A stretch of 63,069 bases of DNA from positions 1-63,069 of the forward strand of contig JBCCEA010000024.1 of assembly GCA_039030515.1 (NCBI GenBank), read 5' to 3'. The notes below the pieces were generated by a model. It searched no databases and was not told where the DNA came from. It saw nothing but the letters and a program-made list of their open reading frames with translations. This document shows positions 1 to 63,069 of the stretch, one piece after another. The DNA is from Myxococcota bacterium (GTDB lineage: Bacteria; Myxococcota_A; Polyangia; Polyangiales; Houyiibacteriaceae). Each line of letters starts with the position of its first letter. Within the stretch, counting starts at the first letter, position 1. The translations under genes and the position numbers were made by a program.

Positions 1-329
1 CCTCGCTAGGCCTGAACGACCGCTTGCCACCTTGCTCCTCGTCGTCAGGTACCGACTCGTACCCTCCTCCTCCTCGCTTCGGGGGCGCTGGCCGTTCCGA
101 CCCATCGAGACGCGCTGGGCCGAGGAGCGAAGGCGTACTTTGAGTACGTTGAGCGACGAGCATCGGAGGTAAGCCGCTGTTTGGGCCGACTCAGCGACCA
201 CACGCCAGCGGGCCTAGGTTGGTTCAAACAGCCAGCGCCCCCGAAGCACAGGAGCGAAGGCGTACTTTGAGTACGTTGAGCGACGAGCATCGGAGGTAAG
301 CCGCTGTTTGGGCCGACATAGGCCCGCTG
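1..329. repeat. Modular intergenic repeat family A, locus 1 (about 2 units, cut by window edge)
   Basis: Blocks cctcgctaggcctgaacg, cccatcgagacgcgctgggccgagg, cgtactttgagtacgttgagcgacgagcat and gctgtttgggccgac recur at 9.3-9.6, 19.6-19.9 and 39.2-39.95 kb. Confidence 0.9.
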
Positions 330-331
330 AA

Positions 332-371
332 ATAGCAAGAGGGCGACGCTGGGCTAACCAACGCCGCCCTC
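332..371 (-). terminator. Probable intrinsic terminator of a minus-strand transcript
   Basis: Minus strand reads gagggcggcgttgg-ttagc-ccagcgtcgccctc, a 14-bp stem whose two mismatches are G-U pairs only on this strand, followed by ttgctattt. Confidence 0.65.
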
Positions 372-745
372 CGGGGGCCTCTCACCGCTTCTTGGTGAAG
401 AGGATCGTCGGACTAATCTTCGGACCTAGTGAGTGGTGAAAAGCCCCTGGTACAAGTACTGTGCATCTTGCTTACTCCCCCGGCAGTGCCGGCGCTCTGG
501 GGTCTCTGGGCTCGTCCTCACGCCAGACGCAACTCAGAGCGTTCCATGGTAGGAAGCGAGGACCGAATCGCCCTCGCTCCGCTTCAAATGGCAAGTTTCC
601 ATTGCTGGATTTCGCACCAATGCGGGGCCGAAGCCCAACTGCCAATGGGCTCCGCGACCTCGCCCTATTCGCGCGATCGCTCACGTTTCAATGGTACCCA
701 TCTACTGGGCATCCGGCCAGGGTCCTGTGTGGGTTCGAGGTAAAT
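332..745 (-). ncRNA. Candidate large structured non-coding RNA, family unknown; ends approximate
   Basis: About 9 consecutive hairpins including gggc-UUCG-gccc, long-range closing pairs GGACC/GGUCC and CCUGG/CCAGG, a 3' terminator, and no credible ORF. Confidence 0.55.
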
Positions 746-861
746 CTTCTGCGACATCTTGGAATTAATAAGTGATTCCGGCGTGCTTCCTCTTCTGGGC
801 GCCAGGGCTTTCATCCACTCACGGCAGCGGCGGGGAGGATTCACCGCTGGGTGAGCACGTC

Positions 862-1494
862 TCATCGCTGCAGAAACTGGAGAAATTCATGCAGTCGCAT
901 CACATCAGGCACGAGAAAGCCCTCGTCTACTATTTCGAGAATGCCCAAGCGGGACAGTCGATGGATCACCGACAGGACCTCTCGCTCCCGGGCTTGGGTC
1001 TGCTCACAAATGCCGCGACTGTCGACTGTCACAAGCACGCTTGAATCTCCCTGTGGCCTACCGTTGAACTCAGCTTCCCGAGCAATGCAGAGGATGATGC
1101 GCGCCTTGGGGTCGCGATTCATGAGGATTTCGATCAGGGCGTCTGCGGAATCGAGCCGATGGGCCAGCTTTTGAATCAGGCGAACCGCGATCTCTGCATT
1201 ACTCGAGATCATAGTTTCAAAGGTCTGGGCGTCGAGCTCGAGCAAACGGCTGTCCTCGACAACCTGGGCGGTGGCGGTTCGGCTTTTGTGGTTGAGTAAC
1301 GCCATCTCGCCTAGAAACTCTCCACTGCCGAGCCGGGCCAGGGTTCGCTCCTCGTCGCGAATCCTTTTGGTGATCCGCACCGTTCCAACTTGAACCACGA
1401 ACATGGTGTCCCCGGGGTCTCCCTCACGGAACAGCACGGTTCCCGCGGGGCACTCTCTGCCAAACCGAGCGAACAATCGATCGTCAAGCGTCAT
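862..1494 (-). CDS. Crp/Fnr family cyclic-nucleotide-binding regulator
   Basis: LFREGDPGDTMFVV...GEFLGEMALL...RTATA cNMP domain plus C-terminal HTH-like region; start moved to ATG 1494 (MTLDDRLF) to avoid overlap. Confidence 0.85.
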   Translation of the reverse strand: MTLDDRLFARFGRECPAGTVLFREGDPGDTMFVVQVGTVRITKRIRDEERTLARLGSGEFLGEMALLNHKSRTATAQVVEDSRLLELDAQTFETMISSNAEIAVRLIQKLAHRLDSADALIEILMNRDPKARIILCIAREAEFNGRPQGDSSVLVTVDSRGICEQTQAREREVLSVIHRLSRLGILEIVDEGFLVPDVMRLHEFLQFLQR

Positions 1495-1558
1495 CAGCAA
1501 GCTCAATGTTAACCTGGACGTCGTAAGCCCGTCAAAGGCGCCGCAGCCAAACGCGTTG

Positions 1559-2278
1559 TCAAAATGCGCTGGGTCCATAGGCCTGGGGCTCAGCCGCGAT
1601 CTCCGAGAGGGTTTGAGCCGTAAAGGGCGCAGCGTTCTTATCGATGGCCAGCTGGGTCCTGAGCAATCGTAGATCGCTCGGTCGATCGATATCGTACCAG
1701 GGCGGCAACAACCGGGCGCTGCGGGTCGCGAGCACATCGGAGAGGGTATGCGGACTCGACCACCGTACGCGTTCAAATCGAGGCGCGCTGTCTCGGGCGG
1801 CCACAAGATAAAAGCCGCCGTCTGCGCTGGGGCCAAAGACCAGCGGGGCGTCTCTTAGCGCTTCGATGGCCATCGAGAGAATACGTTTCGGCAGCGTCGG
1901 AGTATCGGTGCCAACCAAAAGACCAGCGCCTTGTTTTTGCAACATGACCTGAAGACTTTGCGTCATGCGCGCTCCCAGATCTCCGGTCGACTGCAGCGCC
2001 GTCTCAATGCCGGCATGCGAGGCGATCTCGTCGAGCTCAGCGGATGGACGCGATTTCCAAAGGCAGACGCGCACCCCAACAAGCGCCTTGAACTTCTCGA
2101 GGGTATCCAGAATGAATGCTCGGTGAAGACGGGCTGCGTCTTGATTCGATACGAGCGTCGTGAGCCGGGTCTTGGTCTCACCTGGAATCGGTGGTTTGGC
2201 AAAAACCGCGGCCGGAATTGAGGTCGCGTTCAAGTAGGAAGCCGGATACGCACCTGGTGGGGATTCCGGGTGCATCAA
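1559..2278 (-). CDS. DUF2064/TIGR04282-type (CofC-like) glycosyltransferase
   Basis: FAKPPIPGETKTRL, QSTGDLGARM, VGTDTP, FGPSADGGFYL, YDIDRPSDL motifs. Confidence 0.85.
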   Translation of the reverse strand: MMHPESPPGAYPASYLNATSIPAAVFAKPPIPGETKTRLTTLVSNQDAARLHRAFILDTLEKFKALVGVRVCLWKSRPSAELDEIASHAGIETALQSTGDLGARMTQSLQVMLQKQGAGLLVGTDTPTLPKRILSMAIEALRDAPLVFGPSADGGFYLVAARDSAPRFERVRWSSPHTLSDVLATRSARLLPPWYDIDRPSDLRLLRTQLAIDKNAAPFTAQTLSEIAAEPQAYGPSAF

Positions 2279-2952
2279 ATAAGGTGTCGCGCCACCAGGT
2301 AGAGGATCTTCGATCCTGCGCTGACGCTGCCGCGCACCGTTCCGCTCACCTTCGACTGCCCGATGCGGCGACGGTAAGACACCGGAACTTCCGCATAGCG
2401 AATCTGACTTTTGGCGGCCTTGATCTGCATCTCGACCGTCCAGCCATAGTTCATATCCTGCATGTTCAGCCCGATGAGGGTCGCGTAGCGAATCGCGCGA
2501 AAGGGCCCGAGGTCGGTATACCGCACCCCGTAGAGCAGACTCAGTAAGCGGGTGGCAAGGGCATTACCAAAACGTTGCTGAGGCGTGAGCGCACCCCTCT
2601 CACGCATGCCCCTGGTGCGGCTTCCCACCACGAAATCGACTTCACCGCGACGGATGGGCGCCACGATCTTCGGCATCTCTTCGGGTAGATCACTGAAGTC
2701 TCCGTCGAGAAAGACAACGACATCGGGAGGATCCGAACGCAGGTACTCCAGTGCTTTAAGGCAAGCAGCCCCGTATCCGCGCCTGGGTTCCTGCACCACC
2801 ACTGCACCGGCCCGCTCCGCAACCACAGCGGTGGCATCGGTAGACCCGTTGTCGGCGACGATGATCTGACGCACGGTGTCCGGTATCGCATTCAGGACCT
2901 TCGGCAGCGCCTCTTCTTCATTGAGTGCGGGAATGACGACATCGATTCGCAT
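2275..2952 (-). CDS. Glycosyltransferase family 2
   Basis: VVIPALNEE, DNGSTD, FLDGD, GWTVEMQ motifs; 4-bp overlap with downstream gene. Confidence 0.9.
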   Translation of the reverse strand: MRIDVVIPALNEEEALPKVLNAIPDTVRQIIVADNGSTDATAVVAERAGAVVVQEPRRGYGAACLKALEYLRSDPPDVVVFLDGDFSDLPEEMPKIVAPIRRGEVDFVVGSRTRGMRERGALTPQQRFGNALATRLLSLLYGVRYTDLGPFRAIRYATLIGLNMQDMNYGWTVEMQIKAAKSQIRYAEVPVSYRRRIGQSKVSGTVRGSVSAGSKILYLVARHLI

Positions 2953-3012
2953 GGGCAGGTTATAGAGTGGCCTTTCAGACGCCCATCCTAGCTCTGCCGA
3001 AGCGCAAGGGGT

Positions 3013-3747
3013 CTAAAGTTCTGAGCGAGGAGACAGAATCTTCAGCGGGTCGATGGCGTCGCCGTCCCTGAGCCACTGGAAATGCAGCCGAGCGCCGCGC
3101 GAAGCCCCGGTGGAGCCGACCTCTGCGAGTATCTGCCCTTTCGCCACGTAACTGCCCGGAGGCACGTGGATCACGCTGCAGTGCGCATAAACGCTCATCT
3201 CGCCACTCGGATGCAGGACCATCGCGGTATTGCCGAGGTGCGCCATCGTGCTGTCCGCGTAGACCACGAGTCCGTGATCTGCAGCTCGGATCGGCGTGCC
3301 TTCACGAGCAGACCAGTCCACCCCTCGATGGGACAAATGGGCGTTCGTCTCACTGCCCGGCTGAAACCCGCGGATCAATACGCCCTGCGGGAGCGGGTGG
3401 TGCATCGCCCCTCCACCGGGGACGCCTTGAACCGCATCGAACCATTCCGGTCGTACGCCAGAGCGAAGCAAGTCTAACGCGGCCTCATGGGTCCCCAGTC
3501 CCAAGTCTTCGGCGCGCTGCCGGGCGCTTCCTCTTGGCAAAACTTTTCTGGGTTCCTCAAGCTCTCGAAATGCCGTCGTCGATGACCCGGCTGATTCGGA
3601 GCGGGCACCTGAAACGCTGCGACTCTTGGTGTGGGAAGGTGGGGGGGCCGCATTGGCAGTCCATTGCGGAATGGTAGACAGGATCAGCACGTCGATCGTG
3701 CCAAGGAGCGCCATCAGGGGCAGCCATCGTTTTCGTTGTTCCGCCAT
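3013..3747 (-). CDS. M23 family peptidase-domain protein with N-terminal hydrophobic segment
   Basis: HRGVD, GTPIRAA, YAHC, GSTGASRGARLHF; start placed at MAEQRKRW. Confidence 0.8.
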   Translation of the reverse strand: MAEQRKRWLPLMALLGTIDVLILSTIPQWTANAAPPPSHTKSRSVSGARSESAGSSTTAFRELEEPRKVLPRGSARQRAEDLGLGTHEAALDLLRSGVRPEWFDAVQGVPGGGAMHHPLPQGVLIRGFQPGSETNAHLSHRGVDWSAREGTPIRAADHGLVVYADSTMAHLGNTAMVLHPSGEMSVYAHCSVIHVPPGSYVAKGQILAEVGSTGASRGARLHFQWLRDGDAIDPLKILSPRSEL

Positions 3748-3855
3748 CTCCACCAAAGCTTCGAACGATAGGTGGTGCAACTTGAGCGGACTGTAGCGAT
3801 ATGCCCCCACCGTGTTGCGACGCGTCTCGGTCTTGCTATTGATACGCTCTTGTCG

Positions 3856-5292
3856 ATGCCACGTACCATTCACTTTGTATCCCTCGGCTGCGCCAAAAAC
3901 CGCGTGGATACCGAAGTGATGCTGGGCGTTTCCGACAATGCAGGATTTCAGCATGTCGGTAACCCAGAAGATGCGGAGGTGGTGGTCGTCAACACCTGCG
4001 GATTCATCGGTCCGGCAAAAGAAGAGTCGATCGAGACGATCTTGGAGATGGCGCAGCTCAAGGACGCGGGGACGTGCAAACAGCTCGTGGTGACCGGTTG
4101 CCTCGCACAGCGATATGCCGATGACCTCGCCAAGTCCCTACCCGAAGTCGACCATTTTCTCGGCTCGAGCGATATGCTGCGGCTGGCGGCCGTACTTCAG
4201 GGAAAAGCCCCAAGAGTGCAGGTAGGCAACCCCGCAGACTACGTGCAGTCGAGTCAGGACCCAAGACTGCTCTCCCAGAGAGGCTACAGCGCTTACCTCA
4301 AAATCGCAGAGGGATGCAATCGACGTTGCAGCTTCTGCGCCATCCCTTCGATCCGAGGGCTGCAGCGTTCGCGTTCGGTACGCGACCTCACTGCGGAAGC
4401 CCAACGCCTCGCCGATCAAGGGGTTCGAGAGCTGAATCTTGTAAGCCAAGACACAATCGCTTACGGACGCGATCGAGACGAGCGACCGGATCTGAGCGAT
4501 CTGCTCGAGAGCCTCGGCACGGTCTCGGGGATCGAGTGGATTCGGCTACACTATCTCTATCCGGAAACCCTCAAGCCTCGTTTGATTGAGCTACTGAGGG
4601 ATCACCCTCGGATTCTCCCGTACATCGATATGCCGCTGCAGCATGTATCCGACCCGATGCTGCGTAGGATGCGCCGAGGCCACGGGGGCGATCGGATTTA
4701 CAAGGTTGTCGAAAGGCTCCGAAACGCCCTACCCGACCGGGTATTTCGCACGACTTTTGTCGTGGGCCATCCTGGTGAAACAGCGAGTGATTTCGAGGAG
4801 CTGATGCGGTTTGTTGCCTGGGCAGAATTCGACCACGTGGGCGTATTTCAATACTCGCACGAAGAAGGCACCCATGCCGGCGATATGGAGCACGACGTCG
4901 ATGCCGCGATCGCTCTTGAGCGCTGTGAGCGCTTGATGGATCTTCAACGTGAGATCAGTCGGCGCAGGCTTTCCTCTCGAGTAGGTGAACGTCTGAAGGT
5001 GCTCGTCGAAGGGATCAGCGAAGAGAGCGAGTTACTGCTCGAGGGACGCTACTGGGGTCAGGCGGCGGATGTGGATGGAACGATCTATCTCGCCAACGGC
5101 TCGGCCACTCCGGGCAGCTTCCGAGAGGTTCTGGTGACCGCTGCGACCGAGTACGATCTGGTGGCGGATATGCTCTCTGAGGATGGCGTGCACGATACTC
5201 CCGAGCACATCACGTTTGAGGGCTCAGTGCATACCGCGTCAGCCCATACTGCGATCGAAAGCAGGCCCAGAGTTCGGCTTCCCGTGCTCTGA
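3856..5292 (+). CDS. rimO: Ribosomal protein S12 methylthiotransferase
   Basis: SLGCAKNRVDTE, NTCGFI, radical SAM CNRRCSFC, C-terminal TRAM with QAADVDG. Confidence 0.95.
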   Translation: MPRTIHFVSLGCAKNRVDTEVMLGVSDNAGFQHVGNPEDAEVVVVNTCGFIGPAKEESIETILEMAQLKDAGTCKQLVVTGCLAQRYADDLAKSLPEVDHFLGSSDMLRLAAVLQGKAPRVQVGNPADYVQSSQDPRLLSQRGYSAYLKIAEGCNRRCSFCAIPSIRGLQRSRSVRDLTAEAQRLADQGVRELNLVSQDTIAYGRDRDERPDLSDLLESLGTVSGIEWIRLHYLYPETLKPRLIELLRDHPRILPYIDMPLQHVSDPMLRRMRRGHGGDRIYKVVERLRNALPDRVFRTTFVVGHPGETASDFEELMRFVAWAEFDHVGVFQYSHEEGTHAGDMEHDVDAAIALERCERLMDLQREISRRRLSSRVGERLKVLVEGISEESELLLEGRYWGQAADVDGTIYLANGSATPGSFREVLVTAATEYDLVADMLSEDGVHDTPEHITFEGSVHTASAHTAIESRPRVRLPVL

Positions 5293-5324
5293 AGCTACCT
5301 CCGCCTCGAACGAGGGTCGCATGA

Positions 5325-5846
5325 TCAAGTCTGACCGGTGTTGCCTTGAATCTTTTCGCCAAGAAAGGCCCCAGGGAGCGTGACCATGACGCCGAGCAGG
5401 CCTCCGGTAATGTAGGCCAGCATGGAAAGTTCATACACGTCTGCGATCCACCAGAGATAGGCGATCGTGGGCAACACGGCGATCATCGCGCCTACTGCGG
5501 GTTCGAAGAACGTCTTTCCCGGTGAAATCATGCCGACGATGATCCCTCCGAGGAACCAAAGCCCGGCCGAGATGAGCAACCCCGGCAAACCCTGTGGGTC
5601 GTAAGCATCGATCACGAGAGGCAAAACGCCCAGGATCACTGTCTGAAGCAACATGTAGATCGAAAAGGAAATAAACACCCATTTCCACTCGAATCCATCC
5701 TGCTGGTTTTGCCGGGCGAGGAGTTCGTCATCTTCGTACTCGGATCGAATTTCTTCGATCCTGGCGCCGCAAGAATTACAGCGTTTCGCATTTGCGGGGT
5801 TCTTCGCACCGCACACGGCACACACGATTTGGTCGGGGGCTGCCAT
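5325..5846 (-). CDS. Zinc-ribbon membrane protein
   Basis: CAVCGAKNPANAKRCNSCG followed by four hydrophobic segments. Confidence 0.75.
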   Translation of the reverse strand: MAAPDQIVCAVCGAKNPANAKRCNSCGARIEEIRSEYEDDELLARQNQQDGFEWKWVFISFSIYMLLQTVILGVLPLVIDAYDPQGLPGLLISAGLWFLGGIIVGMISPGKTFFEPAVGAMIAVLPTIAYLWWIADVYELSMLAYITGGLLGVMVTLPGAFLGEKIQGNTGQT

Positions 5847-5986
5847 CACCAACTCCATCTGCCTGGGCGCAAATGGCCAGGAAGCGCCCCTAGTCTCGCC
5901 GCAGCAGGCCATCGAGTGCAACCATTTCGACTAGAAGCTGAAAAGATCGCCCACGCATCCCCACACCGCTCTTAGTATATCTCGAA

Positions 5987-7429
5987 ATGTCGCGCAGAGG
6001 ATGGTTCGAGCTAAGCGACGACGGGTGGCGCAATCTCGCGACCTCTCGACCCATCGGCAGATTGCTGCTTGAAGCGGTTCAGAACGCGTTCGACGAGAAC
6101 GCTGCGCATGTGCAGGTCGGACTCTCTGAATCCGCTATCTCCGTGGAGGACAACGGTCTCGTTGGATTCGAGGACGACCGTCTGATCTACACCTTGTTTC
6201 TGTCCACCAAGCGGGACGATCCAGAATGCCGGGGCCGGATAGGTCGCGGACTCAAAGAACTGATCGCCGCGGTGGACTCCGCCACAGTGGAAACCGCTGT
6301 AAGCACGGTGCAATTTGACGAAAACGGTAGAATTCGACTTCCGAATTCACGAACCGACGGGACACGAATCACGCTACGCCGATCGTTTACCCCCGAGGAA
6401 CTCGCCGAGGCTCGAAGATTGCTACAGCTGTGTATTCCACCAAAAGGTACCCGGCTCATCGTCGACCGGGAGACCCTGAAGCGACCACAACTCTTTCTTT
6501 CACTGACCGGAGAGCTGGAATCCATTGCGGTGGAGCGTGGAGTGGAACGCGCCGAAACCGCCACGACTACGATCGCCCTCTACACCCCCAACGATGGGTG
6601 CACACCTCATCTCTTCGAAATGGGGGTGCCTATCGCAGCCTGGGAGGTTCCCTGGCACGTGGATGTCGGACAGAGGGTGCCTCTGATTCAGGGTAGGGAC
6701 GGGGTGCCGGAACGCTTTCGCTTGCAGGTGCAGGCGACGCTCTTGGAGGCCATGGTTCATTCGTATCTCAACCGTAAGGAGCTCAAAGCGAACTGGGTCC
6801 ACGAGGTGATCGGCCGTTGGCCGCTGAGCAGTTCGGTGCTGGATGCCTACTGTTCGCGAGCGTTCCCACGAGGCGCCATTCTCGGTGGTACCCGTAGAGC
6901 CAACGACCGTGCGAAACAGCTGGGCGCACACGTGATCGACGTCTCGGCGGTGCCCCACAAAACCTATCTGACCTTGGGTCGGGTTTTGGAATACGCCGAC
7001 GACTACGTGAGGCGTCGTTCCATCGAGTTTCTGGGAGAAGACGTCGATCCTACCGAGTCGCAGCTAAGGTTTGCGGCAGCCGTGCGCTGGCTAGCACGTC
7101 GCATTGCGGGCAGAGTCGTGCGCATCCGCTTCTTTGCGAGAGATCCAAACGATGCCGGACTTATCGAAGACGCAACAACGGACCCTGACGCACGGATTAT
7201 TTCCTTCAACGTCCGGGGTCCACTCTGTTTTGAGGACATTCTCGAACCGACCACGCTCGGAGTGGTTCTGCATGAAATGGCCCATTTGGAGACGCCTGAG
7301 CATGGACACCGATTCATCGATCGACTGCAGTTCTTGAGCGGCCAAATGGTCAAGCTGGTGATCGAGGCTGATGCGGGGTTCGCAGACAGGCTTCGAGCTG
7401 GCGATCCGGACACCTCAAGGGAAACCTAG
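5987..7429 (+). CDS. GHKL (HSP90/MutL-like) ATPase with C-terminal HExxH metalloprotease-like motif
   Basis: EAVQNAFD (N box), VEDNG (G1), GRIGRGLK (G2), DGTRI; C-terminal VVLHEMAHL...HGHRF. Confidence 0.7.
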   Translation: MSRRGWFELSDDGWRNLATSRPIGRLLLEAVQNAFDENAAHVQVGLSESAISVEDNGLVGFEDDRLIYTLFLSTKRDDPECRGRIGRGLKELIAAVDSATVETAVSTVQFDENGRIRLPNSRTDGTRITLRRSFTPEELAEARRLLQLCIPPKGTRLIVDRETLKRPQLFLSLTGELESIAVERGVERAETATTTIALYTPNDGCTPHLFEMGVPIAAWEVPWHVDVGQRVPLIQGRDGVPERFRLQVQATLLEAMVHSYLNRKELKANWVHEVIGRWPLSSSVLDAYCSRAFPRGAILGGTRRANDRAKQLGAHVIDVSAVPHKTYLTLGRVLEYADDYVRRRSIEFLGEDVDPTESQLRFAAAVRWLARRIAGRVVRIRFFARDPNDAGLIEDATTDPDARIISFNVRGPLCFEDILEPTTLGVVLHEMAHLETPEHGHRFIDRLQFLSGQMVKLVIEADAGFADRLRAGDPDTSRET

Positions 7430-7492
7430 AAGAGACCAGGCCGTTCGCAGCCCGGGAGACAGCGTTCGGAGACGTCTCGGGGCAGGAGGCGA

Positions 7493-8374
7493 TCAATGTG
7501 CCGAAGGATGCCTCACGACACGCACATGAATGATAAGACAGGCGATCACGCTCAAGGCGGCGAGACCCTGACTCAGAGTGATCGAGAATATTGTGATCGC
7601 CTGAGCATGTTCCGCCCGAATCGAATCGAATCCGATTCGAAAAAAAGCGTAAAGCATGAGCACGATAAGAAAGGCTTGTCCACGGTATTGGCGATACTGC
7701 TGTAAAATCATCCCGATCAAAAAGAGAAATCCTCCGAGCGCGGCTTCATAGAGCTGTACGGGATGAACCGAAAGAGAATGGGACGCATCGGACGCGAGTC
7801 CGTAGTGCGTTACGTGATGGGCGAAGACAGGTGAGCCGTTGGTACGGAACGGCGCAATCGTGTCGTCGCCCGAGGGTGGCCATGCCGGAAAGCGCCCCAG
7901 CTCCGCAAGCCATTGAGGTGCCTGCTCGGGTAGTGGACGTCCAAAATCACAACCATAAAGGTAGCAGCCGACGCGGATAAAGAGCACGCAGGCACCGACC
8001 ATTGGTGCCGCGACGTCGGCCCAGGTACCAAAATCCACGCGATGACGTCGGCAGTAGAGGAAGGAACTAAGCGTTCCGGTCAGCAAACTCCCAAAACCGA
8101 GTATTCCGCCGCGATCCAGTTCCAACCAGTGGTCTAGAGACCGAAACTCGGATGCGTGTTCGAGAGCAAAAAGCAGATGCCCACCGATAAGACCCGCGAG
8201 GACACTCGCCCAAAATGCATCCACCATCCAGCCTCTGGGTAAACCCTCCTCTTCAGAACCGAAGTGGAGTACGAAGTACCAGGACATCAGGATCGCCAGG
8301 AAGAGCGTGACGCTGTAGCTATGAAGAGGAAGGATGCCCCAAGGAGTTGGAAGTTCGAGAAGCGTGGGATGCAT
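7493..8374 (-). CDS. lgt: Prolipoprotein diacylglyceryl transferase family protein
   Basis: MHPTL start, RVGCYLYGCDFG, HPVQLYE, RIGFDSIR; multi-pass membrane protein. Confidence 0.85.
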   Translation of the reverse strand: MHPTLLELPTPWGILPLHSYSVTLFLAILMSWYFVLHFGSEEEGLPRGWMVDAFWASVLAGLIGGHLLFALEHASEFRSLDHWLELDRGGILGFGSLLTGTLSSFLYCRRHRVDFGTWADVAAPMVGACVLFIRVGCYLYGCDFGRPLPEQAPQWLAELGRFPAWPPSGDDTIAPFRTNGSPVFAHHVTHYGLASDASHSLSVHPVQLYEAALGGFLFLIGMILQQYRQYRGQAFLIVLMLYAFFRIGFDSIRAEHAQAITIFSITLSQGLAALSVIACLIIHVRVVRHPSAH

Positions 8375-8656
8375 CGTAACTTTGGAGCCCGCAAACGGGC
8401 TCTTCAAAGCAAGGTTGTCTCGTGTTCGCCGTAACGACCAGCCATTCGAACCTAATGTGTCGAACTTCCTATGACTCGGTTTCGGGTCGGCGTGAAAACG
8501 CGTGAGTCAGCTGCAAGCGTACGGGGAAGTTCGTCATACTTGCAGCTGGTCTGTTCGGGAGTAGGGCAGATAACGGGGCAGGAACAAGCAGCTCGAGGCG
8601 CCGGATCGCATCTAAACGGCAGCTATGCCTGAAGCGTCGACGCGCCTGCCGTGTCC

Positions 8657-9100
8657 TCAGCCTCCACCGTATACTGGACCATCATCACGTTTTTCATCGC
8701 GATCGCGTTCTCTGCTGTCATCGCGTTCTCTACTTCTACTGCGCTCTCTGCTGTCATCGCGTTCTCTACTTCTACTGCGCTCTCTGCTGTCATCGCGTTC
8801 TCTACTTCTACCGCGTTCTCTGCTGTCATCGCGTTCTCTACTTCTACCGCGTTCTCGGGCGACGCTGACGTTGATGCGGCGTCCCTCGAAATCTTTGTCG
8901 TTATACTCTTCGATCGCCTTCTCGGCGTCTTCCTTGGCGGCAAACTCTACGAAGCCAAATCCTCGGGAATCACCGGTGTCGTGATCGACGATAACTTTGG
9001 CCGAGAGCACTTCGCCAATCTTGTTGAAATATTCGTGAAGACTCTGGTCGGTGGTTGAATAGGAAAGCCCCCCGACAAACAATTTCGATGACGATGACAT
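8657..9100 (-). CDS. RRM RNA-binding protein with Arg/Ser/Asp/Glu repeat tail
   Basis: RNP2 LFVGGL, RNP1 RGFGFVEF; tail (RERG/SRSRERDDS)x4. Confidence 0.92.
   Translation of the reverse strand: MSSSSKLFVGGLSYSTTDQSLHEYFNKIGEVLSAKVIVDHDTGDSRGFGFVEFAAKEDAEKAIEEYNDKDFEGRRINVSVARERGRSRERDDSRERGRSRERDDSRERSRSRERDDSRERSRSRERDDSRERDRDEKRDDGPVYGGG
8700..8858 (-). repeat. 36-bp coding tandem repeat, about 4.3 copies
   Basis: ctctgctgtcatcgcgttctctacttctac.gcg. repeated within the RRM gene. Confidence 0.9.
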
Positions 9101-9339
9101 GTAGTTTACCTATCTGGCGCTTCTTACAAAAACGAAGGTGATCGGACCGTCTGCTGAGCGAGCGCTACTTCAACACCCGAACTTCCGCTTTTACGGAAGC
9201 GCCCTCGAAGACTAGACAGCGAAGAAGCGCGGAATTGCACGTCTCATCGTCCAGTCCCCAGGAATGGCGCCACGCTAGCAGGTGCATCTAGAAAGTTCAA
9301 TCGACTCAGAGCCGGACCTCTGCAAGTCATCAGCTAAGC

Positions 9340-9604
9340 AACCAACCCCCAGCGCCCCCAGCACGCCTCGCTAGGCCTGAACGCCTGCTTTCCTCCCATG
9401 CTCGGAACTCGAAGTAGCCGAACTACTCCTTCGCTCCTGCGCGTGCGGGGCGCTAAGCGTTCAAACCCATCGAGACGCGCTGGGCCGAGGAGGACGAGCG
9501 TACTCTGAGTACGTTGAGCGACGAGCACCTTCGGTCAGCGGATGTTTGGGCCGACATAGGTCCGCTGGGAGGCAGCGGATGTTTGGGCCGACCTAGCCCC
9601 GCTG
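9340..9604. repeat. Modular intergenic repeat family A, locus 2
   Basis: Same blocks as 1-329; last block overlaps the aroE stop codon. Confidence 0.9.
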
Positions 9605-10450
9605 CAGGGCGGCTCGCATGATGTCCACAGGAGCCCCCTCCCCGCCAAACCAAGTCTCAAACGCGATCGCGCCCTGGTAGAGAAGCATCCCCAAGCCGTC
9701 TACGGTCTTGAGACCGAGACGGCGGGCAGCCGCAAGCACTTGAGTTTCTAGTGGTTCGTACACCAAATCGATGACGACCGCCGCTTGCGGCAGGTGATCG
9801 AGCGGCAGCGCATCCGCAAACGCTGCTGCTTCCTTCGGACCCTGCAAGGGTGCGCTGGTGGCCTGAACCAGTAGATCGCAGTGGGCCATGCAGGACTTGA
9901 GATCGAGCAAGGAAACCGGAGTTGGATCGATGGCCGATAGGGCTTGATAGTCTTGAAGCAGAGCTTGCGCCTGTTCCGGTCGCCTGGCGGCGATCTGCAC
10001 CGTTGCGGCCCCAGCTTCCGTAAGTCCAACTGCAGCAGCTCGAGCAGCTCCGCCCGCACCGATCACCACAACTCTGGCGCCTTCGATCGCGACCTCGGCG
10101 CGCTCCAGCGCTCGGACAAGTCCGCGGGCGTCTGTGTTGGTGCCCACAAGCCGGTCTCTGTCGCGAAAGATGGTATTGACGGCTCCGATGCGGGTGGCGA
10201 TCGCATCTACTTCGTCGAGCAGCGAACGTACCGTTTCCTTATGCGGTACCGTCACGTTGACTCCGTGGATGCCAAGGGCACGAAGACCCCGCATCGCTTC
10301 AGTCAGCGACTCAGCGGCCACCTCGAAGCGACCGTAGAAGCCTTCGATGCCTTTCGCCTGAAGCGCAGCATTGTGCATGGCTGGAGATCTACTGTGCGCC
10401 ACGGGACATCCCAGGACGCCGAGCAAGAACTCTGTTTTGTGGGTACTCAT
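9593..10450 (-). CDS. aroE: Shikimate dehydrogenase
   Basis: HSRSPAMH, NVTVPHK, GAVNT, NTD, GAGGAARA, DGLGML. Confidence 0.95.
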   Translation of the reverse strand: MSTHKTEFLLGVLGCPVAHSRSPAMHNAALQAKGIEGFYGRFEVAAESLTEAMRGLRALGIHGVNVTVPHKETVRSLLDEVDAIATRIGAVNTIFRDRDRLVGTNTDARGLVRALERAEVAIEGARVVVIGAGGAARAAAVGLTEAGAATVQIAARRPEQAQALLQDYQALSAIDPTPVSLLDLKSCMAHCDLLVQATSAPLQGPKEAAAFADALPLDHLPQAAVVIDLVYEPLETQVLAAARRLGLKTVDGLGMLLYQGAIAFETWFGGEGAPVDIMRAALQRG

Positions 10451-10459
10451 GGGGTCGCC

Positions 10460-11875
10460 TCATTCGTGGTGGATCGTCTCCACCCGCGTATTCAATGTGC
10501 CGCTTGCCAGACGAATCTGCATACCGTCGCCTTGGTCTACCTGACGTGAGCTGAGGATGGCTCTTCCGGTGTCCTCATGCAGCGCGATCGCGTATCCCCG
10601 AGCAAGCACCTTGAGCGGAGACATCGCGTCGAGCCTTGCGGTGAGTTCGGTGAGACGACTGCGCCTGTGTGCGAGCACGATCCGAATCGACTGCAGCCGC
10701 TGCGCTGACTCCGCCATCCGCCGCGCCCAGTGGACCAGCTGAACCGGAATCGTTGCACGAAGCCTTGACTCGAAGATCTGCATCCGTTTGCGATCTTCGA
10801 GCAATTTGCTCCGCGGGGCGTGCTGACGGAGTCGAATCTCAAGACGGCCAAAGACTTCTTTTTTTTCGGCAACCGATCCCTGAGCGCATCGAGCCAGCCG
10901 CGATCGCAATTCAGCGACCGATCGACGAGAACGTTCGATGCGCCGCCTCGGATCGGAAAGTGCGTACTGCGCGCGCTCGATTTTGACGCGTGCTCCCTCG
11001 ATTCGGTGTTCCATCGCACGCTCGAGATTTCGCGCGCCACTGCGGAGCTGCATCTGCAGGGTGTCCATCTCAGGTGTGATGCGCTCAGCCGCATTTGAGG
11101 GGGTCGCCGCACGCGCATCGGCAACCAGATCGACCATGGTGGTGTCGGTTTCGTGTCCAACCCCGGTGATCACGGGCGCCGGAAACGCAGCGACGGCCCG
11201 CGCCACATATTCATCGTTGAAGGCCGCTAGATCTTCCAAACTACCGCCTCCGCGGGTAAGGAGAACCACGTCGAGATCACCCAACTGGGCAAGCCGCTCG
11301 AGCGCTTCCAAAATCGAACGCACCGCCTGGGCTCCCTGCACCTGACAGGGAGAGATGAGCCAAGTGAGGGAAGCTCGTGCTCTTCCTACCCTCAGGACAT
11401 CGCGCAGAGCGGCTCCTTCCCGACTGGTCACAACCCCGACTCGTCGGGGCAGGAGCGGCAGCGGCCGCTTGCGCTTATCGTCAAATAGCCCCTCAGTTTT
11501 CAGCTTCTTCGCGAGGGCACGTAGGGTACGCCTGAGTTCCCCATCACCCGAAGGAAGCGCGGTGCGTGCCTGTAGCTGGTAGGTCCCGCGGGCTTCGAAA
11601 AGTGTGAGTGGCCCGCGGACCTGAATACGGGCACCTCGCTCGAGCTTGGCTCGAGTTTTCGATGCATCGCCGCGAAACATGACCACCCTCAACTGGGCAG
11701 CTTCCGTTTCGTCATTGAGCGTAAAGTACACATGCCCTGAACCTGAGCGGGAGCAATCACCGATTTCGCCCTCTACCCAAATGCTTCCGTAGCGATCTTC
11801 CAGATGTAGACGAACATCGCGGTTGAGTTCCGAGACCCGAAGCGGTCGGTCGTGCTCTGCTTTTGCACTCGACAT
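10460..11875 (-). CDS. xseA: Exodeoxyribonuclease VII large subunit
   Basis: VSELN, VEGEI, SGHVYF, RGGGSLEDL, GHETD, TPSNAAE, SPLKVLARGY; start placed at ATG 11875. Confidence 0.93.
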   Translation of the reverse strand: MSSAKAEHDRPLRVSELNRDVRLHLEDRYGSIWVEGEIGDCSRSGSGHVYFTLNDETEAAQLRVVMFRGDASKTRAKLERGARIQVRGPLTLFEARGTYQLQARTALPSGDGELRRTLRALAKKLKTEGLFDDKRKRPLPLLPRRVGVVTSREGAALRDVLRVGRARASLTWLISPCQVQGAQAVRSILEALERLAQLGDLDVVLLTRGGGSLEDLAAFNDEYVARAVAAFPAPVITGVGHETDTTMVDLVADARAATPSNAAERITPEMDTLQMQLRSGARNLERAMEHRIEGARVKIERAQYALSDPRRRIERSRRSVAELRSRLARCAQGSVAEKKEVFGRLEIRLRQHAPRSKLLEDRKRMQIFESRLRATIPVQLVHWARRMAESAQRLQSIRIVLAHRRSRLTELTARLDAMSPLKVLARGYAIALHEDTGRAILSSRQVDQGDGMQIRLASGTLNTRVETIHHE

Positions 11876-11904
11876 TCGCCAGACCGTACGCGATCTAGCC
11901 TGCA

Positions 11905-12783
11905 ATGCATCCACCGTCGTCAACGTGGGCTGTTGTGGGGCTGGGTTCCAATCAGGGTTCCAAGACTCGATTTCTCTTGGCAGCCTCTGCTCTGCTTCGA
12001 GCAAAAGAGGTAGGGACCATCACGCAGACGTCCGAAATCTACGATACCGAACCACTCGGTCCTTCGAACCAAAACCATGCAAATGCTGCGATACGGATTC
12101 ATACCGAACGCTCACCGGAAGAACTGATGCACAGCCTATTTGAGATCGAGTGCGAGTTGTTTCGCGAGCGGGGGCAGCGATGGTCCGCGCGAACGCTGGA
12201 TGCAGATTTACTATGGTTTGAAGGAGCACACATCGAGCGAGAGGAGCTCACCGTGCCGCACCGAGAGCTGCAGAATCGAACGTTTGCACTGGCGCCTCTG
12301 CTCGACGTCGCTCCGGAGCTGGAGTCGGAACTCGGCCCGGTACTCGCTGCGCACGGAGGACGGCCTCCGAAAAAACTACCGGTGCATGTTGAGGTCTGCG
12401 GTCGTGAGCTTGTGGCCCGCGGCGGAGAGCGCCTGGATGTTCTCGCCACCGGCATGCTTGCCCTAGCGCAACGTTTTTTTCCGCTGAAGCGTGCACCGAG
12501 TGACTCTGCGATCGAGTGCCGCAGGGAAGATCAAGCGGCTCCGCCGGTTGTCGTGCCGCTTCGTTCGACCACCCAAGCGGGTCTAGTCGACGCCCTGATT
12601 GAGACACTGCACTCAGGTCTACGCGTTGAGGAGCTCGCGCTACAGACGAGCTCACTTGGAGTGGTGATAGGTCGAGCGGGCGCTCCTATCGGTGGTCGCA
12701 AGCTTGGGGAAAGGGTCGTCCTTCATGAGCGCCCTACCCCGGATGGCTTTGCGGCCTGTTTCCGAGGGATCCCAGAGATTTAA
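11905..12783 (+). CDS. folK: HPPK (FolK) with about 130-aa C-terminal extension
   Basis: VGLGSNQG, YDTEP, RTLDADLL, LTVPH, RTFALAPL. Confidence 0.85.
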   Translation: MHPPSSTWAVVGLGSNQGSKTRFLLAASALLRAKEVGTITQTSEIYDTEPLGPSNQNHANAAIRIHTERSPEELMHSLFEIECELFRERGQRWSARTLDADLLWFEGAHIEREELTVPHRELQNRTFALAPLLDVAPELESELGPVLAAHGGRPPKKLPVHVEVCGRELVARGGERLDVLATGMLALAQRFFPLKRAPSDSAIECRREDQAAPPVVVPLRSTTQAGLVDALIETLHSGLRVEELALQTSSLGVVIGRAGAPIGGRKLGERVVLHERPTPDGFAACFRGIPEI

Positions 12784-12989
12784 TCGCCAAGCCCAGCGCC
12801 GGTTTGCTAAAACCATTGGGACCAAGCGAAGAGACGCGCAATCTACAGTTCGGACCCGATAGCAAAGCCATTTGAGCCGGGCAATTGCCAAGATTATTGA
12901 GCAATCCCTGCGCCAGGGTGTAGCATCGCGAGAGGCGTCGAGAGGTTTTTGCGATACGGCTTTAGGAAGCTGCTTTAGGGGACAGTTGA

Positions 12990-15080
12990 ATGGCGGACAC
13001 GCGAAAACATAAGCGCGCCCCGGTTTCGATGAGGGTACGTTTTAAGAGCGCCACCGTCGACGAGTTCATAGAGCAATACAGCACCGACATCAGTCGCGGA
13101 GGCATCTTCATCAAGTCGAAAAGCCCGATGTCGGTCGGTACGCTGCTCAAGTTTGAATTTCAGCTCAAAGATCAGTCTCGACTCATCCACGGCGTAGGAC
13201 GGGTCGTTTGGCAACGTGACCCCTCCGGCTCGACCGAGGCCCTGCCTCCGGGGATGGGGATCAAATTTATCAAAATGGACCCGGAAAGCCGGGGTCTCGT
13301 GCAGCAGATCGTCGACCAGAGAGGGGACAGTCCCGGCTCTTTTGAGGAGGGCACCGAAAAGAGTTCCTCTTCGGGTAGCTTCTTTCCTGAGAGCGCACCT
13401 GCCGTGCAGCCGGCGCCAGAAGATCGCACCGCGGTCCGGCACGCCAGTGAATTTTTGCAGTCAGCGCTGGGTGAGCTGGAGCCAGTCAAACCGCCCACCA
13501 CGGCAGGGTCCGGGGCATTTGGCCAACCGGGGCAGCCAAAGTCCAACGCGACTGCGACCAGCCAGCAGTATCTGCAGCGAATGCCGGTGGGGATCGCACC
13601 GCCGAGTCGGCATCAAAAAGCAAGTGCGGAGCCCGTCGATACAGAAAGGGCCAGCTCGGAGAAGACCAGCTCGGAAAAGACTGCTTCATACCGAACGACC
13701 CCGCCCACCTGGGGTCAACCCGACGCAACGCCACCGACTCAAACTGCAGCAGAAAAAGAACCCGATCTGTTCGAGCCCCCACAAGCAGTGCAGCCACTCG
13801 ACGATGAGCTATTCGACCCGGAGCCACGTTCCCCCTCCATCGCGCCGCTCGGATCCCTATCGCTTCCTCCGTCTGCGACGCGTAGCTCCAACGCACCACC
13901 TCCCACTGAAGACGCTGCGATCGAGGACGACATCGCGGACGAGCTCGCTTCGATATTGCCGGGCCGGTCACGACGCGCGGGCCGATGGCTTTTTCCGCTG
14001 GTCAGTGTCGTCGCTGCGGCAGCGGTGATCGGCTATCTGGTATCGGACTCTGAGGGGGGGACGTTTTCTAAATTCAACGCGTTGATCCCCGATGTGGAAG
14101 AACCTTCGGGAGCGACTTCCCCGCTCGAGCGGGCAGAAGTGTCTGAGTCGGCGGAAGCTCTTAACGGGCAGGCAACCGCCGCAGAAGACGACGAGTCATC
14201 TCCGGACACGAGTAGCGCCGATGAAGCCACCGCGGACATGGATCAGCGCGGGAGCGACCCAGTGCAAGACGGCGCGCGCTACGGAGTGGAGGAACCGACC
14301 TTCCAGCAAAATGCACTGCCCGCTGAAGCGCCGACGCCGCCGGATCTTGAGCCCGATTCCCAGGTTGACGTACGGGTCACGGTCAATGTCGGAGGCGCGG
14401 AGATTCTCGTCGGGGGCGTAGTCCAGACGCATCTACCCGGCACGGTCGCACTGCCGATCGGCAAGGAGATCGAGATCTCTGTACGCGCCCCCGGTTATCG
14501 CACGATTTCAAGGTCGGTCATCGCCACCTCCCGACAGCCCGCGCTGCGATTCAGACTGGAGCAACTCAGGTACGTGTTGCGCGTACACACCAAACCCGAC
14601 AACGCGCAGGTTCAGGTGGACGGTCGAATGCTCCGCGGAGGGCAAATCCAGTTTCGGTTATCGCGACGTCGCGCCGCCCGCGGTCAAGTTTCATTGGTGG
14701 CCATGGCGCCCGGCTTTCGTCGTCTCTCGGAATCGATCCCGCTCACGTCTTTTGTCGACGACGGCACGGCAATGCAGCACTCGATAAGTCTGGAACTCAC
14801 ACCCGCCCAGCCGCGCCGTGCCGCCGGCCCGATGACGGCTGCACCAAGAGTCGAACCTGCGGAATCGACGAACGGCGGGTCGGCGACTAGCGCGTCCCGT
14901 GATAACCGGCCGACCTCGAGAGAATCCCCGGCAACTGCTGCGCCAAGCAAATCACCCCCTGCGGCAACCTCGCAGCCGGCGCGCCCAACGCGCGAACCGT
15001 CTTCTGACGCGCCCGCCGCAGACCCCTCAGATCGCGAGCCGCCGATCAATCCATTTGAGCCACCGGCGAACCCATTCTGA
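12990..15080 (+). CDS. TIGR02266-type (PilZ-like) membrane protein with PEGA-like region and Pro-rich linkers
   Basis: RKHKRAP, DISRGGIFIKS, GRVVW, PGMGIKF; one TM segment (WLFPLVSVVAAAAVIGYLV). Confidence 0.8.
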   Translation: MADTRKHKRAPVSMRVRFKSATVDEFIEQYSTDISRGGIFIKSKSPMSVGTLLKFEFQLKDQSRLIHGVGRVVWQRDPSGSTEALPPGMGIKFIKMDPESRGLVQQIVDQRGDSPGSFEEGTEKSSSSGSFFPESAPAVQPAPEDRTAVRHASEFLQSALGELEPVKPPTTAGSGAFGQPGQPKSNATATSQQYLQRMPVGIAPPSRHQKASAEPVDTERASSEKTSSEKTASYRTTPPTWGQPDATPPTQTAAEKEPDLFEPPQAVQPLDDELFDPEPRSPSIAPLGSLSLPPSATRSSNAPPPTEDAAIEDDIADELASILPGRSRRAGRWLFPLVSVVAAAAVIGYLVSDSEGGTFSKFNALIPDVEEPSGATSPLERAEVSESAEALNGQATAAEDDESSPDTSSADEATADMDQRGSDPVQDGARYGVEEPTFQQNALPAEAPTPPDLEPDSQVDVRVTVNVGGAEILVGGVVQTHLPGTVALPIGKEIEISVRAPGYRTISRSVIATSRQPALRFRLEQLRYVLRVHTKPDNAQVQVDGRMLRGGQIQFRLSRRRAARGQVSLVAMAPGFRRLSESIPLTSFVDDGTAMQHSISLELTPAQPRRAAGPMTAAPRVEPAESTNGGSATSASRDNRPTSRESPATAAPSKSPPAATSQPARPTREPSSDAPAADPSDREPPINPFEPPANPF

Positions 15081-15142
15081 AACCGAGTGCCCGCGAAGAC
15101 AGGCGTGAAAGGGTAGATGGATGCTCCAAGCGCCGCGTACGT

Positions 15143-15856
15143 TTAGGCCAACCAGGACGTGCCGCGGCTCGAGCCTCTTCGGTTTCGGGGAGGACGACCC
15201 TTTCGCAAAAGCGTGATCAAGGCGAATCCCGCCACAAAACCGCCTATGTGCGCAAACCAAGCGACGCCGCCCCCAACGCCTCCCAAGGAGGACCATCCGG
15301 AAAACACCTGGATGGCAAACCAGACGAAGATAAAAATGTAGGCGGGTAGTTCTACGAACTGAAGGAAGATGAAGATCGGAACCAGAGTTAGCACGCGTGC
15401 ATGAGGATAGAGTCGTACGTAACCAGCAAGCACACCGCTCACAGCACCTGAAGCGCCGATCATAGGTATTTGACTACTTGGGTCGACCACGATTTGGCCC
15501 AATGCCGCTGCCAAGCCGGACAGTAGATAGAAGAGGACAAAACGCTTGCGTCCGAGCGCTTCTTCTACGTTGTCGCCAAAAACGTGAAGAAACCACATGT
15601 TCCCGAGAATGTGCATCCATCCTCCGTGAAGGAACATGCTGGTCAGCGGCGTGATGTACGCGCCGAGAGTCACCGCCTCGGGCGCGACCGACCCAGACAG
15701 AACCGCCGGAATCACCCCAAAACGCAGATGAAGCATGCGACCAAACGCCTCACCAAACACGAGTTGCGCTGCAAAAACACCGACGTTGGCCCCGATGAAG
15801 ATGTAGGTTACCCAGGGCTTGCTGCGCGTAGGATTGATATCTCTGAGAGGAATCAC
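15143..15856 (-). CDS. Rhomboid intramembrane serine protease
   Basis: IPLRD start, FLHGGWMHILGNM, GASGAVSG, AHIGGF. Confidence 0.92.
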   Translation of the reverse strand: MIPLRDINPTRSKPWVTYIFIGANVGVFAAQLVFGEAFGRMLHLRFGVIPAVLSGSVAPEAVTLGAYITPLTSMFLHGGWMHILGNMWFLHVFGDNVEEALGRKRFVLFYLLSGLAAALGQIVVDPSSQIPMIGASGAVSGVLAGYVRLYPHARVLTLVPIFIFLQFVELPAYIFIFVWFAIQVFSGWSSLGGVGGGVAWFAHIGGFVAGFALITLLRKGRPPRNRRGSSRGTSWLA

Positions 15857-15981
15857 TGAGAGAGCGTAGGCGCTGAAACGATGTAATGCGAACGTATTTG
15901 CGGGCGACACATCCTCCTATCAGCGACTCGGCTCCTGAATCAGACCACGCGAACTCGACCGCGTCTTGATCGGTTTGTGGT

Positions 15982-17961
15982 ATGCCGACTAGCGTTTTGG
16001 ATGCATATCGTTATTTCGGACCGGAGGGCGTCCTCTCGAATGCCCTAAGCGGTTTTTCTTTTCGATCGTCTCAAATGCAGATGGCCCAGGCCGTCGACAA
16101 CGTGCTGCACCGCGATGGAATACTGCTCGCAGAAGCGGGAACCGGAACCGGCAAGACGCTTGCATACCTGCTGCCCGCGCTGCTCAGCGAACGCAAACTC
16201 GTCATCTCCACCGGAACCAAAACACTGCAGGATCAGATCGTGAAGCGTGAGATCCCGGCGCTAACCGAAGCGATTGGGGTTCATCCTAAGGTCGAGTGCA
16301 TGAAGGGTTTGTCCAACTACGTATGCCGGCGGCGATTCCATGAGCTGCAAGTCTCAACGGCGCGTCCGCGATCGCCCAATCTGCCTCTATTGGAGCATTT
16401 TGTAGCGCACACGTTGATCGGGGATCGTGCCGAGCTCGCGCATATTCCGGAGGAAGATCCAACCTGGCTCGAGATTCAAAGCGGGTCGGATACGCGCATC
16501 GGTCCTCGCTGTGATTTTTTTGAACCGTGCTTCGTCACGCGAATGAGGCAACGAGCCGAAGATGCACAACTTATCGTGGTAAACCACCATCTGTTTTTTG
16601 CCGATCTAGCGATGAAAGCGACGCGCAAACCGGGTGTTCTACCGGAATTTGAAGCGGTTATTTTCGACGAGGCCCATCAACTTGAGGACGTGGCGACCCA
16701 GTTCTTTGGCGTGCAGCTTTCGGCCAGCCGGATGGAACGCCTGGTGCGTGACGCCGAACGCTCGTACGCCGCAGCCGACCTCGTGCAAGAAAGTGCACCC
16801 GCTCTAAAAAACTTATTGGCCCGCACGTCAGACTTCTTTGCACTCTTGGGCGCTCAAGTGCGCAGTGCCACCCCGAATGCTCGAGTCAGCCTTCCACCTG
16901 AAGCGCTCACAACTGAGGTAAAATCAGCATTTTTCGAGCTCGACACCGCACTCACCTTGCTCGTGGAACGAAGCCGAAAGCATGCCTCCAAGTCTGAGTC
17001 GATCGCCGGGATCGCGAAGCGCACCGCAGCTCTGCGAGAGGATTTGAGCAGAATCATCGACTGTCTCGGCTCAGACTACGTCGCCTGGGTCAAGTGGAAG
17101 GGGCGCCGATGTACGATCGGGGCAAGTCCCGTCGACGTGAGCGGTACCCTTCGCGACGAGCTCTTCCATCGCGCCCGAGCTGTCGTCTTGACGAGCGCGA
17201 CTCTTTCAACGTCAGGGCGATTTGACTTTATTCGCGGGCGCCTCGGCCTTGCTGACGAGGATGTAGCGGAGTTCATGGCGCCTTCGCCTTTCGACTACCC
17301 ACGCCAAGCAGGACTTTACGTTGCAGGTGAAATCCCCGACCCAAGAAGCACAGAATATGCGCGCATTGCGCTAAAAGAAATAGAGCGGTTGATTCGAATC
17401 GCAAAAGGGGGCGCCTTCGTGCTGTGTACGAGTACGCGAGCGATGGAGACTCTCGCAGTGGAGCTTCGCCTCATCCTCAATTCCGACTACAAGATACTGG
17501 TTCAAGGCGAGGAGTCGAAAAACACCCTCCTCGATCGGTTTCGGCAGGATGAAGGCTCTGTACTCGTTGGAACAGGCACCTTTTGGGAGGGTGTCGACGT
17601 GCCGGGAAACGCGCTTCGGTTGGTCATCCTCGATAAACTGCCCTTCGGAGTGCCGACCGATCCGCTGGTTGAAGCACGTTGTAGTCGACTTGCAGCACAA
17701 GGGCAGGCGCCGTTTATGAAGTATCTAGTGCCGACTGCAGCCCTCGCCCTGAAACAGGGTTTTGGTCGATTGATCCGTAGTGAATCCGATCGAGGTGTCG
17801 TCGCGATTCTCGACAGTCGGCTGGTCAAGAAAGGCTACGGTCGGTTGCTGCTTCGCAGTCTGCCGCGCGCGCGCAAATGCAGCACCCTCGATGAAGTGCA
17901 GTATTTCTTTCGGCACATGCAGGATGACTCCGTCGATCGAGAGGGATCTACGCCGCTGTAG
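15982..17961 (+). CDS. DinG/YoaA family ATP-dependent DNA helicase
   Basis: AGTGTGKT, Fe-S Cys residues, DEAH, TSATL, WEGVD, QGFGRLIR. Confidence 0.93.
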   Translation: MPTSVLDAYRYFGPEGVLSNALSGFSFRSSQMQMAQAVDNVLHRDGILLAEAGTGTGKTLAYLLPALLSERKLVISTGTKTLQDQIVKREIPALTEAIGVHPKVECMKGLSNYVCRRRFHELQVSTARPRSPNLPLLEHFVAHTLIGDRAELAHIPEEDPTWLEIQSGSDTRIGPRCDFFEPCFVTRMRQRAEDAQLIVVNHHLFFADLAMKATRKPGVLPEFEAVIFDEAHQLEDVATQFFGVQLSASRMERLVRDAERSYAAADLVQESAPALKNLLARTSDFFALLGAQVRSATPNARVSLPPEALTTEVKSAFFELDTALTLLVERSRKHASKSESIAGIAKRTAALREDLSRIIDCLGSDYVAWVKWKGRRCTIGASPVDVSGTLRDELFHRARAVVLTSATLSTSGRFDFIRGRLGLADEDVAEFMAPSPFDYPRQAGLYVAGEIPDPRSTEYARIALKEIERLIRIAKGGAFVLCTSTRAMETLAVELRLILNSDYKILVQGEESKNTLLDRFRQDEGSVLVGTGTFWEGVDVPGNALRLVILDKLPFGVPTDPLVEARCSRLAAQGQAPFMKYLVPTAALALKQGFGRLIRSESDRGVVAILDSRLVKKGYGRLLLRSLPRARKCSTLDEVQYFFRHMQDDSVDREGSTPL

Positions 17962-19057
17962 ATTGAAGGCATAGCGAACCAAAATCCCCGGGGTCAAACG
18001 TCACGCTGGGCCGGACCCCAGGTGCGATCAGGGTGGGCGTAAGCTCGCTCGAAGGAAACATCTGTGGAAACGCAGGTGCGCTCGGCAGGCGATCGACAAG
18101 CGTGCTCTCGAGGATCATCGAGTTGTACTGGTCGGCGGTGCTTTCGGCAGTGTTTGCGTTGAGCACCACTTTAACCCCAAAGTCTCGCGCAAACCGGCGC
18201 AAACCGGGCAGTCTTGATTCGTAAGGGGCCCAGCTATCACAAGAGACGCCGTTTTCTGAACACCCGAAGACGCCGTCCGCTCCGTGAACAAAGAGCGTTT
18301 GATTGCCGCGGGTGTGACCCGGCGTGCGCACCAGCATGCAGCCGTCCCCAAGCTGAAGATCGGCGTCGGTGAACACAACGCGATCGGTGCGGACAGAACG
18401 CTTGCCGTTTCGAACGAACCACGGACGCTGTAACGGATGCAAATCGTCCCAGTCTTCCCAGTCGCATTTGGCAACCAGCAGGTGCGCGTTGGGAAACCGA
18501 CAGCGCTGGACCCGATCGCTTTCGCAGTCATCGAGTGTGCCGAGGAGCGGACGAAGGTCTTGGGCGTGCAGATGATCAAAAGCCACCAGATCGATATCTT
18601 CCGGCGCGATGCCGAGCGCTTGAAGTTGCGCTTCGACGGTGCCGTAGGAGGTCACCAAATGCTCCGCTTGTCGCTGCCCGATGCAGCTTTTCCATCTGCG
18701 AAAATAGGGAGTTTCCTTGGCGCATTCCCGGTCGGTTGGATTGAACAGCAGATTCCGGAGCGCGCCGTCAGCGTAGAACTGCACCAGAAGGCAGCGGTGA
18801 GTGAGGCAGACAAAGGGCAGCGGCAGGGCGAGTGCGCCTTGAAAAGCGAAACTCGCCGGGTAGATGATTCGGGAGATCGGCAAGGTGCGAACCGCGTGTA
18901 CCTTGGGGCCATTCGAGAGCTCCGCGCCGACTCGCTCCGCGGCTCTGCGTAGCGCACGCATCGCAGGCCCCTTGGCCGTTTGAGCTCGAGCTTGCTCGAA
19001 GTCGTGTCGAATCCGAACGAAAGGCAGGCGTTCATCCACCGAGGATGCATCGCTCAT
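17948..19057 (-). CDS. Metallo-beta-lactamase-fold protein
   Basis: IAPEDID..FDHLHAQD, FPNA, TPGHT. Confidence 0.7.
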   Translation of the reverse strand: MSDASSVDERLPFVRIRHDFEQARAQTAKGPAMRALRRAAERVGAELSNGPKVHAVRTLPISRIIYPASFAFQGALALPLPFVCLTHRCLLVQFYADGALRNLLFNPTDRECAKETPYFRRWKSCIGQRQAEHLVTSYGTVEAQLQALGIAPEDIDLVAFDHLHAQDLRPLLGTLDDCESDRVQRCRFPNAHLLVAKCDWEDWDDLHPLQRPWFVRNGKRSVRTDRVVFTDADLQLGDGCMLVRTPGHTRGNQTLFVHGADGVFGCSENGVSCDSWAPYESRLPGLRRFARDFGVKVVLNANTAESTADQYNSMILESTLVDRLPSAPAFPQMFPSSELTPTLIAPGVRPSVTFDPGDFGSLCLQSTAA

Positions 19058-19124
19058 TGGGTCACCCTTCGCCCGATTCGTCGATTTCCTCTGGACGCCA
19101 CTGTGCGGTCTACGGACTTGCTCC

Positions 19125-19586
19125 TCATCGTCGGGTACTTGAACCGTCCGCGGTGGCCCGGAGGTAGCTGCGCTTGAGTTCCTCGAAACTCCGCCCCGGT
19201 TGCACCTCAGACGAAACCGCTCGACCAGCGGTCAGCCAACCAGGTTCTAAGATCTGCCCGAACGCATCTTTACTTCCCCCGAACCCGGCTCGGTTCTCGG
19301 CGACAGTAAATCCTGCTTCCTCGAGCAGCTGGGCCGCGGACTGACTCCTTCTACCTGACTGACAACCCACGATCACCGGCGTTCCCAGGTCGAAGTTGGC
19401 TTGAACCGTGGCAACGAAGTCTGGATTGGCTGTAAGGCCGTCTGCGCCAGCGAGCTTTATCGGCACGTTGTATGCGCCTTGGGGATGACCCGCTTCAAAC
19501 TCAGGAGTCGTTCTCACGTCGAGATAAACCCAACCTGTTTCAAGACGCTGTTCACACTCCTCTACCGAAATACGCTCCGCAGCCAT
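19125..19586 (-). CDS. Rhodanese-like domain protein
   Basis: LDVRTTPEFEAGH, CQSGRRS. Confidence 0.9.
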   Translation of the reverse strand: MAAERISVEECEQRLETGWVYLDVRTTPEFEAGHPQGAYNVPIKLAGADGLTANPDFVATVQANFDLGTPVIVGCQSGRRSQSAAQLLEEAGFTVAENRAGFGGSKDAFGQILEPGWLTAGRAVSSEVQPGRSFEELKRSYLRATADGSSTRR

Positions 19587-19654
19587 GATTCCCCCTACTG
19601 GACGCTATTTTGTATACCGCAAACAAGTTTTTTTGCAGCTCCTCTCCATAGCGG

Positions 19655-19858
19655 CAAGCGGCTGTTTGGGCCGACTCAGCGTCCACACCCCAGGGGGTCT
19701 CGTTGGTTCAAACAGCCAGCGCCCCCCAGCGCGTCTCGATGGGTTTGAACGCCCAGCGCCCCGCACGCGCAGGAGCGAAGGCGTACTTTAAGTACGTTGA
19801 GCGACGAGCATGGGAGGTAAGCAGGCGTTCAGGCCTAGCGAGGCGTGCTGGGGGGGTC
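19655..19858. repeat. Modular intergenic repeat family A, locus 3
   Basis: gctgtttgggccgac, ttggttcaaacagccagcgccccc, gtactttaagtacgttgagcgacgagcatgggagg, ggcctagcgaggcgtgctgggggg. Confidence 0.9.
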
Positions 19859-20851
19859 GATGGCCTCACGTATAAACAACTCCTCCAACCGCTCTCGCTG
19901 AGGAATCACATCGATGATGCGGGCACCGTCCTGAATGCATTGCTGCAAAGCCCGTTGGGTGTCTTCGTCTCCTTCTAGAGTGACTCGGAGCCGCCCGTCC
20001 TGTTCTTGCACGGTTGCTCCCTCGGAGATGAGCCATTCAAGAAGGGTTGAGCTGACGTGCTCTAGGGTGAGCTCGACTCTTCGCACCTCCGGTCGAAGCA
20101 GCGTTTGGAGGCTTCCGCTCGCGCGCACACGCCCCTGATTCAGAATGGTGACGTGGTCACAGAGCATCTCGACATCGCTGAGGATGTGGCTGGTCAGGAG
20201 CAAAGTACGGCCTTTTGCCCGCTCTTCCGCCAGAATCTCGCGCACGTGTCGTCGGCCCACCGGATCGAGCCCACTCATGGGTTCATCGAGGATCAGCAGC
20301 TCCGGCTCGTGAAGGAGCGCCTGCGCGAGTCCGACGCGCTGGGTCATGCCCTTGCTGAACTTGCCGATCCTTCGATCTTTCGCGTGAGACAGCCCAACGC
20401 GCTCCAAAATATCCGTTGTGCGTGTTCGCCGTTGCGCTGCGCTCATGCCCATCAGTCGGCCGCAAAGGTCGAGAAACTCGATCGGGTTTAGATAGTCGTA
20501 GACGTAGGGATTCTCTGGGAGGTAACCGGTACGGCTTTGCACAATTCGGCTCCCGAGCGCTTGATCGAAGAGCCGAATCGACCCGGAGGTTGGATAGATC
20601 AAACGGAGCAACATCTTGATAGTCGTCGTCTTGCCCGCTCCGTTTGGCCCGAGCAGTCCGAAGGTTTCGCCCTGTCGAACCGTGAAGTTGACGCCGCGCA
20701 CCGCCTCGACACGCTTGCGAAAAAACCCAATGAAAAAAGTCTTCTTAAGTTCTTGGACCTCGAGAACCTTCGGAGCAGTTTCGCCGACCGCTTCGGAATC
20801 AAGGGTCGACGCGTGTTCTGAAGCAGCAGCGATCGATTCAGTGGAACTCAT
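19835..20851 (-). CDS. ABC transporter ATP-binding protein (ABC-2 type)
   Basis: GPNGAGKTT, FSKGM, LILDEP, SH. Confidence 0.92.
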   Translation of the reverse strand: MSSTESIAAASEHASTLDSEAVGETAPKVLEVQELKKTFFIGFFRKRVEAVRGVNFTVRQGETFGLLGPNGAGKTTTIKMLLRLIYPTSGSIRLFDQALGSRIVQSRTGYLPENPYVYDYLNPIEFLDLCGRLMGMSAAQRRTRTTDILERVGLSHAKDRRIGKFSKGMTQRVGLAQALLHEPELLILDEPMSGLDPVGRRHVREILAEERAKGRTLLLTSHILSDVEMLCDHVTILNQGRVRASGSLQTLLRPEVRRVELTLEHVSSTLLEWLISEGATVQEQDGRLRVTLEGDEDTQRALQQCIQDGARIIDVIPQRERLEELFIREAIDPPSTPR

Positions 20852-20946
20852 AGATCATCCATCCGAGTGCAGGTCTTATCATGGATTCCTGAGGCGCGCG
20901 GCGGGCCGGCCAAGAGTCGGAACGCGCGCTGGAAAGCGTAAAACAG

Positions 20947-21034
20947 GCAAAGCTCAATGAGAATAGGATAGGCCGGACAGGCAGGAGCAAAGCTCAATGA
21001 GAATAGGATAGGCCGGACAGGCAGGAGCAAAGCT
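20947..21034. repeat. 40-bp tandem duplication of the 3' end of the aminotransferase gene
   Basis: gcaaagctcaatgagaataggataggccggacaggcagga x2 plus gcaaagct. Confidence 0.9.
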
Positions 21035-22109
21035 TGTCGACCACGACGTCACAATCGTTCAGGTCCATTTGCGGGTGCAGGGGAAGCGCCAGCCCTTGAT
21101 TTGCGATCGTTTCAGCATGCAGCAGCGCAGAGGGAATGCGCGCTTTTTCGGCGATCGGTTTGATCTGATGCAGGGCATACGAGAGACGACCAGCCTCAAC
21201 ACCGAGTGTGCGCAGCCGGGCGATGATCTCGTCTCGATTCCCGGCGTTTAGAACCACGCCAAACGTTTGTACATTGGAGCTCGCCCCGGCTGGGTACTCC
21301 TGACGCGTCAGTGGCATCTCGCCCGACCGCTTATTCTCGTCCAGTCGGTTTCGGTAACGATCGGCTAGAGCTTGTCGTATTGCCACCGTCTCATCCAGTC
21401 GCTGCAGCTGCCCTTGCCCCAAAACGGCCGCGACTTCGGTCAGACGATGATTGAGCGCGGCGTGTTCGAACCGTCCCGCCTCCGCCTGTCCGTGATTGCG
21501 CAGAGAACGAAGCTCTTTCGCTAGGTCGATACGATCCGTAAGGCACATGCCACCCTCTCCGGTGGTGATCACTTTGCGCGGATGGAAGCTGAGGCAGGAG
21601 ACCAGACCGAAACTGCCGCACGGGCGACCGTCAGCGAATCGGGAGCCGATCGCGCAAGCAGCATCCTCGATCACGAGTAGGTCTTGGAGCGCGTCTTCGA
21701 TCGGGGCTCGGTCGACCGGTGCACCAAACTGGTCGATCACGATCGCGGCTCGCGTCGCATCGCTGCGCGCACGTCGGTAGTTCTCGGCGGTGGCGTTCCA
21801 GCTTTGAGGGTCGACATCGACCAAGACGGGGGCAGCACCGACGGCGATCACAGCATGAGCAGGGCTCGGCCAGGTCAGAGCCGGCACCAGAACCTCGTCA
21901 GAGGGGCCGAGCTGCAACGCGGAAAGAGCCAGATAAAGCGCCGAAGTTCCGCTGGAAACCGCTACCCCGTAGGTGCGGCCACAGCGACGCGCGCAGGCCG
22001 CCTCAAACGCGGCCACGTGTGCGCCCTGAGTCAACATGCCGGTTCGAAGCACCTCGAGTGCGGCCGCCAGTTCTTTTTCGTCAAATTCAGGTCGGGCCAA
22101 TCGGATCAT
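20994..22109 (-). CDS. DegT/DnrJ/EryC1/StrS PLP-dependent aminotransferase
   Basis: SSGTSAL, IEDAACAIG, SFHPRKVITTGEGG. Confidence 0.93.
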   Translation of the reverse strand: MIRLARPEFDEKELAAALEVLRTGMLTQGAHVAAFEAACARRCGRTYGVAVSSGTSALYLALSALQLGPSDEVLVPALTWPSPAHAVIAVGAAPVLVDVDPQSWNATAENYRRARSDATRAAIVIDQFGAPVDRAPIEDALQDLLVIEDAACAIGSRFADGRPCGSFGLVSCLSFHPRKVITTGEGGMCLTDRIDLAKELRSLRNHGQAEAGRFEHAALNHRLTEVAAVLGQGQLQRLDETVAIRQALADRYRNRLDENKRSGEMPLTRQEYPAGASSNVQTFGVVLNAGNRDEIIARLRTLGVEAGRLSYALHQIKPIAEKARIPSALLHAETIANQGLALPLHPQMDLNDCDVVVDKLCSCLSGLSYSH

Positions 22110-22262
22110 CCACCGAATCCTATCCGCCGAAGTGCTCGATGAACACCTCGACGTAGGTCTCGTGAGACAGCGCGCCGTGATCGATCAAAACCGGTCGGGG
22201 TTCGTTCTTTGAATCGCGATCTTCCTATCATTTCGATCAAAATTCGTTCTAGCCTAAAAATT

Positions 22263-25200
22263 GTGCCTCAGAAGACGACACCCGAGCGGATCGGGCGATA
22301 TCGAATACTTCGACGCGTAGGCGCTGGAGGGATGGCGGAGGTATTCCTTGCAAAGTCGGCTGGGGCCGAGGGCATTGAGAAGCTCCTTGTCGTCAAACGC
22401 ATCCTTCCGAGTTTTGCTCGGAGCACGAAATTTCTCGCGATGTTTGTGGACGAGGCCAAAGTGGCGATGCGTCTCAACCATCCAAACATCGTTCAGGTGT
22501 ATGCGTTTGACCAGGTCCGCGATCAGTTCTTGCTTTCGATGGAGTACGTCGACGGCCTGGATCTCGGCAGGCTGCAGTCTCTGGCAGAACGGCAGGGCGT
22601 ACGCGTGCCGTTCGGTATTTCTGCGTTTATCATGGTGGAAGTCGCTCGAGGCCTCGACTACGCGCACAATCGCCGTGACGAATCCAAGGCTCCGTTAGAG
22701 ATCGTCCACCGAGACGTGAGCCCTCAAAATGTGCTCTTGAGCTACGAGGGGAGCGTCAAGGTCACGGATTTCGGTATCGCTAAAGCGCGACTGGTTTCTG
22801 AGGAAACCGGAATCATCAAAGGAAAGTTCGGCTACATGTCTCCCGAGCAGGCCAAAGGAGAGCGTGTCGATCGCAGAAGTGACGTGTACGCGATGGGCAT
22901 CGTACTCGCCGAGCTCGTCAGCGGTCGGCAGATGTACCCCAAAAGGCAAGGTCTCGATGTGCTCGAGGCGGTTCGCTCCGGCAGGATCACGCTGCCCGAG
23001 GAGATTCGTTCGGATGTGCCCGCACAGCTCAACGCGATCGTGGCTCGAGCAACCGCTTTTCGCGCAGAAGATCGCTATCCGAACGCTCGCGAGTTTGGGG
23101 CGTCTTTAGCCCGCTACCTTCACGACCAAGATCGGGTTTTCGACGGAGGTTCACTGGAGACCTTCATTGAAGGACTGGTACCGAACGACAAAAACATCGC
23201 GGAATCTGAGCCACTCGGCACCTTTGCACTGGGATCCGTGGATTCGATGTTTTCGACCGAGCATGCCGAAGAGCGTCGTGAGCGGAGACATGTGGTGGCG
23301 GTGTGCGGGGTGCTCCACGGCCTAGACGATAGGCCAATGCAGGCCGGCAGCGGAGCCACAGATGGCCAAAAAGAGATCGCGCTACCGATCGAGGAAGGGT
23401 TCGGCGACGCGCACTCAAGCGATGGAGGTTCGGAGGCAAAAGACTCAGAAGATAGGGTGCCTTTCGAGCTTGCGAATCTACTCGCTTCCATCGCTTTTCG
23501 GAGTGATGCGGTCCTCGATTGGGATGTAAACCCGGAGCGCATCGCCATGCGCGTCCTCGTCGGACTGGGGCGCCCAAGCGTCAACGACCCGCTCGAAGCC
23601 ATCCGACTGGCCGCCGACAGCCTCGAAGCGACGGTCGGTCTTTCCGCAGATACCGCAAGCGGAATATCGATCTCGATCGGCGTTTCCCGTGGCGTCGTAT
23701 CCACCGTTCGTGACGGATCCGGCAGGCTGTTGCGGTACGAGCCGGTCGATGGAGGTCTGCGGCTCGGAGATCGCTTGGCGATCAAGGCAGGTCCGGGAGA
23801 AATTCTGGTAACAGGAGCCGTTTTTCGTTGGACCCATCGTTCCTTTGTCTATGAGGCACAGCCGCTCACGGTGCCGGAAACAGGCGCCGGATCTGAGGAT
23901 TCTGAGGGATCCACACTGCCCAGGAGCTCTGCGCTACCTACGAGCTCCACGTTGTCTACAGGCTCTGCGAAGGTGTCGGCCTACCGATTAAGGGGTTCGT
24001 GGAGTGCTCGGGAACGAACCGAACAACTGAAAACTACGAGCCGTGATTGGCCCTTTGTGGGTCGCGAGTCGGAGCTTCGCTCGCTGCAGTCGGATTTTGC
24101 ACAGACCGTATCTTTAGGCCGCAGCCACTTTCTCACAGTGCTCGGCGACCTGGGCGTGGGAAAAACTGCGCTTGTGCTGGAGTCGCTAGCTCGACTGCCG
24201 TCTCGAAGTTCCGTACTCCGATATGAATGCAGTTTCGGTGCGGATGCAGAGCCGTTTTCAGCCGTTCGTGAGCTTGTGCGCCTCGCATGCAATATCGACG
24301 AACGCGAGAAAAAAGAGGCTGCTTTGCTGCAGCTGCAGGAACGTCTCGACACGCTTGGGACAGAACCCACCAAGCAGCGGTTGATCCTCGAGGGGCTTCG
24401 GCCGCTATTTCTTGAGGGCGGTGATGCGGATCAAAGGCTACCCGAAGATAAGTCTCGCTCACTGATCGCTGGGGTGATCTCTCTGCTGACGGAAATGGCT
24501 CGTGAATCGCCACTGGCCGTGTGGATCGACGCGTTTCAGTGGATCGATGCGGCCAGTCTCGAACTCGTGCGCCAGCTTCGGGTGAGTCGCCGTGTTCCTC
24601 TATTTGTCGTCGTGTCCACGCGACCAGAGCCCGGGGTGCAAAACGTACTGGAAGGCGCCCCCTGCATGCGGATGGTCGAACTCTCTTTGGATCAAACGCA
24701 CGCGCTGATTCGAGCTCGTTTTCCGCAGGCCCAAGTACACGGCACCGTTTTGGACAGCATCGTAGAGCGGGCGGGCGGCAACCCTTTCTTTATCCTTGAA
24801 CTGCTCGATTCTCTCGTAGAGCAACAGGTGCTCAAAACCGTTGTCGAACGAGGCGAATCTTGGGTTCGGATGGTCGCAACCCCCGCGGCGCTACCGACGA
24901 CGCTTGAGGGCGTTGTCGCCGTTCGACTGGGTCAGCTGCCCGAGGAGGTCCGTCGTGCGCTGAGCTGGCTCGCCGTGGCCAGTCCGATCATCGATGCTGC
25001 GGATTTATCGGCCGTCGCGGGCAAGGATCTCAAGGGGCCCATCGCGGTGCTTGAAGAGCGAGGCCTGATCGAGAGAAGGTCGCGAGCCCGCCTCCAGTTC
25101 ACGAAGGCCGTCGTTCGCTTGGTGGCGTACGAATCGATCGATCGAGAAGATCGCGCTCGAATGCATCGGCGGCTGGCCCAGCATATCGAGCAGAGCAAAC

Positions 25201-26513
25201 TCGACGTTCCGGGAATCTATCTCGCACGTCATCTCGAATTTGGAGGAGAGCGAGCGCGGGGAGCAAACGCGTATCTTCGCGCGGCGTCCGAGTATGCCGG
25301 CCGATTTGCCTATCGCGCAGCCCTGCGCAGCTTCAACAAGGCGATCGAACTTCTGGAGCGACATTCAAGGGAGAGTTTTCACGCTCATGAAACCTGCGAT
25401 GAAATCTTGCGAGGTTTGGGGCGCCCTCCTTCGGATCGGACGCGTCATGTCGATTCAATGCTGGAAATCGCGGAGTCACAGAAAGACTACTCGCTTGAAA
25501 GTATTGCGATGGGCTGCAAGGCACGGCTGATGCTGGACTTGGGGATCACCGCGCGCGCAGGTGCAGTACTGAGCCGCGCAGATATGGCAGCAAACGCAGC
25601 CGGCGATCGTCGATTGCGGGTGCGCGCGCTTCTTCTGCGAGCGGAGCTCCACCGCATCGAGGACTCGGTCGAGTCTGCACTGCAGGTGGCGGACTTGGCG
25701 TTTGCCGGGGTTGTCGAAGATCCTTCGCTGGTCTTGGACAGGGCGCGTGTTCAGGCAGAGCGCGCCCGGCTGCTCTTGGCACTTCGGAAACTAACGGAGG
25801 CACAACAAGCGGCGGCAGAGGCGGTTGTCGTCGGTCGGCGCACCGGCTCCGATCGGTTGCAGGAAGATGCGCTGCGTACCTTGGCCCGGGCACTCAGCGC
25901 TCAGGGACGCTGGGAGGACGCGATTGCCGCCGCCCTCGCGGCGTCTGCAATCTCGAAAACGACGGGCACTTGGCTTTCGCTAGGAAACGCTCTTGCGCTG
26001 ATCGGATCGGTATACGCCCACCTTGGGGAATACCGTCGTGGCGGCGCTTTTTTTGAGCGCGCGAGCTCCGTCTATGAAGCCGCAGCGGAGCATCAGCCAC
26101 TGGTCGAGTCGCTAAGCCGCCAGGCCGAAATGGCTTTGGATCAGGATGAAGACATCAACCGGGCGAGCAAGTATCTCGAAAAAGCAAAAGGCGTGATCGA
26201 GCGATCGAGCGAGGAGCAAAGATTCCCTTGGTTTTGGCTGGTGCAGGCACGTATGGACCAGATGGCGACTCGTCTCGACGAGGCCGAACTCGCAGCAGAG
26301 CGGTCCGTACGCGGGTTCCGTGAATCTGGAGATTTGACGCAGCAGCTCTATGCGTCCGCACTGCTTGCCGGCCTAAGGCTGCGGGTAGGCAAAGGGGTCG
26401 ACGCGTACCTACTGGCGGAGCACACGGCGCTCGGCCTCGGGATGCGGCGTCACGGGTATTCAAGCCTCGCTACCCGTGCCCTTTTGGGACAGTTTTTTTT
26501 TGGACGCCGGTGA
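22263..26513 (+). CDS. Ser/Thr kinase + degenerate cyclase-like domain + AAA/STAND ATPase + TPR-like repeats; likely continues to 26652 across a T9 frameshift
   Basis: GAGGMAEV, HRDVSPQN, DFG; FVGRESEL, GDLGVGKT, GGNPFFI; helical repeats. Confidence 0.88.
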   Translation: MPQKTTPERIGRYRILRRVGAGGMAEVFLAKSAGAEGIEKLLVVKRILPSFARSTKFLAMFVDEAKVAMRLNHPNIVQVYAFDQVRDQFLLSMEYVDGLDLGRLQSLAERQGVRVPFGISAFIMVEVARGLDYAHNRRDESKAPLEIVHRDVSPQNVLLSYEGSVKVTDFGIAKARLVSEETGIIKGKFGYMSPEQAKGERVDRRSDVYAMGIVLAELVSGRQMYPKRQGLDVLEAVRSGRITLPEEIRSDVPAQLNAIVARATAFRAEDRYPNAREFGASLARYLHDQDRVFDGGSLETFIEGLVPNDKNIAESEPLGTFALGSVDSMFSTEHAEERRERRHVVAVCGVLHGLDDRPMQAGSGATDGQKEIALPIEEGFGDAHSSDGGSEAKDSEDRVPFELANLLASIAFRSDAVLDWDVNPERIAMRVLVGLGRPSVNDPLEAIRLAADSLEATVGLSADTASGISISIGVSRGVVSTVRDGSGRLLRYEPVDGGLRLGDRLAIKAGPGEILVTGAVFRWTHRSFVYEAQPLTVPETGAGSEDSEGSTLPRSSALPTSSTLSTGSAKVSAYRLRGSWSARERTEQLKTTSRDWPFVGRESELRSLQSDFAQTVSLGRSHFLTVLGDLGVGKTALVLESLARLPSRSSVLRYECSFGADAEPFSAVRELVRLACNIDEREKKEAALLQLQERLDTLGTEPTKQRLILEGLRPLFLEGGDADQRLPEDKSRSLIAGVISLLTEMARESPLAVWIDAFQWIDAASLELVRQLRVSRRVPLFVVVSTRPEPGVQNVLEGAPCMRMVELSLDQTHALIRARFPQAQVHGTVLDSIVERAGGNPFFILELLDSLVEQQVLKTVVERGESWVRMVATPAALPTTLEGVVAVRLGQLPEEVRRALSWLAVASPIIDAADLSAVAGKDLKGPIAVLEERGLIERRSRARLQFTKAVVRLVAYESIDREDRARMHRRLAQHIEQSKLDVPGIYLARHLEFGGERARGANAYLRAASEYAGRFAYRAALRSFNKAIELLERHSRESFHAHETCDEILRGLGRPPSDRTRHVDSMLEIAESQKDYSLESIAMGCKARLMLDLGITARAGAVLSRADMAANAAGDRRLRVRALLLRAELHRIEDSVESALQVADLAFAGVVEDPSLVLDRARVQAERARLLLALRKLTEAQQAAAEAVVVGRRTGSDRLQEDALRTLARALSAQGRWEDAIAAALAASAISKTTGTWLSLGNALALIGSVYAHLGEYRRGGAFFERASSVYEAAAEHQPLVESLSRQAEMALDQDEDINRASKYLEKAKGVIERSSEEQRFPWFWLVQARMDQMATRLDEAELAAERSVRGFRESGDLTQQLYASALLAGLRLRVGKGVDAYLLAEHTALGLGMRRHGYSSLATRALLGQFFFGRR

Positions 26514-26648
26514 ACATGTACGTGCTCAGATCCACTGGTCAGAGGCTCTGGCTGAAGCCGATCAGTATCGCTCCTACATTCGAGATCCGGAGTTAAGATC
26601 CCTCTACGAGCAGAACCCTCTCGTGCAAAGGGTTCGGGCGTCGGCATC

Positions 26649-27893
26649 GTGACTGGAATGGGGCTGGTTTTGTCCGGCGGGGGAGCCCGCGGCGCTTACG
26701 AAGTAGGCGTGATGAGCTACGTACTCGGTGACCTCGCGCGAAAACACGGACGCAGCCCTCATTTCGACGTCATCGCAGCGACCAGCGTCGGCGCAGTGAA
26801 TGCAGCGTTTCTCGCAGCCAGCGCGGACGAGCTAGGCAGGGGCGCATCGCGGCTTGAGGGCATCTGGTCGGATCTTCAGTTGGGGACGGTGATGGGTTTT
26901 GGTCTGCAACAGGCTCGAAAACTGCATCGCGTAGTGCTGGGAGGTGATCGTCCTGCCGGCATCTTTGATGCGCGACCGCTCGCAGAACTCGTCGGCTCAA
27001 AGGTCCCCTGGCGGCGGATCGCTCGAAACCTGAGAAGCGGGCACTTGGACGCACTGACGGTAGCCACCACCGAGGTAGAGACGGGAAGCCCGGTCGTGTT
27101 CGTCGACAGCGCACCCCACGTTCCATTGCCGGTGACGATGCGCCATATCGCAGTTCGCCCGGTTCACGTACTCGCCCATCATGTGCTCGCTTCCGCGGCG
27201 ATTCCGCTGATCTTTCCGCCGGTCGAGATCAAAGGTGAACTCTTTTGCGACGGGGGACTGCGGCTGAACACTCCGATGGCTCCTGCAATCCACATGGGCA
27301 TGAACCGTCTATTTGTGGTCGGGGTGTCGACCCCGATTCGGGGCACGAAACAGGGTCACTCCGAAATACCGGGTGAATCCGGCAAGATTGGGCCAAGACC
27401 CGATGGGCCGCGGGTAAAACCGGGACGCGCACCGGGGGCAGCTTTTTTGTTCGGCAAGGTGCTCAACGCTTTTTTGCTCGACCACATCAACAGCGAATTG
27501 CTCAAGATCGACTCCGTCAATCGATATCTCGAGGACGGCACCGCGGTTGCAGGACCCGAATTTCTTGAAGAAGTCAACGTGCTGCGCCAGGCACGCGGCG
27601 AACTTCCCTGGAATCCGATCGAGACGCTGACCATCCGACCGAGCGTCGATATCGGCAGCATTGCAGGCGATCATTTACGCAGGAACCGACCCAAATTCGG
27701 GCGGATCTTTGGTCGGAACATTCTTAGGCTGCTGGACCTAGGAGAGGGCGCCGACGCAGATCTAGCCAGTTACTTGCTTTTTGACGGTAAGTTTGCACGC
27801 AAGCTCATCGAGCAGGGACGTGCGGACGCGCGACATCGCAAGGATCAGATCGCGGACTTCCTCTACGGAGACTCCGATTCACTCACCACCTGA
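26649..27893 (+). CDS. Patatin-like phospholipase
   Basis: LSGGGARGAY, ATSVGA (GxSxG variant), ASAAIP, DGG. Confidence 0.88.
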   Translation: MTGMGLVLSGGGARGAYEVGVMSYVLGDLARKHGRSPHFDVIAATSVGAVNAAFLAASADELGRGASRLEGIWSDLQLGTVMGFGLQQARKLHRVVLGGDRPAGIFDARPLAELVGSKVPWRRIARNLRSGHLDALTVATTEVETGSPVVFVDSAPHVPLPVTMRHIAVRPVHVLAHHVLASAAIPLIFPPVEIKGELFCDGGLRLNTPMAPAIHMGMNRLFVVGVSTPIRGTKQGHSEIPGESGKIGPRPDGPRVKPGRAPGAAFLFGKVLNAFLLDHINSELLKIDSVNRYLEDGTAVAGPEFLEEVNVLRQARGELPWNPIETLTIRPSVDIGSIAGDHLRRNRPKFGRIFGRNILRLLDLGEGADADLASYLLFDGKFARKLIEQGRADARHRKDQIADFLYGDSDSLTT

Positions 27894-28302
27894 GTGCCCT
27901 CAGCTCGACCTATCCCAGCGGCGACAACCCCTGGGATCCCTTGTGAAACAGCGTCCTTGCCGAACTTATCCCGGACCCATCCACACGTTCGTGAAACATG
28001 AGAGTAAACTGTGGAAAAAGAACTGCATGTGCCTGAATCTACTGAACAAATAAGGCATAAGTCACCTGTGAGCATAAGTTGCTGCTGTGACGGTTCGATG
28101 CACATTTTGCTTGCACTCGCCTTCGAGAATTGTCGCGCCAAAACATGTTCGTGTCATTCTCTGCGAGACCCCAGCTGGTGATATCCGGCAGGCCGGATGT
28201 ATTGCGCTGAATCCCGGGAAACGAGGCACATGCGTCAGGCGTGAGCGCAAACCAGCTACTTCAAGTCGGAGGAAATGCGGGTTTCCGTGATAGGCTCGGC
28301 TT

Positions 28303-29265
28303 GTGGAAGCGGCTGTGGGGGCAGCGGCGAGTGCCACTCTCGTCGCGAATCGAATTGTGGACAACGTTGCCCTCGCGCTGCACGGAAAGCGTGAGACCAT
28401 CAAGATGGCGGTCACCGCCCTGCTTGCGGAGGGGCATCTGCTCATCGAAGACGTACCGGGCGTGGGTAAGACCACCCTGGCGCGGGGCCTTGCGCGATCG
28501 CTGGGCTTGGATTTTCGGCGGGTTCAGTGCACTTCCGACCTGATGCCGGCAGACGTCCTTGGGGGCAGCGTGTACGACGCAAACCGAGGGCAGTTTGACT
28601 TTCGCAAAGGACCGATCTTCACCGACATTTTTCTCGCAGACGAAGTCAACCGCACCACGCCGAAAACCCAGAGCGCCCTACTTGAGGCGATGGCGGAAGG
28701 TCAGGTTTCGATCGATGGAACAACCTACCCGCTGGGCACTCCCTTTTTTGTGGTGGCGACCCAGAACCCACAGGATTCTCACGGAGTGTACCCTCTGCCA
28801 GAGTCTCAGCTGGATCGTTTTCTGCTTCGTATTCGTATCGGATACCCGCCGGCAGAGATAGAGCGGCAGCTGCTTCGAAGTCGAGGCACTGGAGATCCGG
28901 TCGAGATACTTCAGCCGGTCGTCGATCGAGAGGACTTGCTTCGCACCTGTAAGGCGCTCGACAACATTCGGGTCGAGGACGTGGTGCTCGATTATCTCTA
29001 CGCTCTGATCGAATCGACACGTCAATCCCCGTTTCTGCAGGGAGGCGCATCGACTCGAGCGGCGCTTGCTCTCGAGCGTGCAGTGAGGGCTCATGCGCTG
29101 GTCGAGGGGCGAGCGTACGCGACTCCGGACGACGTGCAAAAACTCGCGATTCCCGTGATGGCCCATCGGCTGAGAATGGCCCGAACTCCAGCGGGGGGCT
29201 CAGGCGCACACGACACAGAACGCGTCCTGCAGGATTTACTTTCTAACTTGAGTGTTCCCGTCTGA
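28303..29265 (+). CDS. MoxR family AAA+ ATPase
   Basis: DVPGVGKT, DEVNR, ATQNP, LPESQLDRF. Confidence 0.93.
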   Translation: MEAAVGAAASATLVANRIVDNVALALHGKRETIKMAVTALLAEGHLLIEDVPGVGKTTLARGLARSLGLDFRRVQCTSDLMPADVLGGSVYDANRGQFDFRKGPIFTDIFLADEVNRTTPKTQSALLEAMAEGQVSIDGTTYPLGTPFFVVATQNPQDSHGVYPLPESQLDRFLLRIRIGYPPAEIERQLLRSRGTGDPVEILQPVVDREDLLRTCKALDNIRVEDVVLDYLYALIESTRQSPFLQGGASTRAALALERAVRAHALVEGRAYATPDDVQKLAIPVMAHRLRMARTPAGGSGAHDTERVLQDLLSNLSVPV

Positions 29266-29280
29266 GTGGGTCGCCTCTGA

Positions 29281-30417
29281 ATGAAGCGTAAAGCACGCAA
29301 GAGCAGCGAAGACCTTTCAAGCAGCAAGATAGACATCAGCCGTCTTGATGCTGCACCGGGAGAGCCAAGCGCTACTTCAGGCGAGTTCACACCACGCAGA
29401 AAATATTTACCTCGATTTGCAAAAAGGCGGCGCCGCGGCGGTCCTGTCCGTTTGACCTTTGCGGGCAAGCTCTTTGTAGGGGTCACCGTGGGGGTGGGCT
29501 TTGCAGCGGTGAATACCGGCAACAACCTACTCTACCTCGTTTTGGGCTTGCTGCTGAGTTTGCTTCTCGTTTCGGGCGTATTGAGCGAACTGGCGCTTAG
29601 CGGTATTCGGGTCAAACGCCGGCTCCCTCGTCGGTCGTTCGCTGCTGAAGAAATGCAGATCGAGCTTTCGGTATTCAATTCAAAGCGACGTTTGCCGAGC
29701 TACTCACTGGAGCTGGAAGACCTTGCGGAACAGGAACCGAAAAAACGCTGCTACTTCCTCAAGGTTCTGCCGAAAACCGAACTGGTCGCCACCTACCGTC
29801 GCAAACCTCTATCGCGGGGTTGCATTCGCTTCACCGAAGTCCACGTGCGCACTCGTTATCCGTTTGGTTTGATTCAAAAGACCCGAGTGGTTCGAGCGCC
29901 AAGTGAGTTTGTCGTCTTTCCTGCGTTGCTTCCCTCCAATGCACTTTCAGAATCGCTACCAGAGGAAGAGGCTTATGAGTCTGAAGGAAGACTCGGATTC
30001 GGCGAAGACGTTGCTGGACTCCGCGAATATCGACCAGGCGACGAGGCCGGATCGATCCACTGGGGCCGAACAGCCCGTCTCGGCAAGCTCGTCGTGCGCG
30101 AACGTGAGATCGGCAGTTCTCGGCGGTACTCTTTTTTCGTCGACAGCGCCTGCCCAACGCCGAGGGAAGGCGAGGTCACCGCACCCAAGATGCTCACCGA
30201 CTGGGAAGAGCGATTTGAAAGACGCATTTCGGAGGTAGCTGGACAGGTGATTCAGATCCTTGAGCAAGGTCATTCGGTGGAGGTTCGGTCGACCACCAGC
30301 CGCGCTCCACGGGTGCCTGCCGGAGGATCGCCCGATCCCATTTTGCATTGGCTCGCTCTACTTGAATCAGAGAACTCGGATTCGACATGTCGTTCGCCCT
30401 ACTCCACAAACTCATAA
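29281..30417 (+). CDS. DUF58 domain protein
   Basis: AAVNTGNNLLYL, YPFGL, LREYRPGD..IHW; lies between MoxR and transglutaminase genes. Confidence 0.88.
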   Translation: MKRKARKSSEDLSSSKIDISRLDAAPGEPSATSGEFTPRRKYLPRFAKRRRRGGPVRLTFAGKLFVGVTVGVGFAAVNTGNNLLYLVLGLLLSLLLVSGVLSELALSGIRVKRRLPRRSFAAEEMQIELSVFNSKRRLPSYSLELEDLAEQEPKKRCYFLKVLPKTELVATYRRKPLSRGCIRFTEVHVRTRYPFGLIQKTRVVRAPSEFVVFPALLPSNALSESLPEEEAYESEGRLGFGEDVAGLREYRPGDEAGSIHWGRTARLGKLVVREREIGSSRRYSFFVDSACPTPREGEVTAPKMLTDWEERFERRISEVAGQVIQILEQGHSVEVRSTTSRAPRVPAGGSPDPILHWLALLESENSDSTCRSPYSTNS

Positions 30418-32567
30418 CCTATCTGATCGCCTGTTTGGGAATGGCGGCACTCACTTTTAGTGCAGACATCGATCTCTACGTGCGCGTTCTGCTTTGGCTG
30501 GGTGTCCTCGTCAGCTGGTTTCTGGAGCCACCTTTTGTCGCACGCTCAGAGTGGACACGTCTGCTTACTACCGCAGTGGTTACCGGATTCTTTGTGCAGC
30601 TCTTGCGCGCATTGACTCAAGAACCCGTACTCGATATCGCGATCGAATACGCTGGTTTTCTTCAAGTCTCGAGGCTGCTGCAAAGACGGGTAGCGCGCGA
30701 CCACCAGCACGTAGTCGTCCTAGCGTTTATTCATTTGGTCGCGGCATCGGTCCTGACGGAAGGAATCGGCTACGCGATTACCTTTATCGGCTTTGTGGTC
30801 GTGACCCCTTGGATGCTCGCGCTTACCCATTTACGGGTGGAAATCGAAGCAAACTACGCCGCAAAAAAAGAATCCGCATCAGAGGTGCAGCGCGTACTCC
30901 GAAGCCGCCGAATCGCCGGACCTGCATTCCTACTGGGGACGATGTCGCTTGCGATTCCGCTTTTTCTCCTCACAGGAACGTTCTTTCTCCTTTTTCCCAG
31001 GGTAGGCACCGCAGGGATTTCTTTTGGAGCGTCGCGTGGCGCCAGCGTCACCGGATTTGGGCGGGACGTAGAACTCGGTGGATTTGGAGCGATTCGAAAC
31101 GATCCAACGGTCGTGATTCGAGTCACCCGTGCAGGCGGAGGCCCGGTTGCCGCAAAGGCGCTGCGGCTGAGAGGGACTTCATTCGATCGCTACGACGGCC
31201 GGCGCTGGACCCGAACCACCCCACCAGGCCGCCCCCTAATGGCAAACGGACGCGATTATTTTCAGCTGCATCGACCGCGAGCAGAGTCCGATCTCGCGTA
31301 TCAGATCGTCGTCGATCCCCTCGACGAACCCGTGGTGTTCCTGCCGGACGCTGCGGTTGGGTTGATGATTCCGTCGCGCGATGCTGGTGGTCGCAAGATC
31401 ACTCAGAGGCTGACGCGATCGATGGGTCTCGATGTGCGACACGGCCATCGAGGCACGATGACCTATAGCGTATGGGCCGACCCTGACGCGATCCTGGTGT
31501 ACGACGAACCTCTCGAAGAAGAGCTGCGGCAGCGATATCTCCAAATGCCCGAAAGGCACATGCGCCTGAGAGAACTGAGCGAGCGGATTACGGCAACCGC
31601 TTCGAACGACCAGGAGAAAGCGGCCCGCATTCTGACCTACCTGCGTGATTCAAAAACCTTTGCCTATACGCTAAAGCAGCCAGACACCGGAGCGTTCGAT
31701 CCGCTGGATGTCTTTTTATTCGAGGTGCGTTCGGGGCATTGTGAATACTTCTCTACCGCCATGGCGATCATGCTCCGTGCGGCGGGGATCCCTGCCCGCA
31801 ACGTAACCGGCTTTCTCGGCGGCACCCCGAATCCCTATGGGGGCTACTATTCTGTGCGTCAGAGCGATGCCCATAGTTGGGTTGAAGCCCATATCGACGG
31901 GGCATGGCAAGCCTTCGATCCCACCCCTGCCGGTCGAGAGGCATTGGGCCCCACTCCATCCGGTTGGGTAGCCGAGCTGCAGGCCGTCCTCGATGCACTC
32001 CGGGTGCGCTGGGCCGATTACGTCGTGGACTACGACCTGGAAGTTCAAATCAACGCGCTCAAGGGGATGGCCCGATGGTGGCGTTCGATGCGCCGCAGCG
32101 AGGGTGGTCGATCGATAGCCTTCGAAGCTTCCCCGGCATCAGAAGTAGAAGCCGATTCGGTGATGCCGTCGGTGTGGCCACTCTTCGGTTGGCTTGCGGC
32201 GTTGGCCATCGCGATATTCGTGCTCCGCAGCTGGTCTCGCCGGCCCACCAGTGTGGCGGAGATCACAAAGGTCTATGCGCGTTTGGAGCAAAAGCTTCGA
32301 GATCGCGGCTATCTCCGGGGCAAATCGGAGACGCCACTCGCCTTTGCGGAGCGTTTGCGGGTAGACGGCTTGATCTACGCTGAAGAAGTTCTCGCGATCA
32401 CTCGGGCCTATATGGCGGTGCGCTACGGAGGCGTATCGCTTCATCGCCGACAGCGAGCGCAGCTCTATCGTCGGATTCGTCGGCTGGGAGGCCGGAAACG
32501 GATCGAATCCCAAAATGCAGCGACGGGCGCAAACCAAGCCATCGATGCGATGCGCGAGCCGCGATGA
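30387..32567 (+). CDS. TgpA-like membrane transglutaminase (DUF3488 + TGase)
   Basis: Multiple TM segments, GHCEYF, PARNVTGF, HSWVE, DPTP. Confidence 0.9.
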   Translation: MSFALLHKLITYLIACLGMAALTFSADIDLYVRVLLWLGVLVSWFLEPPFVARSEWTRLLTTAVVTGFFVQLLRALTQEPVLDIAIEYAGFLQVSRLLQRRVARDHQHVVVLAFIHLVAASVLTEGIGYAITFIGFVVVTPWMLALTHLRVEIEANYAAKKESASEVQRVLRSRRIAGPAFLLGTMSLAIPLFLLTGTFFLLFPRVGTAGISFGASRGASVTGFGRDVELGGFGAIRNDPTVVIRVTRAGGGPVAAKALRLRGTSFDRYDGRRWTRTTPPGRPLMANGRDYFQLHRPRAESDLAYQIVVDPLDEPVVFLPDAAVGLMIPSRDAGGRKITQRLTRSMGLDVRHGHRGTMTYSVWADPDAILVYDEPLEEELRQRYLQMPERHMRLRELSERITATASNDQEKAARILTYLRDSKTFAYTLKQPDTGAFDPLDVFLFEVRSGHCEYFSTAMAIMLRAAGIPARNVTGFLGGTPNPYGGYYSVRQSDAHSWVEAHIDGAWQAFDPTPAGREALGPTPSGWVAELQAVLDALRVRWADYVVDYDLEVQINALKGMARWWRSMRRSEGGRSIAFEASPASEVEADSVMPSVWPLFGWLAALAIAIFVLRSWSRRPTSVAEITKVYARLEQKLRDRGYLRGKSETPLAFAERLRVDGLIYAEEVLAITRAYMAVRYGGVSLHRRQRAQLYRRIRRLGGRKRIESQNAATGANQAIDAMREPR

Positions 32568-35200
32568 GCGAGCAGACGAGAGCGTTTGTGGACCACGTAA
32601 AACGTCTGATCGATGGAGGTCAGTGCCAAGAGGCGGTGCGCACCTGCCGGCGCAGACTGCTGGGTGATCCGGCAGAAGTCACCACGCGCATTGTGCTTGG
32701 CCAGGCGCTGGTGGCGCTCGGGCGCTACGACGAGGCCCGCTCCGAGATGCTGGCGCTTACCCGCGATCAGGTGCGGATCGCGGAGGTGTATCAGCTGCTC
32801 GGAGAAATCTACCTGCGGACCTCCTCTACGGAACGAGCCCGGGACATGCTCCAAAAAGCGCTGGAACTGAGCTCTGGACATCCGCAGAGCGTGGCGCTCT
32901 TGGCCGAACTCGACGGCGATTCAACCGAAACGCATGCGCCCGGTGTACCTGACTCGTCCATCGAACGCCGAGAACCCGTCGACCACCGAGAACCCGTCGA
33001 CCACGCAGCCGACGCACTGCGCGATCCTTTTGATGCGCTGCCGACGTTGGCGTATGCGCCGCGCCTTGATCCGAATGCAGTGCACTCGGTCACTAGCGCA
33101 TCCGCTCGCCCGAGTTCTGAGGGCTCGCAACCGGGCGAACGGGTGGAGGCTCCACCTACGCTTGAAGCGAAGAGCTCCGGTTCGTTTCGAGCGGTGCGAT
33201 CACCGCCGGCACCTTCACTCCACAAGCCCGCGGGTTCGGCTGGAGGCACCCCCCAGCGTTCGAGTGGGCCTCAGCGTTCGAGTGGGCCTCAGCTTTCGAG
33301 TGGGCCTCAGCTTTCGAATTGGCCACGAAGGGTATGGGTCATCTTCAGCGGGATCGTGGTGGGCCTTACGATCGGCGTCGGAGTCGTGCTTGGAGTGTGG
33401 AGATGGAAGCAGGGTTTTTCTGCGCGAAACACCCGGCAAGCGGTGATCGACGCAGAGAACGACGGTTTGCGAATATCCCTAGAGCGAGCGATCACCCTTG
33501 TCGGCCTGGAGGGCGAAAACAGTCCTCACGCCATTGCGATGCTGGCGCGCCTGCACGCGATGCTGCAGATGATCCAGGGAACTGAGGGGGGCTCTCTCGG
33601 CGCGGCCCACCTGGCCCGACTCTCACCCGCCGAGTTGGGCCTGCCCGATGCGGTGGTGGCGGCTGCGCTGTTGGCGCTACACGAGGGAGACGTTGCGCGC
33701 GCCCTGCAGAATATCGAGAGACTTCCCATGCGGTCGAGCGATCGGCCGATCTATGCCGAAGTGCACCGGGTACAGGCGCTTGCTGCATTCACCGAAGGGC
33801 GTCTCGAAGAAAGCCTGCAAGCGGCGAGTTCGGCCGTGGCACGAAGACCCGACTCGCCCCGGCACAGGGCACTGATGGCACTGTGCACCGCAGCCTTGGG
33901 AGACGTTCCTGCTGCACTACAGCTCCTGGACACCGTGCCGTCCGGCGCGCCGTCTCCCGTCATCGCGGAATCCAGGGCCCGTATTCTGGCAACCTACGGC
34001 GATCGCACAGGTTTAGAACGTGCAGTGAGAGAGGCCCGACGGCTTCTCGGAGACCTCCGTTCCACGACAACCCCCTACCAGAGAGCTTGGGCGCATTGGG
34101 TCATCGCCGAGGGCGCACGTGAGGGAGGCAAGCTTCGTTCATCCCGTAGCGAGGCTCGCCGCGCCGCAGAACTCGGACCGCCCTTCGACGAACGGTTCCG
34201 ATTGGCGGTAGCGCAGACCTTGCTGGCCGCTGGAGATGCTGACTCTGCGTCAGAAGTGTTGACGCCTATGCAGACTTCGTCCGGCTCCGTTCAGCGTGCT
34301 CTTGTAGAGGCGGCGGTTGCCCTACGTCTCGGCGAAATCGAGCGCGCAGAGCGAGTGCTTGAGCGAGCCGGAACAAGCGGTGAAGCCCTCATTCTTCGGG
34401 GACGTCTCTTTGAGCTGAAAGAACAGCCGGAGGAGGCAGACGCCGCCTATGCCGCCGCAGAGACGGCCGACAACGGAGCACAGTTCGTCTCGGCTAGAAT
34501 TCGCAGGGGGGCACTCGCTCTGGCTGAGGGCAGAACGGCCCACGCAGCAACGCTGCTGCAGGAGGCCCATCGCCGGGCCAAGGAGCGTCTCGAACCGACG
34601 GTGGCCTATGCCGAGATGCGACTGGCGCTGGGAGAACTGGAGGTGGCCCGGGAGATCCTCGCCGAAGCGCAGTCGATGGGGCTTCGCTCCTGGAGGCTGG
34701 ATCTCATCGCAGCGAACATTGCCCTGCGTCAGGGTGATGCGCGGCAGGCATACGACCGGCTGAAGCGGCTGGCCGTTGAGAGAAGCCACGATGCCGAGGT
34801 GCATGCGCTCTATTACGTCGCTGCGGCACGTGTTTCCGTCGAGGAGAACGCGCTGAGGGAGATCTTCACAAGAGCGGTCACGCTCAACGATACCGGACCG
34901 CGCCGGGTCGATCTCGCGTTTGCAGCGCTGGAGCATGGGGACTTTGAGGGAGTGCACACGCTGATCTCAACGTCGGAGGGGGCCGATCGGGACGATGTCC
35001 GCTGGCAAGAGATTCGCGGGCGCTGGGCAGTGCATGCAGGCGACGGGCCGTCGGCGGTATCCGCACTCGAGAAGATTCCGGAGCGCCTACGTTCCGCAGA
35101 GGCCTGGGTGGCGCTCGGACGGGCCTATGCCCAGGTCGGTCGGGACGCGGAAGCCCATGCGGCCTACGAACAAGCCCCCGAACATCCCGAGTCGCGTTAG
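32564..35200 (+). CDS. Tetratricopeptide-repeat membrane protein
   Basis: N-terminal TPRs, Pro/Ser linker with short tandem repeats (SSGPQR/L), one TM segment, Ala/Leu-rich helical repeats. Confidence 0.75.
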   Translation: MSEQTRAFVDHVKRLIDGGQCQEAVRTCRRRLLGDPAEVTTRIVLGQALVALGRYDEARSEMLALTRDQVRIAEVYQLLGEIYLRTSSTERARDMLQKALELSSGHPQSVALLAELDGDSTETHAPGVPDSSIERREPVDHREPVDHAADALRDPFDALPTLAYAPRLDPNAVHSVTSASARPSSEGSQPGERVEAPPTLEAKSSGSFRAVRSPPAPSLHKPAGSAGGTPQRSSGPQRSSGPQLSSGPQLSNWPRRVWVIFSGIVVGLTIGVGVVLGVWRWKQGFSARNTRQAVIDAENDGLRISLERAITLVGLEGENSPHAIAMLARLHAMLQMIQGTEGGSLGAAHLARLSPAELGLPDAVVAAALLALHEGDVARALQNIERLPMRSSDRPIYAEVHRVQALAAFTEGRLEESLQAASSAVARRPDSPRHRALMALCTAALGDVPAALQLLDTVPSGAPSPVIAESRARILATYGDRTGLERAVREARRLLGDLRSTTTPYQRAWAHWVIAEGAREGGKLRSSRSEARRAAELGPPFDERFRLAVAQTLLAAGDADSASEVLTPMQTSSGSVQRALVEAAVALRLGEIERAERVLERAGTSGEALILRGRLFELKEQPEEADAAYAAAETADNGAQFVSARIRRGALALAEGRTAHAATLLQEAHRRAKERLEPTVAYAEMRLALGELEVAREILAEAQSMGLRSWRLDLIAANIALRQGDARQAYDRLKRLAVERSHDAEVHALYYVAAARVSVEENALREIFTRAVTLNDTGPRRVDLAFAALEHGDFEGVHTLISTSEGADRDDVRWQEIRGRWAVHAGDGPSAVSALEKIPERLRSAEAWVALGRAYAQVGRDAEAHAAYEQAPEHPESR

Positions 35201-35336
35201 CGGAAGCAAGCGCCGCTGCTCGACGAGCGATGCGCTGAGGCACGTCTGCTGCTCATCGAAATCGCCACCCGGGAGGAGTCTTTCTAAACCCGAGCCCTCT
35301 GCGTGCCCGTGCTGTCACGAGCGCTGCTGCACTAAG

Positions 35337-35428
35337 CAATGCTGCAACAAACAATGCTGCAACAAACAATGCTGCACGTTCAATGCTGCAACAAACAATG
35401 CTGCAACAAACAATGCTGCACGTTCAAT
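35337..35428. repeat. Higher-order tandem repeat: 15/15/14-bp units forming a 44-bp unit x2
   Basis: (caatgctgcaacaaa)2 caatgctgcacgtt, twice, abutting the kinase stop codon. Confidence 0.9.
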
Positions 35429-36881
35429 TTCCGATGAAGTACACCGCGGCAGCGAGGGCGCCAAGCACCACAACAGCGACGGCCAACCATTTGCTGAGTC
35501 CATCGCCAGCAACGTCGCCACCAGGCTGAGGCGGTTCTAAGTCTGTAGGTGCAACGGCAGCAGACGCTTTTGAATCGAATCCCGCTGCCTGTGCCGGTTC
35601 GCGATCTACAAGAGAACGGGTCGGGGGTACCGAGGTCTCTAGAGATCTGGCGAGATCTTCGGACGGCAGGCTCGGGATCGGAGCAGGGATTTCGACGCCG
35701 GATTCGCGCCACCCCCCGCCCCCGTTAGGCTGGATGGATATGGGCAAGTCTCCCCCACTACCCTGCAGATCGACATCGCCGCTAAACCACTCGGCGGGGT
35801 TTTCGAACAAACCGGCATCCAGAGGTTGGGCGCCTTCGATAGATTCGCTACCCAGCGTTTGAATCTCGGGGCCCAGTTCATCATCCACCGCATCTAGCGA
35901 GGTGAATCGGAGCAGCTCTTCCTGAATGAGCCGGTCGATGATCGACTGGTCGTTTCCGAGCGCAAGCGCTTCCTCGCCGACGTTTTCTTTCACCAGATTG
36001 GCGATGTCGTACGAGGTCACTTTTTTCTGATGACTGAAGAGGTAGTCGGCAAGCGCATCGCCAAATTCACGGGCGCTTTGGTATCGATGATCTGGCCGCT
36101 GGGCGAGGCTCTTGGAGAGCACCTCTTCAAAGGTCGCATCGACTTCCGGATTGAGCTTCTGAATACTGGGAACGTTGGCCTGCTGAACGAGTTTTACGGT
36201 CTGGTAGTCCGTTTCTCCCAAGAAGAGACGCCGGCCGGCAAGCATCTCCCAAAGGACGATCCCCATCGCGAAAATATCCGCTCTTGCGTCTACCTCTTTA
36301 CCCAAAGCCGCTTCGGGCGAGAGGTAGCTAAACTTTCCCTTCACCACGCCCGGATCGGTGCGTTCAAGCTGCGTCGTGGCCTTGGCTAGGCCAAAATCGG
36401 TGACCTTCACCTCGCCACGCTTGCTGAGCAAGATATTCGGAGGTGATACGTCGCGATGAACCAGATTGAGCGCGATCCCGTCGTCATCGGCGAGTTCGTG
36501 CGCGTAGCTCAGACCTCGGCAGGCTTCCATACAGATGTAGACCGCCTGCTTCATCGGGAAGTGCCGACCCTTTTTGCGAATCGACTCCATCAGACTCTTG
36601 AGATTGGAGCCTTCGACATACTCCATCACGATGAAGTACGTATTGTCTGCCGATCCGATATCGAACACGCTGACGATGTTTGCGTGGTTGAGCCGCGCAC
36701 CGAGACGTGCCTCGTCGAGAAACATGCCGATGAAGTTCTTGTTTTGTGCGAGGTGGGGCAGCACGCGTTTGATCGCGCATCGCTTCTTGAAGCCTTGGAC
36801 GCTTACGGCTTCGCCGACAAACACCTCTGCCATGCCGCCAGCTTCCAACCGCTCAATGACTCGGTATCGTTCTTCGGACAT
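35424..36881 (-). CDS. Ser/Thr protein kinase with C-terminal TM anchor
   Basis: AGGMAEV, HRDVSPPN, DFGLAK, KGKFSYLSPE; terminal hydrophobic helix. Confidence 0.93.
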   Translation of the reverse strand: MSEERYRVIERLEAGGMAEVFVGEAVSVQGFKKRCAIKRVLPHLAQNKNFIGMFLDEARLGARLNHANIVSVFDIGSADNTYFIVMEYVEGSNLKSLMESIRKKGRHFPMKQAVYICMEACRGLSYAHELADDDGIALNLVHRDVSPPNILLSKRGEVKVTDFGLAKATTQLERTDPGVVKGKFSYLSPEAALGKEVDARADIFAMGIVLWEMLAGRRLFLGETDYQTVKLVQQANVPSIQKLNPEVDATFEEVLSKSLAQRPDHRYQSAREFGDALADYLFSHQKKVTSYDIANLVKENVGEEALALGNDQSIIDRLIQEELLRFTSLDAVDDELGPEIQTLGSESIEGAQPLDAGLFENPAEWFSGDVDLQGSGGDLPISIQPNGGGGWRESGVEIPAPIPSLPSEDLARSLETSVPPTRSLVDREPAQAAGFDSKASAAVAPTDLEPPQPGGDVAGDGLSKWLAVAVVVLGALAAAVYFIGN

Positions 36882-37196
36882 CGTTCCGAACGGACCTCAC
36901 GACACCACGGTAGCGGTATCTAGCTGAAGATTGTCGGTTGTGGTGGGTCTCTCCGTCAAGCAGACGACACCAGGACCAGAGACCCCATAGAACTCCGGTG
37001 CGGAGTATTGGGTCGGTATTCGTTTCAGTGCAAGCTCTGTCATGACAACTTCTGACCGCTTCTGAATCACTTCCCGCAAGATGCCCTCGAACTCGCCATG
37101 TTGGAGTGCCGATGGTGGCGGCGAACCGGGCTGAAGATCGCTTCAGGCGCGTTCGCCGGTTGACAGATGGGGGGTCGCAGCGCTTGACTTCGCGAG

Positions 37197-37862
37197 ATGT
37201 CTGAAGGCCCGTCCGATATTCGCATCGCCCCGTCTATTCTCGCCGCGGACTTCGGTCGCTTGCAAGACGAGGTACAGGCCGTGGACCGTGCGGGAGCAGA
37301 TTGGATCCATGTCGATGTGATGGATGGTCGTTTTGTACCGAACATTACTATGGGTCCACCAGTGGTCCGAGCTCTGCGGCGTGCCACACAAAAACCGCTG
37401 GACGTGCATTTAATGATCGTCGAGCCGGAACGCTATCTCGAATCCTTTGCATCCGCTGGTGCCGACATCCTGACAGTTCACTGTGAGGCGTGCATACACC
37501 TCAACCGTGTCGTCCAGCAAATTCGGGATCTTGGCAAGAAAGTGGGTGTCGCATTGAACCCCCACACTCCGGAAACAGCGATCGAATACATCCTTGGGGA
37601 TGTGGATCTCGTCCTGGTCATGAGCGTCAATCCGGGCTTTGGTGGACAGTCTTTCCTAAGCGGTGTAGTCCCGAAAATCCGCGCGATTCGCAACATGATC
37701 GGAGATCGTCACATCGAACTGCAGGTGGATGGCGGAATTCATTCCGGTACGGCAGGATCGGTTAAGGACGCCGGGGCTTCGGTGCTGGTAGCGGGCAGCG
37801 CCATCTTCTCGGCGGAACACTACCCCAGTGCGATCGAGGCGCTTAGGGGAGGTGCCCGATGA
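37197..37862 (+). CDS. rpe: Ribulose-phosphate 3-epimerase
   Basis: [32 protein letters not shown]. Confidence 0.96.
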
Positions 37863-39235
37863 GCCATGATCCAGCTCTGACCACCGTATTCGTCGACGAA
37901 AAAGCCGCCAAACGAAGGCTCAAGCGAAGTCGACTGATGGTGACCGAGGGTCCGGACAAAGGGATGGAACTGCTCGTGGAGCAGGAGCGGGTGACGATCG
38001 GTCGGAGCGTGATCTGCGACTTGGTCCTCAAAGACAAGGCGATCAGCGGCACTCATTTCGAAATCGTCCTGGGTGAGCGGGGCGCTCTCTTGCGGGATTT
38101 GGGCTCGACCAACGGAACCTACGTCGGCGACCTTCGCATCCAAGAGGTATGGATCCGATCGGGAACCGTGATTCGCGTGGGACAATCGCAAATGCGTTAC
38201 GAGCCCGCCGAGGGAATCGTGGAGATCGACCTGAGCAGCGAGGAGCGATTCCACGGGCTTATCGGAGCGAGCGTTCGCATGCGGGAGATCTTTGCAGCCC
38301 TACAAAAGGTGGCGCCAACCGATCTCACCATTTTGATTCGAGGGGAGACCGGCACCGGGAAAGAGCTGGTCGCGAGCGCGATTCACGCGGCTTCCCGGCG
38401 AGCGACGCAGCCCTTGGTCGTTCAGGACTGCTCGGCGATTCCGACCAATTTGATCGAAAGCACGCTATTCGGTCACGAGCGGGGGGCGTTTACCGGGGCT
38501 ACCGAACGTCGTCGAGGGTCATTTGAGCAGGCCGACGGGGGCACGATCTTCCTCGACGAGCTTGGCGAGCTCGACATCACCCTTCAGCCCAAACTGCTCC
38601 GAGTACTAGAAAACCGGGAGATCAAACGGGTTGGCGGAGACAAAGTTTTGCCGGTCGATGTGAGGGTGATCGCCGCAACGAACCGAGATCTCAGGCAGAT
38701 GGTGAATGAGGGCACCTTTCGAGAAGACCTCTACTACCGCTTGAGCGTCGTCCAGGTCGAACTGCCCCCGCTCCGAGACCGTCCGGTCGATCTGCCGTTG
38801 CTGGTCAGTTCATTTCTCGATCATTTTTCGGAGCGCTGGTTCGGAGACGAAGGCCGGAAGTTTCGCGTCAAACCAGAGGCCATGGCTCGGCTTCAGGCGC
38901 ACCCCTGGCCCGGCAACGTGCGCGAACTAAAAAACACCGTAGAGCGCGCCGCTTCACTCGCAGATGATGAGCTGCTGGACATCGTGGACTTTCTGCCTGG
39001 CGCTACCCAGCGCATCCTCGCGGCCCCTCTGCCCGGGGGCAACGCAGAGCAATTTGTAGAGCAGGCCCTGCCGTTCAAAGAGGCCAAACAGCGGGTACTC
39101 GACGCCTTTGAACCGGCATACCTCAAGGCGCTCTTAGAAAAATACGAACATAACGTCACCCGAAGCGCGCAGGCCGCAGGACTCACCCGCTATCATTTGC
39201 GGGAGCTGGCTAAGCGGTACGGCATCCGCGACTGA
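37859..39235 (+). CDS. FHA-domain sigma54-dependent enhancer-binding protein
   Basis: FHA (IGRS, STNGT), [23 protein letters not shown]-terminal Fis-type HTH. Confidence 0.93.
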
Positions 39236-39239
39236 GCCA

Positions 39240-39951
39240 GGGGGGCCTATGTCGGCCCAAACAGCGGCTTTCCTCCCATGCTCGTCGCTCAACGTACCAA
39301 AAGTACGCTCGTCCTCCTCGGCCCAGCGCGTCTCGATGGGTTTGAACGCCTAGCGCCCCGCACGCGCAGATGTGAAGGAGTATTAACGATACTTCGAACG
39401 TCGAGCTTGGGAGTAAAGCGGGCGTTCAGGCCTAGCGAGGCGTGCTGGGGGGCGCTGGCTGTTTGAACCAACTAGGCCCGCTGGGGATGTGGTTGTCGAG
39501 TCGGCCCAAACAGCTGCTGACCGAAGATGCTCGTCGCTCAACGTACTTAAAGTACGCTCCTCCTCCTCGGCCCAGCGCGTCTCGATGGGTCTTAACGGCC
39601 AGCGCCCACGAAGCGCAGGAGCGAAGGAGTAGTTCCGCTACTTCGAGTTCCGAGCATGGGAGGAAGCGGGCGTTCAGGCCTAGCGAGGCGTGCTGGGGGG
39701 CGCTCGCTGTTTGAACCAACCTATGCCCCCCTGGAGGATGGTCGCTGAGTCGGCACAAACAGCTCCTTGCCTCCCATGCTCGTCGCTCAACGTACCAAAA
39801 GTACCCTCCTCCTCCTCGGCCCAGCGCGTCTCGATGGGTCTTAACGGCCAGCGCCCCGCACGCGCAGGAACGAAGGAGTAGTTTCGCTACTTCGAGTTCC
39901 GAGCATGGGAGGAAAGCGGGCGTTCAGGCCTAGCGAGGCGTGCTGGGGGGT
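39240..39951. repeat. Modular intergenic repeat family A, locus 4 (three tandem units)
   Basis: Three units of about 230-250 bp, each ending ggcgttcaggcctagcgaggcgtgctggggg, between convergent genes. Confidence 0.92.
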
Positions 39952-39960
39952 GGTCGCTAT

Positions 39961-41409
39961 TTAGGTTGAGGGCCCCAGCACCGCGATCGTTTCTACGTGC
40001 TCTGAGTGGGGGAAGAGATCTACCGGCTGGACGCGCTTGATATGGTAGCCGCGCTCCTTGAGGCGCCGGAGATCGATCGCCAGGCTGTTTGGGCTACACG
40101 ACACATACACGATGGTCTCGGGACCGAGGCTGCAGGCTGCACTCAGCGCATCTGCAGCGCATCCTCTGCGCGGAGGATTCAGCACGATCGCATCCGGTCG
40201 CGTTCCCTCACGGTGGAGTTGACGCAAGCCGAGCGCGACATCGCTGCACAAAAAACGTGCACGTTCGGCAAGACCGTTGCGTTCCGCATTCTTTTGGGCG
40301 TCGTGGACGGCGGCCGCAACGCTTTCAATACCGATCACGGTCGCCCCGGCGTAAGCAGCCGCCAAGCTTATCGTCCCTACCCCGCAATAGGCATCGACCA
40401 CGGTTCCGTTTCCCAGAGCCTCCGCCACCAGAGCGTGCAGCGCAGCAGCAGAGGCTCGGTTCACTTGAAAAAAAGAACGAGGGGAGACTTCGAATTGGAG
40501 ATCTCCGAGCTGTTCGACGATCGGCCTTGCGTCTCCGACTGCCTGCAGTGGACCGCCGAAAAGCGCATCGCCCTCACCGCTCACCCCGACCCAGAGGCCC
40601 TGCAATTTTGGATAGCGCTGCTTGACCTGGTCCAAGAACTCTCCGTCAACTCCCGGCACCCCGGTCGGACCGAGCAGCACCGCCATGGTCTCCTCACGAT
40701 GGTTGCTCCGAACGATCACGTAGCGCGCGCCCTCTTCCACAAGCGGCTCTGCGCGCATTCCTCTTGCATCGCGCGCGAGGTCCTCTGCGCCTTCAACGTG
40801 TTGGGGACTGCCGCATCCGGGATCCTGCGCTACCGCCAACTCCGGATCGGCCGCAGGCACACCGGATGCATTAAGGACTTGCTGGATCGCCATCTTGGTT
40901 CGGCTGACCGCGTCTTCCTCCAAAGGGCAGCACCCCATGCTCTGAACGACGTGCGAGCCTCGCCTGTAGGCTCCGAGGAGGATCTCGCCCTCGTGCATCG
41001 CGATCACGTAGGTCGCCTTGGCTCTCCAACCGAGGGGTTCAGAAGGAGCCAAGGTCGGTCGCACCTGCGTGCGCAGATCTCGCTCGAAGAGGGCGTGCGC
41101 GACTTTTCGTCGCTTGAACTCCAGCTGTGCGCCAGCCTCAAGATGCATCAGGCGGCAAGGACTTGCGGGCGTCCACCTAGTGCATTCTGGAGCCACTCGA
41201 TACTCGGAATCCTCGTCGCGACGAAGCATGCGGCCATAGGCTCGATGCGTTCCCACGTACGAGAGCAATACCTCTCCAGTTTCACTGACGAGGCCGTCTT
41301 CTACATGCACGGGGGTCTCGTCCAGCCACGCTTCTCCGACTCCCTGAGCGTCGATGCGTTCCACGCGAAGCCGCACCCGATCTCCGGTGCGATGAACCAT
41401 GCCGTCCAC
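39961..41409 (-). CDS. rlmD: 23S rRNA m5U1939 methyltransferase (RlmD/TrmA family)
   Basis: TRAM-like N-terminus, SFFQVN, DAYCGVGTI, NPPRRG, YVSC, DLFPHSEHVE. Confidence 0.85.
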   Translation of the reverse strand: MDGMVHRTGDRVRLRVERIDAQGVGEAWLDETPVHVEDGLVSETGEVLLSYVGTHRAYGRMLRRDEDSEYRVAPECTRWTPASPCRLMHLEAGAQLEFKRRKVAHALFERDLRTQVRPTLAPSEPLGWRAKATYVIAMHEGEILLGAYRRGSHVVQSMGCCPLEEDAVSRTKMAIQQVLNASGVPAADPELAVAQDPGCGSPQHVEGAEDLARDARGMRAEPLVEEGARYVIVRSNHREETMAVLLGPTGVPGVDGEFLDQVKQRYPKLQGLWVGVSGEGDALFGGPLQAVGDARPIVEQLGDLQFEVSPRSFFQVNRASAAALHALVAEALGNGTVVDAYCGVGTISLAAAYAGATVIGIESVAAAVHDAQKNAERNGLAERARFLCSDVALGLRQLHREGTRPDAIVLNPPRRGCAADALSAACSLGPETIVYVSCSPNSLAIDLRRLKERGYHIKRVQPVDLFPHSEHVETIAVLGPST

Positions 41410-41595
41410 GAGCTACAGTGTACGCATTGGACCGCAGGAAGCATCCTCTAGGTACAGGAAGCACAACCCTCGATCGTGTGAACGGGCGAATCACGACGCC
41501 ACCGGCGCGTAGACCTCCGTGCATACTTCACGAAAGCACGGTACTTACTGCAGAGAGCGCCAAGCGTGTTCCCCTAGCTCGATAGCCCAAAAGAG

Positions 41596-42480
41596 ATGCA
41601 GTTCTTCAAATATCAAGGAATCGGCAACGACTTCATTCTGGTTGAGGCTGAGGCCGCACGACAACGTGGCCTCGACGGGCCGATGGCCGAGCAACTATGC
41701 GACCGGCGCTACGGCATCGGCGCGGACGGGGTTCTGATCGTCTCCGCCAGAGATGGAGCCGGCCAGATGCGGGTCTACAACGCCGACGGGTCGGTGCCTG
41801 AAATGTGCGGCAACGGGCTGCGATGCGCCGCACTGCACTTCTTCCGCACGGGCCAAACTGCATCGGAGTTCGATTGCGAAACCGGGGCTGGAGTGCACCG
41901 CTGCCTCGTCTCGACGGGCAAGCCCTCCTCTATAGACACGCGGCGTGCCGAGGTGACGGTCACGATGCGGGTGCCGTCGCTCCTGCCTGCGGATATTCCG
42001 ATGATTTCCGAACAGCCGCTGATCGATGCAGCACTTCGATTCGACTCAAACAGCTCCACTCAGGGCGAGCGTGACGCAACCGAGATGCGTTGGACGCTGG
42101 TCTCGATGGGAAACCCGCATGCGGTCACCTTCGACCCGGTCGATGAGGCCCTACGCGCGGAGCTCGGCGCTCGAATCGAGCGCGACGATCGCTTTCCAGA
42201 AGGCGTCAACGTGGGTTTTGCCAGCCTCGAGCAAGGCGAGATCGGACTCGCGGTTTGGGAGCGAGGCGTCGGTCTTACCCAGGCGTGCGGAACCGGAGCC
42301 TGCGCTGCCGCCGTCGCCGCTGCGGTGACGGGCAGATGTTCGTCAGAGCGTCCCATCCCGGTACGGCTACCCGGGGGAACGCTGAAGATTCAGGTGGGCG
42401 CCCAAACGCAGGGAGATACCCGGAGCGACCCGGTGCGGATGACGGGGCCTGCTCAATGGGTGTTTGAAGGAAACATTTGA
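41596..42480 (+). CDS. dapF: Diaminopimelate epimerase
   Basis: GIGNDF, EMCGNG, MGNPH, ERGVGLTQACGTG. Confidence 0.95.
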   Translation: MQFFKYQGIGNDFILVEAEAARQRGLDGPMAEQLCDRRYGIGADGVLIVSARDGAGQMRVYNADGSVPEMCGNGLRCAALHFFRTGQTASEFDCETGAGVHRCLVSTGKPSSIDTRRAEVTVTMRVPSLLPADIPMISEQPLIDAALRFDSNSSTQGERDATEMRWTLVSMGNPHAVTFDPVDEALRAELGARIERDDRFPEGVNVGFASLEQGEIGLAVWERGVGLTQACGTGACAAAVAAAVTGRCSSERPIPVRLPGGTLKIQVGAQTQGDTRSDPVRMTGPAQWVFEGNI

Positions 42481-42544
42481 CCGCCGCATCTGACGGTAGT
42501 GCGCGATAGACGCACCTAACGGTCAGCGGGATGTCCTTCACCGG

Positions 42545-42602
42545 GCAGGGCCAAACAGCAGGTCAGGCAGCAGGGCCAAGCAGCAGGTCAGGCAGCAGGG
42601 CC
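42545..42602. repeat. 25-bp tandem repeat x2.3
   Basis: gcagggccaaRcagcaggtcaggca between convergent dapF and ruvB. Confidence 0.85.
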
Positions 42603-42625
42603 GCATTCAAACTTAGGCGCTCACG

Positions 42626-43654
42626 CTAGAACAGGCGCGTTTGCCCCTCCGGAATCGGCAGCTGCAGATGATCGAATGCTTTGTCGGTAGCGATTCTGCC
42701 TCGCGCGGTGCGGGCCAGAAATCCCTGCTGCACCAGGTAGGGTTCATACACGTCCTCAAGGGTGCCTCGAGGCTCACTCACCGCGGCGGCGATCGTTTCG
42801 ATACCCACCGGTCCTCCCCGATAGTGCTCGATGATCGTACGCAAGAGGCGCCGATCCATCTCGTCAAGCCCGGCCGTATCGACCTCTAAGCGGTTGAGGG
42901 CGGTTTCCACGGTCGGCCCGTCCAAGACGCCGCTGCCTAAGACCTCAGCAAAGTCCCGAGCGCGACGCAGCAGGTTGTTGGCAATGCGGGGGGTTCCTCG
43001 ACTGCGACGCGCGAGCTCGAGCGCTCCTTCAGCGGTGATGGCGGTGCCGAGCAGCCCCGCACTGCGGGTCACTACCTGGGCCAGCTCCTCAGGAGGGTAG
43101 TAATCAAGGCGCGGAGTGTAACCAAATCGAGATCGAAGTGGGCTTGTGAGCATCCCGGTTCGGGTGGTGGCGCCCACCAAAGTGAAGGGCTCAAGCGGGA
43201 GCTGAATCGTTGCCGCATAAGGGCCCTCTCCATGCACGATATCGATGTGAAAGTCCTCGACGGCGGAGTAGAGGTGCTCTTCGATCGCCGGCGTGAGGCG
43301 ATGTATTTCGTCGATAAACAATACGTCGCGCGACTCGAGCTTGGTGAGCAAAGTGGCGAGCTGCCCCTTGTGTTCGATCGCCGGCGCTTGGGTCACGGTC
43401 AGGTTCACCCCGAGCTCCGAGGCCAGAATCGTCGCCAACGTGGTTTTACCGAGTCCAGGCGGTCCGCAGAACAGAATGTGGTCGAGAGGGTCCCCGCGAC
43501 CCAGAGCCGCCTGCACGAAGACCTTGAGGTTGTCTTTGATGCGGCTTTGTCCGACAAAGTCTTCGAAGCGCTTCGGCCTCAGCGCCCGGTCGAATCGCTG
43601 GGCTTCTTCACTCGCATGAGGCGACACGACGCGCGTGGGTTCTTCTTGGGTCAT
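42626..43654 (-). CDS. ruvB: Holliday junction branch-migration helicase
   Basis: LRPK, GPPGLGKTT, FIDEIHR, GATTR, RGTPRIAN. Confidence 0.97.
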   Translation of the reverse strand: MTQEEPTRVVSPHASEEAQRFDRALRPKRFEDFVGQSRIKDNLKVFVQAALGRGDPLDHILFCGPPGLGKTTLATILASELGVNLTVTQAPAIEHKGQLATLLTKLESRDVLFIDEIHRLTPAIEEHLYSAVEDFHIDIVHGEGPYAATIQLPLEPFTLVGATTRTGMLTSPLRSRFGYTPRLDYYPPEELAQVVTRSAGLLGTAITAEGALELARRSRGTPRIANNLLRRARDFAEVLGSGVLDGPTVETALNRLEVDTAGLDEMDRRLLRTIIEHYRGGPVGIETIAAAVSEPRGTLEDVYEPYLVQQGFLARTARGRIATDKAFDHLQLPIPEGQTRLF

Positions 43655-44280
43655 CCGAGCGCCCGCAATGCATCCCGCAGAAGTTCTTGAACTGACCGGC
43701 CCTGCGTCGGGCGTATGGCGTCGAGGGCCCGCTCAGCTTCCACACTGCGGTAGCCCATCTGTATCAGCGCGCTGAGCACGGTTCGCTCTTCATGGGCGAG
43801 TTCTCGATCCGATGCGTGTTCATGAACCGGCGATGGCTGCGGTGCGGTAACCACGTGTTCTACGAGCACCTTAGGCAGCTTGTCCTTCAGGTCGAGCAGC
43901 AGACGCTCTCTGGTTTTCTTTCCCACGCCGCTGATGCCGTTGAACGCCAGTCGGTTTCCCTGCGCCACCGCATCCGCAAGCTGGAAGGCAGGCAGGCGAC
44001 TCAAGATCGAAAGCGCCAGCTTCGGGCCGACACTGGAAACGCCGAGAAGGGCTCGAAATGCCGCCTTATCCATAGGATGCGCAAAGCCGTAGAGGGTGAT
44101 CGCTTCTTCTCGGACATGGGTATGGATATGCAACGTGGTGGTCGCGTGTTCACCCTCGAGCTCGGCAATACCCACGCTGCCGGAAGGAACGAACACCTCG
44201 TAGCCTACCCCAGCCACGTCGAGCACGATGGATCCGTCAAGGGCGAGATCGACGATCCGCCCGGTCAGTCTGCCGATCAC
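43651..44280 (-). CDS. ruvA: Holliday junction binding protein
   Basis: GVGYEV, VRE..LYGF, HhH motifs VGPK and GVGKK. Confidence 0.95.
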   Translation of the reverse strand: MIGRLTGRIVDLALDGSIVLDVAGVGYEVFVPSGSVGIAELEGEHATTTLHIHTHVREEAITLYGFAHPMDKAAFRALLGVSSVGPKLALSILSRLPAFQLADAVAQGNRLAFNGISGVGKKTRERLLLDLKDKLPKVLVEHVVTAPQPSPVHEHASDRELAHEERTVLSALIQMGYRSVEAERALDAIRPTQGRSVQELLRDALRALG

Positions 44281-44286
44281 TGCACC

Positions 44287-44814
44287 CTACCGATCACGGC
44301 GCACTACCGAGTCACTGCACCCTACCGAGCGTCGCAGTCTGCCAAGGTAGGGAGCGGCCTGCGCGTGGGTTATCGCTACGGCAAGGGCATCGGTTGCGTC
44401 GAGGGCCGGCAGATCCCTCCAGCCAAGCAGGGCTCCCACAAAACGGGCCACCTGGGATTTATCGGCGTTCCCTTTGCCACCCACCGCTTTTTTCACCGTC
44501 GCCGGGGGATACTCATGAATCGCGCGGCCACATTGAGCCGCCGCCAGTAGAGCCACCCCTCGAACATGCCCCAGTTTGAGTGCGGCGTTGGCGTGTTTGG
44601 CAAAGAAGATGCTCTCAACCGCGATCGCCTCAGGCGCGTGCTCGTCCATCAAACCGCAGAGCCCTTGATGCAGGATGCACAGCCTCTCGGACAAAGGCAG
44701 CGTCTTGCCGACCTGCAGTGTCCCCGCGGCCACACCGTGAAGCTTCGACCCTTCGCACTGTACAACACCCCACCCCGTGACGTAGCTCCCGGGGTCGATT
44801 CCGAACACCTTCAC
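44287..44814 (-). CDS. ruvC: Holliday junction resolvase
   Basis: GIDPG, AVES, GNADK, DATDALAVA. Confidence 0.95.
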   Translation of the reverse strand: MKVFGIDPGSYVTGWGVVQCEGSKLHGVAAGTLQVGKTLPLSERLCILHQGLCGLMDEHAPEAIAVESIFFAKHANAALKLGHVRGVALLAAAQCGRAIHEYPPATVKKAVGGKGNADKSQVARFVGALLGWRDLPALDATDALAVAITHAQAAPYLGRLRRSVGCSDSVVRRDR

Positions 44815-44959
44815 TCTGCCTCACATGTGCGCTGCATTCCGGCGAGAACTCCTGGTGGGTACCCTAGCTCAGCTCGGTCGAAAATAGCCAATGCAGGACG
44901 CTACCTCCGCCACTGGAGATCCGGAGCGCTCAAATCCAGGTCGACCGCGGTCCAGGCAT

Positions 44960-45709
44960 TTAAGCATCCAAGCGCGCGAGTGCGGACTCGCTGAGTTCGA
45001 AGTCCGTGAAAACGCTTTGGATATCGTCATGGTCGTCTAGAGTCTCAAAAAGACCGACGAGTTTTTCAGCGTCCGCATCGTCCGCAAGTTTGGGCGTTTT
45101 TGGAATCTGCGCGAGTCGGGTCTGTAGCTCACGGTAGCCCGCGCCTTCGAGAGCATCGCGAACCACGTCCATCGCGTCTCGCGGCGTGGTCACCAGCCAG
45201 TGGTCTCCATCTTCGACAAGGTCTTCGGCCCCCGCCGCACCGGATACTTCAAAAAGCGCCTCTTCAGTCGCGGCTTCTCTTGGCAGCTTGATCGTCCCTT
45301 TCTGGTCGAACGCCCAGGAGGCCGAGCCGCTTGCTCCGAGCTGACCACCGTATTTGTCGAAGATCTTTCGAATCTCTGGGGCGGTACGGTTGCGATTGTC
45401 CGTCATCACCTCGAGCAGAAAGAGGGTCCCCCCCGGGCCAACCCCTTCATAAAGCAGCTCCTCGTAGAGCACGCCCTCCAGCTCTCCAGTGCCTTTCTTG
45501 ATGGCCCGGTCGATATTGCTGGCCGGCATATTGTTCGATTTTGCGAGGTCGATCGCGTTTCTCAGACGAGGATTTCCGGCCGGATCTCCTCCTCCCAGAC
45601 GCGCGGCGATGGTGATCTCTTTGATCACCTTGGTGAAGACCTTACCGCGCTTGGCGTCCGCAGCGCCCTTTTTCCTCTTGATCGTCGACCATTTGCTGTG
45701 ACCACTCAT
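44960..45709 (-). CDS. yebC: YebC/PmpR family protein
   Basis: MSGHSKWSTIK, YEG, TDNRNRT; usual position upstream of ruvCAB. Confidence 0.95.
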   Translation of the reverse strand: MSGHSKWSTIKRKKGAADAKRGKVFTKVIKEITIAARLGGGDPAGNPRLRNAIDLAKSNNMPASNIDRAIKKGTGELEGVLYEELLYEGVGPGGTLFLLEVMTDNRNRTAPEIRKIFDKYGGQLGASGSASWAFDQKGTIKLPREAATEEALFEVSGAAGAEDLVEDGDHWLVTTPRDAMDVVRDALEGAGYRELQTRLAQIPKTPKLADDADAEKLVGLFETLDDHDDIQSVFTDFELSESALARLDA

Positions 45710-45737
45710 TGAGCTCTGGACGTTAGGCGTCCTCCCC

Positions 45738-45805
45738 GGGGGGCGTCAAGCCGCTGTAGCTGGGGGGCGTCAGCCGCTGTAGCCGGGAGGCGTCAAGCCG
45801 CTGTA
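45738..45805. repeat. 23-24-bp tandem repeat x3
   Basis: ggg(g/a)ggcgtca(a)gccgctgta upstream of yebC. Confidence 0.8.
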
Positions 45806-46023
45806 AGCAGCCGTCTGCTGCGCGCCCTATGGCCGTCCGAGTCTTGAAAACGATGGGGCAGCTTGTGATAAGACTTCGTTCGCGATCCGTGGAGTGAACG
45901 CAGAAGTTGACGAGTGTGAACTAGCTTTCACGTCGCAAGGGAACGAAAGCTTTGGAAACGCGTGCTGGTTTCGCTTTGGCACAGAATTGGATAGGGATGG
46001 CAATTCGCTCGTTTGGAGGCTTC

Positions 46024-47022
46024 ATGCTGCGCTTCTTCGCTCCCATCCTGCTCGCTGCGGCGGGAATCACCGTTTCGGCCTGCTCGAACGAAGAGTATTC
46101 CTGTGACGATACCGGTTGCTTTTACTGCGACGGGCTAGGCTGCCGTCGCGTTCAGCCGGAATCACGAACGGCTTGCTTTGGAGATGTAGAATGCGCTTCT
46201 TCAGAGCGATGCACCGACGTCGGCTGCGTTCCGATCTGCGCTGAAGACCGGGACTGCCCGGACGGTACGGTCTGCCGTGGCGATCTCTGCCTGGAGCCGA
46301 CCGAGCCCGACCCGATCGCCACCCCAGGCAGCTGCGAGCGGAGCGACGAGTGCCCCGAAGGCGCTCTGTGTCTGAACGGACTCTGTGCGGCCAGCAACCA
46401 ATCCTGCGGGCAGGGCCCCTGCAGCTGTGCAGATTCTGAAGTGTGCGCCGCCGGATTTGTCTGCAGCGAGCAGGAGTGCCGGCCCGAATCGGATGCGTGT
46501 CAGTTCGATGTGGAGTGCGGACAAGACGCTTCGGGCGGGGGCCGGTTTTGCATCGACGGCGCGTGTCACGACGGCTGTGGCGGGGCCGGGCAAACCTGTC
46601 TTGCCGGGCAAGCCTGTATCGAGAGCGTATGCCGTGACGAAGATGCGGCCGCGGGTCAGTGCCAACTGGACGTCGACTGCCAGCAAAACCTGGTCTGTCT
46701 CGATTCCTCTTGCGTCGAGGGATGTTCGGCCGATTCCGACTGCAGCTCCGGCTACTACTGCCTCAATCGGCAGTGCCGGGTCGATGACCGTCCTCAACCG
46801 TTTTGTTCGAGCGACGCGATGTGCGTTGCGGGTCGCCGATGCGTAGACGGGGTCTGCCGAACGCCCTGCGCGACGAGTCAGGAGTGCTTGCGCTTCGACG
46901 TTCAGTTTGTACTTTGCAGCGATGAAGGCTTTTGCCTCACCAGCAACGAGGCCGGCAGTGATTGCGCCACCAGCGTAGACTGCACTGCCGATCGAGAGTG
47001 CCGTGACGGCATCTGCCTCTGA
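46024..47022 (+). CDS. Cys-rich repeat lipoprotein
   Basis: Signal peptide with lipobox VSAC; many CxxxxxC...CxxxxC repeats. Confidence 0.8.
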   Translation: MLRFFAPILLAAAGITVSACSNEEYSCDDTGCFYCDGLGCRRVQPESRTACFGDVECASSERCTDVGCVPICAEDRDCPDGTVCRGDLCLEPTEPDPIATPGSCERSDECPEGALCLNGLCAASNQSCGQGPCSCADSEVCAAGFVCSEQECRPESDACQFDVECGQDASGGGRFCIDGACHDGCGGAGQTCLAGQACIESVCRDEDAAAGQCQLDVDCQQNLVCLDSSCVEGCSADSDCSSGYYCLNRQCRVDDRPQPFCSSDAMCVAGRRCVDGVCRTPCATSQECLRFDVQFVLCSDEGFCLTSNEAGSDCATSVDCTADRECRDGICL

Positions 47023-47036
47023 GGCTCTCGTCCCAA

Positions 47037-47078
47037 GCAATGCGCTGATATTGCCTGCTGGGTGCCCTCGCCTAAGAT
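47037..47078 (+). promoter_or_regulatory. Island promoter cassette, copy 1
   Basis: GCAATGCGCTGATA-TTGCCT-16bp-TAAGAT, 12 nt before ATG; near-identical copies at 49479 and 54485. Confidence 0.7.
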
Positions 47079-47090
47079 TGTGAAGGACGT

Positions 47091-48002
47091 ATGGGCAGAC
47101 GGCAAAGACGGCAAAGACGGCGAAGGCTGGAGCAACCGACACCCCCGGTTCCGATGAGGCATGTCAGAGCCCGTCTTGGCGAAGATCCTCCAGCTTCTGC
47201 AGCACCGCCGGTACCGCCTGCAAGATTCGTTATGCCGCCACCAGTACCGACTATGCCACTAGTACCGGCTTTGCCACCAGCTCCGCCGCTTGGGCGCCTC
47301 AGTCAACCTCAAGGATTTCCAGCCCCAACTTATAGTCCCGGCAGTAACGCTAACAACAACATATTCCCAAACCAAGATCGCGAGCACGCCTTAGCAATGT
47401 GGAATCAACTAGCCAGTGTTCGCTCGGGACTACCAAAGCTATCGGTAGACTCCATTCGCAAACCAATCTCTAGACTGCATGTCCTGATGCAACATCTTAC
47501 TCCAGCGCTAAGTTTGGCAGAGGTCGAGCGTCTAATCGATTACGCAGACTCAATTCGTAACCGACGAGGTCCACCGAGCGCCCACCCAGAGGTGTGTAAC
47601 GTTTATGGACAGCTCAATCGAAGCTTCATATCCCATGTGGCAAGGACACTGGGGATAGGCTGCGTAGAAGACAGCAAAATCTCCCTACAATTGGACATGG
47701 CTCTTTGCGCACTATTTGATACGAAACCATTCAGTGGCTGGGACCGCAACTTCAAGCACGACCCCGGTAACGTTGCGATGTTTGCTGTACGCCTGCGATT
47801 GATGACCTATTTCACGAGCATGGATGAGGTTGACTCGGGAGACTACCTGCCTCTACTTTACGCCGACGGATTGTTCGTGCCTGGTTTTGTCCGCTTCTGT
47901 GGCAATAAACCAACCTCGTGGAGCCGGTCTAATTTTGTATACTACTGTAAAAAACACTTCAAAAATCAGATCAAAGACAAGCCTCTCCCGATCGCAGATT
48001 GA
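47091..48002 (+). CDS. Island paralogue 1: Arg-rich N-terminus, Pro-rich tract, unknown helical domain (divergent member)
   Basis: MGRRQRRQRRRR; HLTPALS, QLDMALCAL, AVRLRL and LLYADGL align with the other paralogues. Confidence 0.75.
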   Translation: MGRRQRRQRRRRLEQPTPPVPMRHVRARLGEDPPASAAPPVPPARFVMPPPVPTMPLVPALPPAPPLGRLSQPQGFPAPTYSPGSNANNNIFPNQDREHALAMWNQLASVRSGLPKLSVDSIRKPISRLHVLMQHLTPALSLAEVERLIDYADSIRNRRGPPSAHPEVCNVYGQLNRSFISHVARTLGIGCVEDSKISLQLDMALCALFDTKPFSGWDRNFKHDPGNVAMFAVRLRLMTYFTSMDEVDSGDYLPLLYADGLFVPGFVRFCGNKPTSWSRSNFVYYCKKHFKNQIKDKPLPIAD

Positions 48003-48363
48003 GAAACTTAAATTTCAAGCAAAACACTGGCAAGAGCTGTTGAATCAATTCCTTCGCTCAAGCTATTCAAGCTATTGTCCATAGCCGATTCAAAACGAGG
48101 CTAAACACGTAAAGCGACGGCGAGTCACCTCGCCTCTAAAGACGATGTCCGCAAAGCCACAGTCGTTGAGGCGAGAGGTTTGGTCCGGTCGACTGATAAG
48201 GTAAAAACCAGATGCGGCAGTCATATCTGACTGCAAGCTTAGGGCAATGTCACTGCGAGCTTGGGGCAACGTGACCGCCCTGAGAGAGCTTGATGCCCTC
48301 CCCCCGGCAGACCGCGCTATCGATCGAGGCTGCCTCAAGGGCATCTACCGCCCGCAATCCTGA

Positions 48364-48405
48364 GTAATCCAATGACATTGACGATAGCGACCCGTACCTC
48401 GAGCT
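48364..48405 (+). promoter_or_regulatory. Island promoter cassette, degenerate copy 2
   Basis: GTAATCCAATGACA-TTGACG-16bp-CGAGCT, 13 nt before ATG 48419. Confidence 0.45.
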
Positions 48406-48418
48406 TGTAAGACGAATT

Positions 48419-49381
48419 ATGTCCAATAGAAAGCGACCGCCGGACTATCCTCTGACTGGTCGACCGTCTGAGCGTCTATGCTTGAGAGCGGGTGGAGCCG
48501 AAAGCTCCGTTGGAGGCGGGCCCCCACCGGTAAGCCAGGGTCCTTTTATTCCGCGCCCTCTGGTTTTTCCATATCCGCATGCGTCACAAGGAGCGCCAGC
48601 CCCGCCTTTACCGCCAGCCGTTCCGCCAGGGCATGTGGCTAATCGAGAACGCATATCGGACGAGGAGGCGTCAGGTTTCCTGCATTTCGTTCGAAGCGCC
48701 GAACGTCTACGTAATCTGAAACAAGCTCTCACAGAAATTCGTGGAAAAGGCCGCACCGTGCTGCCAGGGTTGGTTGGCAAAGATGCAACTGAGTTGCTTA
48801 GAGACGTATCACCTTATGCTGAGAAACTAACTCCTCCGCTATTTCCCGACGACATCGCGAAGTTAGACTTTCGATTGAAAAACGGACAGCCTTTTGGAAT
48901 CGGTCTATTGAACTGTTACTATCGTTTGCATCAAAAAAAATCGCGTCAAGAGAGGGACAAGCGTACTGCAGATGAGATCTTATATCATCTCGGCGATCTA
49001 CACACGCATCGTCAAATCGCTACAGCACTTTATGCATTGGCACAAAAAGGCATGTTTGAAAGGTTTGGTTACCACCAGACGAAGAAACGATACCGACTTG
49101 TTGCTCACTTGAGGGTCATCGAATGGTTACATTTTTTTACGAAAGCAAATATTCACTTAGACGAAAAGAGAATTAATCCATCTTATATTTTTTCATTGCT
49201 CATGGCAGATGGGCTTATCGACCGGGATTTTATAACTTATTGGGTGAACAATTATAAGTCTAGCTGGTGTATGACTCTTGGAACGTGGAAGGACCATCAC
49301 GCCGGGAATTACGCAAAGTTTCCAGGCCCTTTTGATGCTCGAGATCCTCTGTATCACGTTGGACCTGCGATGCTTTGGTAG
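48419..49381 (+). CDS. Island paralogue 2
   Basis: MSNRKRP; KLTPPL, HTHRQIATAL, HLRVIEW, LLMADGL, FDARDPLY. Confidence 0.85.
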   Translation: MSNRKRPPDYPLTGRPSERLCLRAGGAESSVGGGPPPVSQGPFIPRPLVFPYPHASQGAPAPPLPPAVPPGHVANRERISDEEASGFLHFVRSAERLRNLKQALTEIRGKGRTVLPGLVGKDATELLRDVSPYAEKLTPPLFPDDIAKLDFRLKNGQPFGIGLLNCYYRLHQKKSRQERDKRTADEILYHLGDLHTHRQIATALYALAQKGMFERFGYHQTKKRYRLVAHLRVIEWLHFFTKANIHLDEKRINPSYIFSLLMADGLIDRDFITYWVNNYKSSWCMTLGTWKDHHAGNYAKFPGPFDARDPLYHVGPAMLW

Positions 49382-49428
49382 CCGCTCTCAACGCAACTGC
49401 CAAGATGATGTGGTCCGGTGCACCTTGA
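49381..49428 (+). repeat. 3' trailer repeat, copy 1
   Basis: gccgctctcaacgcaactgccaagatgatgtggtc.g.tgcaccttga, also at 50651. Confidence 0.9.
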
Positions 49429-49478
49429 GATCTTAATAATTTAGGTGCAGCGACGGCGTCTGAGTCCTATCGTTCCAG

Positions 49479-49520
49479 GCAATGCGCTGATATTGACGAC
49501 CGGGTCCTGTAGCCTAGGCT
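49479..49520 (+). promoter_or_regulatory. Island promoter cassette, copy 3
   Basis: GCAATGCGCTGATA-TTGACG-16bp-TAGGCT, 12 nt before ATG. Confidence 0.75.
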
Positions 49521-49532
49521 TGCGCGATACGT

Positions 49533-50648
49533 ATGGGGAAACCACGAAACAAGCGTCGTCGCGTAGTTTGGGCAACTCCGGCTGATGACCCTGCCAACAG
49601 TCCGCAGGTTCCGCCCAGACCCGCTGCTCAAGCAGGTCAGTACGGAGCACGAGTAACACGCTTCCATCACGGGCAAGACCTCAGTCCTTTTGTGCCGCGA
49701 GGTTCAACATTCTGCCCGTCACCCGGGACAGGGAGCGTTGGAGTACCGCACTCCCCGCCTTCAGCGTTCGAGATGCCGCCACCGGCGGACCCAGTCCGGC
49801 CTCCGCAGGCGCCTGTCCTGCCACCACCGGTACCGGCGTTATCACCAGCCCCGCCTTTGCCGCCAGTCATTCCGTCAAGGCATATGGCTAGTGCAGGTTC
49901 CGGATTGCCGCAGCGTGGGTTAAGTTTCTCGCATTGCACTCGACCTTTCGACTGCTCAAACAATCTAAAGCTAGGATTCAAAGCAATTAGCGGAGCAGAC
50001 GTACCCAAGCTGCCAAAGTTTCCTGGGGATAATATAGAAAAGAAAGTAAATAAATGGTGGGCAGACATATCGCCTTGTGTTGGAAAACTAACTCCTCCAC
50101 TACTTCCCGACGACATCGAGAAGTTAGCCAATCGGTCGCAAACAGAACATTCTCGCAACCTCGATCTGTTATCATATTATTACGAATTATACGGAAACCA
50201 ATCACCTCAAGCGAGTGATATGCTTATCGCAAATTCGATCTTGCATCAGCTCGGCAAGCTGCATACACATCGTCAGATAGCCACAGCGCTTTGTGCACTA
50301 AGAACAAAAGGCGTATTTGCACAACTCGGTTACGATCGCGAGGACAAGTGGTGCCTGCTTGCTACTCACTTACGAGTCATCGAGTGGTTACATTACTTTA
50401 AGAAAGCAAATATCCGTTTTAAGGGAAAGCGGCCTACGGGGAATTATGTTCTTGTATTGCTCATGGCGGATGGACTTCTCGATTCCGGATTTATAGACTA
50501 CTGGAGACATAGCGCATATTTTGATTGGTCTCATGCCTTTTGTATCTGGCGAGATAATTACGATAAAAAACCTAGTGGTTTTCCAGAACCCTTTGATGAT
50601 CATGACCCTTTATATCGCCTTTATCATGCTGCACCTGCTGTGACGTGA
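49533..50648 (+). CDS. Island paralogue 3
   Basis: MGKPRNKRRRV; long Pro-rich tract; KLTPPL, HTHRQIATAL, HLRVIEW, LLMADGL, FDDHDPLY. Confidence 0.85.
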   Translation: MGKPRNKRRRVVWATPADDPANSPQVPPRPAAQAGQYGARVTRFHHGQDLSPFVPRGSTFCPSPGTGSVGVPHSPPSAFEMPPPADPVRPPQAPVLPPPVPALSPAPPLPPVIPSRHMASAGSGLPQRGLSFSHCTRPFDCSNNLKLGFKAISGADVPKLPKFPGDNIEKKVNKWWADISPCVGKLTPPLLPDDIEKLANRSQTEHSRNLDLLSYYYELYGNQSPQASDMLIANSILHQLGKLHTHRQIATALCALRTKGVFAQLGYDREDKWCLLATHLRVIEWLHYFKKANIRFKGKRPTGNYVLVLLMADGLLDSGFIDYWRHSAYFDWSHAFCIWRDNYDKKPSGFPEPFDDHDPLYRLYHAAPAVT

Positions 50649-50650
50649 GA

Positions 50651-50698
50651 GCCGCTCTCAACGCAACTGCCAAGATGATGTGGTCAGATGCACCTTGA
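50651..50698 (+). repeat. 3' trailer repeat, copy 2
   Basis: 46 of 48 nt match 49381-49428. Confidence 0.9.
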
Positions 50699-51157
50699 AA
50701 AAATCTAATAAACCAGAAACCAAAGCGCTTTAGACGAGTTGCATATGAAACTCTGTTTGCAGACTGGCTAGTACGCATACGTCGACGCCAAAACCGCTGT
50801 GCCCCCTCATTTTGACCCTCCTGCGTACGACCGAGTCATGAGACCAAGTTACTCCGAAACTACATCGGAATTGCATCGAACGAGCCGCTACTTGGCGAAC
50901 ATCAGTTGTCTGGAACCGTAGATCGTCACCTAGAGTGCGCAAGTTGTCCGCAGGCACACAAGAGATTCGAATAATATGACCTCAGATTTGTGAAATTTGG
51001 TCAGAATTTCTCCATGCCCGGGACGCCGCATTGCTTGTGGGTTCTTGAGAACGTACTTAAATATGCGCTTGCTTCAGCCCTGGTGATGGCGCGGAGACAC
51101 TTAAGACTGCACGTAGTTTTTGCCTGGCACCGTATCCAAACGAATAAAGCTTTCACT

Positions 51158-52532
51158 ATGCGCTCCCCAACCTCAAGCATTCCTCGACCAGAGAAATGGC
51201 CGTTGCCCCTGACCGGTGACGATGTGGATCAATGGATTGAACTAGGGGATGCACAGGCGTTTAGGTGCAACGCGATAGATATCCTGAATGATATTGGTGC
51301 ACATCCTGCATTTTCTATTCTTCGGGAATCAAAGGATCAGAATGAGTGTCAGATCATCGAAGGTGCACTCCAACGCCATGTGACTTCCGACAGATACAGC
51401 AAAAAAGGCACAGAACGTTTCCACTGGATGGCCATCAAAATAAGCCTCGAGTTGATTCTAACATAAGTATCGCGAGGAGCGATCACGAACCAAAGAATCT
51501 ATTCTTTCGAGAACGTTTCGAGTTCGGTGATATCGGTTCTTTATCGAAGATAGTGGCATGGGAGACTCGTATAAGAAATAACCTTCGGGAACATGAAGCT
51601 CCGCATGAAGTAGCCAACTTGACTCTGGAGAGCTTCATGGCGCAAGTCGCGAGATATCGAGAGTCAAACTCATCACCTGGAACCAATCCACGCACTGGCG
51701 TAGGCGTTAGTCCGCAGGTGACCGTTACGTCATCCCGTTCGGTCCCCAGACCTTTTGGGCCACCGCCCCCGCCCCGTCAGCCACTCGCGGCAAGTTTACC
51801 GGCTCCTCGCGTATGGAGTAGTGCGCCAGTGCCCGCTGAAGCCGTGCGCCCTGGACGGGTTGGGCTTCATATGCCGACCGCGCCGGATGCTCCGCCAGGC
51901 GCCTCAGGTTCGCCGGCAGGAACTCCGAGTATGGATGACGCCAATCCGCTCTTCAGATTCGCTGAAATCTGCGCCGAACGGGCCCCGGATTCTAGAAAAA
52001 GACCGGCCTCTCCCGGAGCAAAACGCTTCCAAGAGCCAAGCATCCTCATGGCGCCGCAAATGCCGACGGCAAGAGCCATGCCACCAGTCATCATGGCGCA
52101 CCCCATTCTTCAGTACCTGGGGGGAAATCGCGGTTACCCATCACTCCCGAAGATGTTCGCAGTTTATGGGAACTGCTTAAGAGATCTCCAAAGGGTCCCG
52201 TACCCGGCGACATCAGCTTGGCAGATGCAGCGCCAGAGACAAAGGTCGCTATAATGCATATGCTATCTGTGCTGAAGCAGCACCCTCAAGAAATGGACGC
52301 GACGACGATCCAATCTATACAAATTCAATTGTCTCGAAAAGCAGGCAAAGATCCTAAGACACAAAATGAGCGGTATTCGATATTGATAAGCCTGAGGATG
52401 CTCGCAAAATTAGGAGATCTTCTGCGACTTAAGTTTAGAGGATTCTGCTCATCATACCAATTTATTCTTCCTCACGACCTAACCACGGATACCTTGCGCT
52501 GTTGGATTCGCCAAGAACTGCAAGTCAAATAA
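51158..52532 (+). pseudogene. Probable island paralogue 4, broken by two frameshifts (about 51460 and about 52220)
   Basis: Three overlapping same-strand ORFs that join into domain / Pro-rich+RKRPASPGAKR / domain, like the neighbour at 52747; domain similarity is weak. Confidence 0.5.
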
Positions 52533-52746
52533 GAAATCACGAATCATCGCTTCTAAAGGCAGCTCATCGGCCGGCTGCGAATCGATCGCTGAACCCGGCC
52601 ATGGCTTCGCAAGATGAACTCGCATGAAACAGCAGTAGGGTGCGTACAATGACCTAACCATCGAGTGTTCTTGGCATCGCACGCGCAGTCTCTACGCTCG
52701 CATGAGCGGCGTTTGACATTCAGATTCGATACGTCAAACCGATTGG

Positions 52747-54396
52747 ATGCCCCAAGGGCTCTCTCTAGACACTATTTGGGCCATCTACCGATGGATGCAG
52801 GCTAGCTCTCAAGACTCGTGGCATGGAGACATGCAGCTTGATAATCTTCGCCGACAACTTCGCAATAGAGGATTCTCTTTTACCGAAGTGCAATTGAGAA
52901 GAGCAATCGCGAAGCTACATCGAGATATTCGATCGTCTCTAGACACCCAGACAGTGAATAGTACTCTAGTGGATGTCGCGGCTTGTGTGCGCGCTCAGGA
53001 CTACTTTGATGCAGAACCCAACATGCGGGATGACGCGGTTCTTTCTGCGCTCATCAGAGATGGTTATTACAGGCTTCCGACTCAGTATATAGCTCAGTAT
53101 CGACATGACTGGTTGCACACTGCATCCTCGAGTGGGGTAGGCAGTACAGTACCGGGTAGAGTGGCAAGCCCAGAATCTGTTGGACCAACGATTCAAGGCG
53201 GCTTGCCGGGACCCGTGGTCCCACCACGGCCGGTTTTTCCAGGGTCCGTTGCGCCCATGTGGACCGCTGCCCATGGGCATCGGGCTCCAGCCGGGGAGCC
53301 ACCTCTCAAACGACGATGCCTCGCATGTCCGCTCGAAGCGTCGCGAGAGCCCGCCACCCCTGACGATCAGGCGCAATCCAGCCTACCACCAGAAACACGT
53401 TCACCACCAAGAGCCGCAAGTCCGGCTAGCACGGCCGGTCATGTCTCGAGGGGCTCCGGATGCATCCCACCTCTATCGCAAGCGGCACTGACAGCAGCGT
53501 CAAATACAAACCAAGCGGCCATGGATGGTCGCAGAGAATTTCCCCAATTGCTGCCTCCGATGCTCCCGAAGCAGATGCTGAAGAGGTTGCAAGAAACTTA
53601 CAATCGATTGCTAGAAACCGGTCGGTCAGAGAGACATGCACTTCAGAAACTGCTCGAAATTGTGAGGAAGAGCGGCCACTTCTATGAAGAAAGACAGCTG
53701 ACCAAGGCGCTCAGCGTGGCGAAAAGGGAAGACAGGTTTAGAAATTGGAACCGCAGTCTAGAGCACGTGGCAGCGAGACTCCGCACCGAAGAGATCTTAA
53801 GTTATTGCCAAACCACTTCAGTGGATGAAATTAAAATAAGACTTGAAGAAGAAGGATTGGCGTTAGGAATAAGTCGTCTGGAGAACTGCATTCTCTTGTG
53901 GAAAAACGAGTACACGACTCAACTTTTGAATCATGCTTCTGTCGAGAGAGACATCGCGGATCGAACTCCTCAAAATCAGCCCGACTCGGTCTTGGAGACA
54001 ACTCAGAGGCAGCTACCTCCTGAGCTCAGGGCAGAGGCACTCTTTGATTTGCCAGAAAGCAACCAGGCTGTAACCGTTCCACCAATTCGAGCCGATGTGG
54101 ACAAGGCGCTACGGTCTGTAAAAAGCAGAACACGTCACTGTAGCCCTGAGCAAATCAGAAAAGCTCTTTGCACTATTTGCAACTCAGAGAAAACTCAAGG
54201 CAGGGAAACCTCACTACAGATTGTGGCAGCTCGTTTGCGGACCGAGGAGATTATCTACCGTTTTTACGATGTACCACCACATGAAATATGCATCTTGCTC
54301 AGGGTAGAAGGTTTGTCCGAAAGGTCCAACGATTTGAGGGGTCAAGTGCTGAACTGGAAAGCCAACTATTCGTCGATCAGTTCGGATTCAGCCTAA
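52747..54396 (+). CDS. Island paralogue 5: three copies of the helical domain plus Pro-rich linker with PPLKRR
   Basis: QLRRAI..VAACVR..LIRDGY; RQLTKAL..VAARLRTEEI..LEEEGL; EQIRKAL..VAARLRTEEI..LRVEGL. Confidence 0.8.
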   Translation: MPQGLSLDTIWAIYRWMQASSQDSWHGDMQLDNLRRQLRNRGFSFTEVQLRRAIAKLHRDIRSSLDTQTVNSTLVDVAACVRAQDYFDAEPNMRDDAVLSALIRDGYYRLPTQYIAQYRHDWLHTASSSGVGSTVPGRVASPESVGPTIQGGLPGPVVPPRPVFPGSVAPMWTAAHGHRAPAGEPPLKRRCLACPLEASREPATPDDQAQSSLPPETRSPPRAASPASTAGHVSRGSGCIPPLSQAALTAASNTNQAAMDGRREFPQLLPPMLPKQMLKRLQETYNRLLETGRSERHALQKLLEIVRKSGHFYEERQLTKALSVAKREDRFRNWNRSLEHVAARLRTEEILSYCQTTSVDEIKIRLEEEGLALGISRLENCILLWKNEYTTQLLNHASVERDIADRTPQNQPDSVLETTQRQLPPELRAEALFDLPESNQAVTVPPIRADVDKALRSVKSRTRHCSPEQIRKALCTICNSEKTQGRETSLQIVAARLRTEEIIYRFYDVPPHEICILLRVEGLSERSNDLRGQVLNWKANYSSISSDSA

Positions 54397-54484
54397 ACTT
54401 GCGGCACGGGCTCGTTAGGCGCACCACCGGCCTGTTCGCCTACCGGACCAGGTACGGCTTCGCAACAGAACCACAGCGTCACGA

Positions 54485-54526
54485 GCAATGCGCTGATATT
54501 GACGACTGGGTCCCATAGCCTACGCT
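54485..54526 (+). promoter_or_regulatory. Island promoter cassette, copy 4
   Basis: GCAATGCGCTGATA-TTGACG-16bp-TACGCT, 6 nt before GTG 54533. Confidence 0.75.
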
Positions 54527-54532
54527 TGCAAG

Positions 54533-55510
54533 GTGCAAGGCGACGGACGGAAGCGAAGACGAAGACCTACCCCCACTCCTAGGGTATTCGCACCATCTTA
54601 TGATCAGGCAGATACATATCCTCTTGGAAGGCCACGCTCTAGAGAGGGCACAACATTTACCTTGCCTCCATCACCCACGTCTTCGCCTCCAACTTCAACA
54701 TACGCTTCACCACCAGCACCAGCTGGGCCCCCAGTTCCGGGTCCGCAACACGAACTGTACAAAGATGCGATATGCGAGTTGCGTAAGACCGATGAAGGGG
54801 CCGTCTCAAGTTTCCGGAGCGAAGTGGGAGTAAGGCAGCGATTTGAGAACGCACGCCAGGCAATCCTTAGAGTCAATTCACCCAAACTTCCACGGTATAG
54901 TGGAAGTTTGGGTGAAGATTATTTGTTCATTCAATTATCATCTATGGCTCACAAACTAACTCCTCCACTATCTAGAGAAGACATCGATACGCTAGCCACT
55001 CATTTTGAAACAGGGCACCCCTCTAGAGGAGCTCTGTTCCGGGTTTATTGTGACCCAAAGGGACAGCGACCGCTTCAAACGGGTGACCAGCGGATCATAC
55101 AGTCGATCTTGCTAGAGCTCGGCAATGTGCATACGAATCGTCAGATTGCCACTGCGCTTTATGCGTTAGAAGGAATGGACCCGTTTCGCGGGTACCACTA
55201 CAAGGAGGACCAGAATCTTTACATGCTTGCTCCTCACTTACGAGTCATCGAATGGATGACGTTATTTGCAGCTGAACCTCCCAAAGAACCGAGAACTGAT
55301 TCAAAACATTATCTCACGCTGCTCATGGCGGACGGACTTTTTAGTGACGATTTTCTAACGTGTTGGGCCAACGACCATAGTGCTAGCCCGTGGTCTCGGA
55401 GGTTTAACAACTGGAAAAACCATTACCTTGGTAACCAGAATTCATTTCCTAAGCTTTTTGACCCACGCGACCCTTTGTGCCGGGTTTATCCCCTGTATGC
55501 GCCCCTATGA
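54533..55510 (+). CDS. Island paralogue 6
   Basis: GRKRRRRP; KLTPPL, HTNRQIATAL, HLRVIEW, LLMADGL, FDPRDPL. Confidence 0.85.
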   Translation: MQGDGRKRRRRPTPTPRVFAPSYDQADTYPLGRPRSREGTTFTLPPSPTSSPPTSTYASPPAPAGPPVPGPQHELYKDAICELRKTDEGAVSSFRSEVGVRQRFENARQAILRVNSPKLPRYSGSLGEDYLFIQLSSMAHKLTPPLSREDIDTLATHFETGHPSRGALFRVYCDPKGQRPLQTGDQRIIQSILLELGNVHTNRQIATALYALEGMDPFRGYHYKEDQNLYMLAPHLRVIEWMTLFAAEPPKEPRTDSKHYLTLLMADGLFSDDFLTCWANDHSASPWSRRFNNWKNHYLGNQNSFPKLFDPRDPLCRVYPLYAPL

Positions 55511-55660
55511 CGGTGTGAATTCCGTGCAGGCTTGAGGTCCCGACGGAAAAAAGAGGAACGCTCCTCGGAACCAGAAACCCAAGCGCTGCGCCAACAGCGC
55601 TCACGGGAGCTTTCCCCAATGACGAACGCTGTCGTTTTTGATCGCCTTGCGCTTCGCCTG

Positions 55661-56000
55661 CCGGACCGGGTGCGGTTTCGCCTACTCACCGACCTGACCA
55701 GGTACGGTTCCTCCGAACTCTCCGACCTGACCAGGTACGGCTCCACCCTGACCGGGTACGGTTTCTACCTCACCGACCTGACTGGGTACGGTTCCTCCAC
55801 GGTTTCTACGACCTGACCAGGTACGGTTCCTCCGCCTACTCACCTACCTGACCAGGTACGGTTTCTACGACCTGACCAGGTACGGTTTCGCCGACCTGAC
55901 CAGGTACGGTTTCACCGGCCGGGCACCCACCGACCTGACTCACCGACCTGACTGGGTACGGTTCCTCCGACCCGCCCACCGACCTGACCGGGTACGGTTT
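55661..56000. repeat. Short repeat family B cluster (ACCTGACCAGGTACGG), about 10 full copies
   Basis: Copies near 55692, 55725, 55747, 55776, 55811, 55846, 55870, 55894, 55946, 55982 with irregular spacing. Confidence 0.92.
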
Positions 56001-56156
56001 CGCCACGGTGCGCAAGCACCCTATGCGCGAGGGTGGAGAGAACCTGAAAGGTGCAAAGGTACCACTATTACTTGACTTTCTATGTCGAGCCCCGTTTCAA
56101 TGAGCGTCGACTATCCCCGAAATGATGGTACTTATGGGGTGGAGTGCGCTGCATAC

Positions 56157-58244
56157 ATGTTCTCAGTGGTGATTACGGAGAAGGGCGGAGCTCAGCGGAG
56201 GATGGACTTCGACAAGAGCGAAGTCACAATCGGCCGGGTTCAAGGCAACGACATCATTCTTCCAAAAGGGAACGTTTCCAAGCGGCATTCACGCATCGTT
56301 CTAAAGGATAGTCGATTTATCGCTGTCGATTTGAAAAGTACCAACGGTACTTATGTAAATGGCCGTAAGATAACGTCTCCTCTGGTTGTAAAACCGGGGG
56401 ATAAAATCTACATCGGCGACTTTATACTTACGGTGGATGAGATTGGGGCTCCCTCAAATGTAGAGCCTGTACCTGACGCCTATCCTGAGCCGTCTTTGCC
56501 GCCATCCAGTATTCCTCAGAGTGCTGTGGAGCCACCTACAGCAGCCTCGCTTACCTCGAGAGCTCCAATTCGAGCGAAAACCCAAGAGCTGGAAACCGAT
56601 GGCGTGATCCCTTCACGTGTACCCGAACCACCTCGGCGCGTTACTCCCGCTGAGCAACCAGGGGAGGAAGACGGCACTACGGGAGTTCCCGTGGCGTCTC
56701 AGTCCGCTTCAGCACCGTCGTCATCGATTGCAACCCCGCCAGGTCAGGCAGCACCACCCGTCCGAACTGCTGTTCCTGCGCCAGTCCCTCAGGGTGCAGC
56801 AACTCCCGAACGTGCGGCAACCGTGCAGACAGGAGCGACTCCGCATGGAACGGTCCCACCTCAGGCGAGCCACTCTCGCGGAATTTCCGCGACCAGTTCA
56901 GCTTCCTCCGCGTCACTGCGGAGGACGCCAGCGCCTGCAGGACATCAACCGTCTCGAGATTCGCAGCAACCCTCGCCTCGCAAACCTGTTCCGCCCCCTA
57001 CCCGGTCCAACCCGATGGAATCACGCCCGAGGCGAACGGCAACTCATTCGGTAGTTGAATCTCCATCGACCTCACCAATGGGTGTAGGCGCAATACAAAT
57101 CGAAGCTAGCTCCGTATCCAACCTGGTTCGGGTGCTGAATGAGATCGGCAAACATATCGACCTTTCGGTAATACAGGGCTACGCAGACCCGACTCGCGTC
57201 CAAGAAGCGCGGGGCGCAGCACGTGCCGCAGTCGAGACCTTGGCAAGCACTGGCAAACTTTCCGGTGAAGTCCAAGCCACTATCGACGCAGCTGTTGCGG
57301 AGGTGTGCGGTCTAGGTGCGATCGACATACTCCTACAAGACCAAACGATCACAGAACTCATCGTGGAAGGACCAAACCGGATACTGGTGGCACAGGGCAA
57401 TGACCTTACACAAATCGGTGGCGGATTTTCTTCGACTGAGACACTTCAGATCATCGCCAAAAGACTTCTGGCTCAAGCGGAGCCGTTCGCAGTCGGACCC
57501 ATCCACAATACACGACTTCCAGGAGGTGCCTTTCTCACGGTGGTGCTGCCACCCGTCGCTCTCGGCGGCCCGTACATCGAAGTACGTCGTCAGGGGAGCG
57601 GAGTCGAACCGCAGCAACTCGTGGAAGAGGGCTTGGTCAGTGCTGAAATCGCCTCGACTCTCGAAATCGCCTTGCAGCGCGAAAAAAATATCGTTTTTAC
57701 GGGTGAACCTCATTCCAGTGTCACCCGTCTACTTGGGGCTTTTGCGGACTCGGGTGGCCTTGCCCAACGAATCGTCACCTTAGAGAGCTCGCCTCGGCTT
57801 AGTTTGAAAAGCGAACGCGTGATTTCTCTTATCGCAAATGGAAATGATGCAGAGTTTGAGAGCGTGCTTCGCCAAGCGCTTCACATGAGAGCCCACCGCA
57901 TGGTCATCGATGGGGTGCGAGGCGCTGAGGTGCTCCACATGCTAACCGGACTCGCATCTCTCGATGTGAGCTGCTTGGTCGGTGTACACACGTCCACAGG
58001 TAGCGACAGCTGGACGACCCTGAGCACACTGGCTCAGCTAGGCCGAGCCTTACCGACTGATAGCCTGGAACGTCTCATGGGGCGCTCCATCGATCTGCTC
58101 GTCTCGGTGGTGTCGACACCTCAAGGCTCCCGTATTTCCAGGGTGGTCGAGGTAATCGCTCGAGGGAGTGAAGTGGAAATTATAGAGCTTTTTGTATACG
58201 AGGGCGGCGTTTTTCGTTCGACGAATCGCCCGTCATTCACCTAA
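56157..58244 (+). CDS. FHA domain + Pro-rich linker + TadA/CpaF-like ATPase domain with degenerate Walker motifs
   Basis: IGRVQGND, VSKRH, STNGT; GLGAIDILLQDQTITELIV, VLPPVA, RIVTLE, VRGAE. Confidence 0.82.
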   Translation: MFSVVITEKGGAQRRMDFDKSEVTIGRVQGNDIILPKGNVSKRHSRIVLKDSRFIAVDLKSTNGTYVNGRKITSPLVVKPGDKIYIGDFILTVDEIGAPSNVEPVPDAYPEPSLPPSSIPQSAVEPPTAASLTSRAPIRAKTQELETDGVIPSRVPEPPRRVTPAEQPGEEDGTTGVPVASQSASAPSSSIATPPGQAAPPVRTAVPAPVPQGAATPERAATVQTGATPHGTVPPQASHSRGISATSSASSASLRRTPAPAGHQPSRDSQQPSPRKPVPPPTRSNPMESRPRRTATHSVVESPSTSPMGVGAIQIEASSVSNLVRVLNEIGKHIDLSVIQGYADPTRVQEARGAARAAVETLASTGKLSGEVQATIDAAVAEVCGLGAIDILLQDQTITELIVEGPNRILVAQGNDLTQIGGGFSSTETLQIIAKRLLAQAEPFAVGPIHNTRLPGGAFLTVVLPPVALGGPYIEVRRQGSGVEPQQLVEEGLVSAEIASTLEIALQREKNIVFTGEPHSSVTRLLGAFADSGGLAQRIVTLESSPRLSLKSERVISLIANGNDAEFESVLRQALHMRAHRMVIDGVRGAEVLHMLTGLASLDVSCLVGVHTSTGSDSWTTLSTLAQLGRALPTDSLERLMGRSIDLLVSVVSTPQGSRISRVVEVIARGSEVEIIELFVYEGGVFRSTNRPSFT

Positions 58245-58276
58245 ACGGGGAGTCCATAAACCGTATCGTGGATCAG

Positions 58277-59083
58277 TCACCATGAGCGGCGGTGCGGAGT
58301 TCCGAGCGGGTCAAGAGAAAGCATGGGTGGCGTAGAGTCTGGCCTGGCGAGAAAATAACCCTGGCCGTAGTGCACGCCTATATCGCGAAGTACCTGAAGC
58401 TCTTCCAAATCTTCAATACCCTCCGCAACCACCTTTGCTTCCATATTTTCGCAGAGACGCACCAGCGACGTTACCAGCATCCTTAATCGCCGATCGATAC
58501 CTACGTTGACGATCAGCTCTCGATCTAGTTTCACAACGTCTGGCGCCAGGTCTGCGATGTATTTAAGGTTGGAGTATCCTGCCCCCAGGTCGTCCACCGC
58601 CACCTGAATTCCCTTGTGGCGTAGTTCGCGAAGCACGGAATGACACTCGGCAGCGTGACTCAGCGGCACTGACTCAGTCACCTCTAGATAAATTCCGCAC
58701 TCGTGAGTGAAGATTGGATCGTCTGGACGAACCAACCAACCTTCGTTGAACTCATGTGGGTGCACGTTCAAGAACAGTGGGTAGGAGGAACAGCCACGCA
58801 CGGCCAGTTGACGAATCATTCGACCAAGTGCTCCGCAGTATTGCGTTTTGATCGCCTGAGCAAAAAGTTCCGGTGGATTGATGAAATACTCGGAGGTACT
58901 GCGAACTACGGCTTCGAATGCGAACACCTCCCCGGTATCAAAGTCGACCAGGGGTTGGTAAACGGTAAAAAGCTCACCTACGTTCAACACATCAGGAATT
59001 TGCGCCACGCCGCTTACAGAACGCACGCTACTTTGCTCGTTATCGTGAAACCACTCAGCGAAGTTTTGAGACGTGCCTTCCAC
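58277..59083 (-). CDS. Stand-alone EAL domain protein
   Basis: YQP, EAV, EVTES, DDLGAGYS, KLD, AEGIE, QGY. Confidence 0.9.
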   Translation of the reverse strand: MEGTSQNFAEWFHDNEQSSVRSVSGVAQIPDVLNVGELFTVYQPLVDFDTGEVFAFEAVVRSTSEYFINPPELFAQAIKTQYCGALGRMIRQLAVRGCSSYPLFLNVHPHEFNEGWLVRPDDPIFTHECGIYLEVTESVPLSHAAECHSVLRELRHKGIQVAVDDLGAGYSNLKYIADLAPDVVKLDRELIVNVGIDRRLRMLVTSLVRLCENMEAKVVAEGIEDLEELQVLRDIGVHYGQGYFLARPDSTPPMLSLDPLGTPHRRSW

Positions 59084-59188
59084 TTTCCCCGTATTTTTAA
59101 TGGTAGCCGATCATGGATGGTGCGAGAAGCGCCACCTGAAATGAAGATGCCTTCTGCGACTGTTATCGCCAAAGGCTTTGAGAACAAC

Positions 59189-59713
59189 ATGCTGAAACGA
59201 CTATTTTTTGGTGCACTAAAGGGCTTCTTCCTGGGAGGGTTGCTCGCCGTTGGCGTTGTCTTTGGACTTCGTTGGTCGGCACCGTCAATGCTACTGAACT
59301 ATCTTCTTTCAATGGGTTTCGGAGCCACCGCCGGTGTGCTCCTCGGGACGACACCCTGGCGCCAAAAGAACTGGATCGAGTCGGTGCTCAAGTCTGTAGG
59401 TGGTGTACTTTTTGGAGCGCTTATCTACTGGACCAGCTGCACATTTTTGTCGGTAACTGTGCCTTTTGATCTACCAGGGATACCTGCCGCGACGGAGTGG
59501 ACTAGGACTCCGATTCTCTACGGTCCATGGGTCACGGCTCTTTTTGGCTCCATCGTGGAGCTCGACAACACCATGGAATCTGACAGCAGTTCAAAAGCTC
59601 ATACCTCGATTGATCAGGTACAAGGACGATTCGTGCACTCCGGCGAAGAGCAAATCGAAGAGGCAATCTTGGTGTCAGAATCCAAGTCTAAAAAAAATCT
59701 GCGGCGTTCTTGA
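59189..59713 (+). CDS. Hypothetical membrane protein
   Basis: Four hydrophobic segments starting at MLKRLFFG; the longer upstream ORF overlaps the EAL gene. Confidence 0.7.
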   Translation: MLKRLFFGALKGFFLGGLLAVGVVFGLRWSAPSMLLNYLLSMGFGATAGVLLGTTPWRQKNWIESVLKSVGGVLFGALIYWTSCTFLSVTVPFDLPGIPAATEWTRTPILYGPWVTALFGSIVELDNTMESDSSSKAHTSIDQVQGRFVHSGEEQIEEAILVSESKSKKNLRRS

Positions 59714-59825
59714 GGAATGAGCAGATGCTCTGAGCATCGATGATTTTTAGATCATCGGTATCCTAACCGGGAATTTGGAAGGGTATCCGCAAGCCCTGTC
59801 TCGGGGCTTCTGCTACTGCCAGCCC

Positions 59826-60884
59826 ATGGAAGCCACCAACTCTTGGGGTCCCCCCGATATTTCGAGCCCGGGCAACACTCTTGAACGACATGTCGCACTT
59901 CGACAGCGACGACACCCCTATGCCACCGGTGAGCTGACCGGTTTGTTTGGGCAAATCTCACTCGCGGCAAAAATCATCCAGCGCGAGGTAAATCGAGCAG
60001 GACTCGCAGGCAGCCTCGGCCTAACGGGCGCGAAGAACGTGCAGGGTGAGGAAGTACAGAAGCTCGATGAGTTCGCCAATGCCACCCTGGAAAACTGCGT
60101 AGGTTCGGGCGGGCATGTGTGTGTCATGGGAAGTGAAGAGCGTGAAAATCCCATCATTGTTCCGGCGGAAAGTGTCGGAGGAAAATACGTTCTTTTATTC
60201 GATCCTCTTGATGGTTCTGGGAACATCGACATCAACGCGTCGATAGGAACGATTTTCTCGATATATCGACGTAAAACAGAGACTGGACCCGGAAAACTTG
60301 AAGACTTGCTGCAGCCAGGGCGTGACTTAGTGGCGGCGGGTTATGTGATCTACGGGTCCAGCTGCATGCTGGTATACAGCGCTGGGGAAGGGGTTCACGG
60401 GTTCACGCTCGATCCAGCGATCGGTGAGTTTTTTCTATCCCACGGTGATTTGAAGATTCCGGAGCGAGGCCACTTTTACTCGATCAACGAAGGGTACAGC
60501 TCCTTGTGGGACGAGGCGACGAGACGGTGGGTGCGCTGGATTAAGTCGACTGATCCAAGCACGGGCAGACCCTACAGTCTTCGTTATATAGGTGCGATGG
60601 TCGCGGATCTTCATCGCACGCTGCTTCGGGGTGGCATTTTTGCCTATCCTGGAGATTCTAAGCATCCCAACGGGAAACTGCGACTCCTTTACGAGGCTGC
60701 TCCCATGGCCTTTGTAGTTGAAGCCGCCGGTGGCCTCGCATCTAGCGGAGAGAGCCAGATTCGAGATATCGTACCTGACACGCTCCACCAGCGAACTCCG
60801 CTCTTCATTGGAAGTCCGAGGGATGTCGAGGATGCATTGAACATCATTCAAGAATCGCAGGACGCTAGCACTGCGACCGGGTAA
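59826..60884 (+). CDS. fbp: Class 1 fructose-1,6-bisphosphatase
   Basis: NVQGEEVQKLD, FDPLDGSGN, GTIFSI, RYIGAMVAD, KLRLLYEA. Confidence 0.95.
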   Translation: MEATNSWGPPDISSPGNTLERHVALRQRRHPYATGELTGLFGQISLAAKIIQREVNRAGLAGSLGLTGAKNVQGEEVQKLDEFANATLENCVGSGGHVCVMGSEERENPIIVPAESVGGKYVLLFDPLDGSGNIDINASIGTIFSIYRRKTETGPGKLEDLLQPGRDLVAAGYVIYGSSCMLVYSAGEGVHGFTLDPAIGEFFLSHGDLKIPERGHFYSINEGYSSLWDEATRRWVRWIKSTDPSTGRPYSLRYIGAMVADLHRTLLRGGIFAYPGDSKHPNGKLRLLYEAAPMAFVVEAAGGLASSGESQIRDIVPDTLHQRTPLFIGSPRDVEDALNIIQESQDASTATG

Positions 60885-60980
60885 TTCTCTTTGCAAGCAC
60901 AAGCCGTTGAATTTGGATTTTTTTTGCGAAGGGGTCATTACCCATAAAGTTCCGCCCGTCGCAAACCGTATCTGTCTAGA

Positions 60981-62177
60981 ATGGTGGCACAAGCAGCAGC
61001 CAGCGCGGCCGTGTCCGAATCGATTCGAGGCAAGGTACTTCTCGTTGATGACGAGCCCGCTTTGCTGCGGAGCTATCGTCGAACACTCGAACAAGAAGGC
61101 TTCGTGGTGGAGACCGCTGAGGACGGACTAAGTGCAGTGCGTTGTTTCCAGAGCGGTTCGTTTCATGCAGTCGTTTCGGATATCTCCATGCCTGGAATGG
61201 ATGGGATGCAGCTGCTCCGCGAAGTACGACAACACGATCTTGATGTTCCTGTTGTCCTTATTACGGGTGCACCTTCTGTGGAAACAGCGATAGGGGCGCT
61301 CGATTATGGCGCTCTGAGGTATTTCGTAAAACCAGTCGACTCTGCGCAGTTGAGCCGTACGTGCGCCCAAGCGGTGCATCTCTACCGCATGGCGATCATG
61401 AAGCGTCAAGCTCTGGAGATGCTTGGCGGTGGAACGAAGCAGTTGGGAGATCGAGCTGGTCTCGAAGTGAAGTTTGAGTCCGCCCTAAAGAAACTCTTTA
61501 TGGTTTACCAACCCATCGTTCAGTGGTCGACTCGTTCCATAACCGGGTACGAAGCACTCGTTCGTTCCGCAGAACCAACGATCCCTCATCCCGGAGCACT
61601 CTTCGATGCCGCAGAACGTCTGGATCGACTTTCAGACCTTACCCGAGGCATCCGTCGTATCGCCCCAAATCCCTACTTGGAAGAGGGTTCTGAAGATTGC
61701 GGCTTACTATTTTTCAATCTTCACGTCCGCGATCTCAACGACGAGAGTCTCTACGATACGAGTTCGCCACTCGCACAGATGGCAGACCGCGTCGTGCTTG
61801 AAATCACCGAGCGGGCATCACTCAACGAGGTACGAGACCCTCACTCTCGAGTAGCTCAACTTCGCGATATGGGATTTAAGATCGCGGTGGACGATCTTGG
61901 CGCAGGCTATGCCGGCCTCACCAGCTTCGCGACCTTGGAACCAGATGTGGTGAAGCTGGACATGGCCTTGGTACGCGATATTCATCTCTCTCCAACCAAA
62001 CAAAAACTAGTGCGTTCGATGACGCAACTCTGTGCCGAAATGGGTATGGAAGTTGTTGGGGAGGGGATCGAGTGTCCTGAAGAACGCGATACTTTGGTCG
62101 AACTGGGATGCGATCTGCTGCAGGGCTATTACTTCTCAAAACCAGCCCCCTCCTTAATCACACTCGACTCGCTTTGA
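60981..62177 (+). CDS. Response regulator receiver + EAL phosphodiesterase
   Basis: LLVDDE, SDISMPGMDG, KP; YEAL, EITER, DDLGAGY, QGY. Confidence 0.92.
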   Translation: MVAQAAASAAVSESIRGKVLLVDDEPALLRSYRRTLEQEGFVVETAEDGLSAVRCFQSGSFHAVVSDISMPGMDGMQLLREVRQHDLDVPVVLITGAPSVETAIGALDYGALRYFVKPVDSAQLSRTCAQAVHLYRMAIMKRQALEMLGGGTKQLGDRAGLEVKFESALKKLFMVYQPIVQWSTRSITGYEALVRSAEPTIPHPGALFDAAERLDRLSDLTRGIRRIAPNPYLEEGSEDCGLLFFNLHVRDLNDESLYDTSSPLAQMADRVVLEITERASLNEVRDPHSRVAQLRDMGFKIAVDDLGAGYAGLTSFATLEPDVVKLDMALVRDIHLSPTKQKLVRSMTQLCAEMGMEVVGEGIECPEERDTLVELGCDLLQGYYFSKPAPSLITLDSL

Positions 62178-62262
62178 GACGTCAGAGGTTTTTTGAACCT
62201 CTCCGATTCGCCTTAAGGTCCAACCGGGCATTACCTAACGCCCCGTAAATCTGACCCGCTTA

Positions 62263-62947
62263 ACCTGACCAGGTACGGCACATCGTTGTATACCCCAACA
62301 CCGCACCAGGTGTTGAAAAAGCGAAAAGCGGCTTGGAGCCAATCCTATTTCATTGAAGTCCTAGCTAATGGCTTTCCCCAGATTTAGATGCGCTCGCCCT
62401 GCGTCTGTTTACGAAATAGAAGCACAAGTTTGTGTGTCGTCAAAAAAGGACGCAAGAAGCTGGTTGTCATTGGTCTTGTGGCACTTTTTCGACGCTTTTT
62501 TCGCATCGCTGGGTTTCATGGAAAAGAACTTAGCCTCACAGCGAAGTCTGCATAAAGCTTTACCCATCAACTCTCATGTAACCTCTTGCCGTAATGGAAC
62601 CACGGCCCTTGCTTCTAATCGGCCGGCGATATCGCTCGAGTCGTAGGAAGATCCGATAATACTGCTGTATTATGTTTCATGGCTCGTTTGACAAGGTCAC
62701 CGTCAAGCACAGCCCGCGTCAGTTACGCGTCTCACCCTGCACCTGACCAGGTACGGCACATCGCTGTATACGTCCAGCTGCACTGCAGCCTCAAACCGGA
62801 CCAGGTACGGCGCTGCAGCTTCTTCCCGCGCCTGACCAGGTACGATGCTGCAGCCTGCTCACGCCTCTCCCCACGCCTGACCAGGCACGGCACATCGCTG
62901 TACCTATCCAGCTGCACTGCAGCCTCAAACCTGACCAGGTACGGTTT
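62263..62947. repeat. Short repeat family B, second cluster (about 6 copies), including a 69-bp duplicated unit
   Basis: Copies near 62263, 62741, 62795, 62831, 62876, 62929; 62742-62810 is nearly identical to 62876-62944. Confidence 0.88.
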
Positions 62948-63069
62948 CAGGCTGGCGGATTTGGCGGGCTGCTCCGCCATTTGGCGGCGCCCGCCAGCCT
63001 TTGCCTCCCGCAAATCACGATTTGATTCAGTTTTCTCTCCGGCACGATTCCTGCCCTCTCTCTAGGGCA

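Follow-up and report, generated by a model that had tools for sequence, protein, structure and literature searches.

The window analysed here is a 63,069-nt stretch of DNA, contig JBCCEA010000024.1 of a Myxococcota bacterium assembly (GCA_039030515.1; order Polyangiales). The minus strand of its 332-745 region is predicted to form a stand-alone transcription unit comprising a promoter, an RNA and a terminator. The RNA spans approximately 685-330 and is ~355 nt long in the source genome, rather than the ~400 nt proposed in an earlier note made from the sequence alone; across lineages its length ranges from ~220 nt in other orders to ~510 nt in Sorangium. Promoter-like boxes on the minus strand (691-720) consist of a -35 element CTGGCC (720-715), an 18-nt spacer and a -10 element TACCAT (696-691). 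A TAnnnT box is aligned at 696-691 in 22 of 24 loci, so transcription is predicted to start near 685, and the RNA contigs of a Sorangium homologue begin ~11 nt past the predicted start. A promoter consensus scan did not pick up the 691-720 boxes. All of the pairing strings listed in the earlier note are present in the sequence, but two of them do not belong to the RNA as delimited here: ugccca/ugggua (711-695) is unconserved, overlaps the conserved -10 box and lies upstream of the predicted start, and GGACC-CUGG near 725, thought to bracket the structure, is unconserved promoter DNA at the -35 box, with 692-760 folding at z +0.6. The RNA ends in an intrinsic terminator (330-372, minus strand; 15 pairs, 372-338). 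Contrary to the earlier statement that no open reading frame (ORF) precedes this terminator, a Shine-Dalgarno (SD) sequence, SD1 (475-479, minus strand), is followed by a 17-codon mini-ORF (413-466, minus strand; MHSTCTRGFSPLTRSED) with ATG at 466 and TAG ending at 413. A terminator is found within 450 nt of the mini-ORF stop in 120 of 127 distinct RNAs, and the 3' part of the RNA varies from 44 to 310 nt among homologues.

The upstream neighbour is a minus-strand gene for a Crp-like cNMP-binding protein (862-1494; PF00027), which is context and not part of the RNA and shares 56% and 48% identity with the Crp-like genes upstream of the homologues L018 and L107. The genes further upstream (1559-5292) encode DUF2064/CofC-like, glycosyltransferase family 2, M23 peptidase and RimO-like radical SAM proteins, and CofC-like and rimO genes also flank the homologues L057, L064 and L109. 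The described position downstream of a Crp/Fnr gene therefore stands insofar as Crp is a recurrent neighbour, but promoter-like boxes belong to the RNA itself, and many other genes also occur beside it. Complementarity between the 3' region of the Crp-like gene (805-822) and the mini-ORF (429-446; 18 nt, 83%) was rejected as a signal, being matched by 83 of 1498 random genomic windows; complementarity of this type in 78 homologues has a median z of 0.05. Two plus-strand ORFs of 104 codons over the region gave no Pfam match, and no plus-strand promoter consensus was found in 1-1600. Directly past the terminator lies an exact 68-nt direct repeat (123-190 and 250-317) within inverted arms (~76-329), which belongs to a REP-like repeat spread over the genome (254 BLAST pieces).

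This structured RNA is genuine, conserved and single-copy within one large myxobacterial branch, and it lies outside Rfam. BLASTN gave matches in 26 of 60 relatives, one of which (L027) matched the terminator only and was left out. A covariance model, R1, built from 18 of the matched relatives then identified the RNA in 104 of 151 genomes of the order at E<=0.01, a count that takes in the source genome and one unpublished genome (G143), nearly always once per genome. Homologues and covarying helices, both named as checks in the earlier note, were found. Two models of the RNA core only, R2 and R3, reach 40 and 48 of 151 genomes of the class, respectively, and extend to several further families, including 19/20 in family f26 and 6/7 in f82. 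In the sampled genomes of f67 (0/17), f71 (0/22), f72 (0/22), f74 (0/8) and most other families of the phylum these models had no matches, which is to be read as 'not found' rather than 'absent' because the filters were strict and the models short. Outside the class, f52 is the only family with true matches; of 86 genomes in the class of G265, only 4 matched, all of one family. An exact pattern applied to 185,579 genomes returned 87 stretches, and all of the 80 listed match R1; their titles name Polyangiaceae, Sandaracinaceae, Sorangium, Minicystis, Byssovorax, broader myxobacterial or delta labels and, once, 'Proteobacteria'. Matches read and discarded as false were L074, which has no SD or ORF, L226 and L228-L231. 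The element is single-copy in the source genome, the sole member of its genus within the search. Two metagenome-assembled genomes carry two copies each on different contigs (L149 and L138; L185 and L189) and may be binning mixtures.

Comparison with catalogued families agrees with the earlier suggestion of an uncatalogued RNA distinct from tmRNA, RNase P RNA, SRP RNA and 6S RNA. An Rfam 15 search of 1-3000 gave no matches at E<=10, ARAGORN found nothing here, and the same Rfam search of 20 homologue loci gave only eight matches, all below the gathering score and scattered over seven families and over strands; a search of 18 loci, most of them distant, gave none at the gathering score. The tmRNA, RNase P RNA, 6S RNA and SRP RNA are found elsewhere in the source genome (contigs C7, C10, C40 and C38, respectively), and all four identities were rejected. 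Resemblances to group I intron, cobalamin, SAM-I and Alu motifs were considered too and dropped, since covariation in the helix P4 (see below) refutes the T-loop-like register and the GGUC/GACC pairing is local. No description of the RNA was found in the literature searched, and a listing in the supplements of PMC11109978 or PMC6429828 or in subscription journals is possible. Term searches of PMC11109978, PMC8632094 (main text and one supplement) and PMC6429828 returned no myxobacterial names, and the accessible part of PMC8538405 names only Pxr and a Myxococcus xanthus survey.

Folding favors the minus strand, as the earlier note had claimed: over 300-780 the z-score is -4.62, versus -3.26 for the plus strand. 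Without the terminator, minus-strand values are moderate at -2.8 (375-690) and -2.0 (475-690). The fold begins with P1 (654-680, minus strand), a variable 5' hairpin (gcgauc/ggucgc) that forms in most of the homologue folds shown and is unconserved in sequence. It is followed by a 5' four-way junction (589-644, minus strand) made of P2 (644-637/597-589), P3 (636-625), P4 (624-613) and P5 (608-599, a variable insert), each with two-sided changes. P3 is the gggc-UUCG-gccc hairpin of the earlier note and is supported by the homologues. The hairpin ugg-ugcgaaau-cca was drawn in the wrong register, since compensatory changes favor P4 as CGCA/UGCG, with the variants CGGA/UCCG, CGAA/UUCG and CACA/UGUG and a third pair that is C-G in 34 and G-C in 32 sequences; the same covariation refutes a T-loop-like register. 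Forced to form, the enclosing helix ccauug/caaugg gives only -159.2 kcal/mol, whereas the conserved fold reaches -161.8 and the minimum -167.4. In the source copy the conserved junction lies 5.6 kcal/mol above the minimum-energy fold, which prefers another pairing. One homologue (L008:1385-1720) lacks ~45 nt over P4-P5 relative to its close kin L002, through natural deletion or assembly error.

Downstream of the junction, the P6 hairpin (552-580, minus strand) and then a single-stranded C/A-rich linker appear in the folds of the source and homologues. P6 (ggagcgagg/ccucgcuucc, 580-552), P1 and the terminator are all present here as the earlier note had them, but their counterparts in homologues are variable. 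Next come a near-invariant GAA (544-542) and P7 (493-544 together, minus strand), a helix with a conserved base and a very variable interior, and then P8 (480-492, minus strand), a CCGGC/GCCGG hairpin that abuts the SD. P7 (541-493) and P8 (492-480) had both been drawn from the sequence alone, and both are borne out by the homologues. The AA of the GAA motif is found in 80/80 homologues. Two MAFFT alignments give two-sided changes in 5/5 and 5/6 base pairs of P7 and in 3/5 and 4/5 pairs of P8; taken together, 8/10 pairs (51 sequences) and 9/11 pairs (45 sequences) change on both sides, far more than in slid controls. A model-fitted alignment of 81 sequences, which is biased towards the model and from which the false match L074 had not yet been removed, has two-sided changes in 29 of 38 pairs. 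The stretch from GAA through P7, P8 and SD to the start codon is the part never lost among homologues. Finally, P9 (374-447, minus strand) pairs the 3' half of the ORF (447-435) with 386-374, just 5' of the terminator. The proposed ccucuucacc/ggugagagg helix gives way to P9 in the minimum-energy fold, where ggugagagg takes 447-435 of the ORF as its partner. P9 is common but not universal: its z-score is -3.1 in the source copy and <=-2 in 48/100 homologues, and its own partner is better than 90% of foreign ones in 45/98. In Sorangium and its kin (L174:680-930, L188, L132 and L194), the stretch between stop and terminator is a nested rod of up to ~250 nt, which is 92-96% conserved among Sorangium strains.

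The covarying junction, together with an in-ORF CUCUC that can pair with SD1 and the recurrence of Crp and class II phosphodiesterase genes upstream, would fit a switch in which the 5' domain senses a ligand or protein, such as a cyclic nucleotide, and controls the mini-ORF. The junction is kept within the order, but other orders replace it with a smaller junction and still retain GAA-P7-P8-SD. Moreover, SD1 lies outside P8, the SD1:CUCUC helix has a two-sided change in only one of five pairs and the output is unclear. We judge such a switch to be very unlikely.

The module of SD, start, short ORF and stop is the most conserved part of the family. SD1 is GGGAG here and GGAGG in most homologues, and the anti-SD is canonical in all four related genomes tested (the 16S tail is unassembled in the source genome). 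All 80 homologues have an SD and a start codon, the start lying 12-18 nt from the first G of the SD; starts are ATG (69) or GTG (11), and stops among 79 complete frames are TAG (35), TGA (27) or TAA (17). The mini-ORF has 12-24 codons in 107 of 108 RNAs including the source copy, and length differences among aligned mini-ORFs are multiples of three. The remaining RNA (L107:2541-2800) has a 41-codon frame and no SD2, the second SD described below, at the usual place. The source copy (413-480) is atypical for the family in that SD1 is weaker, SD2 is lost and the 3' codons have diverged. The conservation of SD, start, stop and length has the marks of translation.

Such a module could belong to the mRNA of a fast-evolving small peptide, with the structure setting only the amount made. 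The strong SD and the conserved start, frame and stop agree with this, as does a loose peptide motif within the order, M-[DHQN]-S-T...L-S-x-E-[VG]. Amino-acid purifying selection was not found: mini-ORF pN/pS is 0.8-1.6 versus 0.27-0.47 in neighbors. It is 0.97 over the 34 nearest pairs, 1.61 versus 0.27 for the neighboring gene in one genus (123 pairs, 19 loci) and 0.82 versus 0.47 in Sorangium (78 pairs, 13 loci), the pairs being related rather than independent. Synonymous sites are ~6-fold more conserved than in neighbors (pS 0.086 versus 0.577 in the genus; 0.028 versus 0.175 in Sorangium), which places the letters themselves under constraint. Because RNA constraint lowers pS, the pN/pS test of the peptide is weakened and peptide selection may be hidden beneath it; pN does not exceed that of a normal gene, being about equal in the genus (0.139 versus 0.157) and lower in Sorangium. 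Codon usage argues against a peptide role, as synonymous codons go unused: codon 3 is AGT 38 times and AGC once, and at codon -5 GAG occurs 52 times, whereas GAA is absent from the nine most frequent codons. The peptides of other orders share nothing beyond Met and often one Glu. On balance, a peptide-coding function appears unlikely.

A second SD-like site, SD2, lies inside the mini-ORF 12-16 nt upstream of the stop in most homologues. Predicted anti-SD pairing peaks at -16 of both the start (-10.0 kcal/mol) and the stop (-9.0 kcal/mol). SD2 reaches -7 kcal/mol in 92 of 108 RNAs, compared with 12.6 in shuffled ORFs (maximum 19 in 100 shuffles) and with 13% of 642 ordinary gene ends. It is degenerate in the source copy (best -3.6 kcal/mol) and likewise lost in ~15% of homologues. 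In 94/108 RNAs no start codon lies at -7 to +6 of the stop, and SD2 therefore has no second ORF to serve. It is less variable than P9; in many members it pairs inside P9, so structure may account for part of its conservation. It is a G-run without GGA in L003, L073, L083, L093, L240 and L245, which fits anti-SD pairing rather than CsrA binding. Pausing of elongating ribosomes by SD-like motifs is reportedly disputed. The accessible part of PMC6377232 describes lengthening of ribosome footprints by SD-like motifs, and that of PMC5737721 describes in vitro experiments in which an SD 9-14 nt upstream of the stop slows mRNA release 50-fold, so that splitting becomes limiting. Retention of a ribosome by SD2 could be brief, because splitting itself was unchanged in those experiments (PMC5737721, same part) and SD2 of the order exceeds the distance to the stop used there by ~3 nt.

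Genes around the RNA vary, apart from the recurrent neighbors ychF, a VWA-domain gene, Crp with a class II phosphodiesterase, and rimO, a pattern that looks like an old chromosomal neighborhood. The commonest named neighbor is ychF (9 of 57 loci, plus two more in another locus set), which we take to encode a ribosome-binding ATPase; it is on a different contig from the RNA in the source genome, and the association may reflect chromosomal neighborhood only. The first downstream gene, called with a codon-usage heuristic, is on the same strand in 42 of 108 loci and on the opposite strand in 40, with none called in 16 and too short a stretch in 10. Downstream genes are of unrelated kinds across loci. 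The 42:40 split upholds the earlier reading of a stand-alone RNA rather than a leader of the downstream gene, and argues against a ribosome-mediated attenuator. An attenuator would account for a short ORF with an SD ahead of a terminator, but the RNA has no regulatory codon run and no antiterminator fold was seen by eye. Type I toxin mRNAs have ORF-to-3'-end pairing, which is resembled here. Against a toxin, the peptides are hydrophilic (median GRAVY -0.51, maximum 0.86, none of 108 above 1), the element is single-copy and the viral contigs searched gave no matches to it. Attenuator leader peptides also share the SD-like motif before the stop, as reported in the accessible part of PMC5737721. 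We consider attenuator and toxin alike extremely improbable.

Public sequencing runs give a hint only that the Sorangium homologue is a very abundant RNA. Between 0.22 and 0.46 of the words of the So0157-2 homologue (L188) occur in 24 runs from 12 studies, 15 of these runs being recorded as RNA. Contigs were mapped to L188 for four of the 24 runs, from four studies, and the evidence comes from these four; they were RNA runs only, picked by this stretch, and the contigs carry no strand or level. In a run labelled transcriptomic, 1019 contigs fall on L188, and summed depth, which overcounts, is 1e4-6e5 over 463-966 versus 68 and 12 in the flanks. Adapter ends in this run lie at 465 and 950, and the predicted L188 unit is ~454-962. 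Three metatranscriptomes have long near-identical contigs inside 474-933, and nothing but short diverged pieces in the flanks, although the gene downstream of L188 is 74-92% conserved among strains. The uncovered flank at 127-462 was dropped as evidence, being mostly poorly conserved among strains.

A stand-alone, apparently very abundant RNA with letter-level conservation might instead act in trans, as a protein sponge or a base-pairing sRNA like the dual-function sRNAs, with translation only stabilizing or gating it. The source genome encodes CsrA, in a domain at G000:C1:38373-38528 (L115) within a longer frame. The C-terminal part of that frame is presumably FliW-like, which would make it a possible CsrA-FliW fusion. 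A CsrB/RsmZ-type sponge, with many GGA motifs in hairpin loops, was rejected: only two GGA sites are conserved, neither of them falls in a conserved loop, and GGA can be missing from SD2. For base pairing, no unpaired seed is conserved across orders, and the length of the 3' part is inconstant (44-310 nt). SD-bound ribosomes do stabilize RNAs according to the accessible part of PMC7509114. We regard action in trans as improbable.

Several known systems resemble the RNA in part. The dual-function sRNAs SgrS/SgrT, SR1/SR1P and Spot 42/SpfP combine conserved effector peptides with pairing seeds; they share a stand-alone RNA with a small ORF, but the conserved effector peptide and the pairing seed were not found here. 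The raiA motif, OLE, ROOL and GOLLD, compared by description, share size, a covarying multi-helix fold, their own promoter and terminator and lineage-wide presence, but we know of no conserved SD-ORF-SD module in any of them. The likeness to tmRNA (RF00023) extends to abundance, single copy, structure, a short ORF and reading by ribosomes, the first and last being predicted here, and to a stop that is often in a hairpin; the RNA described here has no tRNA-like domain or CCA end and has its own SD and AUG. Leader-peptide attenuators, including rnTrpL/peTrpL, a released attenuator RNA of Sinorhizobium meliloti (PMC7298713 and, in its accessible part, PMC7968998), share a short ORF, translated there and probably here, a terminator and an SD-like motif before the stop; the present RNA differs in having no regulated downstream gene or codon run, a 200-nt covarying 5' domain and a peptide not selected for its amino acids. 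STAB-SD and ermC-type stabilizers, as described in the accessible part of PMC7509114, share an SD that belongs to no gene of its own and may both retain a ribosome and shield the RNA. In that account they protect a downstream mRNA from its 5' end, whereas here the extra SD lies against the stop inside the mini-ORF, the sole coding part of the RNA. As in STAB-SD, SD2 has no start codon of its own in most of the family, but the source copy lacks SD2. By analogy, the RNA may work most like an attenuator leader cut loose from its regulated gene, or like STAB-SD.

Comparison of the homologues shows a consistent predicted architecture: promoter-like boxes and a terminator of its own, a covarying GAA-P7-P8 before a strong SD, AUG or GUG, 12-24 codons conserved by letter, SD2 before the stop and often P9 over the 3' half of the ORF. 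This architecture appears to be new in kind, and from it we infer a mechanism. The leading reading, to which we assign a little less than an even chance, is an abundant ribosome-engaging RNA for which translation matters and the peptide does not. The arrangement suggests that its job would be holding ribosomes rather than producing peptide. A ribosome would load at SD1 and melt P9; at the stop, SD2 would be positioned for pairing with the 16S tail, and the post-termination ribosome would remain on the RNA until split. The 30S subunit could then restart at the AUG ~40-50 nt upstream. An RNA kept ribosome-bound would be protected, and the state of its helical domains would be tied to translation activity. 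The peptide would be a by-product, and the cell might use the RNA as a ribosome store or a translation sensor. A more specific and rather doubtful version makes it the ribosome counterpart of 6S RNA: a decoy mini-mRNA at housekeeping level that would load ribosomes at one SD and park them at the stop by a second, with a ribosome cycling on one RNA, and would store or recycle ribosomes or report their activity. In this version the ORFs, none of which is shorter than 12 codons (n=108), could accommodate two ribosomes, one at each end.

Few structured RNAs are abundant, single-copy and present throughout a lineage, and core processes are run by those that are known. Here, selection seems to act on translation itself and on an SD that is set against the stop and serves no gene, while leaving the peptide to drift. 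The RNA would offer a natural test case for SD-anti-SD pairing at termination as an in vivo ribosome hold, which is an open question. Sorangium cellulosum (So ce56 and So0157-2), Minicystis rosea and Byssovorax cruenta, all of them in culture, carry the RNA, which allows its role in these myxobacteria to be tested directly.

Follow-up and report, generated by a model that had tools for sequence, protein, structure and literature searches.

The window, that is, the whole stretch of 63,069 nt analysed, comes from an uncultured marine myxobacterium and carries an array of eight ORFs on its forward strand (Table 1). As a preliminary description had noted, positions 47001-55000 form an AT-richer block (GC of 0.45-0.54 per kb, against 0.58-0.63 at 39-47 kb). 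Its eight ORFs have a GC3 of 0.43-0.51, compared with 0.62 for the genome median and 0.53 for the 5th percentile, both computed from the analysis's own gene caller. The same description had the block inserted among ordinary genes, which holds for its composition but not for a clean insertion: the flanking genes are non-adjacent in relatives (separated by 1.8 Mb in one of them, G011, whose genome is a single contig), so the locus is a synteny break. The GC dip extends beyond 55.5 kb. The element upstream of the array genes is a putative promoter, which to judge from its copies was duplicated along with the gene in close paralogues; a sigma-70 scan does not call the copy before gene A. The repeat ACCTGACCAGGTACGG, clustered at the right edge, is intergenic and genome-wide, and is not specific to the gene family.

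Table 1. Genes and elements of the array
Feature	Position	Strand	Remarks
Upstream element common to array genes, GCAATGCGCTGATATTG...	47036..47081	+	TTGCC 40 nt before ATG; putative promoter
Gene A, 303 aa	47091..48002	+	Arg-rich N-terminus 47097-47126; Pro-rich tract; divergent domain copy 47490-47960
Upstream element, degenerate copy	48363..48408	+	TTGACG 41 nt before ATG
Gene B, 320 aa	48419..49381	+	RKRP 48428-48439; Pro-rich tract; domain copy 48821-49300
Upstream element	49478..49523	+	TTGACG 40 nt before ATG
Gene C, 371 aa	49533..50648	+	NLS-type KPRNKRRR 49539-49562; Pro-rich tract; domain copy 50082-50561
ORF D, 158 aa	50990..51466	+	Low GC3; domain match not significant
ORF E, 302 aa	51346..52254	+	Pro/Ser-rich tract; RKRPASPGAKR 51994-52026; no domain copy
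Open frame overlapping end of ORF E	51996..52532	+	Weak domain-like pattern
Gene F, upstream TTGACA			34 nt before ATG
Gene F, 549 aa	52747..54396	+	Three domain copies 52747-53136, 53554-53934, 54079-54390; Pro-rich linker
Gene F, PPLKRR	53299-53316	+	In Pro-rich linker
Gene F, domain copy used for model	53554..53934	+	Six helices; two three-helix HTH-type units
Upstream element	54484..54529	+	TTGACG 34 nt before GTG
Gene G, 325 aa	54533..55510	+	NLS-type RKRRRRP 54548-54568; Pro/Ser-rich tract; domain copy 54950-55426
Intergenic repeat cluster, 9-10 copies of ACCTGACCAGGTACGG	55691..55997	+	Right edge of array

The products of genes B, C and G (48419, 49533 and 54533) are 39-44% identical (E 1e-35 to 1e-57) and have in common the motifs first pointed out in the preliminary description, KLTPPL among them. 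The product of gene A (47091) is the divergent member it was taken to be, with 28% identity to that of gene G (E 1e-7). Gene F (52747) does carry the core three times: repeats 2 and 3 are 33% identical (E 7e-12), repeat 1 is weaker (E 0.007), and the repeats are homologous to the KLTPPL core by hhalign (80%, E 1.3e-5). A non-circular comparison of a 6-domain with a 22-domain profile gives 95% (E 2e-8), the best of 40 column shuffles reaching 0.45%. Leave-out scores are weak, with E 0.013 for gene B and decoy-level values for genes C and G. Six paralogues had been counted, of which these five stand; in the sixth, ORF E (51346), the domain is undetectable. The frame overlapping its end has a domain score of 5.1 bits, which 2 of 500 shuffles reach, and an hhalign probability below 1%, so that ORF E may at most be a broken family member.

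The array is genuine and forms one islet within a larger family restricted to this lineage. About 22 ORFs of the family, with 31 aligned domain copies, are spread over 9 low-GC3 loci in the genome, their products comprising one to three copies of a module of 120-160 aa among disordered-looking Pro/Ser-rich segments. Carrying the search suggested in the preliminary description beyond this genome returned only proteins of the same or a near-identical strain from the protein libraries, and no homologues in 87 genomes of the same family or, by profile, in 400 sampled Myxococcota genomes. The earlier impression that the domain belongs to no recognised family is supported by Pfam (window ORFs and all 31 copies, at cut-off), NCBIfam (two members scanned) and PHROG, none of which gave a match, and viral contigs contained no relative. 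Core residues are conserved among the 31 domains (Q in 27, R in 24, L in 30, W in 25). Older paralogue pairs have dN/dS of 0.41-0.72 and long open frames, and several members are fragments. Gene C is a variable slot, about 15% divergent in a contig of another strain, whose copy contains indels; its dN/dS is near 1, and decay fits this as well as diversification does.

The AlphaFold model of one gene F copy (pLDDT 88.6, pTM 0.75) has six helices in two three-helix HTH-type units, residues ~1-60 and 62-127. The predicted module is thus a tandem helix-turn-helix-type fold, in the sense of a common fold and not of family membership, and this points to DNA or chromatin binding. Among the matches listed in two structural comparisons, most top rows are nucleic-acid-binding HTH modules: PAX6 (Z 7.3, rmsd 3.0, 63 aligned), P-element transposase (Z 7.1, rmsd 2.2, 62 aligned), the Zeste DBD (Z 6.5, rmsd 2.9, 64 aligned), GT-1 (Z 6.4, rmsd 2.7, 57 aligned), R2 (Z 6.2), PAX5 and the Timeless DBD (both Z 6.1) and R2R3-MYB (Z 5.6). 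FF domains, which do not bind DNA, and an APC/C subunit score as well as these, and since the best Z is below 8 the fold may be merely a common helical arrangement. The first unit lacks a conserved Trp and the second has a single one; Lys and Arg are not abundant in the predicted recognition helices. The KLTPPL clade is modelled poorly (pLDDT 43) and is joined to the modelled copy by the profile comparison and the weak leave-out scores.

Basic clusters are frequent in the family. A strict NLS motif is present in 6 of the 22 members, compared with 63/2149 ordinary proteins (Fisher p 4e-5; reached by 0/1000 shuffles), and K-(K/R)-x-(K/R) in 10/22, compared with 303/2149 (1/1000 shuffles); we take both patterns to represent NLS-type motifs. 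They lie at non-homologous positions, 16/22 members lack a strict NLS, and a bipartite NLS is found in none of the 22. The preliminary description had assigned a classical NLS to every array member, which is not upheld: only two of the six clusters it quoted, KPRNKRRR (49533) and RKRRRRP (54533), fit K-(K/R)-x-(K/R), while that of 47091 is arginine-only and RKRP, RKRPASPGAKR and PPLKRR fail the consensus. It had also held that homologues generally lacking basic clusters would speak against nuclear targeting; the motifs are enriched over both the proteome and the shuffle controls. Pro-rich tracts are present in 17/22 members and 36/2149 ordinary proteins. The median net charge of the domains is +1, compared with -2 in control windows (p 2e-5), and 10/31 are net acidic. 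Acidic tails in the last 20 residues belong to three members elsewhere in the genome and to none of the window genes (control rate 7.7%). The array products have no TM segment, as previously stated, the maximum 19-residue hydropathy being 0.75-1.45.

Secretion loci, which the preliminary description proposed to look for elsewhere in the genome, include a T6SS on contig C32 with TssB/C/E/K/F/L/M-like genes and Francisella-type components, and a second T6SS fragment on contig C44. The C32 system matches the IglI family NF041244 (223 bits, cut-off 100) and IglE_N PF22361 (46.9 bits, cut-off 26), and the best PDB match of its TssC is IglB (399 vs 341 bits). For the small sheath subunit TssB, the match to VipA (69 bits) outscores that to IglA (60 bits). 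The cluster also contains unassigned ORFs of 235 aa and 820 aa and weak matches to IglH and to Francisella VgrG (E 0.18 for the latter), and no match to IglC or PdpA. IglI occurs in 9/400 other sampled Myxococcota and in 0/23 of the same family, and the nine genomes lack the HTH-type family. No T6SS, VgrG or PAAR-like gene adjoins a family gene. Injectisome T3SS export genes were not found in this genome (85% complete), the single FlhA and FliP both being flagellar. Orphan genes of the same compositional class as the family encode IQ motifs (four ORFs together give five matches, two of them above cut-off; 87 relatives give three single weak matches), three RING-like domains below cut-off and a WD40 array.

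Similar features are known from several systems. HsvG and HsvB of Pantoea agglomerans are described in the accessible text of two sources as paralogues with NLSs, several HTH motifs (putatively DNA-binding) and transcriptional activation (PMC12886408, PMC7819608). They resemble the family, with its predicted HTH-type units, in being paralogous bacterial proteins with NLS-type and HTH motifs; they differ in being T3SS-delivered, plasmid-encoded, two in number and directed at a plant host. No sequence relationship was seen; library searches with the family gave own-lineage proteins only. The accessible part of PMC12504857 presents Wmk of Wolbachia as a protein with a tandem pair of HTH domains, encoded in multi-copy clusters, often truncated or fragmented and proposed to act on host chromatin. 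Multi-copy clusters, fragments and a predicted tandem HTH-type fold are likewise found here, whereas Wmk is prophage-associated and of the XRE family. XRE/HTH_3 is listed for 0/31 domain copies at E <=1 in Pfam.

TAL effectors of Xanthomonas and Ralstonia combine a DNA-binding region, an NLS and an activation domain. They differ from the family in fold and secretion route; the members have no near-identical tandem repeats of 33-35 aa and no TAL Pfam match. The review available in part as PMC12886408 likewise gives TAL effectors this architecture and treats them as an expanded paralogous family. Myb/SANT-like, trihelix (GT-1, Zeste) and PAX proteins share three-helix HTH units and a bipartite arrangement with the modelled copy (Z 5.4-7.3), but only one unit aligns per comparison, with 2-14% identity. 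The matches to Zeste, GT-1 and MYB repeats (Z 5.4-6.5) tie with unrelated rows. The L-x3-G-x2-[CH]T-x2-Q turn of the family resembles the trihelix/Myb turn. PF13837 has 0 matches in the genome at E <=10, and Myb families are absent from the matches of the members. The second unit aligns to PAX6 70-133 (Pfam PAX: E 0.19, 1/31 copies), and whole-length Foldseek for a PAX-type bipartite fold gives E 1.7-2.5 with high rmsd. The C32 system resembles the T6SS of the Francisella pathogenicity island (subtype ii) in IglI, IglE_N and its IglB-like large sheath subunit, and differs in its VipA-like TssB, in giving no match to IglC or PdpA and in being hosted by a myxobacterium. Subtype ii is assigned to Francisella in the portions available of PMC5924787 and PMC13577199, the latter also stating that Francisella T6SS effectors are encoded outside the island too.

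The explanation we favour, to which we give about an even chance, is that the family consists of injected, nucleus-targeted DNA- or chromatin-binding effectors, similar in action to HsvG/HsvB or Wmk and members of neither. The proteins would be exported without a signal peptide, most plausibly by the C32 T6SS, and the basic clusters would mediate importin-dependent nuclear entry. The tandem HTH would then bind host DNA or chromatin, with variable third and sixth helices conferring differing specificities, and host transcription would be altered, in some members with help from Pro-rich tracts or from acidic amphipathic tails at the C-terminus. Secretion, entry into the nucleus and a eukaryotic host are all inferred. 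The nucleomodulin-like reading of the preliminary description survives in part: the lack of a known family, the NLS enrichment, the T6SS and the IQ, RING-like and WD40 genes agree with it, while the universal classical NLS and the sixth paralogue fall away.

Eukaryote-targeted effectors could instead use the helical module to bind proteins such as corepressor or chromatin complexes (cf. SANT/ELM2, FF), in the nucleus or the cytosol. This we consider unlikely: DNA-binding HTH modules prevail in the listed structural rows, and MTA1, whose entries are the only PDB sequences matching the family profile at E <0.05 (E 0.005-0.03, profile positions 29-123), is not among the 50 rows listed in either structural comparison. 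The acidic domains and FF matches on the second unit (Z 5.4-6.3) speak for protein binding, and the genomic context is identical under both readings. Myxobacteria use eukaryote-like DNA-binding modules internally, such as CarD with its HMGA-type domain, and basic tails serve bacterial DNA binding too. The family could accordingly regulate transcription or the nucleoid in the bacterium itself, with the clusters as DNA-binding tails; the predicted HTH-type fold, the lack of an identified export signal and an RKRGRPP stretch in one member, which we take to be AT-hook-like, would agree. Absence from the 87 and 400 genomes, low-GC3, tandemly amplified and strain-variable genes, the lack of a sensor or dimerisation domain in Pfam and the co-occurring orphans make this quite unlikely.

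Very unlikely, in our judgement, are decaying and nearly neutral copies of a transposase-derived bipartite HTH domain, amplified locally and presently functionless. Transposase HTHs among the structural rows (P element, IstA, TnsB, Mu), the fragments and the variable slot suggest such an origin, but no window ORF matches a Pfam family, transposase or other, at cut-off, and the profile misses the many transposases expected across 400 genomes. The constraint in older pairs, the conserved core residues and upstream elements and the NLS enrichment also argue against it. Bacteria are the prey of myxobacteria, and this predation together with the T6SS genes on both contigs would suit antibacterial T6SS toxins binding to prey or competitor DNA. 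That reading is extremely improbable, as the array copies have no paired small immunity-like gene, Pfam finds no nuclease or other toxin domain, and the NLS enrichment is left unexplained.

Under the nucleus-targeted effector reading, the products may be candidate transcription-factor mimics injected into a eukaryotic host or prey. A fuller picture is tentative and rather doubtful: a marine myxobacterium specialised on a eukaryote, whose Francisella-type T6SS delivers more than 20 rapidly diversifying, sequence-specific mimics with a new Myb/paired-like tandem HTH, plus calmodulin-binding and ubiquitin-ligase-like effectors. A small number of plant pathogens and insect symbionts are the known sources of TF-like bacterial effectors, and a 2026 review, in its accessible text, raises the possibility of further ones with unrecognised DNA-binding domains (PMC12886408). 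Neither this family nor a Francisella-type T6SS in Myxococcota is described in the literature searched, mainly the main text of openly available papers. With about 31 natural variants of a single small module that folds well, the family can be tested directly for nuclear import, DNA specificity and transactivation, and together with the T6SS it hints at a eukaryote-directed lifestyle in Myxococcota. If the fuller picture is true, it would represent a reprogramming system on the scale of the TALEs, with a novel scaffold for DNA binding, in a phylum whose members are known for killing bacteria.

The genome spans 4.08 Mb in 75 contigs, is 85% complete, and includes the window as its contig C24. 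The named nearest neighbours of its RuvB are labelled Myxococcota or Polyangiales and have 68-74% identity. The array comprises eight ORFs in the same orientation from 47091 to 55510, with a GC3 (third-codon-position GC) of 0.43-0.51 against a genome median of 0.62, and none contains a TM segment, as the preliminary description had stated. Pairwise identity among 48419, 49533, and 54533 is 39-44% over about 240 aa. Sequence comparison bears out 47091 as a divergent member, and two further members of this group, the KLTPPL clade, are located on C28 and C56. ORF 52747 does have the three copies of a shorter core ascribed to it, and profile comparison makes it homologous to the KLTPPL clade. Six paralogues had been claimed, of which five are confirmed; the sixth, 51346, has a Pro-rich tract and a basic cluster and lacks the domain. 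An overlapping frame (see the table) has a weak domain-like pattern of 5.1 bits, a score reached by 2 of 500 shuffles. A contig from a second run spans the junction of the two frames with zero differences, which makes an assembly error there improbable. A Pfam search of 10 window ORFs found no family for the array, the best match being DUF2520 (E 0.076).

The array belongs to a family that is dispersed over the genome. An iterative HMM seeded with the three repeats of 52747 alone converged at 20 ORFs, with a best reversed-decoy E of at least 0.7; addition of 47091 and the C56 copy brings the family to 22 ORFs, spread over nine loci on C2, C6, C19, C22, C24, C25, C28, C46, and C56, including several tandem arrays and some fragments. 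HMMs built with one locus left out find most of its members again: E is 2e-19 for 52747, ≤0.005 for four of the five C25 ORFs, ≤2e-8 for two of the three C19 ORFs, and ≤0.002 for both C6 ORFs. The KLTPPL clade is weak in this test: 48419 scores E 0.013, 49533 and 54533 do no better than decoys, and 47091 and the C28 and C56 members are unlisted at E <3. When the clade was compared, profile to profile, with the 22 domains that lie outside the window, the result was 95% (E 2e-8), and 40 column shuffles reach at most 0.45%. The 31 aligned domain copies were trimmed by hand; a tree of 31 domains has long branches and mainly resolves groups within loci. Three members have acidic tails, which resemble eukaryotic acidic activation domains. 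The REP-like intergenic repeat was rejected as a general driver of duplication, as it adjoins only two of nine islets.

A first AlphaFold run with five KLTPPL sequences gave a pLDDT of 43 and was kept out of the fold comparison, and the clade has no confident model. AlphaFold2 with the 31-copy alignment predicts six helices for the copy at window 53554-53934 (pLDDT 88.6, pTM 0.75). Foldseek against the PDB and viral models gave nothing at E ≤0.001, and an exhaustive structural aligner matched each half of the model separately. For residues 1-60 the matches are Zeste (Z 6.5), GT-1 (6.4), R2 (6.2), Timeless (6.1), SNAPc (6.1), and MYB repeats (5.4-5.6). For residues 62-127 they are PAX6 (7.3), P-element transposase (7.1), an APC/C subunit (6.6), and FF domains (5.4-6.3), and also Cas12f and capicua C1. 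No match reaches Z 8, so the model indicates a tandem three-helix HTH-type architecture and not family membership or function. The family did not match in the TALE, XRE, or Myb profile tests. The best PDB sequence match of its profile is MTA1 (E 0.005), which is not among the structural matches listed. Conservation falls mostly on hydrophobic positions; beyond these, helix 3 opens with [CH]T-x-x-Q, helix 4 has a conserved R, (D/E)G follows helix 5, and helix 6 has a conserved W.

NCBI-derived records place the starts of 47091, 48419, and 49533 at internal codons, so that the basic, Pro-rich N-termini are missing; the long forms appear in other records. A common upstream element supports the long starts: TTG(A/C)C lies 34-41 nt before the first start codons of 47091, 48419, 49533, 54533, and the C28 copy. 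The window contains an exact 16-mer of the element three times, and the expectation, even with three mismatches allowed, is 0.46 matches. TTGAC at the same distance also precedes 52747 and two family members elsewhere, the background being 63 of 2275 ordinary genes. A sigma-70 scan (3 sites found, 6.6 expected) misses the shared element, which is thus only a putative promoter. The element was discarded as a regulon box, its weight matrix being strong only before the five closest paralogues.

Monopartite NLS patterns were counted in the family and in 2149 ordinary proteins of comparable length. Six of 22 family ORFs have strict motifs, against 63 of the 2149 (p 4e-5; 0 of 1000 shuffles); the members are paralogues and not independent, yet the motifs differ in position (N-terminus, linker, C-terminus). 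For K-(K/R)-x-(K/R) the counts are 10 of 22 and 303 of 2149, and for four basic residues within five they are 13 of 22 and 390 of 2149. Bipartite motifs occur in none of the 22. The strict-motif enrichment is specific to the HTH family, since one of 72 other low-GC3 ORFs has such a motif. At the basic clusters cited, the NLS consensus is matched within the window by 49533 and 54533 alone. The classical definitions were checked against an excerpt of PMC13311002, whose NLS candidate lists also name proteins of the ribosome and of cell division and so warn of false positives.

The family is restricted to one lineage. It was not found in 40 relatives or in 87 same-family genomes, where two weak matches (E 0.003) were rejected as spurious because their loci contain unremarkable enzyme-like ORFs or a shadow frame. 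Nor was it found in 400 phylum genomes (ten best candidates scored per genome), in a word-indexed database, or in viral contigs. The five-sequence KLTPPL profile gave six matches among 1.84 billion representatives, all from the organism itself or the L008 contig. The one match of a metagenome scan (L009) was rejected because it is antisense to an ABC-transporter substrate-binding gene, and two partial matches (E 0.04-0.05) in IglI-bearing genomes were treated as chance. Two ESM Atlas queries yielded no usable match, a result that speaks for neither novelty nor absence. A literature search turned up no description of the family.

Outside this genome, the family was found only on L008, which corresponds to the window locus in a second MAG. 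This 4466-bp contig is filed as 'Pseudomonadota bacterium' and is probably mis-binned; its first 3.3 kb is nearly identical to the window locus. It is identical through 47091, nearly so through 48419, and then abruptly about 15% divergent at the 49533 slot, with dN/dS of about 1 and indels in the 5' part. The locus also varies between strains in the runs, of which the four listed are marine metagenomes from a single study, one of them possibly the source of this DNA; no RNA data set was among those listed. A contig of run X2 goes from the end of 49533 (50700) back to just before its start (49444), which suggests an extra tandem copy. A contig of run X4 differs at about 10% of positions over 52747, against 2-4% in flanking genes.

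Beyond the window, a T6SS cluster with Francisella-type parts is present on C32. Its large sheath subunit (TssC) is IglB-like, and the small one is closer to VipA; IglC and PdpA were undetected in the cluster. An unassigned low-GC3 ORF of 235 aa directly follows TssC, and an 820-aa ORF has a weak Francisella VgrG match. This is the one TssC found in the genome; C44 carries another T6SS fragment, of canonical type. Eight of 87 same-family genomes have TssC, at ≤38% identity, and IglI was found in 9 of 400 other phylum genomes sampled; none of these nine carries the HTH family. A flagellar cluster is also present, and the one FlhA/SctV and one FliP/SctR found are both flagellar; a search of the 85% complete genome for VirB4 and an eCIS sheath found neither. 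Searches for IcmL, ATP/ADP translocase, and zf-RING_2 gave no match even in the controls and so carry no information. According to excerpts of PMC5924787 and PMC13577199, this T6SS subtype helps Francisella to escape from the phagosome and is also a route for effectors that are encoded outside its island.

Sixty proteins, hand-picked from 267 low-GC3 ORFs and the T6SS genes, were scanned for domains, and most have no family. IQ calmodulin-binding motifs were found, two over cut-off; the genome has five IQ matches, and 87 relatives together have three, all single and weak. WD40-type matches occur in five of six members of the C46 array, two over a cut-off. Several beta-propeller-like orphans have an N-terminal stretch resembling an F-box, a likeness that is unproven (one of five has a weak Pfam match, C26:16174, E 0.15). 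RING-like fingers are below cut-off. Calmodulin binding and ubiquitin ligation are sensible mainly inside eukaryotic cells. The long helical orphans scanned have no family at cut-off. Orphans with Cys-His-Asp-type motif spacing, reminiscent of cysteine-protease or transglutaminase effectors, have no Pfam match, and NCBIfam was negative for the three scanned.

Coordinates of loci and accompanying features in genome G000 (C24 is the window, other C numbers are further contigs, L numbers are loci)
Feature	Location	Observation
Frame overlapping 51346	C24:51996-52532	domain-like pattern
Inverted repeat	C24:52715-52740	GTTTGAC...GTCAAAC over TTGACA upstream of 52747; possible operator
Direct repeats	C24:45718-45805	three, short, GGCGTCAAGCCGCTGTAG-like; upstream of YebC-like gene 44960-45709
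REP-like repeat ACCTGACCAGGTACGG	C24:55691-55997, 54441, 62262-62944	335 copies, 76 clusters, 34 contigs
Acidic-tailed family members	C25:52797, C6:75147, C2:223945	amphipathic; net acidic 4-7 in last 20 residues
T6SS cluster (L014)	G000:C32:23580-42206	IglI and IglE_N over cut-off; weak IglH match
T6SS fragment (L044)	G000:C44:25316-30863	Hcp, TssE, TssF, TssG; GC3 0.35-0.45; contig end
IQ-motif orphans (L048)	C2:182861-188200	three adjacent paralogues
IQ/RING-like orphan (L037)	C17:55738-56580	weak IQ motif, RING-like finger
Beta-propeller-like array (L034)	C46:17495-26204	six low-GC3 orphans in tandem
Further beta-propeller-like orphans	C25:33768, C26:16174, C26:34257, C28:31540, C33:8928	
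RING-like orphans (L018)	C1:50973-51611, 52383-53180	within flagellar cluster; Pfam below cut-off
Ser/Thr kinase orphans (L043)	C2:198894-201639	two, low-GC3, in tandem
Orphan paralogues	C56:5144-5968, C56:8763-9698, C17:56608-57267	CKxG...HF.L.GID...TGSELRW; no Pfam family; two flank C56 HTH member
Long helical orphans	C22:35237-43067, C35:769-9143, C19:16563-18324, C7:8401	basic N-termini
Apparent common C-terminal domain	C22:39384, C22:41205, C19:16563	W-x-H/N-Y...HxTIC-like
Cys-His-Asp orphans	C5:54593, C5:135183, C14:2604, C19:15378	motif spacing

The family products would be exported from the bacterium, with the T6SS as the proposed route, imported into the nucleus, and bound to DNA or chromatin, where they would affect transcription; this chain as a whole is given roughly an even chance. 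The putative recognition helices vary across domain copies, which have a slightly basic net charge on the whole (17 of 31 are positive and 10 negative). Effectors that are directed at eukaryotes and bind proteins are a possible but clearly less probable reading. Somewhat less probable still is that the members are endogenous regulators of the CarD kind. Decaying copies derived from a transposase are unlikely; dN/dS is 0.41-0.72 for older paralogue pairs. A role as antibacterial toxins is very improbable.

The preferred reading, a nuclear-targeted DNA-binding effector, has two analogues. HsvG and HsvB are described in excerpts of PMC12886408 and PMC7819608 as having NLSs and HTH motifs, and by that description the family would work likewise. 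Wmk, which in an excerpt of PMC12504857 has two HTH domains and is multi-copy and fragmenting, may be a similar case. The domain family is undescribed in the literature listings searched, and the phylum is an unexpected one.
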